A DNA stretch of 63,501 nucleotides from NCBI RefSeq assembly GCF_026571515.1, contig NW_026865652.1:1-63501 (forward strand), in the 5' to 3' direction. The position numbers were made by a program, and so were the translations under genes. Shown in pieces: positions 1 through 63,501 of the stretch. Source of the DNA: Ruditapes philippinarum. Taxonomy: Eukaryota. Numbering within the stretch: the stretch's first letter is position 1; every line of letters begins with the position of its first letter. The notes under the pieces are model-generated. The model searched no databases and was not told the origin of the DNA. It was given only the letters and a program-made list of their open reading frames with translations.

Positions 1-237
1 AACTGTAGTACCCATTAATCTCCCCAAAATCTTTATTTAGAGTTTTTTTAAATACAAATTTTATTTTAAAAGCATTATGTTCATTTGAATCTGTTATATT
101 CAATCTGGTACGTACATGCAGCGCTTCCGGCCCGACCTCACTCAAACCCTGATTTTTTGTAGGCAAAATTAACTATCGCTACAAGAGTTGTTTATTGTGT
201 TCGTTTTCTACATGTACAATGATTTATGTTGACGCAG

Positions 238-1546
238 GTGGACCCCATGTTTCCTGATATACCTTGCCTCTACTATACCTGCTATATGGCTTCTACAACT
301 GAACCAATACGACCGTTTCAAGAATCCCAGCAAGTGGACAACAACTGTCACTCCTCTACCTGTAACCGCCACAAGCTCTACACCTGTAACGAACGTGACA
401 GTTAATGGTACGGATGTGCCAATACAGAATACAACATTTGTCACAGACATGTTGAATTTTACCACGATTAATACAACCATTACAACAACACCAGAACCTG
501 ATGAGGTAAATACATTTTAGACAGGAATTGTACTCTCACATGTAATGTTATTATAGTACCATCATAATTACTGTACTTGAAAAATAGTTCCATCATAGTT
601 ACTGTGCTTGAAAAATAGTACTTTCATAATCACTATACTTGCAAATACTTGCATGCTTTGAAGCAAGTGTCTCTTACTGAATGATTCACCAGCATTTTAT
701 CAGAATTACAAATACAATGTATTTATAGTCTCGCATGTGCGTACTAGTTCAGCTATATCTTTTACAATGAGTGGTATTCTAATATGATTTTGATTTTCAG
801 GGCCGTTTCTTTATATTCAAAATTTCATATTGTATTTTAAAAAAGGAATAATTATATGCACCTTGTATGTGAATTATTTTTACTCGAAATACTCAATACC
901 CGGTATTTCATCACTCCTTACCATGCAATTTTACCATTTCTACCAAACAGTTTTATTTGAAGGACTTTAAAATGATTATGTTTATTCACAGCCTGTTTTC
1001 GGCACATTAAACAATGATGTATGGGTTATCATAGTTGAGGAATCGCTTGTATACCTGCTTGTCTTCAGTCGATGGCTGCTTCCACGTGGTGAAGTCTCGC
1101 GAGATTTCCTAGCCGATTTATTGCTAGAGTTCCTGGCTATTGCATCTGACATAATGGAATTGCTGGCAGTTTTCGACGAAGAAGATGTTCGAAGTAATTT
1201 GAAGCTTACCTACGTTATATTGGCTGTTTGGTCAGCGAGTTTCATTCAGTTCATTCCTATATTTATGCAGAAAAAACGATTTCGTAGGGCACGTTCCCCG
1301 AATGTTGAGTTCCTAACAAGGCATTGTGGGGACAAGTTCATTGAGATTGTGGTAACATGTATGAGTATCTTCCTACAAGATTTACCTTTCCTTGTAGTGA
1401 GGTTATACATCATTATAGAGGTTAACCTGATTACATACAGTCTGATATTCTTCTTGTTGAAGAACATTGTAACTTTGATGTTATTGTTCTACAGGTTAGG
1501 TATTCTCTGCTACCGACTTCCGCACTGCAAAGGAAAACCCGCATAA
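238..1546 (+). CDS. TMEM26: TMEM26-family membrane protein, paralogue 1 (5'-partial; exons 238-505, 992-1546)
   Basis: AG/GT-bounded, phase-compatible exons encode WTPCFLIYLASTIPAIWLLQL, SRWLLPRGEVSRDFLADLLLEFLAIASDIMEL and LQDLPFLVVRLY...LIFFLLKN, matching TMEM26 family motifs (RWLLP, ADI.E, QD.PF..RL, FF..KN). First coding exon lies upstream of the window. Confidence 0.85.
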
Positions 1547-1739
1547 ATACAACCATAGTTATACAATGTTACCATATGTAATTATATATTACTAGTACCA
1601 TTAATAGAATATAATTAAGTATTATACTGAAATTATATAGCTGTTCAATATAAACATGTAACTGTTGATCCAAATACCGCCATTTTATAAATGCGCATGG
1701 GAATAGGTCATTCATCTGGATACGTTATGCTGTATTTGG

Positions 1740-1935
1740 TTTTTGTTTCCGGTTTGATTTAATTAAAGTAAAGTCGACAAAAAGTGACTCGACTACCCAT
1801 TGTTATTGGTGAAGGAAGACCGCAGGTATCCGTCTGTTACAGCGGTCCCTGGTGGGATTTGAACATACAGGAGCGGTGATGGACAGATGATGAAAGTTAA
1901 GCCATCAACGTAAGCTAACAGGACAAAGAGGTCTC
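1740..1935 (-). mobile_element. Decayed tRNA-derived (Meta-type) SINE
   Basis: ggtgaaggaagacc and ggtgggatttgaac segments resemble the better copy at 21893-22103. Confidence 0.45.
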
Positions 1936-2618
1936 TGAACGATACAATGCATATTTCGTATGAATCTGCAGATTGTGTAAAACCTACATATAGCTGGACT
2001 GTTGATACTTGTACTGGAATAAAAAGTTTCTACAACAAACAATATTGAAGAAAGCTCCTGATACACTGATAATGGACAAGTGCATAAACAAAAAAAATAT
2101 TTTATTTCATCTGTATAGAGCAGAATTGTTTTTTTTTTATTTTGTATGGTATTACATTGTTATTCTAAAATATATATGTCTATATTTATAAATGAACTGA
2201 TGTTTCGTTGTTTGTCGTCTGATGGTTTGAATAAAATCGTCAGATTTCTAATTCGTATATTGCAATGTTTACATTCCTCTTTCTTACGTACATTATATTT
2301 ACGCGCATTTAATTTCGATACTTATATTTCACCATCTGCACGTCTTTCAAAATTCCCATACAAATTTGAATAAAAAGTATTCACGCTGTTTTCGTTGCAT
2401 TGTAACACAACAGGTAGAGAGTTATTTTATACACCAAAATTGAGATAAATGGATATAAGTTTATATAAAAAAGAAAATATCAATCTTTATCAAGAGCTGA
2501 ATCTTAACATACAATTATTAACATTTTTCTCTCCAAAAGCTTTTCAAAATTGTTTAGATATGCATTTATTTCTATTTGCCAGACAGCATTCTGTTTAGTC
2601 TATATTTGGGAACTAATT

Positions 2619-5600
2619 CAATGGTAGGATACTACGTCATCGCGCACCTGCTGAATGCTCCCACTTGGACCATTTTTTCGTCGATTCGAAGGTAAAATAC
2701 AATTTTATTATAAGAAAACGTAAGAGTATTAAAAAATCATGTAGCGCACCAAAGAATGGCTATAGTACTTGAGATAATTGATAAAAAAGTTTATAGATTT
2801 ATTGCCTGGTTTAAGCCTGAAAACGGGATTAAGTGTTTTTTCTCTGAATGCTCCCACTCGGACTTTTCCCGAAACATATGAAATAAGGTTGAAAACCTTC
2901 TTGAAAATTATTTTTAACGTACCGGAACATAAACCGAGTCATGTTTATCCATTTTTTCTAGATTAGTTTCAGATATTTCCATTCAGAAATCAGTTTTTCT
3001 TAATTCTTTTTATAAAAATTGAAAATGCTCCCACTCGGACTCATCTTCAGAGATGCTCCCACTCGGACCTAAATAAAGACATATTTTGAAAGCACATTGC
3101 TGTGTTAAGAATTTATTATTTTTTCAAAATATCTTCATATTCAAGTTCATATATTCATATTATCAGTTAGAATTCAATGAAACAGCATTTTTAAAATACG
3201 ATACTAATATTTAGATCAGTAAATTGTGACATATTGTATCATAACAGTCTCGTAAATATGTCTTCTAGCTGCCTAAGAATAAGGAAAAAAAGGTTGTGTT
3301 TAAATAATTCCTCGTTAAATAGAGTCGCTGAAATAAGAAAAAATTGATTATACATTTTAAAAATATAATAACGTTTTGTTTTGCAGAAAGTATTTGTGAT
3401 TGTGACCAGTATGAGAAAAGGTATAAACCACATTGCGACGTAAGGAAGCACATGGCAGGACACCTTGACACGGCATAGCTGGAGCAAATATTTTAGATAC
3501 CAACTGTGGATATATCTCAGTGAGGAGGAATACTCTAGAAAACACAAGATTTGTAGCTCTTTGAAGTAATTGTCTTTTGTTCAGTTTTTGCGTTAATCAT
3601 TGGGCAATGTGTCATAAAGGATCAATTTATCTGAAACTTCACTGGAGGATAGATATACCACAAACAAGAATGACAACTCTCCAGGTTTGGAGTTTTTGCT
3701 TTTTGTATTCACTATGATTAGTTTGCAAGGACCATACCTCTAAAGGTATTTGAGATATAAACTTGAAACTTTATATTGAACAAAACTTCCGTATGCTGTT
3801 TTTAATTTAAGAAAACAACACTGGGACAGTGCAGATAGAAGTGAACTAGCAGAGCATAATGCCCAGAAGTGTTCACTTAATGCTTCTTTGTTGTTTTTTC
3901 TTTGTTGTTTTTTCATGGGAGTGTTATTTTTGTCATGATTTATTATTTCTAGGCTATAACTTTTCATTAATTTTCACGAGTGTCATTACTTGGATTTTTA
4001 CATGTATGTAAGGGTTACTTCCCCTATGAAATGTATTTCCTCCTTTTCGGCGGGGGATTTTACTGTCTGTGATTCCTCCTTGTATGATTGTTATTATTTT
4101 AACGTCATTTAAATATCCTAAAATTAACTTTGGTTTTATATAATAAATATAATGCTCAAATGAAGATTTATCAATATTGTATGTTCCAAAAAGCATTATT
4201 TTTAAAGATAATACCGAATTAATATTTCATAAAGGGAGGTAATTTAAGAAATATATTTTCTTTTAAGTGTAAGTTGAATTCTTAAATAAGAAATGAATGC
4301 ATACATGTATATTTTAATCATTACATATAATGTGGACAAGCATTTGCAGTAAGTATTTCACATATTCCTTAATGTTTGAAAATTGTTTTAGAAGCATAAT
4401 TATATACATATATATAAAATTTCAATTGTAATTACCAAGATATGGTAAAGACTGTGATAAAGAAATAACTGTGATCTTTGTTTTCTTATTTATTTAATTT
4501 TGTTATTTTAGGTAAAAATACGTACATATGATAACTTTCATACTTAAAAATGTCAAAGTTGTCAATAATTGTGATGCATGCTTTATATGCCATGGTATGG
4601 CAGTACATTGACTTTTTAACCAGTTCATGACAAAAATGATTCACATGTTGTTCTTTAATAAACTATACAAAACAGCCGATAGATATTGACTTCTTTATGT
4701 TCATAAACGTACTATTATGTTGTTATAAAATCTAAATCACAAGTTTAACAAACACGCAAATCATTGGGTTTTAAATTATTAATAACAAGATATTAAAGTC
4801 AGCAATTATTGAATAAATGCAGGCCTCTAATATGTGTACGAGTCCAACAGAATCTTAATCCAGTATGGTACTAAACAATGTATAATGACTTCTTTATAAA
4901 GCACCACCATTGTTTAAACATCTCAAAAAAAAACTTTATTCTTGAGATCCAAACTGTTCATTTAAAGTCTTATAGTCCTATCTTTGTTGTTGGCAATAAT
5001 TTTGAATCATCCCTTCGGATCCAACATAAGCCAAGTGCACCTTTTTGTAAAGTGATCCTGTCAGTTGAAACTTTGCCATGGCACCGGGTCCCCCCAACGA
5101 CGTAAGAAGTGATCTCTGTAAAAAGAAGTGTAAAAAGAAGTAAAAGTTAATGTCGCAAAACTAGTTATTGACAAAATGTTTTAAAAATTGTAAGAATAAT
5201 CCATAAAAGCTTGGCACATCAATGTGCTTTCAAAATGTATATAGTTGGGTCCAAGTGGGAGCATCTCTGAAATCGAGTCCAAGTGGGAGCATTTTCCATT
5301 TTTATAAAAAAAACTTTCAAAAACTGACTTTTGAATAGACATATTTGAAACTAATCTGGAAAAATGTGTAAACATGACTCGGTTTATATTCCGGTACGTT
5401 AAAATAATTTTCAAGAAGGTTTTCAACCTTATTTCTTATATGTTTCGGGAAAAGTCCGAGTGGGAGCATTCAGAGAAAAACACTTATCCCGTTTTCAGGC
5501 TTAAACCAGGCAATGAATCTATAAACTTTTTTTACAATTATCTCAAGTACTATAGCCATTCTTTGGTGCGCTACATGATTTTTTAATACTTTTACGTTTT

Positions 5601-5696
5601 CTTATAATAAAATTGTATTTTACCTTCGAATCGACGAAAAAATGGTCCAAGTGGGAGCATTCAGCAGGTGCGCGATGACGTAGTATCCTACCATTG
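2619..5696. mobile_element. Non-autonomous DNA transposon with ~490-bp TIRs and 5-bp TSD (hAT5-like?)
   Basis: 2619-~3115 is the reverse complement of ~5205-5696; termini CAATGGTAGG...CCTACCATTG; TAATT at 2614-2618 and 5697-5701; no transposase ORF. Confidence 0.85.
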
Positions 5697-8372
5697 TAAT
5701 TTATCATCATTTTAACTGAATGACAATGTAACCGTTTCATTGCCTATAGCATAGATAGAATTACGTCTAATGACTGTCTGGAAATTTGATGAACCTATAA
5801 TTGTCCTGTCTTATAATAACCAAGTAATTTGTTTGATAATTTAACCGTATGACGGACCTGTCACTTCTAGCTGTGTCTTTTTTTACATAATGAATCACCC
5901 AATTTTTTTATAAAAGAAATGGTTTGTTATTTATGTGATGAAACAGTATAAACATTTACTTACTTCCGTTAAATGAGCTTCCGGTTTTAATGGGATATGA
6001 CGTATATAGCATCCATACCTTTATGTAACACCTGTATGCATCCAACAACGAACTTTACGTTTGTCCTCCGCACAGCACGGTGTCATTTTTGCGCCACAAC
6101 CATGTTGGATATGTTCAGTTCGAACTAAAGTAGCACTCAGTTTCATAATTTGTATATGTCCCCGTAGGCGAAACCAGTACTTTGGGTTAAATATTTTAAA
6201 GGAGTAAGATCAAAGTTTCCAAATGCCTGGTACATTATGTAATTTACTTGAAGAACAACTCTTCATATCCTGGGCATTTTGCGGAGTTTCATCATTGGTA
6301 TATGTCCTTGTAAAGCGAGATTCGTAGTTTTAGGATGAACACATCTGCGGTAGTCAAAATATATTGACGTGCCAAAGCTTGATTCTGAGATATTTTCGTT
6401 CTGGGGCAGAATCTCGCTTTAACGTCAAAACCAAAAGGAGACCTTTCTGTGGTGAAACGTGGATTTCGATGTTAATGTAAAAATGCAGACAATTTAAACT
6501 AAGAATCTATTCAACAATACAATTTTAAGGAATCAACAGCACAAAAAGTGCTAGACAATCAACTTAGAAGAAAGTAAACCACGTTAGTTTCATTTCACCG
6601 TCTTGTTTGTGTACTAACGCCGCCATATTGTGATGTTGCCACAGTAATGAAACATGTACGCTAAAAATCGATATTGTTCGGTACCGTGCGTGAATGTTGT
6701 CATTTTTTGCGTGGCAAAAAAAATATGAAAAACTGTTAAACAGTGCTTATTATTCTTTAATGTTGTTATTATTAATTATATTTATTGCTACATTAAAATA
6801 AATCGCCAGGAAATAATCTTTAACTATTTTTTCTAATTGATTTAAATCTTTAAAATGATGCGGAGAAACTTTTAATTTAGACCTCTTTTTTATAAACATG
6901 TTTATCAAAGGATAAACAAATACTGTATTTCATTAAAATTTATATTGTCACCACTCTGTAGTATTATCTATGTTAGAATAATTATGTAAGTAATAACTTG
7001 CTGCGTATTAAAATCAGCAACTCCTTGCCTAGGAAAGTTTTGTTTTCCAAACGTGCATTACGCTATGATTCAATTGGTAAATTCTTGCGTTAATTTTTCA
7101 TTCCTTAACAGTTTTCAGAAAAGTAAAACTCGTTACTCCGAGCGCCCATTTTTCGTTTGTCTGCGTGTACATGTACCATTTATCCGTGTAATAAAAGACT
7201 GTAATCATAGCATGGCGTAATGGCCTGGATATTTGGGTGTTGTTTAAGCGATGTTCCAGAAAAGGTTTTGTTCCAGTGTAGAAAATATATTCAACCATAT
7301 ATTTATTTTTGAAACGTTACGTGTCAACTATTCCACAACGCCGACACCGGTACGCTGACCAATATAAATTTCGGAAATGTTGACACTGCGCAATTCTGTT
7401 TCTTCCTTACTTAAATTCTTTGTGTCAACTTAAGATTTATAAGATTTAAGTTTTAAATAAATTTGATTTATAGATAAGTATTTAAATTGGAGCCGTGATT
7501 CCTATCCGGAATCAGTTAAACAATTTTCCATGCTGACATGGTCCAAATTGTAAAGAAAAGTTATTTTTAGATTGTAATTACATGTATTTATTATTCAATT
7601 TATAATTATAAATATGCTTGATGATTCATTTTAAAGATGATAATCTTATGCCTAAATTTCTTTCTATAATTCATTTATGAAAATTGTTTAAACGGTGGTA
7701 AGAATTTAAATGTGTTACGGTCACGAGTTTCCTCGGTATATTAATTTAATTCCCGGCTCTGAATTAACGCAAGATATATACCAACTTTTTAAGTTTTGAG
7801 TTGTGACATTAAATATTTAGGAACTATCTTCTGGTTTTCTATCTAAATTCACTAAAAGGTTAAAAATTATTGAAAAAAAAGAACTGAAGAGGCGCCGTGT
7901 TTTCTTGCCGATTTTAAAAGTTCGTTTTCCAAAGCAACAACTTTAATACTTGGGGCAGTAGCAATCTGTATCATATTATTGTTTAAAATGAGTAAACGTG
8001 TTGCATTACCCTTAAATCTTATATGATTGGACAAGAATCAAAGAAATCACAGACACTTTGGGTGTGGAGCTCAAAACGCCTTTAAAATCCAAATGAGATG
8101 TATATTTGTCAACGTCGGGGTGCCACGTTTGAATTTGTCGAAAGATTTTGTAAATGGAGTAAAACGGCGATAATCTCGATGTTTATTTCGGCTGTTGCGT
8201 TGTTTATATTGATGTGGAAGTTTAAAATTGACCATCATCATGAATAATTATATCTTCTGTGTCTGTGGGCCAAAGGATTATGTGAAAATATTGGAAACGG
8301 AATAAAATACATGGGTTTTTTTTTTGGACGGTAGGTGTGCGGATTTTTTCCGGCGAACATTTTTATCTTGTG

Positions 8373-9770
8373 TAATAATAATAATAATATCTTTATTTAA
8401 AGAAGGTTACACATTAAGAACATACAATAACAATCATATATATCTTATTTCCAATGTGGCCTTCTGAAATAGAAAACAACAACAACAACAACAACAACAG
8501 GACATGCATAGGTAGAAAAATGAATGTATAATATGTAATATTTAGAATATTACAACTCATATACTTTCGACAGACACTCAACAATTTGTTTTAACATATA
8601 CGTATATTGCATCATTCGTTCGTTCGTTCATTCGTTCGTTCATTTATTAATTAATTAATTCATTCATGCATTCATTCATTCATTCACTCACTCACTCATT
8701 CATTCATATGAACATCAAGATATGCTTTGTATTTTTCTTTAAAACATTTAAGGTTATTAACATTACGAATATTTAAAGGTATATTGTTCCAAATGTTCAT
8801 GCCATAATAAGAAAATGTGTCTTTAATATAGTTTGTTTTAGGTCTTGTCCATAATACAATATCTTTTCGTGACCTAGATCTTAAGTTATATATTTTGTTG
8901 TCGGATAAAGTCATCAGTTCTGTCATATAAGTCGGTGCCATGTTATTTAAAGTTTTAAAAACAAGCACCGCCGTGTGGTATTTACATCTGTCAAGGAACG
9001 GTAACCAGTTAAGAGTTTCGAATAGATTTATTGACGGAGATCTTTGTGGTTGCTGTAAAATGATTTTAGCAATTCGTTTTTGTAATTTACAAACATTATT
9101 TATGTAGTTTGTGTTTCCTTTACCCCATATAATACAACAATAGTCCATAATGGGCAATATATATGCATTGTAAAACAATAATTTCATATCAAAGTGCAAA
9201 AAATACGATATCTTTTTCAATAAGGCAATTTTTCCGTTAAGTTTTTTACAAACATTGTCAATTTGCAAGTGCCATTTTAAGTTGTCATCTATGCAGATAC
9301 CCAAGACTTTGTGATCAGTTACATTTTCAAGAGCTATTTCATTTATCTTAAGATACAATTTTCTCATAATATTTACTTTTTGTCTTGTTCCTATTACCAT
9401 ACATTTTGATTTATCTGGATTTAAGGCCATATTATTTATTTTGCACCATTTGTCAATGTTATTTAAATGATCTTGAAGTTTTATTTCTACTTTTGATATA
9501 TTTTCTCCGGACTCATAAAGAGTAGAATCGTCTGCGTATAAATCAATTTTTATATCATTACCAATGAAAGCTATGTCATTTATGTATATTAGAAATAATA
9601 AAGGTCCTAATATTGAGCCTTGTGGAACACCGGAAATTATTTTCATTGTCTGAGATTGAAGATTACCTATCTTAACCAGTTGTATTCTGTTAGAAAGATA
9701 TGACTTAAAAAACTTAACGACATTTTCAGAAAAATGATAAAGTTTAAGTTTATGCAAAAGTATATTATTG
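8373..9770 (-). mobile_element. 5'-truncated CR1/L2-group LINE, copy 1
   Basis: RT ORF 8696-9757; 3' UTR with GAAT/GAAC and GTT microsatellites, AATAAA and a (TTA)n tail; near-identical to 35164-36240. Confidence 0.9.
8696..9757 (-). CDS. LINE ORF2 C-terminal part (reverse transcriptase), truncated
   Basis: GVPQGSILGPLLFLIYIND, LYADD, YNLRS and FSY.G...WN.IP motifs typical of CR1/L2-group RT. Confidence 0.9.
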   Translation of the reverse strand: MHKLKLYHFSENVVKFFKSYLSNRIQLVKIGNLQSQTMKIISGVPQGSILGPLLFLIYINDIAFIGNDIKIDLYADDSTLYESGENISKVEIKLQDHLNNIDKWCKINNMALNPDKSKCMVIGTRQKVNIMRKLYLKINEIALENVTDHKVLGICIDDNLKWHLQIDNVCKKLNGKIALLKKISYFLHFDMKLLFYNAYILPIMDYCCIIWGKGNTNYINNVCKLQKRIAKIILQQPQRSPSINLFETLNWLPFLDRCKYHTAVLVFKTLNNMAPTYMTELMTLSDNKIYNLRSRSRKDIVLWTRPKTNYIKDTFSYYGMNIWNNIPLNIRNVNNLKCFKEKYKAYLDVHMNE

Positions 9771-10408
9771 TATTATTATAGATTATATTATTATAGATTA
9801 TTGTGTATTATTATAGATGTTGAAATATGAATTTTTTTTTCAAAACGGCTTATATTAAGTATTTTTATATATATTAACATGATCAGTACATGTGTTGGGA
9901 TTGACAAATATGCATTTCTTTATTTTAAAATCGTTTCGAGCTCCACACCCTACACCTCTGTGAAAGAAATTAGCGGCGCAGCGTTTTGTTTATGTAACAT
10001 TGTAAAATAACCGCCTTGATTCTTCAAATCGCACTTCGCCATGCGTGTATTTTATAAAAGAAAATAATTTCTAAGACGGCATAAAAGTGAAATGTATGGA
10101 ATAAATCTTTACTGTATACCAACATTATGAAAGTCTTTTGCAAAACAAAAAACAACAAACAAACAAAAAATGAAGCGGGCACCTGTTTCATGAAATAAAT
10201 TTCCGAGTATTTTTCCCTGTACCACGGTCATCATAAAACAATTTCATACCTACGTGTGTGTGCGTGTGTGTGTGTTTTTCTTTCTATAAACATCTTCAGC
10301 TTTTTGGAATAAACTAGCAAGAATTATGAAACTGCGTGGATAAGAAAATAAAAAAAAACAAAATTACATGGAATGTTATTTCCGCACATACATGTATAAT
10401 GTCGAGGC

Positions 10409-10463
10409 ACCGCGTTTGACATTTATTCGTTTTATACCGCGTTTGACATTTATTCGTTTTATT
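10409..10463. repeat. Perfect 27-bp tandem duplication
   Basis: ACCGCGTTTGACATTTATTCGTTTTAT occurs twice in tandem. Confidence 0.85.
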
Positions 10464-13400
10464 ATTGATAAAAAATATTTTGAACATTTAAAATACCGTT
10501 TAATAGTTAATCAACATTAATATAAATAACAGACTGTCAAATTCCTTAGAATGGCGTCCTCTCGTAGTCGCTAAGGCACTAGGAATCCGTTCGTTCCTCT
10601 TTAAACATATAAACCTCGTGTTTCTGCTATAACATATTCCTATTTTCATCATAATCGTGGGGGAAAAAATCTATAGTTACCAATAGATCCCATGTCCTAA
10701 ATTTACTGGGAAAGCTGAACAAAATATTTTTTTTATAAACTAAAAAATAATTTGTGAGGAGTCCATTTACAGAGTAGCTTTTCTAAAAAGATAATGATGA
10801 TTCAGATATTTCTAAGAACGCTCTGACAATAACGAATAAGTTTTGCATCTGCCCCAATAAAATAATATTTTCATCCTTTCATAGTTATTTTTTTTTTGTT
10901 TCATAAATAAATGTCTTAAATACTTTAAACTTGATATTTTACTAAGAGTGTTTCGGCGTTTATCAGTAACGCAGTACCGCATACACACCAGTGTAGTAAT
11001 CAACAGTGTATTTGTCACGTGACATTAGCGGCGATGTCTTTATTTTGATGGTTCATGTGTTTACTTTTCTATCAAAATCTTTATGGTAGGAATATTTTTA
11101 CGAATAAAACATGAAATTGATGTAGAAATGAATAATCTTTAAAGGTATCGTAACAAATTTATTCAAATATGAATTCTAATACGATTTTAGACGGTCCAAA
11201 GCTTGCGCTGAAAATCTCGGCGCAAATTTCACCACAGAAAAGGTACTTTTTATGTTGTACGTAGAGGCGAGATATTGCCCAGACACGAAAATAGCACAAT
11301 ATCTCGTCGCGCAGTACAATTAGTTGGACTAACATCTGCGGATGTTTCTAAATTTGTGTTTAAATGATGAATTCTGCCAATCGAACCAAGCCTGCAACAT
11401 TTTCAATTTTGCCGTGTTTGGGTTTTCTTTAGGGATTCGTTTTTTTCTATTTTGTATTTCCAAGCAGTACAGTAAGCTGGTGTATAAAAGTTGTCTTAAC
11501 GTCTCGTCATACCCTGATATAACACGACGTACCTTCATCATTATTTATTCACTCGCGTGTTTAGATTGAGTAGGTTGGAAGCTTCGAATGTCTGTATCAT
11601 ATTAGATACATGGCAAACCTCATGAGAACAACCATAAAGTTAGCACATACTAAACTAATTACTCTTTCCAAGCATGTTCATTTTCTTTTCGATACAATAT
11701 CAATAATTAAGAATATATGCTCATATGATATATACGGCAACCAAATAAACTTGAAAGGTCAATGAATGACATGTAGATAAATCAAATTGCAATTTTTTGT
11801 GTTACATTTGTATATACAAAGGTGTATTGAAAACTCGGCTATATCGATAAAAATAAAAGGGGAGTAAAATTAATTGATTGATTCTTTAAGTTTTGTATCA
11901 GATATTTTATACCCGAATGTAATAAAATGAACATAAATTTTTGTAATTTAGAAAAACACTTACTTTTATAACATGTTATACACGTTTTAATTGATTTTTT
12001 TATAAATAACTTTTGTATGATGAAAATATAAATATCAAATCTGATAGATACGATAGTTTTTCAACCCTTTAATTCACTCTTACAGATAAAAAGATGAATT
12101 CTTTAAAATTGCACGCAACTTGTCTGCTGTTGAGTGAAGGCGCCAGTTGGACTACAATAACCATATGATTATATGATATGATTAAATACAGACATATGAA
12201 TAATTTTATAGCGGATGATCCCAATGTAATGCGTGGTCAGTTCCCACAATTTGATAAAAAATACATGTAGTCTTTTGTATAATTACATTTGACTTTTCGT
12301 CATGTAGTGTTGAAGAAAAACATATCATTTTGTCGTCTGCTGTGATCTTCTCACCTGCAATAAATTTAAAGAGAGTCGTATCATAGTTCATTGTGATTAA
12401 ATATTACATGTTTCGTCACAACTTAAATAAAAGTAATACATGTATACTATATGTTCTTAATATTCGAGACCGAGAATAAATTTTCCTGGAAAATAAAGAG
12501 GACGGTTTGTTAATCTATGTCATCATAAATGTGATCTCCAAAATACACTCATTCCAAAAGAAAATGTGCTCTAGCCTTCTTGAAATTTCTGTATACTTCG
12601 AGCAAGATATTGGCAAATTTGGTATTCGCAGAAAAAATGATTTACTTTGAATTGAAAGAGAAAAAACGCATTTATTATTGTAAATAAATTTTTTTAATGT
12701 ATCATTATTATTGGCGACGCCGGTGAGCGGCGTCGTCTATTATGGAACGCTTTTTATTTTTGCCTATGGAAGGAGCTGTTATTATTAGCAGTTAATTTCA
12801 TGTTGTGTTAATTAGTTTTATTTTGATTCGTAAAAATCAAGTAAACAAATGTGTTGTTATATTTGTATTTAATAACTTTATGTAAAAAGCATGTGCATTG
12901 TGATATTATTTTCACGAAATTGCAGGTTAAGTTTAACAGCTTGTCCCTTAGTTTTAATGACAATACTAAAACCCGGATTTCGAATATCGTTGTGGTCTAG
13001 ATTGAGGCCGTATCAGTTCATTCATTCATTTATACATTTTCAAAATTTTCCTACAAGAAGAAAGTTCACCTGCAATTGAGTATAAGGATAGGTAATGGAA
13101 CTGTTGTAAACGATTATCCTATTGATTTTATCCTTATTACATTTATCTGTTGCGCAGAATGGTTGTTTTTACAAAGTGTACCAGTATCCGGATGTTGAAA
13201 GCTATCCGATTTTCTGCAATTACTGCTGACACATGGCCATCTATTTTTTTTATGAATACTTTACCATTAATTTGCATGGTTTGATAAAACTGAACCTGCA
13301 GCATTTCATAATTTTGCTGTTTAGGGTGTTCTTTTTTTGGGTTTCAGGTTTTCTTTATTGTAAGGGGAAGTAACTCATGTTTACTAAATTATTTGTTCTT

Positions 13401-14389
13401 TTCTGTCTATCTTAGGTATTACTTATAATACTATTTTTTGTTGTATATAATTCACCAGTTGTAAGGTCATCAAAAATCATGTTAATGTTAATGTTAGGAT
13501 TTCATATTTATTTAATATAAACTGGGAATTATTAATGTTATGTGCATACATGTATATCTTAGACAGTAGTAGATCTATATTGATATGTTGAGACTTATAT
13601 TTTTTCTGCATTTTAAAGAGATACAGTTATGTCATTATTATTAAAGGGATGAGACTTTCATTTAAAGTTATAAATGATAAAACATGTATTGATTGAAAAT
13701 GTCCTTAAACTTGGATCAAGCAATATAATAATAAAGTCTCAAAAAAATCATATTCTGAATAGTTATTCTATTTTTTTTTTTCTAACATGTGCATAGTTTG
13801 AAAAGGACAGCTTCTGTCTTATCTATTTGTAATGAAGGGACACCGGTCTCAACCTCCAGGTCTCCTGAGTCAACCCGACAACAGACTGTACATAGAGTAG
13901 ATTGTTACTTGCCCTTGAATAAATTTGTGCACTAAATTTATAGTGGGTGATTTGTGCCACATGAAAACCAACATAGTACAAAAAGTAACAAAGTGGTTTG
14001 TTTGTTGCATTTTTCATGTTTTTTGCCCGGTGCCCTTGATGCAAAATACAAATCAGCCTTCATAAAATTTCTTATGTTGGTCACAGGTTTGAGTTCTGGT
14101 CAAGCTCAAAGTTTTTCCTCATCCTGTGACTGCATATAAGCATGAGTTCAATTTCCTATGCTCTGTAACATAAGAAATTCACGAACACAAATCGATATAG
14201 TGGGGAAATATGTTGTGGTTTAGAAACTGTTTCATTTATTAAAGAGAAAATGTGTAGCAGGCCGGATAGCTCAGTTGGTCTTCTGAAAGTCATGGGTTCG
14301 AGTCATGGTCAGGCAGTTTCAGTCAGGGTTTAGAAGTGGTTTTTCAATTGACACATGTTTGATTCATTTAACAGATTGCATTATTTTGA

Positions 14390-15235
14390 AATGGACAAAG
14401 GGCAGTATTGTATGATACTTTTAGATCTACAAAGGGCATTTGATACAGTTGAACACACTATACTGCACATGAAGAAGTTGTTTTTCTTCTTCTTCATGAA
14501 ACTTCAAGCATCTGCCATAATATAATGACATTCTTACATGGTTTTAAGTCTTATCTCTGATAGTAGCTGGTTGATGTGGCTGGTACTTATTCTACTACAG
14601 TCACTGCTCTGAGTACCTATGCTGTCCCCCTGATGTTCATTTTAGGTCCTCTTTTTATGTCTAATATATGTCAATTACATGTCTTCAACCCTAAGCAGTA
14701 AGCTTTTATTATAATGCACAGGCACGAGTATCAGACCTTGGAAGAAAAAAATATGGCCAGATTGATAAAAAAAACCTGTGTTCATCTTAAAAGTGTCAAC
14801 AAACCAAAATAAAATGTAAATAATGACCCCTTTAAAAATATACTTCAAGTTGATAGTATATTTTTTAAAGGGGATTCATTATTTACATTTTTTGGGGGTT
14901 TTTTATAAACACAGTTTTTTTATCAATCTGGTCATCTGGTCATATTTTTTTTCTTCCCAGGTCCGATACTCGTGCCTGTGATTATGCTATGCTGATGACT
15001 CAGGAATCCTTGTGTCTCATAAAATAAATCTGAAGAAATTCTTTCTTATAGCATGAGTCTTGTAAGATTGCTTAATTGACTATAAATTGTCTTTGCATCT
15101 TGGCAAGACAGAGTCTATTCTTTTTTGGTTTAAGTTTCAACTTAAACTGGCCCTAGCCTCAAGGTCACATGTAATGGTACTGCTATAAAGTACACATCTT
15201 TTGTTAAGTATTTAGGTGCAAATCTGGATCAAATT
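14390..15235 (+). pseudogene. Decayed CR1/L2-group RT fragment
   Basis: Frame-broken motifs MILLDLQRAFDTV, ILGPL, YADDSGI, KLSLHLGKTESILF, KYLGANLDQ in the expected order. Confidence 0.8.
14717..14980. mobile_element. 264-bp fold-back MITE inserted in the RT fragment
   Basis: CACAGGCACGAGTATC...GATACTCGTGCCTGTG; self-complementary almost to its centre (~14848). Confidence 0.8.
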
Positions 15236-15781
15236 CTTTTGGCGTCGCCCTTTGATGCTTTGCATCAATGATTTTCTTGTATATTATATATCAGAATAAG
15301 AGGTAAGTTCACCTGGAGTAACAAAAAAGGGGAAATAACTCAATAACACATATATGTGTCATCTGAATGAATTACTTCCATTTGTATACAACGTTGTATT
15401 TTAGAACAAGTTCACTATGTGAAGTAGAAAAATGTGCCTCCTACATGTGCACGTATATATCTTAGTCAGTGTGAAAAAAATATCTTCCTAAATTCTTAAA
15501 ATCTATTATAGCTTGTTTATGATATGAAACAAAATAACGTGGTTTACTATATAGATTCTACTTATGAATAAAATATTGAGAAATATTAACGAAATAAGAT
15601 GTGTATTTTCATTTTCCATATTTTCATTGTAAAAATTTATTTTTCACTGCAGTGAAGCACATTTTCCGTACTTTCACTGGTGTCTTGCCGTACTACTTTC
15701 TTCTAAATTTGGCCAGTACACATAATGTAAGAGAGGTCTTTCAAATTGTAATGTCAAAAAAGAGAAAAATGAATATAATAG

Positions 15782-16133
15782 ATAGAGGATATTGAATGAA
15801 TGTAAGTTCAATACTGAATTTATTGCACGAGTTGAATAAAATTATATTATGCGAGCCTCTGGCGAGCATAATATTATTTTATTCAACGAGTGCAATAAAT
15901 TCAGTAATGAACTTACACGAATTTAATATTCTATTTATCACATACCCAAAATAAATACCGTTTAAAGTGAAATAAGAGTCAATTTTCATTGACGCGCCTA
16001 TAGTATAACGCTAACATTTAGCGCGTCTTTACACTATGTTTGTATAACGCTAATGACGTCACGTCAAAATATATGCACGGCCGTGCAATACCATTTTTAC
16101 GGAGTCGCAAAATCGGCACGGGTGTGTGATAAA
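15782..16133 (+). mobile_element. ~351-bp hairpin element (Crypton-like candidate), copy A
   Basis: ATAGAGGATATT, ~150-bp palindrome, TTCTATTTATCACA, ends GTGTGATAAA; near-identical reverse copies at 19671-20371. Confidence 0.75.
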
Positions 16134-16286
16134 CAGAAAATTCAAGTGTTTTCTATAGATACATGATTAATTTTCATCTTGTGGTATGAAAATTACCATT
16201 ACCGCCACTCATGAAATATTTATTTTTATAACACTCAATGAAAATAGATCCTGTATTTCTAGAAAACAAACTTGAATATCCTCTAT
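16134..16286 (-). mobile_element. Older related hairpin module ending AATATCCTCTAT
   Basis: AGAAAATTCAAGTGTTTTCTA...TAGAAAACAAACTTGAATATCCTCTAT imperfect palindrome with the same terminus as copy A. Confidence 0.55.
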
Positions 16287-16919
16287 GGACAAATAGTTTT
16301 AAATATTTTTGACATTTATAATAAATGAATATTCACCATTTGTGCAATGTTCTTCTTACCGCTTTTTATCAGTGTCTAAATGTAATATAATATCAGATAA
16401 TCTTGAATTTTAAAATGAGAAAAGATTCACAATATATTCAAGTTTTAATCTACGTTCTTTTTCAAGGATAAGAAAGTCACACAGAACGCGCATAACAAAT
16501 TATCACCTTTCATGATTTATATTGTCACCTTGGCGTTGTCACCATTTAAAATCGGCGTATATCCGGATGTATTGCAAGCTTAATGTTTGATTTTTAAAGA
16601 CGCTATATTGTGTGAAATGTTTGAAATTATCAATAACTTAGCTCAATCGAATAATTATGCATAAGTAAACACCCCAAAACGCAACGCCTATATTGCTTGT
16701 ATGTATTAAATATTCTAATTTAATCCGTTATGCACAGGAAATTTTACGATATCTAAATTGATACAAATCTTGCATTTAAATACTATGAATATTGAATATT
16801 AGATTCAGATGAAACTCGCAGTTAGATCGACGAATTATGAAACATATATTGACATTTCATAAAAATTTATAAAATTTTGTTTGTGATATAGTTTTTGTCA
16901 ATTCTTAAATTTCGTGAAA

Positions 16920-18452
16920 ATGTGGAAAATGCGTTATGACGATTATTCTGAACAGGGTGAAGGATTCTATAATGTGTCAGTGCTACCAGAGGACGACAAA
17001 AACAGTGAATCAACGACATATGTCGTGTCCTGGGTAGACCCTATCTTACGTCCGACATCAACAAGAGGCTATAACATAGCAGACACAGAAGTACGAATAA
17101 ATGACGTGACGTTGAATGACGTCAGAGATGATGACACGGACACATACTCGTGGGTCAAGGTTGAAGACACTGCCCACCTACCGGGAGTTCAATCAGTAGC
17201 GGTTTCTGATACATACAAAGATGTTTTTCATACAACATACAAGGGTCAGAACACGAAACTTCGTGTCGATAAAGAAAACTTGACAATGGCAAATAACGAT
17301 AGAAAAGAGCAAAAAAATAAAGAGATTGACACGAGTCTGATATATGGCAACCATTGTTCCATTTTTCTGGCTTTCCTTGTAAGACTTTTGCTGATTGGTC
17401 ACAATGTGTTTGCAGTTTGGCGCGTGACAATAGAATATAACGACTACATGTATTGGTTACTGGCAGTCACGAATTTCTTTCTGATATTTGAGGGAGTTGT
17501 CGTCATAATAAGAAATGCTGGAAAGGAATACTCATGGTAAGATAATAAGCTACTGTAAATTTATAAATTAGTTTTCAACTTCTTCTAAATAGTGGTCGTT
17601 GTGTTATGAATTCGTTTTATTTTTTTATAGATCTATATAAATGTAGTCAACATTTTATTTTGCAGGTGGTCTCCATGCCTCCTTTTCTATCTTGCTGGAA
17701 CAGTGCCTGCAGTGTGGTTCCTTCAGCTGAACCAATACCACAAGGCATCAACAACTTCACAAGCTGAGGTAAATATATAATTTTCATTTCTGTCACACAT
17801 TGTTAATCGAACAGACATTAGATCTAGATACGATCTAACTTTTGTTAAAAATTAACATTAAATTATTTTATTTAAGCATGTGTTTTTGAATAATGGGCTC
17901 TGTATTTTTCAGCAAGGGAAACCAGCCATTGACATATGGGTGATACTTACAGCGGAAACTCTCGTGTTTGCCGTTCTCATCAGCCGATGGCTATTGCCAC
18001 GTCATAAACTTTCAGAAAACGTCATCTCTGACGTCTTAGTAGAATTTATTTTCATAGCGTCTGACGTCATGGAGTTTCTAGCTGTCTTTGACAATGATCG
18101 GGTAAGAGGAGATTTGAACATTATCTACGTGGTTCTGGCGGTCTGGACAGCGAGTTTGGTCCAGTTTGTTCCTGTTTTCAAGCGAAAGAATCGTTACCGA
18201 AAGGGTGAGAAGGACGGCTGTGTCAGGCAATGCTGTGGAATGAATGGAGTGAAAATAATTGCTATTTGTATGAATGTTTTTCTACAAAATTTGCCTTTTC
18301 TTGTTGTACGACTCTATCTTATTATTGAGATGAGGATAATTACATACAGTCTGATATTTTTCGTGCTGAAAAATGTTGTATCCTTGCTATTTCTTTTCTG
18401 TGTAATGATTGGGATTTTCCTATGTCAGAACAAGGGTGAAAAATCGGATTAG
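16920..18452 (+). CDS. TMEM26: TMEM26-family protein, paralogue 2 (exons 16920-17536, 17666-17768, 17913-18452)
   Basis: Phase-compatible GT-AG introns at the same positions as paralogues 1 and 3; HNVFAVWRV, GKEYSWWSPCLLFYL, SRWLLP, ASDVMEF, PFLVVRLY, FFVLKN. Confidence 0.85.
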
Positions 18453-19670
18453 TTCTAATTTATTGTTGATTACGTAGACTCTTGAATACATTCATTCAGC
18501 CTTGTGATGACCAAAGAATCACTTTATAATTTTACACTAGCTGTTTCAGTTTAGGTAACTAAATTGACATTTAGGACGCCTACATTTCAAATGTATATTT
18601 CCATATACAGATATCCGTGAAAATGAAATGATATGAAAATATGTGGATGAATTTAAACAAACTTGACTGTGTTTAATCCTGCTTATATAGTAAAAGCTTA
18701 ATAAACGCTTCGATATATCTGTTTCTGCGTTCTGGCAGTAGGATCTCAGTGACAGGAGAGTAGACATGTATATATCGATGTTTATATGATCAATTACAAG
18801 ATTTTAAGCTTTTTTTGTTTTTACTTATTTACCTCAATGCAATTCATTTCCATGGAGTATAAGTATTAGCCAAAGATATAAATTTTGAGCCAAACATCGG
18901 TCACTGTTAGTCGGCCAATGAGAACCTAAATGTTTAGTACACGGAAACCTCACGTCGTCTAACCGTACAAGCGGCTAACGCACCCTGGTATTCTTCATCG
19001 CCGTCTCTGCCTACTTTGTAGGGCTTCAGTCAGGACAGCGGCAGCTGGTCATCAGTATACAAGTTTCGGTTTTCTCTTACGCCGTCCAAAGGTTTTCAAA
19101 TTATCTGCCGATGGGCTGTGCCTTCTCGGCGACCGATGGAAAGATGGGTGCAGAAGTACAGAAGTAGCGTATATATATAGCTTATAGAACCGTCACGATT
19201 ATATGGAAATCATGTTACATACGTCCAGTACTATTAAAATTCAATATACATGTATGTCTATATGGACGAAGCCAACCGGTCGTCTGATGTTTCAAATTTT
19301 ACTTTCTTTTTTATTATAATTTTAACCATATTGTATTTTGCTTACAGTTTCAAATATCTTTAATGCATTTATCTACGGAACAGCTTTAGGCATATTTCTA
19401 GAGTTACTGCATGATTATTATTAAAAAGCTCCGTCTTATCTGGTCTTGGTTTTTTGCATCTAGAAGTATTTTCATTGGAGTTCAAAGATGATTTATGTAA
19501 AGACCTCGAGTTATTTTTAAATAGTTGCTCCGGATATGTTACATATAAAATCAATTGTTTATTGAATAAGATCTATATATACTTTTGATGATGTGTAGAT
19601 TCGGTTGACAAGAAGCGTAAATGTACAGAGATAAATGGGTTTGGGGTGGAAGACATTGGACAACAATATA

Positions 19671-20371
19671 TATCACACACCCGTGCCGATTTTGCGACTC
19701 CGTAAATATGGTATTGCACGGCCGTGCATATATTTTGACGTGACGTCATTAGCGTTATACAAACATAGTGTAAAGACGCGCTAAATGATGGCATTATTCT
19801 ATAGGCGCGTCAATGAAAAATGACTCTTATTTCACTTTAAACGGTCTTTATTTTGGGTGTGTGATAAATAGAATATTAAATTCGTGTAAGTTCATTACTG
19901 AATTTATTGCACTCGTTGAATAAAATAATATTATGCTCGCCAGAGGCTCGCATAATATAATTTTATTCAACTCGTGCAATAAATTCAGTATTGAACTTTC
20001 ACTCATTCAATATCCTCTATTTATCACACACCCGTGCCGATTTTGCGACTCCGTAAATATGGTATTGCACGACCGTGCATATATTTTGACGTGACGTCAT
20101 TAGCGTTATACAAACATAGTGTAAAGACGCGCTAAATGTTAGCGTTATACTATAGGCGCGTCAATGAAAAATGACTCTTATTTCACTTTAAACGGTCTTT
20201 ATTTTGGGTATGTGATAAATAGAATATTAAATTCGTGTAAGTTCATTACTGAATTTATTGCACTCGTTGAATAAAATAATATTATGCTCGCCAGAGGCTC
20301 GCATAATATAATTTTATACAACTCGTGCAATAAATTCAGTATTGAACTTACACTCATTCAATATCCTCTAT
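19671..20371 (-). mobile_element. Head-to-tail dimer of the 351-bp hairpin element (copies B and C)
   Basis: Period 351 bp; junction TATCCTCTAT|TTATCACACA at 20011-20030; reverse complement of copy A. Confidence 0.85.
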
Positions 20372-20459
20372 ATATCACGACATTGCAACATTATTACATT
20401 TCAAGTACTGGGCATGACAAATTTTCAAACTCAAACATATTAAAATGAGATTATACACA

Positions 20460-20790
20460 TTAATTACCGTTTTACAAATGCAAACTTAGAAAGTTGATGT
20501 ATAAACATTGTTAAAATTACGAAATTTAGAAAAAACATTTATAAAAATGAGATTCTCAGCAGGTTATCTAGCAGCAGAAGCAGGTAGATGCCATAAGCCA
20601 CATAAAATATCATTTGCCTCACGAAAATGTAGACTATGTAACACTCTGGAGAATGAATTTCATTTCTTAATCGAATGTCCATTAGACTAATGCATATGAA
20701 AAAAAATACTTTGGGAGGAGAGGTAATGTACTAAAATTAAGAGAATTATTTAAATCTGTATAAAATATGTGTGGATAGTTACAAATTTTT
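20460..20790 (+). pseudogene. Decayed 3' end of an RTE-X-like LINE ORF2
   Basis: MRFSA..L..EAGR...RKCRLCNTLENEFHFLIECPL matches the C-terminal Cys/His motif seen in 58336-58791. Confidence 0.7.
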
Positions 20791-21892
20791 AAAAGAAATA
20801 GTGTTCTGTACCAACGATAACATTGTCTTCTCACTGCAACATGCATATTATAATTATGAATTTATGAATGTTGTTATGAATTAGAATTGACTTTGTTTAT
20901 CATGCTTGTATCATGCTATTGATAACTTGTTTATTACTGTGCTTACTGCCTTTGTATAAATAAATTATATTATATGTATACATGTAAAGTATGAAATAAA
21001 TAGGAATACCCTCAACGCATTTCTTTCTCCTACCTAACACTTGCAAAGTCCTAATAAGTTCTACTTAAGAGTTATATGAACTTCTATAAGTAGGTTATTT
21101 TTAAATCTTCTATCTTAAAAATCTTCTAAATTCTTTTTATAAAAACATTATGAACGCTTCTGAAATTAAGTGACCAATGGCACAATATTGTTTAGCATCG
21201 GGAAACAACGCGAACCAAACAACAATCCGAGCTTAATTACGGTTCTACAAGTTCCCTGTACCTTTGACTTGCTATGTTTAGGTATGCAAAGATTTCAGAT
21301 GTTGGAAACTATTTATGATGTCTGATTTAGACGAAGAGGCCACATATTTTTTGTGTCGTGTTTTCGAAGAGAAATGATTATATCCTCCTCTCCATTCCAA
21401 TCGACTACCAAATAGTCAGTTTTTGTAAATCGCAATATATGCTAATATTTCGCAGTATCAAACTGTTTACTAATAGGCAATAAAAATGTGTAAGTGACCC
21501 GGCAACTTAGTCGGGAGAGCTAAAAAACGACATCCCGAAAGTCCTGGGTTCAAGTTTCGACCAGTTTTCTCACCCTGTTTTACACTAATTATACAAATCA
21601 TTAAACTATGTTTTTGAAAAAGAAATGAAACATGTACTTCTTTGTTTTCAAGGTGTGTATACGGTTGTATAATGGGAATCAGGTTCGATTTACATCCAAA
21701 ATATATGTCACTTGGATTGCTGAATAAGTAACTTTGAATAAACAATCATGACGTCAAATCATTGGATATATCTTACTGTAAGTTGATTTAAGTTTCTATA
21801 ATAAAACAAAACTTTCATACTTTTCCACAATAAGTTATTGTCATGATCTATCTAATCCCTCAATACGTGGTTTGACACAGTACATGGATGAT

Positions 21893-22103
21893 TTGTTTGT
21901 TTGTTTAATTGGGTTTTACGTCACACCGACACATTATAGGTCATATGGCGATGTAAAGGAAGACCGTGCATTATTTCAGGCACCTAAGTAGTACATGTAC
22001 CACCGACGTATGATAGCTTCCTCACATGAAAGAATACAAAGTCCCTGTGGGGATTCGAACCCACAGCGGTGAGGGGCAAGTGGTTTTTGCCACGGACGCC
22101 CCT
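21893..22103 (-). mobile_element. tRNA-derived SINE, Meta-domain type
   Basis: Minus strand reads GGGGCGTCCGTGGC...GTGGGTTCGAATCCC (B box)...CATGTGAGGAAGC...GAAATAATGCAC...TCGCCATATGACCTATAATGTGTCGGTGTGACGTAAAACCC and an (AAAC)n tail; resembles bivalve MetaSINEs as recalled. Confidence 0.7.
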
Positions 22104-22760
22104 CACATGGATGAGTTACTTTTTGAGAACGGTCAAAATATTTAATAGTTTGTCTCTTTTGTAAAGGTTATATTTGAAAATTGTCAAAACTAATACAGCA
22201 TTTTCATTCAAGATGAAATCCGCTGTATTACATAAAAAGACATTTGATTAAGATAGAGATAGAAGTAGTTTCCATTGAGGATTATTTGAATAGTGCATTG
22301 AGCTTATGTCAACAACATCCGGTAACGATTGTCTTCACTTTTAAATACGAACTCATGAACCTTAACTTAAGATTAATTAATATAATAAACATTTTTTTTA
22401 TTGAATGAATGCAATTGCGTTGTTAGATGTATTCATTTTCAAACATTTGTGGCATTATCAAATAAATCCCAACATTTAAGTGGATGGTAAGATTTGAGAA
22501 GAAGAGGCGTATTTGAACCTCTAGAATACATTGAGAGCTCTATTTGTCTAGTTATTTTATGAAGAAGGGGTGTCTTAGTTTAAATATCAAGAAATATTTT
22601 CAGCAAACAAGAATCTGCATTTATTACCGACTTAATCATACAGATCATACAGATTAATATTAAGATATTTTATACCAAAAGAAACCTTTTAAATCACGTA
22701 GGACTTGTGTTTGAATGTCTAATTTCTGTTTGTTTGCGGACATAGTGTAGACATATTGGA

Positions 22761-25324
22761 ATGGATTTAAAAAAGAATATAGATTCCACGAGTAACGAAA
22801 ACAAAAAAGTGAAAAATGGATTTAAATGGAGTACAATTATCGCGGCATTGAGCGTGCGGTGTCTTCTGGTGCTGCACAACATTCTCGCGGTCTGGAGAGT
22901 TGTAATATCACATGATAACGCGAGTTTCTGGGGTCTGGCATCTCTAAACATACTGATTCTAATTGAAACATATCTCGTCATTCGACGAAACTATGGGAAT
23001 GAATGGAAATGGTAAAGTTTCATTCTTATTCATAATCATTTACTATTAAAATAATGGCCGGCTTGTGTTTGAAATATGTTCTGGTTATTATCTAAACAAA
23101 TTATCTAATGACAAGTAAATCAAGTAAAAGTTAATCAAGTTAATAGTTACGCTCGAATTTCAGAAAATTAAAAATACACATCGTAAAATTAAGTTATAGT
23201 ATTTTCATATATTCATCTACGTATTTTTGTTTTTCTTTTGTTTGTGTTTGTTTGTTTCTCTTGTTTGTTTGTTTGTTTGTTTGTTTGTTTCTTTCTTTCT
23301 TTGTTCTGAATAAAATACAATTTTAAGATACATACTATCTGTATCAAGTTAAATACAAAATCAACATGTTTCTAACGATGAAGTGTTATCGCCAGGTGGT
23401 GTCCGTGTTTCTTGACGTATCTGTTAGCAACATTACCGTCTGTATGGCTACTTCAGCTCAGCTTGTATGACAGCCTTGTCTCTACAAATACAGACACTAA
23501 TAGTGTTCAGCCTACACCACAGGGTCAGATAGCGACAACATCACCCATATCCGCGTCTTCTGAAATAGGCAACTTTACCAACACAACGTCATCTGTGTCG
23601 ACAACCATGGTAACAACTACCAATGAGAGAATAGCGGTAAGTTGAAATTACTAGATCTTATTAAATAATTTATTTATCAGTTCAATAGTTTCTAACTGTA
23701 AATAAAAATGGAAGGAAAGATTAAAATAACAAGAAGAGAATCATGTTAGGTATTAGGGTCCAACAACATAACTTATTTTATTGATGACATAAAATACTTT
23801 TAGTCTGCGACAAAACGCATCGGTGTAAGAGGTGTTGCATTGCATTTTCATTAACGTGGATTTTTCAGTATATCCATTTTTGTTATCTATAAAACTAGAA
23901 AACAAGTTCGTTTTGCAGACATTTGGTAACTTTATATTCTAAAGTTTTGTATCATCTTATTTAAATTATTCAGTTGATTAAGTTGATTGGGATATTGTTT
24001 TGGTGTCTGATTTTTGGCACAATTATTAGTTAGCTTTCCCTACGGCATTGACTGAAGCGTACCCGTCCTGTCACAGTAATGAATATATACTTGAACGGAC
24101 GTAAAGGGAATTCCGCATCGTACTTTGATTTCACAACTGCGCAGATCTAAACATACAATTGTCAAGGGGTCCTCTCAATGTATGCAGTGCACAGCTGATC
24201 ATTCTTTTGCTTTTTATACGTGCGTATTTAAATAGCGTAAAACCTCGTGATAATATCGGATAGACTGATTGCTTAACATAAAATGTTCAGTCGTTGACCC
24301 AACTGCAATGACGCCAATACTGAATCAAAACAATAAACAACCAACTGCCTATTCTCCAAAGTTCATGAAAGGACAGCGATTTTATGTCTTGATTCCAATT
24401 ACAAGTACTTCTATGCTAAATTGATTTGTTTATTTTATTTTTTATAAATTTATACTATCATGGAAGTAAAAGAAAATTTCTAATATAAGCTGAAGTTGCT
24501 TTTGTTATAAACAAAATATTGGTGTACAAGTATACTTAGATTGTACGTTTTAGGTTAGTATGTTTAGATCTACAAATATTTACATCTCATAAACAGTCAA
24601 ATACTTCGACGGGGTGTCTGTAAGGTCACTATTTAAATATCATATAATTTCTATTTTACAGTCAAGTATTGATGAAATTCTTGCACTAGAAGATACCACA
24701 TGGATAGTTGTCATTCAGGAGTCACTGGTGTACCTGCTTGTGTTTGGACGCTGGATCTTACCGCGTTCAGAAGTGTCACGTGCAGCACTGTCTGACCTCC
24801 TATTAGAGTATCTAGCTATAGCTTCTGACATTATGGAGTTGTATGCCATATTCGACGAGGATGTTGTACAAAGCAATTTCGGAGCTACTTACGCTATTCT
24901 CACCATTTGGTCAATCAGCTTTTTGCAATTTGTACCTGTCCTAGTATTCAAACAAAAATACCGCCATTTACAAAGTCCCCGGATGAGCAAAATAAATCGC
25001 GCATGCGGAGAGTACTTCGCAGAGGTTGTTGTAACTTTAACAAGCATTTTACTGCAGGATGGACCTTTTCTCTGTCTAAGACTTTACATCATGTTAAGGT
25101 TCGAGCTGATCACATATAGCTTGGTGTTTTTCGTACTGAAGAACATTGTGGCGGTTCTTCTGTTGATATATCGTCTGGTAATTCTTTGTATCCGACTACC
25201 ATGCTGTTACCATGACAACGGAGAAGTTGTAGATGTTGAAAGTGTCGATTTTTCGCGTCCAGTGGTTCTACAAGTTAAAGCAGATATGTTTCGTAGGTTG
25301 GAATATTATAAAACGTACAATTAA
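22761..25324 (+). CDS. TMEM26: TMEM26-family protein, paralogue 3 (exons 22761-23011, 23396-23636, 24662-25324)
   Basis: Phase-compatible GT-AG introns; HNILAVWRV, GNEWKWWCPCFLTYL, GRWILPRSEVSRAALSDLLLEYLAIASDIMEL, LQDGPFLCLRLY, FFVLKN. Confidence 0.9.
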
Positions 25325-25946
25325 AGATAAATGCGATGTACATTTATGCAATTATAAAGTCAAACCAACATAATTATAATTAGCGCTGGACACGTCTTTA
25401 AAATATCATTATCATCGCTTTTATAACAGTCACCATCGTCATGTGGAGTTAAATTGCCACGATGTTAGAATCACTAATTTACAGCATACAGTATTAAATT
25501 CTACAAATACTCCTTTTTAATTTTATTTAGTTTTTAGTTTCAAATCAATTCAATTCATGATTTTGTAAAGGCATGTAGGTTCATGTAAATGTATGGCTAT
25601 ATATCAATATACATTGCATATTATAAACAAATGAGAACACTAAGAAACAAGAATAAGTTGAAGAAAAGAAAAATGAGTTTAAGAACAGTTTTTGTTTTTT
25701 AGTGAAGTAACCGTTTATATGGGGCTATATAACCTGTCAAAAAAATCTCTATAACTTATAAAATACACATTATTCTCTTTAACTATGTATACATTATTGC
25801 TAATTTTTTAATTGATATGCTAGACTCGGTCAATCGTAGTTTCCGCCAGAACAAGATAGACTATTCGTTCGAATTCGAGTAACAAGTTTGCCTACTTTCT
25901 ATGTTGACGACATGTAGCTGTAAAATGTAAATACAGGTCTGTATTT

Positions 25947-25952
25947 AAAAAA
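25947..25952 (-). terminator. Pol III oligo-T terminator of the tRNA
   Basis: T6 on the minus strand starting 8 nt downstream of the tRNA 3' end. Confidence 0.75.
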
Positions 25953-25959
25953 TATATCA

Positions 25960-26030
25960 TGCGCCGCCCGGGAATCGAACCCGGGTCGCAAGAATGGGAA
26001 TCTTGCATGATACCACTACACCAGCGGCGC
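25960..26030 (-). tRNA. tRNA-Gly(CCC)
   Basis: GCGCCGCTGGTGTAGTGGTATCATGCAAGATT-CCC-ATTCTTGCGACCCGGGTTCGATTCCCGGGCGGCGCA: 71 nt, paired acceptor stem, A and B boxes, anticodon CCC. Confidence 0.97.
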
Positions 26031-27439
26031 TCTCGTTCAAACATACCACAATATATAATCTAAACCGTTAGTATCTTAAATATTTCAGCAATGTTAAAGA
26101 CACTAGCATTAGTGCACTAGCCTGATCCACACAATTTTTTTGTTTTGTAATAAAATGTGTAGCTATTTGTTGTTATTTTAAAGCACACACATTTAAATGG
26201 ATTGAGGCCCTAGCTGCAAACATCCTAAGCCTCCCCCTCCCGAATGATTTAGGGTATAATTTTGACTGAAATTGTGCATGTGTTGTGGAAAGGCGAGATA
26301 TGTAACTTCTTTTGTTTGAAGCACGAATTAGAAGGAATTATTTTCCATATATTAAGTAAAGTGTGACATGAGTGCACGGTATTTTCGTGCAGTATTTCAG
26401 CCTGCGGAAGTTCATTCAGTTTTGGGTAACTGTCCGGTTCACATCGTTAATTAAAAAAAAGTAGAAAGTAAATAATTATGAATAAAGTATGTTTCATTAA
26501 TGGGTAGTGTGTGAACAGGTATGCATTTGTAAATTTGTAAATTGGCGTCGAAGTGTTTTCTTTAAAGTAGTAGAAAAATAATATTGTGTGATATAAAATA
26601 TGATGAAATATTGTATGCATTGTTGTACCATCGGCTACCCAAGTGATTCAAATACAATTGAAGTTAGACTGAGATGTGTTTTATTCGTTTAATATGACTT
26701 AGTAGATAACCAAACACATGGGATATACATTGGAGTAACTCTTGAGTTTAGTGCTTTACTATATGAAAATGTACATGTTTTATTTGTTAGTACTAGTTAA
26801 TATACATTTGAACATACCATTTTCTAATATTCAAACTAACGAACTTTTTTGTTCATAAAAGTTTTCAGTTTCAGTTTTTATTAAACCAAGGCATATAATA
26901 TGCAACTGGTTATAACAAACAAACAGAAAAATAACAGTCAAAAATCACTAATATCATAATAAAAAATACAATTATGACTAGCTAAATAAACACAAAAAGG
27001 AGATCATATTGTTCATTTCAAGTACTGAATTCAATACAACATGTATTTTACATTGTAACAAAATTAATGGGAACGGACAATGAGAAGTATTAATTATCTA
27101 AATTTTAGCATAATGTTTTTTACAAAATAATGATAGTTTTAGTAGAATCTTTTTATCACAACTATTCATTGATCTGTCAAGTTAAAAAATATTGGGATGA
27201 ATATAAAAACTGGTAAAGAGATTTACGTCTTATGTCATTAGAGAGATATAAAATTTTCGTTAAAACGACATGTTGGGGGCCTCACATTATTTGATGTTGT
27301 ATAGGGTTAACAGTTAGTTTCGGTTCATTTACAGTTATACAGTATTGCCCTTGGAACTTCACTTTCATCATTAATCCAATACAAATTCGTTTAATACTAA
27401 AAATATGTACTTGCATCTAAGCCTTAAAATTTTGATATG

Positions 27440-27590
27440 CGGCAAAACCCCGTCAGGGGCCAGCCGTTGTTTCCTTGAGAAAGAAACTTTACACTCATTG
27501 CTCAGTACTGGTTGGTTCCAGGAACAGATTCGAAAGTGTGTCTATAAGCTAATAGCTTCCTACACAATCGAACTAAAATAAATTCTGTAT
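27440..27590 (+). mobile_element. CORE-type SINE fragment
   Basis: TCCTTGAGAAAGAAACTTTACACTCATTGCTCAGTACTGG resembles the invertebrate CORE domain as recalled. Confidence 0.5.
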
Positions 27591-28353
27591 AAACCAAAAA
27601 TGTAAAAATACGATATTTTACTATGAATATATCTAAATTAAAATCCTGTTTATATATTATTACAAGGTAAATAGTTTCGTGTTTTTTTTTTTTTTTTTAT
27701 CTTTTTTTTTCTTTTTCTTTTTTTTTTTTTGGGGGGGGGGGGTAATATTTTCGAAATGCATTGACTTGTATGTACTGTCGTACTGTCACCACCGTACTGT
27801 CGCGCTGGCCATAAGGAACACCGTAGTTAACTGTATTTGTCACTGTTTTGAAATTAGGGGGTGAAAAAAACATGCTTCTCAACCTTATAATAGTGTTAAC
27901 GTCATTGTTATAGTTATTTATAAACAAACGTATTAAACGACAGAAAAATATTGGACAAAAACATGCCTTTTGCTGTCCAAGATGACGATGCTTGTGAGCT
28001 GCAGCCGTAATATAGTTCAAGGAAATATAACAAAAATTATCAATAAACTTTATGGTTTTCCCCCTTAAATGCTCTATCATTTCAAAAACTCAGTTATAAG
28101 TTATATTTTACACTTTTTACATTAGTTTAAGATCTAAAGTTGTTACAAGATGTCGCCGATACAGCAAAACCCTGACGTCAATGACGTCAACGTAGTACGA
28201 TGCGCAGTCTTTTTTGCGCATCGCTTATACTGATGACGTCATAACGTCTTATAAACGTCTTTATTGTCTAAGCAACAGCTATCGTTTACATAAGGAAATT
28301 CCATTATTTTTAATCAAACGAAGAAAATGTAGATTACTGGTGACACACGGAAT

Positions 28354-29123
28354 ATGCGGAGGGCGGGGTCAGATGAGTATTTGGATGTTCAACAAAAAAT
28401 TCCTTCAGTGAAACATGATGTGTTGTTTTCTAAGGCCAGATACGTTCTAAACCAGAGACATATCAAGCGACCCTGGTTTAACCTCAACCCTTTCTTGGAG
28501 AAGACAGATGAAAATATCGACCTTGAGAATTTTCTGCCGGAAGAAAGCAAATATATTCAGCCACTCGAGTCTCTGGTTTTATGTGAAAGTTTTCACAATG
28601 ACAATTCTCTAGATACAAAGGAAATATCCATCGGTAAGATGTTTAAAAAAAAATTAATTTAGAATTTACATCGATAATAACGGTACAATTATTAATTTAC
28701 TCTTTGATATTTATACTTAAATACAGACATGTGAAATGGTATTATTTCTATCTTCCAGCATATTTTATCCAGTATTGTTGTCACATGAGATAACATATGA
28801 CACCAGGCAGTAGAGCTCGAACCCACTTCTGTATTGACATGTAAATCATACCACGAGATCACCACATCCGCTATTAATAGTAATTTTTGTATTTGAATCC
28901 AATTTTTTGTTATTTTGTTCTTCCAGAAAATTTCTTTGAATACTTGTTTTCGCATGAGTGGCAGAAGGGGTGTTCAATTCGTATTCTAGAAGGTCAACTC
29001 CTAGACCAGCTTCTCATTGGACTTTATAGGCTAGAGAATGAAGGGGTCGCAGTGCGTCATACAACCTATGCGTTTGCTAGGAACAATCGACCTAGAACTG
29101 GATGCTACAAATTAGGTGAAGGG
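28354..29123 (+). CDS. Possible upstream coding exons (28354-28633, 28927-29123) of an unknown gene
   Basis: Donor G|gtaag (phase 1) fits acceptor ttccag|AA; donor GGG|gtatgg (phase 0) fits the phase-0 acceptor at 37469; no recognisable domain. Confidence 0.4.
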
Positions 29124-29491
29124 GTATGGAAATTTATTTTGTATAGGAAATTATATTCTTGTTTACTTTATGTTGTTTAGTATGAGACTTCAAACAACCA
29201 GTTTATTTTCGTAGTTTAAATCGAAGAGCTTTAATTACAGTCACCTCCCTTGCTACTTAAGAACTTTATACTACCATCCGTAATCATTCTAGAACAATTA
29301 TGTTTGTTCAAAACGGACTTGCAAACCAGAGAGTTGTTAAGGAGCCGGAAATTGTGCAAAATAGATACATGTCATTAAATTCATGTAAAATAATTGATTC
29401 TATATTACAAGCTATTTATAAGCAACACACATGTAAGGTTTTTTATGCTGAGAATAGAAATTCATTTACTTTTGCCTTTATCTTTCCACAG

Positions 29492-29920
29492 ATAAAGGAT
29501 ATCAACACTCAACATGATAAAATGCCACATAGTTTCACTCGCCGTCCCGGCTCGTGAAAATATGTCGCATTTTATCATGTTTCGTGAAAATATATTCCAT
29601 ATTTCACTCAAACGAAAACATATCCTCTTACTATTTATCACATATATAAAATAAGAACAGTAAACTGTTAAAATGAGTGATTTTTCATTGACGCGCCTCT
29701 AGTAGAACGCAAACAACGCTACTGGGATCCTACATATTACCGGACAAAATATGATGTTTTTTCGCTGTAACTTTTATTTGAAATAGTAAAAAAAGAATGG
29801 AATTTTACCCAAATAATTTTGAGTTCTTAATACATAGAGGATATTTATTTTTTTGTGTGTAAGATGAAATTTTATTTCATCGAGTGGGCTTTAAAAACAG
29901 TATTCTCACGAGTGGTGTAA
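29492..29920 (+). mobile_element. Diverged relatives of the hairpin (Crypton-like) family
   Basis: ATAAAGGATAT...TTTCACTCGCCGTCCCGGCTCGTGAAAA...CTATTTATCACA...TTTTCATTGACGCGCC, and a second ATAGAGGATATT start near 29834. Confidence 0.55.
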
Positions 29921-30238
29921 AACATTATAAAAGTAAACATTACTTTAACAAACATGACATTAAACATTTGACCGTAGAAATGTGTCTTTAAAGTAGGGCA
30001 TTATAAGACAGAAAATCGTGTAGACAGCTCAATTTACCGGACATAGCATTTCGATTTTTTTTTGAAATCGTGAATTGAAATTAATCTTTAAATTTCAATT
30101 CAATTCAAATTTTATTGCATTTTTCGACAAAACTTTGCCTTTGGCAATACATACAAAACATACATAAATCACTTGAAATATGACATACATTCAATACAAA
30201 TACACAATGTTCACATAAAGTGCAGAAACATATCAAAT

Positions 30239-33200
30239 TTACAATTCTTGCATTGTTTCTAAAACACTAGATCTTAATGCGAATGCTTTATCTAAAAATT
30301 TACATAGTTGCAATATTCTACTTTTATTTCCTGATGACATAATAGAATAGAACTTATTTAAAGTTGGAAAAGATACATGTTTTATAAAAGATTTTCTCAG
30401 TTCTGAATATAAGGGACAACCTCGAAACAAAACTGTGTTTTATATTTCTTATAGTAGTCAAGCTTTGGCATATTATCTATACAGTCATGCCACTGTTGTA
30501 AAAATTGATCTCTTATTCTCTGCTTAAATAACATATTATAATTGACATTAACTGCATAGTCATAAATAATGTACGGGAAGCCCATATCAGTAATAACAGA
30601 GTGAACGCGTTTAGCCCAGCATTTTTCATTCCCATTAATACATTGGTCTAAATAAATATGGTATATAGGCGCCTGCTGGCGCTTAACGATTTTATTCCAA
30701 AATTGTAAAGCTCTTTCCTTACATAGAACAGACAAAGGAAATTTACCTAGTTCCCCATAGATAGCACAATTTGGGGTCTGTCTTTTGACACCTAAAACAT
30801 ATTTATAAAATCTTATCTGTAGTTTATCAATATCTTTCAGCTTATATATACCCCAAACCTCTGACCCGTATAATAAGATTGGAGCTACCATTCTTTCAAA
30901 TAAGTATAATTTTGTTTTAACATCGAATTTAACTCTATCAAAGAGTGCGAGAAGATTGTGGTAAGCTCTTAAACCTTGATCTGATAGTGCTTTCACAGCT
31001 TCAACAAAGCTACCTGTGTAAGAAAATTTCACTCCTAAATATGTAAAACTATCTACTTTTTCAACCAATTGACCATTTATAAATAAATTAAAATTATGGA
31101 CTGACTTACGTTTTTCAAATACACATATTTTAGTTTTATTAACATTTATCTTCAAACCCCAATTACATGAATATTCAAAAACATTATCAACTTGTGCCTG
31201 CAAGCTTGCAGGGTCAGTTGTAAACAACACAATATCATCCGCAAAAAGTAACAAATATTTAGATAAAAGGTTTAGGTCGTTGTTAGACATTTTGTTAAGA
31301 TCTATACACTGATCAATATCATTAAGGAATAAAATAAAAAGCAAGGGAGATAATGGCTCGCCTTGTTTTAAGCCTAGAGTTACCTCAAAAAAATCAGAAA
31401 AATTTGATTTAGAATCAATTTTGACACAAGATAATACAGAAGAGTAAATGGATTTTAACATAGTAACCATTTTACAGCTAACGCCATTTTCAATCAATTT
31501 AATCCACAATGCATCTCTTATTACAGTATCAAACGCTTTTTCATAATCTATGAAAATACAATATAGTTTTGATTTGTTGTCAAGTATCTTCTGGATAAGG
31601 GAATGTAGAATAAAAATAGCGTCAGCTGTAGATCTAGAATCTCTAAAACCAAACTGTACATCGTTAAAAATTTGTTCTGATTCACACCATTTATTTAACC
31701 TATTACGTAGTACTAGGGAAAATATTTTTGCCATACAATTTACTAACGTGATGCCACGGTAATTTGAAGGATTTTCGGGATCACCTTTCTTATAAATAGG
31801 TACAATTACCCCTTTACACCATGCTTCTGGGTAAATGCCAGTCTCAAAGATTTTATTGAAAATAGTACACAAATATGGGCTTATAAATATATTAGCATCA
31901 ATGAAAAAGTCAGCAACAATATTTAAATAATCAGCACTCTTATTTCTATTCAACGAAGATATAGTTTTCGACACTTCCTCCACACTGATCGGACAATCTA
32001 ACTGGTCAATATATAACGGTGCATCACGTGACTGAATAAAATCGTCTGCATTAAAATTACTGTGCTGCAAATTAGAAATATTTGAAAAATGGTTAACAAA
32101 ACTATCTGAATCTAAGTTGTTTCTATCCGACGGGCTACGTTTGAATTTATTTATGTATTTCCAAAACTTACGCGGTGAGGTTTTTGACATTTGTGACATA
32201 TTAATTTTTTCTTTAGAGTAAAATATCGCTTTTGCTCGTCTCTTAACCTTTATATATTCCCGTCTACTTGACAAGAATAACAACTTATTATCATTACACT
32301 TATTTACATTAAAGGCTCTTTTTTTATTCAAAAAATCTGCTTTAGCATTTCTGCAATTCACATTAAACCAGGCAGCTTTTTTAACCTTTTTACAAGGCTT
32401 TTGACAAAATGTTTTCCCAAAGCACTTAAAAGAGATTTCAAAAATTTCGTCGGACAAAGAATTTACACAATTATCAACATCAGTTTCGCCCAACACAAGT
32501 TTCTGTGACAAATTGTCAAATATATGCCTTTTTGCCTCCAATAGATTTAAAAAAGATTCTGTTTCATCGCTGTTCCATATAATTTTTTGTTGTTTTTCAG
32601 GTCTGGTATAATTAATATTTAAATCATTTTTGTAGCTTATTGAAAAAGAAATTGGGCAGTGATCAGAAAACTCAGTCATGTCCATAACACATACGTCATT
32701 TAAAGATGAAAAATTCTCAAACTTTGTTATTAAATAGTCTACTGTACTCTGTGTCGATCTGTTTCTATATTTAGAATGAAAAGTACAATCGCCGGGTTCT
32801 AGCCGGCCATTAACAATACGTAGGTTATTTTCTTTACACATTGACAATAATTTGTTTCCAAAAGAGTTCACATGAGTGTCCGTATTTTTACGTGTTGTGG
32901 TGCTTTCTTCCACTTCCGGTGGGAGAACTACATACCGGTCCAAGTTAATATTGTCTACGTAATCGGGTTTTTCACCCGTCCTCGCATTATAATCTCCCGT
33001 ACAATAAACATGCCCTAGGTCACTATATTTACGGATTTCTTCATTGAGGTTATCAAAAAAATCATATTCAAATAAGGTTGAGTTAACATTTTTATAAACA
33101 TATGAGTCTTCCGGTGGTATATAGCAAGTACTAATATAAATGTCTTTATCAGATCCAAAACATTCTTTTTTAAGCTTAAGCCAAATTATTCCTTTGTTAT

Positions 33201-33477
33201 TAATGCTCACTATTTCTAATTTATTAATAAATTTTTCCTTATAATATATAACTATGCCACCGCTATTCCGTTTTGCTTTCGATTTACTATTTGGTCTTGG
33301 GCAGTTTGCATACTCAAACCCATTAATTTTTAAATTCGAAAATTTAGATGTCCATGCTTCCGTCAGAAGTAGTAAATCATAACCAGAAATAAAGTTTAAA
33401 AAATCACTATCATTCAGTTTAGAATTCAAGCCTTGTATATTCCAAGAGAGTACATTTAGGTATTCCCATGAGGGTTC
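30239..33477 (-). CDS. LINE ORF2: APE endonuclease plus reverse transcriptase (frameshifting deletion near C-terminus)
   Basis: SWNIQG, LTEAW, GDYNAR, VDY, SDHCP (APE); NYRGITL, QFGFR, DYEKAFD, GLKQGEPLSP, LFADD, YLGV (RT). Frame is open from the ORF1 stop to 30397; the true C-terminus is in the 30239-30430 frame. Confidence 0.92.
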
Positions 33478-34390
33478 CTAATGTATATTGCCGGGGGCAG
33501 CAGTTTCCATTCGTGTCGGGTTACTATTAGTTCCAGTACCGGGTAAAGATGTAAGGTTCTCAATCTCTGGTATAGGAAGCGCGTCAACCGTGTACATTTT
33601 ATTGTTAACGTATAGCTTATCAACATGTAGACTAGCACGTATGCCTGCTTCACGCGCTTTCTTAAGGGACGGATATAGTAATCTACGACGCTGTTGCACA
33701 ATAACCGGATATTGGTCACTAACACTGCGATTGGACAAATCACTGTTGTCAAAGACTCTCTGTTTTATATTTATCTTATCTTTGAAATAGTTGAATTTTA
33801 CGACAATGGGTCGTCTTTTATTAACTTTGTATTGCCCAATTCGGTGCGCTCTATCAATTTTAATAGATTCATCCGCGTCATTCATATTGAGTGTTTCTTT
33901 ACAAAATTTAAGGATTTTTGCTTCACAATTTTCCTCCTTGCGCTCTGTAGCGGTTTCACACTCGGCAAAGTCGTAGAAAAGTAGATTATCCCGCATTGAT
34001 CTTGTTTGAATATCAATCAAATCTTCCGATACCCGGTTATGATCACAGATCAAAGACTCGTAATCCTTGCGGATTGCCTGGTGACTCTTTTTGTTTTGGT
34101 CTAACTGTTTATCAATTGAAAGCTGTTTTGCTTGAATTTCGTCACATGAACTAGAGTCGTACGCTCTACTGGCCTCAATTTCGGTGATTTGACTTTGACA
34201 ACTGTTCACTTTTGTTTCGAGAAAAGTCACTTTAGTGTCAATGGAGGTCATTTTCTGTGTCAAATTAGATATTTGCTTCTCAATATTGTCTAGCTTTTGA
34301 AGTTTCGTATCAAAAATTTCAAATTTTGAGTCAATTTTATTTTCAAGTTTTTCAAATAAAAGTTGAATGTCTACGCTGCCAATGCCAGGT
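33478..34390 (-). CDS. LINE ORF1 (coiled coil plus L1-type RRM/CTD), N-truncated
   Basis: Heptad-rich region then RSMRDNLLF, IDRAHRIG, RPIVVKF, SDQYP, DKLYVN; frame stays open upstream of 34263 to about 34400 without an ATG. Confidence 0.85.
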
Positions 34391-35163
34391 GATATAATCA
34401 GCTAGGAAACTACGACTATTGAATGGCAAACGACAGACATGCCTGTTATGAAGAGGCCAATATATAGGGTGTAATTGAAATTAACACGTTTAACTCAATT
34501 AACGTATTGATTCTTCATGATCCTTAAACGTATGAAACAGTTTGATATTCAAATGGAATTCTATTCTTTGTCATTCAATGTCCTTTTGGTCATCATGTAG
34601 CATGTTGCAAAAGCCAAAAAATCTGTTTTATTTACATTTCATGTAGAATTTCCTCCCATGGTCTTACGATTTCCTTATATGTCTTAATTTGCATTTCTTT
34701 GTAGAAGACAACGATGAGATACTGTTTGAACTAAATTTAAAATTACTTTTTATCATAAAAAAATTGTTACGATTGTCTCCTGAGATAACGTTGAGAAGAA
34801 TTTAAAGTGTAACCCATCAATATTCGGCATGCGCAGAACAGAATATCCCCCCGCATGACCAGATCATGAAATAACTCGTAAACAAAAGGGTATGTTTGTA
34901 AATAAAGAACTGAATCAACAACATTTACATGAGAGTGTTTTTGTTGTTATTTACTTTGAAACAGAAAGTGTGTGTACGATTCAGACCGGATGATTTTTAC
35001 GTCACGTCAAAGTGTTATAACACTAGTGTTATATCGTTTTTATGTGATAAATGTTTATTTCATGCTTTCCAGTGTTTAATTGTAATATATCAGATGATTA
35101 TATTCTGATAAACCACTAGTGAAATTTATAAAATATAATTTTCACTGTAACCGGACTTTACCT

Positions 35164-35268
35164 ATAATAATAATAATAATAATATCTTTATTTAAAGAAG
35201 GTTACACATTAAGAACATACAATAACAATCATATATATCTTATTTCCAAAGTGGCCTTCTGAAAAAGA

Positions 35269-35312
<44 letters not shown>

Positions 35313-36240
35313 GGACATTCATAGGTAGAAAATGAATGTATAATATGTAATTTTTAGAATAATACAACTCATATACTTTCGATAGGCACTCAACAATTTT
35401 TGTTTAAACATATATGTATATTGCATCATTTGTTCGTTCGTTCATTCGTTCGTTCATATATTTATTCATTCATTCATTCGATCACTCATTCATTCATATG
35501 AACATCAAGATATGCTTTGTATTTTTCTTTAAAACATTTAAGGTTATTAACATTACGAATATTTAAAGGTATATTGTTCCAAATGTTCATGCCATAATAA
35601 GAAAATGTGTCTTTAATATAATTTGTTTTAGGTCTTGTCCATAATACAATATCTTTCCGTGACCTAGATCTTAAGTTATATATTTTGTTGTCGGATAAAG
35701 TCATCAGTTCTGTCATATACGTCGGTGCCATGTTATTTAAAGTTTTAAAAACAAGCACCGCCGTGTGGTATTTGCATCTGTCAAGGAACGGTAACCAATT
35801 AAGAGTTTCGAATAGATTTGTTGACGGAGATCTTTGAGGTTGCTGTAAAATGATTTTAGCAATTCGTTTTTGTAACTTACAAACATTATTTATGTAGTTT
35901 GTGTTTCCTTTACCCCATATAATACAACAATAGTCCATAATGGGCAATATATATGCATTGTAAAACAATAATTTCATATCAAAGTGCAAAAAATACGATA
36001 TTTTTTTCAATAAGGCAATTTTTCCGTTAAGTTTTTTACAAACATTGTCAATTTGCAAGTGCCAATTTAAGTTGTTATCTATGCAAATACCCAAGACTTT
36101 TAGATCAGTTACATTTTCAAGAGCTATTTCATTTATCTTAAGAATTAATTTTCTCATAATATTTACTTTTTGTCTTGTTCCTATTACCATACATTTTGAT
36201 TTATCTGGATTTAAGGCCATATTATTTATTTTGCACCATT
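35164..36240 (-). mobile_element. 5'-truncated CR1/L2-group LINE, copy 2 (ORF 35486-36220)
   Basis: Near-identical to 8373-9450 including 3' UTR and (TTA)n tail. Confidence 0.9.
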
Positions 36241-36519
36241 TATTATTATCTGAATGCGGATGAAAAGAAAATCAAACTAAATGGAATAACAAGCAGAAAA
36301 AAATGCCGCCATACGTAAATTTTGCTTCTATAGGAAAATAAAGTCGATGTCACCATACATCATGTTAAAAATGTAACAAAATTAGAGAAATTTAACAGAA
36401 CTATATTTCAAAATTGATGATGTGACGTCATGATGTGATGACGTCACAAAGGAGAATGCGCGACGTTTTATAGCGGCAAAATCTATAAAAAAAACTTAAA
36501 ATCACTTAAAAAGCATAAA

Positions 36520-36685
36520 ATAAAAAGAAAATTTATTTGTTTTACAATAAGATTGAAATATATTTCATTTGTGAACACCAGCTATTATATTTTCACTCGT
36601 GGCTACGCCACTCGTGAAAATATTGCATCTGGTGTTCAATCAGTGAAATTCAATCTTACATGCAAAACAAACAAATATCCTCTAT
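36520..36685 (-). mobile_element. Diverged hairpin-family terminus
   Basis: TTTTCACTCGTGGCTACGCCACTCGTGAAAA centre, long imperfect arms, ends AATATCCTCTAT. Confidence 0.6.
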
Positions 36686-36952
36686 GTCTTTTGACGTCTT
36701 ATTTGTGATATGCAGGCTTCATAACCCCTGATCCTCTGCATTTAATTACGCCCATTGTTTTCTCGTTTATGCGGAAACTCGTTAATGCGGCACACACTCT
36801 TTTTTCTTAATGAATGGTATGAAAGTGTGCATTTGAAGGTTCTATGATAACCGCCGCAGATGTTTCTAATTTCTATGCTAAAACCGTGCTAGGTGTGTGT
36901 ACGGCAGCGTTCATTTTCCAGCACCAGGCATGAACAGGAGCCTGCAACATTT

Positions 36953-37187
36953 GAGCCGCGTCACGACAAAACCAACATAATGGGTTTGCGAACAGCATGG
37001 ATCCAGACCAGCCTGCGCACCCGCGCAGTCTGATCTGGATCCATGCTGTTCGCTTATAAACCCTATAACAAGTAGAGAAACCGATAGCGAACAGCATGGA
37101 TCCTGATCAGACTGCATGGAGGCGCAGGCTGGTCTGGATCCATGCTGGTCGCAAACCCATTATGTTGGTTTTGTCATAATGCGGCTC
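36953..37187. mobile_element. Sola-type palindromic MITE
   Basis: GAGCCGC...GCGGCTC termini, ~105-bp arms, 4-bp TSD ATTT; GAG ends and AWWT TSD fit the Sola superfamily. Confidence 0.8.
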
Positions 37188-37468
37188 ATTTTCAAATGTC
37201 GTTTTCGACTATCTTTAGGGATTCTTCATCTCTCTCTGTTTTGGTACTGGTTGGGACTGTGTTCAGTGAATATAGCTCTCCCTTGTTGGCTTCGTTCTTT
37301 GTATTATGTTTGTTACATAACATAAATTTTAAGTATTGTTAGAGAAAACGTCGTTTAAAGCAAAGAAGTGTTGAAATGACTTAACAAGTTAAATTGTTAA
37401 AAACACGTGCGCGTGTGTGTGCCGCAAATTTGTGTGTTGGTTGTATAAGACGTTTATTTTGTTTATAG

Positions 37469-40400
37469 TATGCTGGTGGTATAAAAGAAACACTGCTGAT
37501 AGAGTTTGCGCATTTTGGACACTTGATAAAGGACAAGCCGAATGAAAGCACACTTAATGCGTTTGATTACCTTGAACTTGACGATGCCGATTTATCCGAG
37601 ATTGAAGAAACAGCAGGTGAAACTATACAGTCGCTGTCAGTCAAAGCAGAAATGCCAAGCAAACGTCGAGAGAGGCGTATGTGTAATTTGTCTCCATGTT
37701 CTTCAGATAAAACAATAAATTACAACTCAAAACATGATTTTGACAACTTATCATTTTACATAAAATATAAAATTTATATACAGATTATACTTAATAACAA
37801 CAAATAGTTACAAAATCTACCAAAATCGACCGCCTTTCATTTCAATTCGCATTTGTTTCGTTACACAAGTCACACTTAGAACTACTATGAAGCCTTGAAC
37901 ACTTAATCAATAATGTTTCATACATCAGCTCGCCATCTTTTTATAATAAATTACCATTTGTCACATTAAAACATTATCCTTTTCTTAAAATTCCTTACTT
38001 TATACAGACCGATTCATAACACATATGTAAGACATTTTGTAAATTCTTATTCCAGAAATGAGGGTCGGCGGTGCAAATATATCACCATTAACTGATACGC
38101 TCAAATCTACCGCAGTACAATCTATTAATCAACAAAGCAAACGACAGTCTGACGTGACTGCCACTCCCCAAACCAGCAGTCGACCTATCAGACAGCAAAC
38201 TTTAACAGTAAAAGGACGACACCCGCTTACAATACAATCATCTCCATTGGACAAAACACAACAATCATTTAATTACTTTCAGAAAAGGCAAGAAAGCTCA
38301 TTACAACACCAAGAAGACTTTGGCGTCTTAAAAAATATCTCTCCTGCGTTCAAAAACAGATCTCGGGAGAGATCAGATTCTCTTGATTTCGATGACGATT
38401 TCATATCAGAGACAGGCGATTTAAAAGGAGAAAACCTCGAGGAAGAACAGCTTAGAGAAAAGCATGAATACTTTGGCGAAGAATTTTATCTTTCGGACCT
38501 GAAGGACCATTGCAAAGGTCATCTAAAGGGCACAAAAGAGATACTTCAGCAAAAGAAGAAAGACCTGCATGAACGTCGGGAAGAAGCTAAACGCCAAAAA
38601 GAAGAGAGAGGAGGAAATAGTGTGAAAATAAGCATACTCCCAGAACTACCAAAACTTGATAGTGAAGATTTCGAGGCGTTCAGAATGCATAATGAAACAA
38701 TAAAAATGCCTGATGAATTACCTACACTTGAAGAATTTATAGAATTTTTTAAATCTGATGAGGATTACGACCCTAGATACAAAAACAAAGTCCGACAAAA
38801 GAGTAAGAAAATTGCTGAGAGATACTATAAAGAAAGGGAAACGCACAGATCTAACATATCGTTTACTATTGGGAATATTCCAGAAGAAATAAGAAACATT
38901 AATACATATCGCCGTTGTACACGCAAACAATCATTTACTCGAGGAAACAAACAGAAAGATAATTCTGAATGTAAAGGCAAGGGGAATACCGGTATCACTC
39001 GTACGTTAGCTGTTCAAGAATCTGATCAACAACGTAGGAATATACCTCAACTTCAAGATAAAAAAAGAACGGATTCTATGTCAAATATTTACGAACATGG
39101 ACAAGAGGTTCTCGGAATCACCGACTCTGAACCTTGCAAAGATCATTATATCAAAGGAAACAGGCACTTAGTAGTGGAGAATATTGAAAAAGACCATTCT
39201 ACACCTAGAGAAAAGGATAATTCTGAACGTAAAGAACAAACTATTTCTACACCTAGAGAAAATGATAATTCTGAACGGAAAGAAAAAACTATTTCTACAC
39301 CTAGAGAAAATGATAATTCTGAACGGAAAGAAAAAACTATTTCTACACCTAGAGAAAATGATAATTCTGAACGGAAAGAAAAAACTATTTCTACACCTAG
39401 AGCTGAACGTAAAGAAAAAACTATTTCTACACCTAGAGAAAATGATAATTCTGAACGTAAAGAAAAAACTATTTCTACACCTAGAGCTGAACGTAAAGAA
39501 AAAACTATTTCTACAACTAGAGAAAAGGATAATTCTGAACGTAAAGAAAAAACTATTTCTACGCTTAGACAAAATGATAATTATACACCATGTTTGAAAA
39601 ACACAATATTCCCAAAGATACAAATGTGGTCTGATAATGAAACTGACTCGTCCGATACCGGCTCTAATGAGTCATCAAGTAGTGAATCATTGGAAGAAAG
39701 TTTTGATACTAAGAAGCTTAACATGAAGTATAGCGTTGAACGTCTCAAAAAGAAACGACGCAGTAAAGTGAAAAAGAAAGGCGGGTTTATTAAAGTCCTC
39801 GAAAAGTACTACACCATGCAGAATGCTCTCAATGTCTTCAGCAAAATCTCGCCGGTTAAAAGTGTCAAGAAAGGGCGACTAAAAACACGTCCATTTGGCA
39901 AGAAAAAGCAGCAAGGTAAAACTCTCAGTTTTGACTTCTTCGTGAAAAAATCTGTATGTACGAGCTTATATTATATTTGATTTCATATGCACAATAATTT
40001 TGCAAATAGTTTCTGTATGTATAGATTTCAACCAAAGAGGATAACTAACCAAATGCGAAATGAAAAGATAATATATATTTTCTCATATTAAAAATAGTCT
40101 CAAGTTAATTTTGAATTGTTTTTCAAACAAACAAAAAACTTTAAGATGTTATATGAGAAGAACACAGTTAAACATAATTAAATAGTGCATGTACTAAGTA
40201 AAAATATGTGTTATTTGTACATTGAATCTTAAATGTATAAATTGGACGATGGATAACGAATGACAGTTGCTTAGTGCTTTCCCATCCCTCCTGCCAACAT
40301 TACTTCTACTCTCTCACCATATTACTTCTGCACTCTGATGTATAAATTTAATGGATAAGTTGTACATTTTCAGATAAACAAAAGGAAGGGGAGCAATGTG

Positions 40401-40657
40401 TTATCGGAAAAATGAAGAAATTCAATTTTTTGAACGTCAGAGACAAAAAGAAAATGAATTTAGAGAATTTAGCTGTTGCAGACTTCTCAACATCAAACAT
40501 TGAAAAATTTCAACAGCAGTTGAATGAAGCTTTGGATAAATACGTTGTCAGGCGGGAAATTGTTGTCACTGACCAAACCGTATTTCACAAAGCAACAACT
40601 TCCGTCACATTTACGAAAATATCGTGCTTCCAACACAAACAAAGATTTATGTCTTAA
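37469..40657 (+). CDS. Uncharacterised charged low-complexity protein (exons 37469-37676, 38056-39915, 40374-40657; 5'-partial)
   Basis: 1.86-kb open exon in AT-rich DNA; both introns are GT-AG and phase-1 compatible; no recognisable domain. Confidence 0.65.
39197..39582 (+). repeat. Coding minisatellite of 48-bp and 36-bp units
   Basis: STPRENDNSERKEKTI (16 aa) and STPRAERKEKTI (12 aa) units, about nine in total. Confidence 0.9.
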
Positions 40658-41611
40658 TTACTGTTTTACAAACTTTTCTATTTTTCTTAAGGATGTAAAT
40701 TTTGTTGCAATTTTTTTAATCGTCTTTCAAAACTTCGTTTTAATAAACTATTTCACTTTTATAGCGAACAAATCATGACCTTTATATGCAGATACTCATT
40801 ATAATATCACACATATAAATTGGAGAAGTATATGACTTAGAAGTAATTTGTAACTTCAATCCCCTGTCCAAAAGAAAAGCCTGGCCGACAAGCGAGACCC
40901 TGGTAAAATACCCGTCCTGTGTTGGGGGTAAAAAAAAAGGGGAGGATTCCTCCGACTACTTTTGATACAATAAAAGACAGTTTGAAGGTATATGGCTCAT
41001 TTGCGAAAGTACCCCCGTATTTCTAAGGTGGATAGTACATATGTTTTATAAGGTACAATGCCATCGTATTACTTAGAATAAGAGGGCTATTATAGCCCTA
41101 GATCGCTCACCTGATATTCATTGCTGGAAAAGGTCATGCCTCTTCATTGTAGTACTTAACCACTGGGTTACATTAATACCGAGTCATTTGACTTTAGGGC
41201 CACGATTCATATACATGTACAAAATGTAAAAATAGTAGTGTACATAGTACATAATTTTTAACAACAATTAGTTTTATATTTTATAATTGAAGATGTAAAA
41301 CAGATATTTTTGTTTTATTTTGGTTGTGAAGGAAGATTTAACTGTGGCAATGATATAGCAGTACATTGCCACTGTGTATCTACATTGAATATTAAGACAT
41401 ATTGTGTATAGGCTTGATTTAAATGGTTGATTTTTGGGCTGAGTTTAGTGCAGTTTGTTTGTACCCTACTAATGTTATCTACACTGGCACACAAATGTAT
41501 CATGCTGGAAGGCGAACACCCTATACATTCAAATATATCCAACCAACCAATTATTGTTAATATTATTCATTATACTGTCATTTAAGGTAGTGCAGAATAA
41601 TGACTTTTCAC

Positions 41612-41800
41612 GCACCATGTTCTACCGTGTACTTATTTGGTTATGCATCATGTACAATCTTGTACTTATTGGGACACATACCATGTTCAATCATGTACTT
41701 ATTGCCACATCATGCTCAATTTTGTACCTTGGGACTCACACACCATGTTTAATCATGTACTTATTGGATTACACATTTAGCATAATCATGTACTTATTCA
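41612..41800. repeat. Degenerate ~33-36-bp tandem repeat
   Basis: Recurrent CAYCATGTTYAATCATGTACTTATTGG-like unit, about five to six copies. Confidence 0.6.
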
Positions 41801-43568
41801 AATATTTTAGGTCACGCACCTTTCACAGTCAAGTGTTTTTTTGGGTTACAACCTTATACTCCATGATATATGCATTCATTTGGAACATTATTACTCTTTT
41901 ACTGAATAATGAGAATTATACAGCAATGCTGGGTACATGTATGCTGCACTAAACTTACACTTTTGTATGAACATATTTGGCCTCACTCACATAACAAGTA
42001 AATTGCAGTAGTATTGTCACAAATATTCTGGGCATTATTTTTTGAAGTATATTGTTTTTTCATGAAGGAATAAACAAAAATGTCTGTTATATATACATGT
42101 AACTTGGTTATAAAGTAAATTGGTTTTTAGCTATAGAATATATTTTACCAGTATCATCATGTTTTTAAATGTCTCTTATAAATCTATCGAGATTGGTCCA
42201 ACATGTTTTTTAATATGATTGAACATTGTGATGTATTGTATATATGACATGCTTGGAATGAGACAATAAACTATTAAACTTTTTTTTTTTTGTACATGTA
42301 AAGTTAGTAGCAAACGAGACCCAAGAGCAGGACCTTTTTTTACACATCCACTTGTTGAGATCCACTAGGCACTATAACTTGATAATGTGAAGCTTCTTCT
42401 AATAGTTAAACTGCTTTTATGTTCACCTGTGAATTATCTGCCAATAATCTACACACAATCCTTTCTAAAGATGTACAATGTATCAATCAACTGAGGTCTG
42501 TGTTAGTCTCGGTGAATCAAGTCATGTTTTTTTTTCGTTCTCAGTTCAGTTTTTAAATAAAAATGAAGTCTACCACATTTAGCATATAACTTTTATAATT
42601 CTCTTCATAACAATAACAAATACATTAAACACAAACAATTTATAAGAAGGAAATCATTCTGCTAATGACCGACTAAAACTGAAGTTAGATCACATGACAA
42701 TAAAGCACACTTCTTTGATATATCTATACATGTATATGCAATGCACATCAACAACTGTTTGTTTACATAAGCACTTTTAACTTCTCTAAAATGCAATTAT
42801 CTCAATATAATTGAAAAGTTATTGATAGATGCAATTATTAGTTCATTAATTTTTTTTCACAATTATATTGAAAACATATCCATTTATCTACAGCATAAAC
42901 AATGTACAACAAGTACAATTGCAAAGTGGTCACCTGTATCTTACTATTTTTTCTTATAAATACATCAAATAAATTAAAAGAAGAAAATAGAAAACAATCT
43001 AAGTCAATACAATTTCTAGACTGTATTAAAACAGAATAATTTCATCCTGAATGGCTCATCTGAGATACACTGTTAGAAAACATTTTACAATGATAGTCAG
43101 TAATAAGGTTACATTGGGGTTTTTCACTTTGCATATTTTAAAAAATATTTGTAGATGTCAGCAAGTTTCTGATAAACTAAACACTAAACTTTCACCAGAT
43201 TTTAAATTATAACATTTCATATTTGCTACATAATGTACTTAAGTTATCCTTAATTGTAGTCCAATAAAATTCTGGGTTATTTCTCCAAGGATGAAATGGA
43301 AAAACAGACTGATGGACTGACAGACAGACAATAGTATCAAATAAAATTCTATATCTAAACTAGTCAATGAGGTATAAAGAAGATCCTACTGTTCATATAT
43401 TTGTACAGTTTGCTGTTTAACTCTTTAAGAACATCACAAGTAAAGCACATAGATATCACACGCACCATTTCCATAAAATATTTCAAATGCATAATCTCTA
43501 CATATATCATATAGCATTCTCAATTATATAATATATGTTCCACTTCTACATATCTAGCACACCCAGTG

Positions 43569-49033
<5,465 letters not shown>

Positions 49034-49877
49034 CTGGAAATATACAATGTATGTCATATAATGTCATTATAATAAAACCCATTCACTTTAAAGCATACCA
49101 ATACATTACCTCTTGTTACATCTACAGTATCTGTTGAATTTACCAAGTAATTGTCATCTACACACTAGTTACAAATTTAACCGTGTTTTCAACTGATTAT
49201 GAGTGTTGTGTGACAGATTAGGAGTTTGTGGCCTGGGGCTGTAACAGTCATTATCATACTAGTAATTGATCTACTGAATATTTATGAAGCAACTGCAAAA
49301 ACGTCATGTGATGTCATCAAAAGCCATCTGAGGCTTAAAGTGTGATTTTAGTAAGGAAAGCTTGATTCAATGAATTGAAATTTAATTTAAACTTATGTAA
49401 ACACATAGTTTTACTTGAATGCACTAGAAAAACTCCAGTTTTACTCAAAGAAAAAGAAACTTTTGACTTGTTTCTACAATAAATAGAAGCAACTCTTGTT
49501 CCTGGGCTTCAACTGGGCTCTCTACAACAGTATTTTATTTAATAGTTATTGAAAATACTGTTTTACATCTATGTAGATAAGGTTAAATTAAGCCAAATTC
49601 TCTTTTCATAATATTAAAATATGGTAATTTATCTTAAAGGGCAGACCAGATATATTGTGGTGTTATATGTTCATGTTTGTCTTTTGTCCTTTTATTATGG
49701 GTGATTAAACTGGTTTTTCAAGCTTGATTTTGGTATGCAAGTTATTTTCAGCTGATTTGGTTCCAGGATAGCTAACATTTCTTGGTAACTGACCACTCCT
49801 TTCGTCGCTTTCTAAGTGAAGACATATATTTCTTTAGAAATTCAGTAGTTTCTTTAAGAAACACTTGCTATTCATTT

Positions 49878-49976
49878 CAATCATGTGTTGGCTATCCAGC
49901 TAGCTTACGGAACATCAGTGGTTCTACTCAGGTGCCCGTTCATGTCTGAAATAATCCATGGAAGGGCACCTGAGGT
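49878..49976 (+). mobile_element. Meta-type SINE central fragment
   Basis: ATCCAGCTAGCTTACGGAAC...GTGGTTCTACTCAGGTGCCCG...GAAATAATCCATGGAAGGGCACCTGAGGT. Confidence 0.6.
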
Positions 49977-51617
49977 AATACATTAGATTTCTTCTTACAA
50001 AACCTGGTAGTATTTATTTTTTTATTTGTGAAATTGTTCTTATTGTAATTTGAATTGTTGTGTAAATACTGTATGTTGCATTATGTATTTTGTGAAATAT
50101 ATCTGTCTTGTAAAATATTTGTTTTGTAATGTGACGTCTTATTGTTATTTTATTTTATTACAGGTTTTATTCTATATAGAATAAATATAATTTTTATATA
50201 AACATCACTGAGTGTTCATTAGAAATAAACCCCACCACTACATCTATAAACATTAAGGACATTAATATACATTAATATTATGATGGGCCAGACAGGATTA
50301 TCAGCCCTGAATAAATAATGTCCCTTTGAGCAATAGTCTTCATGTAGCAGGCCAATTTTCTTCCACTTTCTGGCCCTACTTTACTATGAATTAATTTCTT
50401 AGTTGTTTTAAGTGTAACTCAAAAATTGATGTGATTAACAAAATGTTATATTCGTGAAGCTTTGTGAAGTTTTCCGAAATTTATACAAGTGACATGGATA
50501 AGAAGTGATGTAACTGCAGTACATGGAAATCAAACAAACTATATTACTTATATCCCTAGTTAAATGCTTGAATGCGTCAAATTGTAACTTCTTAGTTTTA
50601 GTATTATGTGCCTGGGTCCATAAATATCATGATACAAATTAGCCCACAAAAATGTAGAGAAACTATTTCTAAGCACTGTATGACTCTATAATTACATCTA
50701 AATTTTCTAAAAACCTTCTACATGTAACAGTAATCCCCCCCCCCCCCCCCCCCAAAAAAAAAGCAAAGTGGGGTTAGTCTCATAATCGTGTAAAAGAGAA
50801 TGCAAATTCCTAATTGAGAAGTTTTAAGACAAATTAAATGTGAAAAATTACAAAGGGCAATAACTCTAAATAAAACAAAATAGTTATAGTGCTTCTCATT
50901 AATTTACAGTTGCAAACATTTAAATTAAAATCTTCAATACTAATGAGTTATTCCCTAGGCTTAAATTTGAAAGAATAGTCATGGCAATAACTAATAATAC
51001 ACTACCCTTTGCCAATATAAGATCAATCTATAAAGTTTAAGACCTACTAGACTTTGAGTTATGCCCAATAGGAAAATTGCAGCAAAGACCAATAGATAAA
51101 ATATTTTGCAAAAAAGAGTTACACAGCACAAAACTTCCTCTCAATGAGATGTTACCAAATATTTGTTGGGGGATAATAAGGAATAGGTACAAGAGAATGC
51201 AACTTGATTTCTGGCCATGTAAGTTCAAACCCTGACAGTGGCAAGCTCTTGTTTCCTTCAACAAATAATGGGGTTATCTCTATATCTCTATAGATGTTTC
51301 CAAGATTCATCTTAGAAAAGTTATTTTTCTTTTATCACCATCAACTTTTTTTAATTTCTGCCCTACGGCTTCCAGTAAACTGAGTAACTGTTTCATTGTT
51401 GTATTTACTGGTATAGAACTAGGATTTATTTAAAATAACACAAAAAAGCATATTAAGAAAGTATTATGTTGTCTTTTATTTTCAAAACAAAAACAATCAA
51501 ATCAAATATATAATATATGCATAATGCAGAAACAACTATTACATTTATATTACATTGTCATATATTGTTCTGTTATAGTCATATATGATAGTGATCATCA
51601 CAAATACTGTTCAGAAA

Positions 51618-52631
51618 TCAATGAGAGTTCATGTGAAGTTTCAGCTGAATTTTCTGTGGGAAACCTCTGGTACATCCTGGTACCTTACATTTGAATGGGT
51701 TATCACCGGTGTGTAATCTCTCATGCACTGCTCTAGCATATTTACTGTTGAATGACTTTGGGCAGAAGTTACAGTGGAAACTTTGATGATCTCTATGGTA
51801 TCGTTGATGCTGTGTGAGTGACGATCTTTTAGAAAACTTCCTGTCACAGATCTTACATGTAAAAGGTGTCTTACCAGTATGTATGTTCATATGATCCTGT
51901 AAACGACTGTTGCTAGCAAACTCATGTTGACAGACGTCACAGAAATGTCCATCATGAAGACGTTGATGTTTTGTGAAGAAACAATGAGCTACAACCTTAT
52001 CACACAGTCCACACTGAATTCTCTCATCATCAAGCTTCACATGCTTTGTAACATATCCAAACTTACAGAATAACACTTTCTTCAGGTTACTTCTAATTCC
52101 TTGCATCTGATGGAGATACTGATGCCCCTGAGCATCCTTAAAGTCCGTACATAGAGCATTACACACATGACACCAGAAAGATATATTATTACAAGCTACA
52201 AATCCTGGCACAGAGTCACAATGATATACCTGGTTCTCACTATATGCACTATAAACAACAGCAGGTGCTGACTGAATCTCACTAGAACTGTTGTCATGGC
52301 TACCTAACAATGCTGCGATGGAGAACGGGTGAGGTACCACTTGAGGTGCTGGAGAAGAGACTTCATGTTTAATGTAGATACTCTCATCAGAACACATTGA
52401 GGCGGCACTGCTTTCAGAACTATCTGAGTCACAAGATCCCTGTGTAGATACAGTGTGGTGAGGCGACCATGAATAACCTACATCAGTGGCAGGACGGAGA
52501 TCTTCCTGGACAACTAGACGATCACAGGTATGACGTGTAAACTTGTTCCATGTTAAATCTACAGGTGTGTGAGAACCAGTCTGTTTGGCTCTGGCTGCAT
52601 TCAACAAGATGTGTGACATTAACGCATCCAT
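51618..52631 (-). CDS. C2H2 zinc-finger transcription factor (337 aa, six fingers, single coding exon)
   Basis: Acceptor ttgcag|ACT ATG; six CxxC...HxxxH units with HTGKTPF and HTGDNPF linkers; PVDLT and FSIAALLG motifs; AATAAA near 51475-51480. Confidence 0.88.
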   Translation of the reverse strand: MDALMSHILLNAARAKQTGSHTPVDLTWNKFTRHTCDRLVVQEDLRPATDVGYSWSPHHTVSTQGSCDSDSSESSAASMCSDESIYIKHEVSSPAPQVVPHPFSIAALLGSHDNSSSEIQSAPAVVYSAYSENQVYHCDSVPGFVACNNISFWCHVCNALCTDFKDAQGHQYLHQMQGIRSNLKKVLFCKFGYVTKHVKLDDERIQCGLCDKVVAHCFFTKHQRLHDGHFCDVCQHEFASNSRLQDHMNIHTGKTPFTCKICDRKFSKRSSLTQHQRYHRDHQSFHCNFCPKSFNSKYARAVHERLHTGDNPFKCKVPGCTRGFPQKIQLKLHMNSH

Positions 52632-53207
52632 AGTCTGCAATAAAATATACAATAATCTTTTAGAAAGAACCAGTATCAGGGCTTTCAAATATTACTATTA
52701 TATTGTTACCATTACTACAATATCAGAATGAATAAAAATAAATTAATCAACTGCCCCCATTTACTTCTGTTGTTTATATTCCTGTATTTTCAAGTGTTGT
52801 TTTTTTCAACAATATACAACATTATATTCCTTTTTTTATTAAATTTCCATTCTATACTGCGTATTTAGCCATTTGTCCCTTCTTCTTCTGAATCTGTAAT
52901 CTATCAAATGTCTTCCAACGTAATGTTGTGCATCGTTCAAGTATAATGTGAAGTTCTATTTTATATTGATAACAATTATTCAGATATTTTTACAGAGTAT
53001 TAGGAACATTATGATTTAATTGAAAACAACTACATGATTTTGATATACCCAGATAATCCAAATCTTTCTTATCTAAAAATTAAAAATCATATTTGTCAGT
53101 TACTTAAATTATTTAATCAGATTTTTGTGGTTTTCTCATGGAAGTTTTTAATTAAGAATAAATTGGTTTTTCAGAATTTGCATAATTAATTGTAATAATG
53201 TTCTTAC

Positions 53208-53334
53208 CTTTAGTCAGTAGTTATAACAATCCACAGAATCTAAATCACTTCTATAATTGTAATATAATAGTTGTAGTTGATTAGAACACAATTTGATAAT
53301 TGGTGATGTACAAACATTTCCTGGTCCTTATATA
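53208..53334 (-). promoter_or_regulatory. TATA box and non-coding first exon of the zinc-finger gene
   Basis: TATATAAG at 53334-53327; strong donor AAAG|gtaaga at 53208 pairing with the acceptor at 52635-52636. Confidence 0.55.
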
Positions 53335-54595
53335 CACCACCACCTTGCAGGTAAGATGAAGGTTCAAAGCCGACACATGTTACAAACAAGATGGACATCA
53401 CCTCACAGCTTTACCAGTACATCACAGCACTGGCTACCATCACATTAACTATAATTACACCTAATTAGCATGTTTGTTGTAAAGTTTGTATATAATCAAA
53501 CATGATTGGATTAAAACTTGATCACAGCTGATTATTGTTGATTGAATGATAAAGAAATGTGATATATTGTGTGTGCCTTTGATCAGCTTTTCTAATCAAA
53601 GGTGTGAACAAACAACTATATCAATAATAATAATTATTACACAAGGAAACCTAAATAGAACATTGTATTAAATTTTCTGAATATGATGTCCATATTTTTT
53701 TTTTCATTTTTGTAAAAGATAAATTTAGCTAAATACAATGAAATAATTATTGTGATGTTGTATATTTCAGCATGTAAATATGAAAAAAAAAATTAATCTT
53801 ATATTAAATAATAATAAACAAAAATACATGGACATTATTAAGTGTTTATCAAATATGGTAAGCTCTACAAACAAGATATCTCAAATTTCATCTAGAGTCA
53901 AGAAGACAATCATTTTCTATAAAACTGACCACAAATTTAAACATATTGGGAAATTGTATAATTCCCATTTTAAATATTTTTATTTCAACTTATTACAATT
54001 AAAAAAGAAAGGAATTTTCACTCCTTTTTGTTTTTCCTGCAATAACTTTGTTCAAAATTAATCATGATAGATACTGTTGCCTAACACCTTGTGTAACAAT
54101 TATACTGGATTTGCTGGGTTATCAATAAGATTTGGTGGCCAGCAATTTCATAAAAGACATTTGATTGAATAAAAATATGTCTACCCAATTCTTGCCAAGT
54201 GGATAGGTCCCAAAATCAGGTTGTCATAAGTGAAAGTTTAGTGTAAGTAGTTCTTTATCACTCTATCATTTAAAATAGTGTAAATCTTCTTAAAGCATGA
54301 AATCTTTAATTTCAGGAGTTTGTAGCTAATTACAGAAGGCCATGCCACAAATGTCTTATTTTGTGCCTAAAAACAGTTACAGAAACTAGTTTGTACTATT
54401 TGACCATGATTCAACTAAAAGCATCATATTGTTTCAAAGAAGTAAATCAACAGCATATTTGTTACAGCAAAATATGATAATGTAACAGAACATCCAGTGT
54501 TGCTTCTGATTTTTTCATTAGATGGTGCATTGATAGGCCCTTTATGAAGTTACGTTATTGCCTGCTTATGTAAGAATCAAAAACTACACTTTTAT

Positions 54596-54697
54596 GTTTG
54601 TTTGTTTGGGTTTTAAGTCACACCGACACAGTATAGGTCATTTGGCGACATTCCAAGGAAGACGTCAGGTGCCCATCCGTGCAATATTTCAGGCATT
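54596..54697 (-). mobile_element. Meta-type SINE 3' fragment
   Basis: (TTTG)n GGTTTTAAGTCACACCGACACAGTATAGGTCATTTGGCGAC...GGAAGAC...AGGTGCCC. Confidence 0.6.
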
Positions 54698-57600
54698 GTA
54701 TTTATGAATTAATGAGACACTTTTAACAAATAATCGACATAATTTCTGTGTGTGTGTGTGTTTGGGTTTGTTTACCCTCGCCACCGGAAAGAGACCATAT
54801 GGGCGAGCATATACTTCATTTATAACCTTTAAAAAGGGGGAGCTGATGTTTAATTACTTATTGTTATATCCGTACATGTGTTTATGTGCATACCATATCC
54901 CCCATGACAGGGTAGTCTCTACGTACAACCTCTGCCATGGGAGGAAGATGGGGCAATCCCATACTAAGATTAAGAATTCTAAAAATTAAATTATTAAAAA
55001 GCACTTATTTTAAAATTGGCCAAGACGTTTATAGAAGTTACCGTCTTTTATAACAGGTCTATCTAATATTTAGTATAACTAAAAAATTTTAAAATATTAC
55101 CTATATTGTAGAGTTCGCAGACTTGCGAAGAAGGCATGTCAGGAACGTTTTCTGACCAATTCATTGTGGGCTGACTGTTGGTTTCTATTTAAATGTTATA
55201 AACCGTATACATTGGGATGCATATAATTAATTACATGTTTGTAATTAGCAGAGTTTGTTTTAAATTTTGTAATTTTTGTAAGTTCTACCGAACACCCGCT
55301 TTATAAAGTTAATTTTGATTGGTTTAGAGAGGATTGCCTCCTTTGTTCTCATTGGCCGAAAATTCTCTGTTTACAAAATAAGGAGGTCAATCCGGTTTTG
55401 TGGTAATTTGCAAATTTTCTTAATTTTCGGATTGACCTATATCGACAAGTTTGTCGCGCGAACGTGATAGAGATTTAGCAGGTGCCCGTTGCATCCAATG
55501 TATACGTGTTTTTACCAACTTTATTTCAAAATTAAAACAAATATGATAGTTAAAATGTGGTGGAAACGGCCTTATCTATTTATCACTGTCTCATGGTCTA
55601 TAAATTATTATGCATCTAGATATCACACATAATAATTAATCTTCTATTACTTAAACAATTCATAGAAGAATAAGAAAAAATCTAAGTCCCAAATATGGCT
55701 AATAATAATAACTTGGTTACCCATAATGTGATGAGATAGTCTTTATGTAACATATTTAAGAAAATCTCATGCTTGAGTGAACCCGTGATAAACGTATTGC
55801 TCCATATGGGGGCACGGTTCACGTTTACTAGTATTAAGGATACTAGTTTATATATACAGGAATAAAAAAAGATAGATAATAAATAACACGGGGCGGGGGG
55901 CAAAGGGATATATACAATATGGAGTCTTTTTTGACATTATGGGTAATCTGTAGCCAGCACCTCCCAATTTTGATAATAACCATGAGACTGTATGGTAAAA
56001 ATAGTCTAGTGCACAGCCTATTTAAGAAATTATTCAATTAAAATTACATAGCAATAAAATTACAAAATAAATAAATAAATAAACTTCTCAATAGCACCGT
56101 TTCACGACCACTTATTAGGGCCACTTTTTTAAAAATAAACACTTAAAATAGGTTTTGTACACTTTATACAATGGCTGTGCACTGGCTCAAAAATATATGG
56201 TCGAAACTTACATACAGTATCCTATACTGTAGTATATAACTTAGGCAACTACCTCTCGCGTAATGTTAATGTGTTCGCGTCTTAACCTAATACATCAAAA
56301 AGTTTTGTCTAGTTAGACTACCTTGTATTTATCTTGTAAAGTTTCATTTTACGGCATTGATTATATCTTAATACATTCATCTTTTTGCTGGAGAAAATGT
56401 GAGCTCGCGGACCACGCACTAATAAATCACTCAAACCTTTATCAGAATCGGATAGATGGACCAACCACCACATATAATGATGTTAAACGAGACGAAAAGT
56501 ACTTTAAATTTACGAAAATAAAGAGAATAAACCTTTTACTGTACACGATAATTGTGACCAATCATATTGTTGTATTTCTGTTAATTTCTGTTAATTTGAG
56601 AATACTTCAATTTCATTGGTTGTTGGAAAATACCATAGAAGAAAATATGATAAATTTCTTCGCGAATACCTTATTTTATGAGCCCATAATTTTATTGATG
56701 GGGACATATTTATAAAAGAAACCATTTTTCTACAATGTCCAGCATTATTATTTAATGAAAAAGTGTTTGGATTTGTCAGATCTTATTCATATTATAAGAT
56801 CTGATACCCCATTTTCTTCTTTTCGTGTTGGATAGAAAATGAGGTGAATTAACCTATTGGATACGTCAATTTGTACATTCGATAAATTTTTATTCTGATA
56901 TTGAAATAGCTTGAAAATTGTTTTCTACAATGTACGTTATATGTGTTAAATGACAAATTATTCCAAAGCATTATATCTGATCTATACAATCAGATCTGAT
57001 ATGTCATTTTCTTCTTTCGGTGTCCGAAAGATAGAAAATCTAAATTTGAAAATGTGATACAAAATGCTGTATATGTAGTAATTAATACATTAAAGGGCAA
57101 AATAGTCTATAGTTATAGATCTTGTATCACTATAAACTGAAATAACGTCAATTTTTAAATTAAATATTAACCATTTAGTCGAAAATCTACTTTATCGTTA
57201 TTTCATGCCGAACATGGGATTTGATACGTGCTCTCTCATTGGTTGAGAGCAATTGTCTCCTATGCGGCCATTGGTCCATTTACTATCCGATTCTGACTTA
57301 TGTAGAGCTTTTAGACCCTGACATAATTTCAATTTGACCAATTGTATGTCAACAAAATGTCATGAACTTAAAATGATCATACCACTAAAATACTGAAGTT
57401 AATCAATATCACTGCCTATAGCTTATATATGACATGTTACAGAACAATCCAACATATTTATGTTTCTTTCTCTACATAAAATTCAAATTATGAGTTCAAG
57501 AACATTTATTCATAAAATTATCTTCGGATTTGCATGATGCTGACATATGACCATAAAAATTTATTTCATTTGGAAAAGTTCCTTGCTTGAACCAAGGAAT

Positions 57601-58335
57601 TTATGAAAAATAACATCTTTGCCTGCAGTTTTCTGGATCCAAGTTTTTTTTATGGCAGTTTAAAGCACTTGAAATAGTTTGAGTCTGCTGATCAAAATAA
57701 TGTTGCCAGGTCTTGTCTACAGTGAAAATCCTATCTAAAATGTGACAACTTCAACACAATACTAGAGACTCAAAAACAAAAACAGGTTGGAACATTACTT
57801 CTTTTGCTTCAAAAGTTATGTTGTAGAAACTAATTGTTTACAGATGTACATTCTAACAAGACAGTACTTATGTGGCTATATTTTGTTCTTTTAAGCCATA
57901 CAAAGGAAAATAGCCACATAAAAGCATACAGAATGAATGGCATCAAAGGAAAAGCACATGCCAATGCTTTTGCGACTCTGTTAAAATGGTATTGCATGTT
58001 TGTGCATATACAAATGTATTTTTACAGAACAGAACAGAACAGAACATGAATTTTATTTTAGATTTGAGCATTTCGCTCCTCATCCATAACATAATTATAC
58101 ATTATTATGTCAAAGTCAAACAATATAATGATATAACACAATATTGAAAATGACAGTATCTGTGGTACAAATGACAAAAGAAGGTATAGAATATGTATTC
58201 AGTATCATTTAACGTGAAATTCTTAACGTACATGACAATAAATTGAGCATTTATTTATTTATTATATATTTATTAATTATTTATTGTAAAAGATTATGCC
58301 TAATTCTTAATGCACAATTTAGGAAACAAACTAAA

Positions 58336-61300
58336 TTATTCAACATTTTTTTCATTTCTGGTTGACAACAACTGGGTAAGTTTAAACATAGATGGTCTTT
58401 CATAATAATATTTATCAATGTAACGTTTTCTTATAAGTCTGTAGCAGGGACACACACAAATCATATGGAATTCATCCTCAATGTCTCTGGATTGACATAC
58501 ATTGCATGTTCTTTTGCCTCTTTCAATTCTATTTTGACCATATCGTCCGGTTTCAATCCTAAGGCAATGTGCAGATATCCTAAACTTGGTAATAGCTGAT
58601 CTATAATTTTTTCTACTTAAGATACTCAAATACTCAGCATATTCAATATGGTGCTTTAAATGTTTATATAAATGTAATACTTGATTGCTCTCTAAATCGC
58701 TACTCCAATTCTGTGTGAATGTATCAATCAGTCTTTGTCTGAACAGAGTTATAAAGTGGTTCACATTTACTGTTAACGGTGTTTCAAACACGTATCCAAA
58801 GCCATGTTCATATAATAACTTCTTTACTTTTGAAACCCAGTTAATCTTATTATTACATAAATCCTCTATAACAGTTCATATACTTTACTTATTATACAAT
58901 TATTAGAATTTGTGATCTTAAGAAAATACTTGACTATTTTAACATTTCTGTTTACATACAACGGATATCGTCCTAATTCTCCATATATAGCTACACTACT
59001 GGACGATAATTTTACATTTAGAATTCTTTTGCTAAATTTATCCTTACAGTGTCTTTTTTAAAGTAAATTCCCGATTTTTAAAAGAGTAACTTAAAATTGA
59101 GGAAACAAATGAATCAATTAAACTCAACATTGTCTTTGGTGTAAAATGAAAGTTCTTTGTATTAATTATTAAACAATTCATAGCTTTAAGCGCCTTGCCG
59201 ACGAACATCTGTGTATTATAGTTAAAATTGCCATTTGAGTCAAATACCACACCTAAATAGCTGAAATTGTTAACAATAGCTAAATTTGTGTCATTGTAAG
59301 TCCATTTTTCATTTTCACGCAACGGTCCACGCTTTCTAAAAACCATAACTTTGGTTTTTTCAATGTTAACGGTTAATCCCCATCGCCTACAGTATGTGAG
59401 CAAGTCATCTAAACTTTGTTGTAATCCTTCTACAGTGTCCGAAAATAGTACCATATCGTCTGCGTATAAAAACAGCACCAGAGTCAAATCATCAAATTTT
59501 AAGCCACTTTCTGGTCTCGAACCAATGTACAACTCTAGATCTTCAATAAACATAGACCACAATAACGGTGAACATATCTCTCCCTGTTTTAGGCCCACTG
59601 CTATTTCCATGAAGTCCGAGAATTCGTTTCCATGACGTACTCTACATTTCACTTGCTCATACATTGATCTTATGACCCTGAGCAATTTACCGTTTATTCC
59701 CAGTTTTGACATTTTGAACCACAATGCGTTCCGGTATACACTATCAAAACATTTTTGCATATCTATAAAGGTAGTGTAGAGGCGTGTACCATTATTTAAC
59801 ATGTGATTAACTATACTGTGTAGGCAAAATATCGCATCAGTGGTTGATAATCCTTTCTTAAATCCAAATTGTGAATCTGATATTATGTTATGTCTATCAC
59901 CCCAGTCTGACATTCTCTTATTTAATATTGATGTGAATATTTTCGACATAGAACTAACTAGTGTTATTCCCCTATAATTATCGACAATACTAGCATCTCC
60001 TTTTTTAAACACTGGTATAATGATTCCTTCCATCCATGCATTTGGAAAATGTCCAGTCGATAGTATAACATTGAAAATATCCCGTAGATGCCCGCATATG
60101 ATGTCACATGTTTCAATAAAATATTCATTTATGAGGTCATCACTCCCACCTGCCTTGCCTCGTTTCAAACAACTTAATTGCATGTCGCACTTCATCAATT
60201 GTAATTACAGAATCTAATTCGCGAAAATAGGGTCATCATAACAATATTGGTTATTGCAGTAATTCTCACTTTCTGGATCAGTAGTAGTGTTAATGCTATC
60301 TGATAAATTCCTAAAATAGTGACAGAATTCTTGCACAGATATGTTTTCGTTCAGTTGTGTTTTTTTTCTTTGAAAAATATTTCCAGAAATCGCACGGCCT
60401 TTTACTTTTAAGTGCTTCAATTTCTCGCATCTTTATAAGTTTACTCCTATTGCGCTTTACTTTTATCAAAGATTTATATTGTCTCTTTTTTAACATTAAC
60501 TGGTGTCTATTTTCATTTGTCTTCACTTCATTAAATAATCGTAATGCTTCCAAATACTCTAACTTTCTTTCTCTGCACGAGTCATCAAACCAATCTGATT
60601 TTTTCATCACTTTTGTAGTATCAAATTGTATATTTTGTTTTCGCATGGTTAATTCCTTGTGAAACAATGGCTTTGCCTCTTCGTTTATTATTTGTGCGAA
60701 TCTGTCAACCATTTCATTTACTTTGATGTTATCAAATACTTCCTCCTCTGAATAGCTTATTAAATTGTTTAATTCAGGCAATCTGCCAATCAATCTTCTT
60801 CTAAAAGTATCTCTTTTATCTGCAGACCATTTCGTTGACTGTAAAGATTTTAAATTGCTATCATCTCGTGTTATAGTGTTGATTGAAATAGTAAATTCTA
60901 TAATTGCATGGTCTGAAAATATATTAAAATCAGAAATATTAAACGTTTTAATATATTTAAAATTGCACTGTTTAGCAAGAAGGTAATCTATAACAGTACT
61001 CCCATTGTATCCACAATATGTATACGGTCCTGTCGATTCTAATCGACCGTTACATATTCTTAAACCGGTCGCTTTGCACATGTCTAATAACTGTAAACCG
61101 TAAGAATTAAACTGTGTATCCATAGACGTGCGATCAAGCGGGATGTCTGGCACGTAGTCATCTCCGTCCAAAATTGAGTTCATTCTGTCATATTCGATAA
61201 AATCCGGTTTAAGTCCAATTCGGCTATTCATATCTCCAGAAACCAATACCGTTCCTCGTTGACTAAAAAAGCTTATATCATTTTCTAAAATGTCAAATAA

Positions 61301-61705
61301 ATTTTGATTACATACATTATAAGCAGGCGAATCTTGTCCCCATATATAAGTGGCACATAGATATATGTCTTTATCTAACATAAAGAATGATTTATCCAGC
61401 TTTATCCATATGATTGTGTCAAAGTGATTTCTAATAATTGAAATTCCTTTCGCTATATAGTCTCTGTAAAACAACATAATACCACCACTACTTCGACGTG
61501 CATTTCTGTGTTGAAATTTGCGATAGAAATTGTGCGATGCATATCCTTTCAATTTTATATTACTATCTTTAGATGTCCATGATTCTAGAAGAAAAATAAT
61601 ATCATATTTAGATACTATATTACAGAAGTCTTCGTCCTCTTGTTTCTCTTTAGATAAGCCATTACAATTCCATACGGCAATCGAAACTACACCTTCTTGT
61701 AATTC
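58336..61705 (-). pseudogene. LINE ORF2 (APE-RT-CCHC-like) broken by several frameshifts
   Basis: WNCNG, LESW, GDMNSR, IDY, SDHA; NYRGITL, QFGFK, GLKQGEICSP, LYADD; RISAHCLRIETGRY...CNVC...EDEFH...CP spread across ORFs 60311, 60214, 59044 and 58336. Confidence 0.9.
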
Positions 61706-62781
61706 CTACGGTACCGTCCCATACGGACCATCTGTATACACTTTACCATCCACGATAAGTTTGTTATATTTGATATATGCTTCCTTTTTTGCCTCTCGAG
61801 CCCTTTTCATAATTGGAACAAGTAATTTCCTTTGTGAAACAACTTCCGGCGGATATTGATCATGCATGAATAGTCCAGATTCTCTAGGATTGACATTATC
61901 TTTGAATGATTTTACGTAGTTTTTTGTCTTAAGGTTGTTGAAAGTAACTAATACATTTTTTGGCTTACTTTGTCTTCGAACGCCAATTCGTCTAGCACTC
62001 TCTATTTCTAGTGTTGCCAAACTTTCCTCGGGGATCTTCAAATCGTCCTGAAAGTATTTTTTGACATTTCCAAGTGTCTGTTCGGCTGTTTCATCCTTTG
62101 ATTCTTTGATCCCACCAATGATCAAATTACACATCATAGACTTAGCTTGGATATCAATAATAGTCTCTTTTAATTTCTTATTTTCAGACTGTAAAATTGA
62201 TACCTGCTCTTTTGTTTTATCCAAATTAAAATCATGTAATTCCACCATGTCCTCCACGGAACTTAATTTATCCTCACTTTTAGCCACTCTTTTATCTAAA
62301 TCAGACCATAACTTATTGAGTTTATCATCCAGTTTTGTAACCTTTTCCTCCACCGATTCTAATTTATTGAGTCTAGTGTTCATTTCCTCAAATTTTCCAC
62401 TAATGAATTTCATCAATTCCTCATTTGTTACTTGTTTTATGCGTTGAAACTCATATGGAGATGTCGCTCCGACATTTTGTGTACATTCTTGCGTAAAATT
62501 CGTTGGCATAACAGACACAGGCGTTCGACACTGATTACTGTACGGTAGTTGTACATATTGCTGAGGGTTATAGTTCATCCCGTTATTGCCTTTAATCTGA
62601 TCCATAGTATAACAATCCGTATTGTTAGAATATATCTGATCATTCACCGAAATGTTTTCCGAGTTTAGTAACTGTAAATATGTACTATTCCCTTGTGAGC
62701 GATTTTCAGCTGTTAGTGTACTGGACAAAACCGTGTCGTCACAAGTTTTGACCTCTAACCTTCTAGAGTCTTTTGTTCCCC
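61706..62781 (-). CDS. LINE ORF1 (coiled coil plus L1-type RRM/CTD)
   Basis: Heptads, KSMMCNLIIGGIKE, IESARRIG, HDQYPPEV..QRK.L, YNKLIVDG; frame open up to the truncation point. Confidence 0.85.
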
Positions 62782-62892
62782 TATTTTACATGATGTCATT
62801 TGTGTCACACAACATAAGCTTAAAGATGTGCTAAATGTTTGCCTAACAATATAAGCACATCATTGAAAAAGAGATTCTTTTCACAGCATTCA

Positions 62893-63018
62893 TTACTAAA
62901 TTTATTGAACTCAATTAATAAAGTAATATTGTGCTCGCTAAAGGCTCGCATAATATAATCTTATTAAACTCATTCAATAAATTCAGCATTAAATCTACAC
63001 TCATTCAATAACCTCTAT
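62893..63018 (-). mobile_element. Partial diverged copy of the 351-bp hairpin element
   Basis: GCTCGCTAAAGGCTCGCATAATATAA...CACTCATTCAATAACCTCTAT. Confidence 0.7.
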
Positions 63019-63169
63019 TTCTAAATGTTTAAGAAAACAAACATTTTCAAACTTGCATTATTTTATTTGAGGACCATACTACATTTTTCATGGAAAGGCA
63101 AACTCATACAAGTTTCAAGTTTATTGTAATGTAATGTAACATACATGTCACATTGAAGGTTCCATGGAT

Positions 63170-63420
63170 TTTTTTTTCTTGGTTTTTACATAACCCTCGA
63201 ACTGCAAAGGTCATATGGCAACTTTCTAGCTTAACTGCTGGAGGAAGACCTTTGGTGCCCTTCCTTGCTTTACTTCAGGCACAAATGGGCACCTCGGTAA
63301 ACCACTAACATTATGTAGACTAGCTGAACAGCTTTCTCACATGAAAGAATTCAAATTCCCCAGCAGGGTTAGTAACCACAGCAGAGAGGGCAAACAGTTT
63401 GACCTTAACAGCCTTATTGC
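63170..63420 (-). mobile_element. Meta-type SINE, decayed
   Basis: GGTCATATGGCAACTTT...GGAGGAAGACC...GGTGCCC...GGGCACCT...CTCACATGAAAGAAT. Confidence 0.65.
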
Positions 63421-63501
63421 CAAATGAAAACATCTAAGATGTTTCTAAATCCACAATTTTGCCATATTCATATCTAAATGTTGTATTTTGCTTAACCAGA
63501 G

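Follow-up and report, generated by a model that had tools for sequence, protein, structure and literature searches.

Two LINE copies in the window (the whole stretch of 63,501 nucleotides analysed here), and every related family of the same genome with an intact junction, carry ORF1 and ORF2 in a single frame separated by one conserved stop codon, nearly always TAG, and in 27 of 53 families the sequence just after this stop can pair with the 3' end of the element. Judging from these sequence comparisons, we consider it probable (about 0.6) that the elements produce an uncut ORF1p-ORF2p fusion by programmed UAG readthrough stimulated by a helix with their 3' end. UAG readthrough was one of two routes, with non-AUG reinitiation, that the original prediction had put forward. 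A wider reading, to which we give slightly better than even odds, is that RTE-X is a whole clade with a Gag-Pol-like fusion, in which 3'-end pairing would switch readthrough so that reverse transcriptase would be made only from full-length RNA, the arrangement possibly being ancestral and the partner site having moved several times.

Element 1, an RTE-X-type LINE copy, occupies positions 30093..34395 on the minus strand, and all of its features are given on that strand. It is truncated at its 5' end near 34395, same-family copies and RNA contigs ceasing to match at 34392-34396, and its 3' end consists of short TTGAA repeats. The ORF1 remnant (33481..34395) encodes a coiled coil, an RRM, a CTD and a disordered tail and has lost its start codon in this copy; its frame stays open for 307 codons (34401..33481) up to a TAG (33478..33480), the candidate readthrough codon and sole separator of the two ORFs. 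A spacer of 11 sense codons (33445..33477), starting with GA in a type III-like context, leads to the W-N motif of the endonuclease, and ORF2 (30397..33477), encoding an APE endonuclease and a reverse transcriptase, runs on in the same frame for 1026 open codons. Pfam found only Exo_endo_phos and RVT_1 in ORF2, with no LTR, protease or integrase, and the 3' end has an AATAAA and a short tandem repeat. The terminal TAA of ORF2 (30241-30239) and the 3' UTR with its AATAAA lie at 30093..30241. Besides the 5' truncation, a 175-nt deletion near 30420 (site 30415..30425, located by blastn against the same-family 3' copy L312) has shifted the frame and removed a candidate distal partner, and the window copy is thus decayed.

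The minus-strand junction reads exactly as first quoted, and the ORF1 stop does run in frame into the endonuclease ORF. The earliest in-frame ATG of ORF2, expected about 200 codons on, is codon 213 (position 32841), far downstream of the first strand and the W-N motif, and profile positions 4-13 of ORF2 match the first strand and W-N at the very start of exonuclease III structures. An out-of-frame ATG at 33469 closes after 16 codons as claimed, but it is not the only ATG nearby: another lies in frame 10 codons before the stop, within ORF1, and a third out of frame at +26.

To compare relatives in the same genome, we used 120 loci from two endonuclease searches (60 returned as loci and 60 picked from 150 hits), which formed 37 clusters, 36 of them with a junction (the exception being the cluster of L094). 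All 36 families have a single stop 10-13 codons ahead of W-N (35 TAG, 1 TAA), and eight additional families all have TAG in ORF1's frame, so that the one-frame, one-stop junction is present in 44/44 own-genome families with an intact junction (43 TAG, 1 TAA). Among the 119 copies assigned to the 36 families, 113 cover the position: 106 carry TAG, 2 carry TAA and belong to the TAA family, and the remaining 5 are singletons (TAA, AAG, CAG and two deletions), TGG being found in none. The CAG copy (L127) is open from ORF1 into ORF2 and the AAG copy is L034; the siblings of both have TAG. A TAA junction occurs in three lineages (L104, L140 and L165/L205).

The context of the stop is conserved as well. 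At +4, 32 of the 36 families have G and the other 4 have C; +5 is always a purine, and +13..+17 are purines in 32-35 families, in alignment with the stop and not with W-N. UAG followed by G, the hallmark of type III sites, was thus found in 32/36 families, with GAA or GAG after the stop in 15, GAT or GAC in 9 and GGN in 8, the others reading CAT, CAT, CAG and TAA-CGT. The UAGGAA of element 1 is a near match that falls outside the type III hexamers UAGGGV, UAGGUA and UAGGAU. The spacer shows a modest rise in synonymous conservation (1.22, z 2.7). Across 18 full-length ORF2s, the junction has 16 TAG and 2 TAA, as against 3 TAG, 8 TAA and 7 TGA at the terminal stop (Fisher p 3e-5), and +4 is G at 18/18 junctions versus 3/18 terminal stops (p 3e-7). 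Relatives therefore keep a stop rather than a sense codon, and they keep its frame and its UAG-G/purine context, as the original prediction had anticipated.

Outside this genome, we collected 115 loci from metagenome and genome collections, 39 of which include the endonuclease start. Twenty of the 39, which share 24-54% identity with element 1, carry TAG or TAA and are free of Met ahead of W-N; 3 have TAG-G with a Met within the spacer, 2 have TGA, and 14 are of another type (Met-started or RTE-BovB-like, one unresolved). A spacer Met in a few external elements (L216, L217, L229, L179) counts against the readthrough model. In all 15 loci with an ORF1 profile match, ORF1 is in the frame of ORF2, and the distance from stop to W-N is 5-20 codons, once 102, in whole codons throughout. 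Two long open spacers stand out from the usual 10-13 codons, with 102 codons in L229 and 135 in L226. Several of the animal LINE contigs (L216-L221, L223, L228, L229 and others) are filed inside bacterial genome records (Sedimenticola sp., Sulfurimonas endosymbiont of Alviniconcha boucheti), likely as host contamination of bins. Scans of viral contigs found no relatives.

For published consensus sequences, we inspected by eye the first 280-400 bases of 41 of the 84 RTE-X entries in a curated bivalve library (PMC10294476, Additional file 32). In this part of the library, the four entries with a visible junction, from Solen grandis (two), Sinonovacula constricta and Pecten maximus, all have TAG-GA 10-11 codons before W-N, a fifth resembles L228 with TAG-G five codons before W-N, and the sole Proto2 entry with a visible endonuclease start has an ATG 7 codons before W-N. 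Proto2 and RTE-X are sometimes confused (PMC10294476, excerpt). Our elements appear to belong to RTE-X, a label that comes from the by-eye likeness of their junction peptides to these curated entries. A FastTree tree (81 rows, no named references) places stop-type elements to either side of a Met-type branch, its deep nodes being weakly supported; this is a hint that the stop-type arrangement may be ancestral in the clade.

ORF1 is predicted to be an L1-type ORF1p with coiled coil, RRM and CTD: a structure model of a sister-family ORF1 (pLDDT 89.8) had human L1 ORF1p as its top 11 Foldseek matches (E 7.8e-8), and the ORF1 profile matched 2ykp (E 7.5e-4). A phmmer search with the endonuclease alone matched no structure. 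In a group of related ORF2 proteins (P0090, P0091, P0093, P0096, P0098), we observed an N-terminal extension of 200-250 aa with a GDGHC-like motif, which we take to recall OTU proteases; Pfam gave no match to the extension in the two proteins of this group that were scanned.

Element 2, a second RTE-X family copy (58024-62785, minus strand), combines a TAG-GAA junction with a 12-bp long-range helix. Its ORF1 (61709..62785) has the architecture of element 1's and belongs to a different family, the junction TAG (61706..61708) is followed by GAA and is kept in 9/9 copies with exact flanks, and ORF2 (58281..61705) is fragmented in the window copy and shares 33% identity with that of element 1. The proximal strand AAGAAGGTGTAG (61687..61698, +11..+22 after the stop) and the distal strand CTATACCTTCTT in the 3' UTR (58178..58189) form 12 contiguous pairs, one of them G-U, across 3.5 kb. 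Element 2 is a better experimental model than element 1.

To assess such helices across families, we assembled 53 families with a junction, an ORF2 end and a 3' flank (40 own, 13 external), adding 60 longer stretches, leaving out 20 of 88 candidate loci that had no recognisable ORF2 end or too little 3' flank, and dropping L150 (ATG type), L229, L174, L295 and near-duplicate copies. A first duplex signal from 15 elements had come partly from GC-rich flanks, and the test was redone on these families with uninterrupted helices only. For each family, the segment +10..+24 was paired with a stretch around the ORF2 stop that begins 60 nt ahead of it and ends 300 nt past it, the strongest uninterrupted helix was taken, and native partners were compared with swapped ones. 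The mean best helix was -14.7 kcal/mol for native and -11.6 kcal/mol for swapped partners (z -9.3, p 5e-5, 53 families), with z -8.8 for own and -1.9 for external families (p 0.037 for the 13 external families alone). The signal is confined in position: |z| exceeded 2.5 only for those of 33 5' windows that start at +4..+16, and only for those of 31 3' windows at -120..+240 around the ORF2 stop. The threshold of 8 bp or more and -14 kcal/mol or stronger was reached by a helix in 27/53 families, as against 20% of swaps. These 27 helices measure 8-14 bp, start at +8..+17 (mostly +10..+13) and have their distal site at -24..+203. The remaining 26 families, some of them decayed single copies, fall below this threshold and, together with TAA in three lineages, count against a universal rule.

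The helix signal held when partners were permuted inside each clade (p 8e-4 to 1e-4), and sampling a single family from every clade gave a median z of -6.5, -3.6 and -2.6. Swapping with the nearest relative only gave p 0.06, which is not significant, and the reversed-sequence control retained z -2.9. The signal survives the clade controls, and just 25 of 1378 family pairs have 3' UTRs that can be aligned, so that common descent without selection is unlikely to account for the helix. The strands covary between families, as in TGAGAAGCAGC/GCTGCTTCTTA (L049), TGAGAAACAGT/ACTGTTTCTTA (L062), GAGAAAAGTATG/CATACTTTTCTC (L090), GGAGGGTGGAA/TTCCATTCTCC (L305) and, with non-purine strands, TAGCAATCGGC/GCCGATTGCTA (L279). 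In one subclade, the partner overlaps the last codons of ORF2 in a fixed register; 10 of 11 members pair at most positions, and swaps between G-C and A-U alter the final residues of ORF2 (AAS/TVS). Complementarity of a proximal element to a distant 3' end with covariation, a tombusvirus-type trait, was thus found at clade level and in element 2. The only ATG-type control is the single element L150, with a best helix of -8.8 to -11.3, too few to test.

The subgroup of element 1 comprises three families, in which pattern matching found 13 copies (12 with TAG, 1 with TAA) and TGG-GAA stands at +13; it showed no partner in the 3' UTR, ranking 52, 34 and 16 of 53. Its proximal strand, 33461..33469 in element 1 (+12..+20), holds the out-of-frame ATG and can form a 9-bp helix with intact same-family 3' ends, at a site about 295 nt before the ORF2 stop. 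The candidate partner in each of the three families is a 9-bp complement at Ser-His codons, 275-299 nt before the ORF2 stop, at -12.5 to -15.4 kcal/mol, a post hoc choice in related families that is weaker than the helices of other families; equally good sites occur in 1-2 of 23 other families, whose own pairs at the Ser-His site reach -10.3 at best. The window copy has lost this site with the 175-nt deletion. If the partner is right, the out-of-frame ATG would be explained as the complement of a His codon. The partner site may have moved several times, as the positions seen at the ORF2 stop, in the 3' UTR and inside ORF2 suggest.

The original prediction had further suggested a stimulatory fold in the 100 nt downstream of the stop, which half-swap and shuffle controls do not support; the conserved structure is the long-range pairing with the 3' end. 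In some families a local hairpin can be made out by eye at +13..+45, and it did slightly beat synonymous randomisation (p 0.01), but windows from the ORF1 tail did equally well, half-swap controls gave p 0.28-0.75, no covariation was seen, and long-window shuffles also rejected it. Excess local folding was found neither in 99-nt nor in 150-nt windows, nor in element 1 (z -0.25). A large local stem-loop carrying the proximal element, as in tombusviruses, was not found.

According to the readthrough model, most ribosomes would halt at the UAG and release ORF1p (~320-420 aa). A helix of 8-14 bp between +10..+24 and the element's 3' end would stimulate readthrough, the 3' end being paired just outside the mRNA entry channel while a near-cognate tRNA sometimes decodes the UAG, and the product would be a minority fusion of roughly 1,500 aa, which should stay uncut since no protease was detected. 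Its L1-type coiled coil could co-trimerise with free ORF1p on the same RNA. With the stimulator at the 3' end, reverse transcriptase would come only from RNAs that carry the priming end, which would provide quality control and a cis preference of the kind seen in L1.

Type III UAG-G contexts are weak alone and generally need a downstream structure starting near +12 (PMC13517186, excerpt), which is where the structure starts in MoMLV, and the structure spans more than 3.5 kb in CIRV (PMC13517186, PMC3234231, excerpts). The helix start at +8..+17 in the 27 families compares with this expected position, the helix being weak in the subgroup of element 1. Animal viruses avoid TAA at readthrough sites (PMC13517186, excerpt).

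The helix could have another role. Readthrough would then still make the fusion, and the pairing would serve escape from NMD or the presentation of the 3' end to nascent ORF2p in RNP assembly, which we hold to be unlikely, although it comes first among the alternatives. Between the ORF1 stop and the poly(A) signal there are 3.5 kb, a poly(A) tail folded near a premature stop suppresses NMD (PMC2689704, excerpt), and for 26 of the 27 helices the next AATAAA follows 11-213 nt after the distal strand. The helix start, on the other hand, coincides with the place where viral stimulators act with the stop in the A site (PMC13517186, excerpt), and NMD escape needs no such register.

Ranking second, and likewise improbable, is termination at the UAG followed by an in-frame non-AUG restart that yields a separate ORF2p, with the helix holding the ribosome as in SART1. 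Both L1 and SART1 rely on termination-reinitiation, aided in SART1 by a downstream structure (PMC5972666, excerpt), and L1 ORF2 initiation has been described as AUG-independent (PMC5009743, excerpt). ATG-type relatives of our elements begin ORF2 about the same place as the stop type, 10-18 residues before W-N, and TAA is tolerated in three lineages. Yet reinitiation alone demands neither the frame of ORF1, which is kept in 44/44 own families and 15/15 external loci, nor TAG over TAA or TGA. No in-frame ATG precedes W-N in any of the 36 families, as had been predicted, the first one falling at codon 22-349, and an AUG in the ORF2 frame that overlaps or shortly follows the ORF1 stop, as in SART1 and L1, is absent from all 36. 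Nor do the families have a start-like codon in common: up to W-5, 17 of the 36 have a near-cognate start and 19 have none. Conservation of the frame, the bias in stop identity and the type III context lead us to favour readthrough over non-AUG reinitiation.

Removal of the stop in the RNA, either by A-to-I editing (UAG to UIG) or by splicing at a TAG|G 3' splice site, has a very low probability in our view. TAG|G fits a splice acceptor and UAG is a preferred ADAR triplet. RNA runs labelled as mollusc metagenome contain element 1, and in four runs, each from a different study, unbroken contigs cover 33300-33700 with the TAG unchanged and no joint at the stop; one of these runs is on record as RNA and three are guessed to be, and contigs hide rare forms, level and strand, so that minor edited or spliced forms could have been dropped. 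TGG occurs in 0/113 copies, though edited RNA would be copied if the cis preference of L1 holds here. No pyrimidine tract precedes the TAG (0.45 versus a background of 0.43), TAA families cannot be acceptors, and the UAG lies outside the helix (window +1, z -0.4).

That the TAG is a nonsense mutation or an assembly error in a single-ORF element, as the open L127 and L034 copies might suggest, is refuted by their TAG siblings, by 43/44 families, by other hosts and by the published consensus entries, and chance or copy-specific nonsense was rejected in the same way, element 2 having TAG-GAA too and 106/113 copies TAG.

Readthrough of this kind appears so far to have been described for viruses and not for LINE-type jumping genes. 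The closest parallel to the readthrough model is p36/p95 of the tombusvirus CIRV with its PRTE-DRTE pairing (PMC3234231, excerpt), which shares the UAG-G type III site with a polymerase after the stop, a post-stop site that pairs with the RNA 3' end about 3.5 kb away and is needed for readthrough, and a proposed culling of truncated templates that favours cis replication. In CIRV, however, it is a 6-nt bulge of a large local stem-loop that pairs, whereas the LINEs have an 8-14 bp helix at +10..+24 and no supported stem-loop; they also reside in an animal host, and their function in readthrough is a predicted one. MoMLV Gag-Pol likewise has an in-frame UAG between an RNA-binding structural ORF and an RT ORF, in a purine-rich UAG-G context with a structure near +12, but there the structure is a local H-type pseudoknot placed after an 8-nt spacer, and the fusion is cleaved by a protease, whereas the elements here are non-LTR, with a partner 3.5 kb away and no protease domain.

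Within RTE-X, our elements share the APE, the RT, a C-terminal Cys/His motif and the by-eye likeness of the junction peptide to the curated bivalve entries (PMC10294476, excerpt). They differ in having an L1-fold ORF1, some RTEX elements having an esterase ORF1 (PMC3905857, excerpt), and one branch of relatives starts ORF2 at a Met. Human L1 and SART1 resemble them in having an L1-fold ORF1p followed by EN-RT on one RNA and an expected low output of ORF2, but the ORF2 of L1 follows a 63-nt spacer and has an AUG, that of SART1 overlaps ORF1 at UAAUG, and both elements make separate proteins by reinitiation (PMC5972666, excerpt). The 2A/StopGo sequences of APE-type LINEs are also a virus-like recoding in non-LTR elements, with the difference that 2A splits one ORF into two proteins, whereas the stop-type junction would join two ORFs (PMC3708506, excerpt). 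Two stop-type elements (L147:438, L156:896) carry 2A-like motifs (GDVESNPGP, GDIETNPGP) in their upstream ORF, which would put two recoding devices in one LINE.

Our literature search found no report of readthrough or of stop/3'-end pairing in RTE-X or any LINE, and no account of RTE-X ORF2 translation; Repbase notes might mention the in-frame stop, and less likely the helix. In the excerpted reviews, L1 and SART1 are said to reinitiate and other LINEs to use 2A (PMC5009743, PMC5972666, PMC3708506), the word "retrotransposon" is absent from the excerpted text of a 2026 readthrough review (PMC13517186), and the excerpts of two mollusc LINE surveys (PMC10294476, PMC11203168) mention neither an in-frame stop nor readthrough.

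It has long been asked how ORF2 of LINEs is translated and what makes ORF2p act on the RNA that encodes it, and the clade would offer a third solution for ORF2 beside L1 reinitiation and the SART1 stop-start. The conserved stop and the covarying helix provide a sequence-level handle that can be broken and restored. If the readthrough model is true, an animal genome would hold a long-range readthrough stimulator with dozens of natural compensatory variants, and RT synthesis would depend on an intact priming end. For this LINE group, which is abundant in bivalves, annotation pipelines cut ORF2 short or give it a wrong start.

Several further features of the window were recorded. At 30110-30150 on the minus strand, the 3' end of element 1 contains a terminal motif (GCCAAAG...GCCGA..TTGC..AATAAA) followed by short tandem repeats that is common to the 3' ends of many families and is probably an RT recognition structure. 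Another LINE family, whose RT has a different C-terminus, is represented by two nearly identical 3' fragments at 8696-9772 and 35486-36271 (minus strand), the latter just upstream of the truncated 5' end of element 1. On the plus strand, 971-1546, 16887-18452 and 24593-25324 are three paralogous exons of multi-pass membrane proteins, a tandem host gene family, and 38043-39980 is a low-complexity frame of 645 codons with a tandem peptide repeat. A C2H2 zinc-finger gene occupies 51618-52691 on the minus strand.

What the first reader, a model, noticed from the sequence alone, without database searches (positions are those of the whole stretch)
61640..61730. Second, highly divergent LINE has the same TAG-GAA in-frame ORF1/ORF2 junction
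Seen: GGG ACG GTA CCG TAG GAA TTA CAA GAA GGT GTA GTT TCG ATT GCC GTA TGG AAT TGT AAT GGC. Again a single TAG, then GAA, then the WN.NG motif exactly 11 codons after the stop as in element 1, and no in-frame ATG for about 76 codons (past WNCNG and LESW). The two elements differ widely in protein sequence and tail repeat, so shared stop type, next codon, frame and spacing are unlikely to be chance decay. UAG-GAA-UUA differs by one base from the TMV readthrough signal UAG-CAA-UUA (established motif CARYYA).
Basis: partly seen in the sequence, partly recalled or inferred. Interest (0 to 1): 0.8.

Follow-up and report, generated by a model that had tools for sequence, protein, structure and literature searches.

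The report
In-frame UAG between LINE ORFs
A large group of clam jumping genes (LINEs) carries its two protein-coding parts in one reading frame, separated only by a conserved UAG stop codon and with no start codon for the second part, which suggests that the second protein is made by occasionally reading through that stop, much as some retroviruses make their polymerase.

Summary
On the minus strand, element 2's ORF1 ends in a single TAG (61706-61708). ORF2 continues in frame, and the first endonuclease motif WNCNG starts 12 codons later. The first in-frame ATG is codon 77.

In this genome I sampled 45 junctions; 43 have TAG. They fall into 32 sequence families, and the endonuclease N-terminus is as little as 35% identical between them. 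The base after TAG is G in 30 of 32 families. No family has an in-frame ATG before the motif. As a control, the ORF2 stops of 11 of these families are TAA 6, TGA 3, TAG 2. Related LINEs on metagenome contigs show the same in-frame stop: TAG in 13 families, TAA in 3, TGA in 2.

Some details do not generalise. GAA is the next codon in 11 of 32 families, the spacing ranges from 9 to 13 codons, and the TMV-type CARYYA signal occurs in 0 of 32. I found no local RNA structure, reinitiation motif, 2A peptide or in-phase splice donor.

ORF1 folds like human L1 ORF1p. My best reading, at about 0.5, is low-level UAG readthrough giving an ORF1p-ORF2p fusion. AUG-independent reinitiation is the main rival. 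The RNA data were uninformative. The scan had noted the same feature on other DNA (s1-804628).

The parts
61706..61708 (-). Element 2: the single in-frame TAG that ends ORF1. It is the only stop between ORF1 and the endonuclease domain.
   Evidence: conserved in 23 of 25 related copies
61709..62785 (-). Element 2 ORF1: coiled coil, RRM-like domain and C-terminal domain. In this copy it is 5'-truncated about 20 codons after the family's ATG.
   Evidence: fold of a relative's ORF1 matches human L1 ORF1p
61673..61705 (-). Element 2: the 11 codons between the stop and the motif (E L Q E G V V S I A V). There is no ATG here. The first base after the stop is G.
61658..61672 (-). Element 2: W-N-C-N-G, the first conserved motif of the AP-type endonuclease
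   Evidence: Pfam Exo_endo_phos, residues 11-266 of the piece after the stop
60314..61705 (-). Element 2 ORF2, endonuclease part. It is open for 464 codons after the TAG and then broken by a stop at 60311-60313.
59047..60198 (-). Element 2 reverse transcriptase part. It lies in another frame, so this copy is broken.
   Evidence: RVT_1, E 3.9e-36
58339..58791 (-). Element 2 C-terminal ORF2 piece with a Cys/His motif (C-x2-C ... H ... C-x-C)
   Evidence: translation
58024..58046 (-). Element 2 3' tail: (TGTTC)4 plus TGT
33478..33480 (-). Element 1: the in-frame TAG between ORF1 and ORF2
33481..34263 (-). Element 1 ORF1. The open frame runs further upstream, and there is no family-type ATG in this copy.
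30400..33477 (-). Element 1 ORF2: 1026 codons open directly after the TAG, with endonuclease and RT. Relatives have about 1140 codons.
30094..30108 (-). Element 1 3' tail: (TTGAA)3

Best explanation
These are APE-type LINEs with an L1-like ORF1 protein (coiled coil, RRM, C-terminal domain). ORF1 and ORF2 form one continuous reading frame of about 1500 codons, interrupted only by a UAG. Shown: the architecture and its conservation. Inferred: most ribosomes stop at the UAG and release ORF1p. A small fraction, on the order of 0.1-1% (my estimate from what is generally known of basal readthrough, not measured), decodes UAG with a near-cognate tRNA and continues into ORF2. That would give an ORF1p-ORF2p fusion, the LINE counterpart of retroviral Gag-Pol. 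Through its coiled coil the fusion would join ORF1p trimers on the same RNA. This would set the low ORF2p:ORF1p ratio and keep the enzyme on its own transcript. The only signal appears to be the stop's identity and its immediate context, UAG-G-(A/G). I found no local stimulatory RNA structure.
For: (1) Stop identity is conserved where stop codons otherwise turn over. 43 of the 45 junctions that entered the family count have TAG (38 small pieces plus 7 longer loci), and they fall into 32 sequence families. The ORF2 stops of 11 of those families are TAA 6, TGA 3, TAG 2. Fisher p = 1e-7 if families are counted as independent. At a comparable two-fold site, the invariant Asn of the W-N motif, both codons occur (AAT 25, AAC 7). 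(2) No family has an in-frame ATG between the stop and the endonuclease motif (0 of 32). Three longer loci have none within 133 codons, so ORF2 cannot start at an AUG without losing its first catalytic motif. (3) Several copies have both frames open with the TAG as the only interruption. Examples are 388 codons + TAG + 1139 codons on contig C8522, and L015, L021 and L038, each open to the end of the fetched piece. (4) Relatives on metagenome contigs keep the in-frame stop after an ORF1 homologue in the same frame. After my filter there are 18 families: TAG 13, TAA 3, TGA 2. More distant LINEs have TGA-C after 266-332 open codons. (5) The last 14 residues of ORF1 are predicted disordered. The residues on both sides of the stop are rich in S/T/G/D/E, as expected of a linker. 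(6) ORF1 folds like the trimeric human L1 ORF1p (Foldseek E 1.5e-7, TMt 0.66). (7) Signals for other mechanisms are absent: no overlapping stop-start AUG, TGGGA at chance level (4 of 32), no 2A NPG (0 of 32), and no conserved in-phase splice donor.
Against: There is no protein, ribosome-profiling or reliable RNA evidence. The known stimulators of readthrough are missing. CARYYA occurs in 0 of 32 families. The base after the stop is G in 30 of 32, and by my recollection G is not a leaky context unless a downstream structure is present. The 96 nt after the stop fold no better than shuffles (mean z 0.03; 0 of 32 below -2); pseudoknots and long-range pairings were not modelled. Three metagenome families have TAA, the least leaky stop; one of them, L155, has no ORF1-like sequence upstream. 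For mammalian L1, ORF2 is reported to be made without a fusion and independently of its AUG (passages of PMC5972666, PMC5009743 and PMC2241872), so a fusion is not needed in principle. Conservation of the frame is not decisive, because both sides of the stop are coding under the reinitiation model as well. The 32 families share ancestry, so the p-values overstate independence. I chose the 40 sampled junctions from 150 scored hits, and they are not a random sample.
Confidence: 0.5

Rival explanations
1. Termination followed by AUG-independent reinitiation. Ribosomes terminate efficiently at UAG-G and a fraction resumes at the next codon or codons without an AUG, giving a separate ORF2p. This would be a spacer-less version of the unconventional mechanism proposed for mammalian L1.
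For: G after the stop in 30 of 32 families is, by my recollection, a strong-termination context. There is no readthrough stimulator. L1 ORF2 translation is described as independent of its AUG and without a detectable fusion (passages of PMC5972666 and PMC5009743; PMC2241872). TAA occurs in some related metagenome families.
Against: It gives no reason why the stop should stay TAG in all 32 clam families while ORF2 stops vary. There is no stop-start overlap. ATG lies within -4..+9 nt in 2 of 32 families, both out of frame. There is no TURBS-like TGGGA enrichment (4 of 32) and no downstream structure of the kind reported for SART1. The first codon after the stop is never a near-cognate start: GAA 11, GAT 6, GAC 4, GGG 3, GGA 2, GGT 2, and GCC, TGG, GAG and CAT once each.
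Confidence: 0.3
2. TAG|G is a 3' splice site. A donor shortly after the ORF1 ATG is spliced to it, removing ORF1 and giving a subgenomic mRNA in which the ORF1 ATG heads ORF2.
For: The invariant AG preceded by T and followed by G (30 of 32) matches a YAG|G acceptor. The model would explain why TAA is avoided and why ORF2 has no ATG. One family (L038) has TCT|GTAAGT in phase 0 at codon 19 of ORF1.
Against: None of the 5 full-length families has a donor matching 7 or more of 8 consensus positions after the ORF1 ATG. GTRAG sites occur at chance frequency, and one lies in phase near the 5' end in only 1 of 5 families. The 22 nt before the TAG are 50% pyrimidine on average (range 0.32-0.77), so there is no polypyrimidine tract. 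Related families with TAA cannot be acceptors. No joints were seen in the laid runs, but RNA coverage was almost nil.
Confidence: 0.07
3. RNA editing. ADAR converts UAG to UIG (read as Trp) in part of the transcripts, as at the amber/W site of hepatitis delta virus (recalled), giving a fused frame.
For: U-A-G is a favoured ADAR triplet (recalled). Another note of this scan reports ADAR-type scars fixed in LINE copies of this genome (s1-810586; not checked by me). One decayed copy has TGG at the site (L033).
Against: Copies are made from the RNA, so if the translated and edited RNA were the one copied, TGG should be common among the daughters. Of the 37 copies that span the junction have TAG and 1 has TGG. 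No double-stranded structure is predicted around the site (window from -45 to +51, mean z -0.01).
Confidence: 0.03
4. Chance or decay: the TAG is a random nonsense mutation in an originally single ORF, or an ordinary ORF1 stop of no special meaning.
For: The window copy of element 2 is dead.
Against: The same stop lies at the same place in 32 families of this genome and in relatives on metagenome contigs, with both flanking frames open. ORF2 stops vary.
Confidence: 0.01

Closest known systems
Gammaretroviral (murine leukaemia virus) gag-pol expression by UAG readthrough (recalled, not read here)
   Same: A structural RNA-binding protein ORF and an enzymatic ORF lie in one frame, separated by a single UAG that is followed by G. 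A minor fusion product would set the stoichiometry and co-assemble with the major product.
   Different: MLV needs a pseudoknot about 8 nt downstream. I found no local structure signal here. These are non-LTR elements with an L1-type ORF1p, not Gag. No fusion protein has been shown.
Mammalian LINE-1 ORF2 translation by unconventional termination/reinitiation (Alisch et al. 2006, seen only as cited in PMC5972666, PMC5009743 and PMC2241872)
   Same: A bicistronic LINE RNA with an L1-type ORF1p (fold match). ORF2 expression does not depend on an AUG, and very little ORF2p is needed.
   Different: L1 has a spacer of about 60 nt with two in-frame stops and an ORF2 AUG (PMC2241872 passages). Here there is no spacer, a single stop of conserved identity and no AUG.
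SART1 (silkworm) UAAUG stop-start coupling (Kojima et al. 2005, seen only as cited in PMC5972666, PMC3894237 and PMC3708506)
   Same: There is no intergenic region, and ORF2 translation is coupled to ORF1 termination.
   Different: SART1 has an overlapping AUG and a downstream structure. Here no family has an overlapping in-frame AUG (0 of 32) and no structure signal was found.
2A/StopGo leaders of single-ORF LINEs (Rex1, L2, CR1, Ingi clades; PMC3708506, PMC3894237)
   Same: Translational recoding at the N-terminal border of ORF2 lowers the ORF2p yield from one long frame.
   Different: No NPG(P) motif is present in any of the 32 families. A stop codon takes the place of the skipping peptide.
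Arabidopsis ATLN LINEs (Noma, Ohtsubo and Ohtsubo 2000, DNA Res 7:291). I recall that orf1 and orf2 were reported in frame across an amber codon. The paper is not held, so this is unchecked.
   Same: If my recollection is right: a LINE with an in-frame amber stop between the ORFs and a proposed suppression of that stop.
   Different: They are plant L1-clade elements with poly(A) tails. The present case is an animal (bivalve) group of dozens of families with microsatellite tails, and it has an internal control on stop-codon turnover.

Membership tests
APE-type (young) LINE | ORF2 with an N-terminal AP-endonuclease domain followed by a reverse transcriptase domain | tested here: met
   Pfam Exo_endo_phos and RVT_1 in both elements. 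The RT matches L1 ORF2p and R2 chains.
L1-type (type II) ORF1p | Coiled coil followed by an RRM and a C-terminal domain, as in human L1 ORF1p | tested here: met
   The AF2 model of L038 ORF1 has helices at 95-221 and an alpha/beta part at 224-366. Foldseek finds 2ykp, 2yko and 2ykq at E 1.5e-7, TMt 0.66.
L1-type (type II) ORF1p | Sequence membership in Pfam Transposase_22 | tested here: not met
   Transposase_22 is not among the families listed for the 7 ORF1s at E up to 1 (member 1's full table and the 25 most-matched of 79 families). A PDB profile search finds L1 ORF1p only at E 0.07.
Type I readthrough signal (TMV-like UAG-CARYYA; motif recalled) | The hexamer CARYYA directly after UAG | tested here: not met
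   0 of 32 families. Element 2 itself has GAATTA.
MLV / type III readthrough signal (recalled) | UAG followed by G | tested here: met
   30 of 32 families
MLV / type III readthrough signal (recalled) | A stimulatory structure or pseudoknot a few nucleotides downstream | tested here: inconclusive
   RNAfold of the 96 nt after the stop gives mean z 0.03, with 0 of 32 below -2. Pseudoknots and long-range pairs were not modelled.
Gag-Pol-type readthrough expression | Detection of a fusion protein, or of ribosomes passing the stop | not testable with these tools
   No proteome or ribosome-profiling data were available. The RNA runs were uninformative.
Termination-reinitiation (SART1, calicivirus, influenza B type) | A stop overlapping or adjacent to an AUG (UAAUG, AUGA) | tested here: not met
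   No in-frame ATG lies between the stop and the W motif in any of the 32 families. An ATG in any frame lies within -4..+9 nt in 2 of 32.
Termination-reinitiation (calicivirus TURBS; motif recalled) | An upstream UGGGA motif complementary to 18S rRNA | tested here: not met
   TGGGA lies in the 100 nt upstream in 4 of 32 families, against about 3 expected by chance.
Mammalian L1 inter-ORF arrangement | A spacer of about 60 nt with in-frame stops, followed by an ORF2 AUG | tested here: not met
   There is no spacer. 9-13 codons lie between the stop and the first endonuclease motif, and there is no ATG.
2A/StopGo LINE leader | D(V/I)ExNPGP at the start of ORF2 | tested here: not met
   NPG is absent from the ORF frame of all 32 junction pieces.
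   No Repbase or Dfam references were at hand. An element length of about 5 kb fits RTE-X (mean 4937 bp) and equally CR1-Zenon (5204 bp) as given in PMC10294476 (passages).

The most novel reading that the evidence does not exclude
A whole, ancient, bivalve-rich group of LINEs (dozens of families here, with relatives in marine metagenomes) makes its endonuclease/reverse transcriptase only as a Gag-Pol-like ORF1p-ORF2p fusion. It does so by unstimulated readthrough of a conserved UAG. ORF2p would then be delivered into the ORF1p trimer on its own RNA, which would give a physical basis for cis-preference. More distant LINEs with in-frame UGA-C would use the same strategy.
Probability: 0.45. Interest if true: 0.75.

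Novelty: new variant of a known kind. Interest (0 to 1): 0.62.

Why it matters
How LINE ORF2 is translated from a bicistronic RNA is a long-standing open question. The reviews I read call it unresolved (PMC3894237, parts 1-2; passages of PMC5972666 and PMC5009743). This group offers a very simple natural arrangement: one frame, one stop of fixed identity, no AUG, no spacer and no obvious RNA structure. A short reporter can therefore separate readthrough from reinitiation. If the fusion exists, it would bring LINEs into line with retroviral Gag-Pol logic and would suggest a mechanism for cis-preference. There is also a practical point. Annotation pipelines that require an ATG-initiated ORF2, or that score the stop as damage, will misjudge which copies of these bivalve LINEs are intact.

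Tried and rejected
TMV-like CARYYA context: 0 of 32 families, rejected as the signal.

Exactly 11 codons and GAA as general rules: rejected. The spacing is 9-13 codons, and GAA is the next codon in 11 of 32 families.

Local RNA structure after the stop: no signal.

TURBS-like motif, stop-start overlap and 2A motif: absent.

Splice-acceptor reading of TAG|G: no conserved in-phase donor and no polypyrimidine tract.

RNA evidence:
- X22, a raw-read RNA run, gave 1 read.
- X20, labelled RNA-Seq, covered the whole element on both orientations. Its loose ends start at GATC sites, so it looks like a proximity-ligation or DNA library, and I do not count it as RNA.
- X1 and X3 are contigs of uncertain kind. 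One 1677-nt contig crosses the junction without a gap.
- No joints were reported in any run.

ORF1 by sequence: Pfam gave only coiled-coil noise and the PDB sequence searches were weak. The fold search settled it.

Clade assignment (RTE-X versus CR1-Zenon, L2 or other): not possible without reference elements.

None of the papers I opened from them describes an in-frame stop or readthrough between LINE ORF1 and ORF2; for the rest I saw only titles and abstract starts, and searches did not list all their hits. Noma et al. 2000 is not held. Supplementary files, for example the curated bivalve LINE library of PMC10294476, were not seen and may bear on the claim.

Rows dropped before counts:
- 5 of 30 loci did not span the junction.
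- 18 of 30 did not span it.
- L070 and L072 (no motif) were left out, and L062 (TAA) and L084 (TGA) were set aside before clustering. Their peptides after the stop match the L064 and L088 families, so they are decayed or rearranged copies of TAG families.
- 9 of 80 metagenome loci had no usable match, and 46 of the 71 usable ones failed the filter. Most of these were other LINE types or truncated copies.

I did not run the search for homologous proteins or the search of protein representatives. Gene predictions stop at the TAG, so they could not show the junction.
Full report
WHAT IS AT THE COORDINATES. The finding lies on the minus strand. ORF1 of a LINE (window 62785-61709) ends in TAG at 61708-61706. 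The frame continues with GAA TTA CAA GAA GGT GTA GTT TCG ATT GCC GTA and then TGG AAT TGT AAT GGC. Pfam places an AP-endonuclease domain at residues 11-266 of the piece after the stop and a reverse transcriptase further on. The first Met after the stop is residue 77. This copy is dead. Compared with a full-length relative (L002, ORF1 starting MGPKRERKRK...) it is 5'-truncated about 20 codons into ORF1. Its ORF2 has a stop at 60311-60313, and the RT lies in another frame. Its tail is (TGTTC)4.

Element 1 (window 30400-34263, minus strand) has TAG GAA at 33480-33475, the same 11 intervening codons and 1026 open codons of ORF2. Its tail is (TTGAA)3. The two elements share 33% identity over the ORF2 N-terminal part and 30% over ORF1.

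COPIES AND FAMILIES IN THE SAME GENOME. I searched the genome with 701 nt around each junction and aligned the hits that span the junction.
- For element 2's group, 25 of 30 loci span the junction. TAG stands in the same column in 23 of these 25. One copy has a 7-nt deletion and one has GGG. The group comprises three families about 69% identical in DNA: CCG TAG GAA TTA, GCG TAG CAT ATT and GCG TAG GAT ATA.
- For element 1's group, 12 of 30 loci span the junction, and 9 of the 12 have TAG. One copy has TAA, one has TGG and one is indel-ridden. The group includes a second family at about 69% identity: AAA TAG GAA ATA.
- A tblastn walk over all 60 loci found two more families, with TAG GAC GAC and TAG GGG CGT.

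I then searched the genome with the 130 residues after the stop of the most outlying family. This gave 2939 candidates, of which 150 were scored. I therefore fetched 40 pieces of 331-370 nt, chosen for spread of identity (63% down to 35%) and for long open frames. This is not a random sample.

In 36 of the 40 pieces the first in-frame stop upstream of W-N-x-x-G is TAG. In 32 of those 36 the same frame is open for 58-79 codons upstream, that is, to or near the edge of the piece; the other four (L080, L096, L074, L076) are open for 14, 17, 76 and 76 codons. Most pieces show an ORF1 C-terminal motif of the type DKL(F/Y)I(D/N)G. The four exceptions are as follows. L062 (TAA) and L084 (TGA) have peptides after the stop that match TAG-bearing families, so they are decayed or rearranged copies. 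L070 and L072 lack the motif.

I clustered the 43 TAG junctions (36 pieces plus 7 longer loci) at 85% identity over 105 nt. This gives 32 families. All have TAG. The next base is G in 30 and the base after that is A in 23 or G in 8. The distance to W is 11 codons in 19 families, 12 in 8, 13 in 3, 10 in 1 and 9 in 1.

CONTROLS.
- In 11 of these families with an open ORF2 of about 1134-1144 codons, I fetched 63 nt around the ORF2 end. The stops are TAA 6, TGA 3, TAG 2, and several are followed by a second stop. Over the same evolutionary depth, an ordinary stop codon turns over and the ORF1 stop does not. Fisher p = 1e-7 if families are treated as independent, which they are not.
- At the invariant Asn of the W-N motif, a comparable two-fold site, both codons occur (AAT 25, AAC 7). 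All four Gly codons occur at the motif's G.
- Dead copies with TAA, TGG or GGG at the site show that the mutations do happen.

BEYOND THIS GENOME. I scanned metagenome contigs with a profile of the seven N-terminal pieces and got 80 loci. Of these, 71 had a usable match. 25 passed a filter requiring the motif within 16 codons of the stop and a same-frame upstream ORF of at least 60 codons, or one open to the contig edge. They form 18 families: TAG 13, TAA 3, TGA 2. Among the families that also carry the ORF1 C-terminal motif, TAG has 9 and TAA 2 (L124; L125 with L142).

So the in-frame stop is older than this genome. TAG dominates but is not absolute. More distant LINEs in the same set have in-frame TGA followed by C after 266-332 open codons: L161 TGA CGG, L160 TGA CGA, L184 TGA CTA, L171 TGA CTT. 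Many others show no such arrangement.

SIGNALS AROUND THE STOP.
- CARYYA follows the stop in 0 of 32 families.
- The first codon after the stop is GAA 11, GAT 6, GAC 4, GGG 3, GGA 2, GGT 2, and GCC, TGG, GAG and CAT once each.
- TGGGA lies within 100 nt upstream in 4 of 32 families, which is about chance.
- The 96 nt after the stop fold no better than dinucleotide shuffles (mean z 0.03; 0 of 32 below -2). The same is true of windows upstream of and centred on the stop.
- No in-frame ATG lies between the stop and W in any of the 32 families. In the longer loci the first ATG is at codon 76, 21, 21 or 45 (counted from 0), or is absent within 133 codons in three families.
- NPG (2A) is absent in all 32. 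An ATG in any frame lies within -4..+9 nt in 2 of 32.
- The splice-acceptor reading of T-A-G|G was tested. Pyrimidine content at -25..-4 averages 0.50. None of the 5 full-length families has a donor matching 7 or more of 8 consensus positions after the ORF1 ATG. GTRAG sites occur at chance level, and one lies in phase near the 5' end in only 1 of 5.

READS. No listed holder of the element is on record as RNA. I laid four runs on window 58300-62800.
- X22, a raw-read RNA run, gave 1 read.
- X20 is labelled RNA-Seq. It covered all 30 bins on both orientations, with loose ends starting at GATC sites. It looks like a proximity-ligation or DNA library, and I do not count it as RNA.
- X1 and X3 are contigs of uncertain kind. 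They include one 1677-nt contig that crosses the junction without a gap.
- No joints were reported.
The question of a spliced or subgenomic RNA therefore stays open on the RNA side.

ORF1. Pfam and PDB sequence searches gave only coiled-coil matches, plus L1 ORF1p at E 0.07. The protein atlas listed L1 ORF1-type clusters at score 0.89, which is a lead only. An AlphaFold2 model of a full-length ORF1 (L038, 385 residues, with a 7-row alignment) has mean pLDDT 70. Residues 1-93 and 372-385 are disordered, a long helix spans 95-221, and an alpha/beta part spans 224-366. Foldseek finds the human LINE-1 ORF1p trimer (2ykp, 2yko, 2ykq) at E 1.5e-7 and TMt 0.66. ORF1 is thus an L1-type coiled coil-RRM-CTD protein with a disordered tail that runs up to the stop.

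MECHANISM. Shown: one frame, one stop of conserved identity, no AUG, no spacer, and conservation across dozens of families and beyond this genome. Inferred: the identity of the stop matters, which points to something that reads the UAG. The simplest candidate is a near-cognate tRNA competing with release factor. This would be low-level readthrough giving an ORF1p-ORF2p fusion that joins ORF1p trimers, like Gag-Pol in Gag assemblies. Very little ORF2p is thought to be needed (PMC3894237), so no stimulator may be required.

Against this stand the non-leaky context (G after the stop, by my recollection), the lack of any stimulator, the TAA families elsewhere and the L1 precedent for AUG-independent reinitiation without a fusion. 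I put readthrough at about 0.5, reinitiation at about 0.3, splicing at about 0.07, editing at about 0.03 and chance at about 0.01. The rest is unassigned.

Editing is unlikely for two reasons. Copies are made from RNA yet keep TAG: of the 37 copies that span the junction have TAG and 1 has TGG. And no duplex is predicted at the site.

LITERATURE. I read parts 1 and 2 of 3 of PMC3894237. It lists SART1 coupling, IRES, reinitiation and 2A as options for ORF2, and calls the question open. I found no mention of readthrough in those parts.

I saw passages only of the following:
- PMC5972666, PMC5009743 and PMC3708506.
- PMC4120745, which reports L1-type ORF1s in several CR1 and L2 subgroups.
- PMC2241872, which describes the rat L1 60-nt spacer with two in-frame stops and no fusion detected.
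- PMC5203782, PMC2861651 and PMC11203168.
- PMC10294476, which describes RTE-X, CR1-Zenon and Proto2 as bivalve-rich and defines autonomous elements from ORF2 alone.
- PMC3747384, used for the reference to Noma et al. 2000.
None of these passages describes an in-frame stop junction in LINEs.

The ten searches turned up no paper whose title or abstract start pointed to such a report; I opened only the eleven papers above. I recall that Noma et al. 2000 reported an in-frame amber codon between orf1 and orf2 of Arabidopsis ATLN elements, with proposed suppression. The paper is not held, so this is unverified. If my recollection is right, the idea has a plant precedent, and the present case is a new animal variant with stronger comparative support. 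Alisch 2006 and Kojima 2005 were seen only as cited by others.

EARLIER NOTES OF THE SCAN. Another first-stage note on a different piece of this genome says the same thing: ORF2 without a start codon, fused in frame to ORF1 across a single UAG (s1-804628, no follow-up). Another agent's note calls the organism a clam and describes 2A leaders on LINE ORF2s (s1-808174). A third reports ADAR-type scars in LINE copies (s1-810586). I tested none of these on their own DNA.

LIMITS. The 40 sampled junctions were chosen, not drawn at random. Families share ancestry. I built no tree with mapped changes. Pseudoknots and long-range RNA pairs were not modelled. The clade name (RTE-X or other) is open. There is no expression or protein evidence.

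Noticed in passing
L160, L161, L171, L184 (metagenome contigs): More distant LINEs have an in-frame TGA followed by C (TGA CGA, TGA CGG, TGA CTT, TGA CTA) after 266-332 open codons in the ORF2 frame. By my recollection, UGA-C, UGA-CGG and UGA-CUA are classical leaky contexts. This would fit a wider use of in-frame stops in LINEs.
   Followed up: partly
L124, L125, L142 (metagenome contigs): Two related families carry TAA instead of TAG at the same in-frame position (TAA GAT, TAA GGG). The ORF1 homologue lies in the same frame and 82-378 codons are open upstream.
   Followed up: partly
L013, L018, L026, L029 (contigs C804 and C14819): In this derivative, similarity to element 2 begins just after the stop (TAG ATT GAA GAA GGT...). 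Upstream lies unrelated, short-ORF sequence. Three copies sit on one contig. It may be an ORF1-less or chimeric relative.
   Followed up: no
run X20 laid on window 58300-62800: This run is labelled RNA-Seq, but 308 of its 455 laid reads fit only in part, and the loose ends start at GATC sites (58598/58601, 59538/59541, 59669, 60279). Coverage is even on both orientations. It looks like a proximity-ligation or DNA library.
   Followed up: no
window 30397-30450 and 58336-58791: Element 1's ORF2 stops after 1026 codons and lacks the C-terminal Cys/His motif seen in element 2 (C-x2-C ... H ... C-x-C). Relatives have about 1134-1144 codons, so element 1 is probably damaged at its 3' coding end.
   Followed up: partly
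L002, L015, L021, L038, L048: Full-length ORF1s start with a basic, NLS-like stretch (MG.K.ERKRKNSSKGETPK in three families). It is followed by a low-complexity region that is predicted disordered.
   Followed up: no
window 8696-9757 and 35486-36220, minus strand; 35440-35500: Two near-identical RT C-terminal fragments of a different LINE family lie here. The second is followed by a (GAAT/GAAC)n-type microsatellite tail.
   Followed up: no
window 38058-39980, plus strand: A 640-codon ORF contains tandem repeats of the peptide STPRENDNSERKEKTI. It is not related to the LINEs.
   Followed up: no
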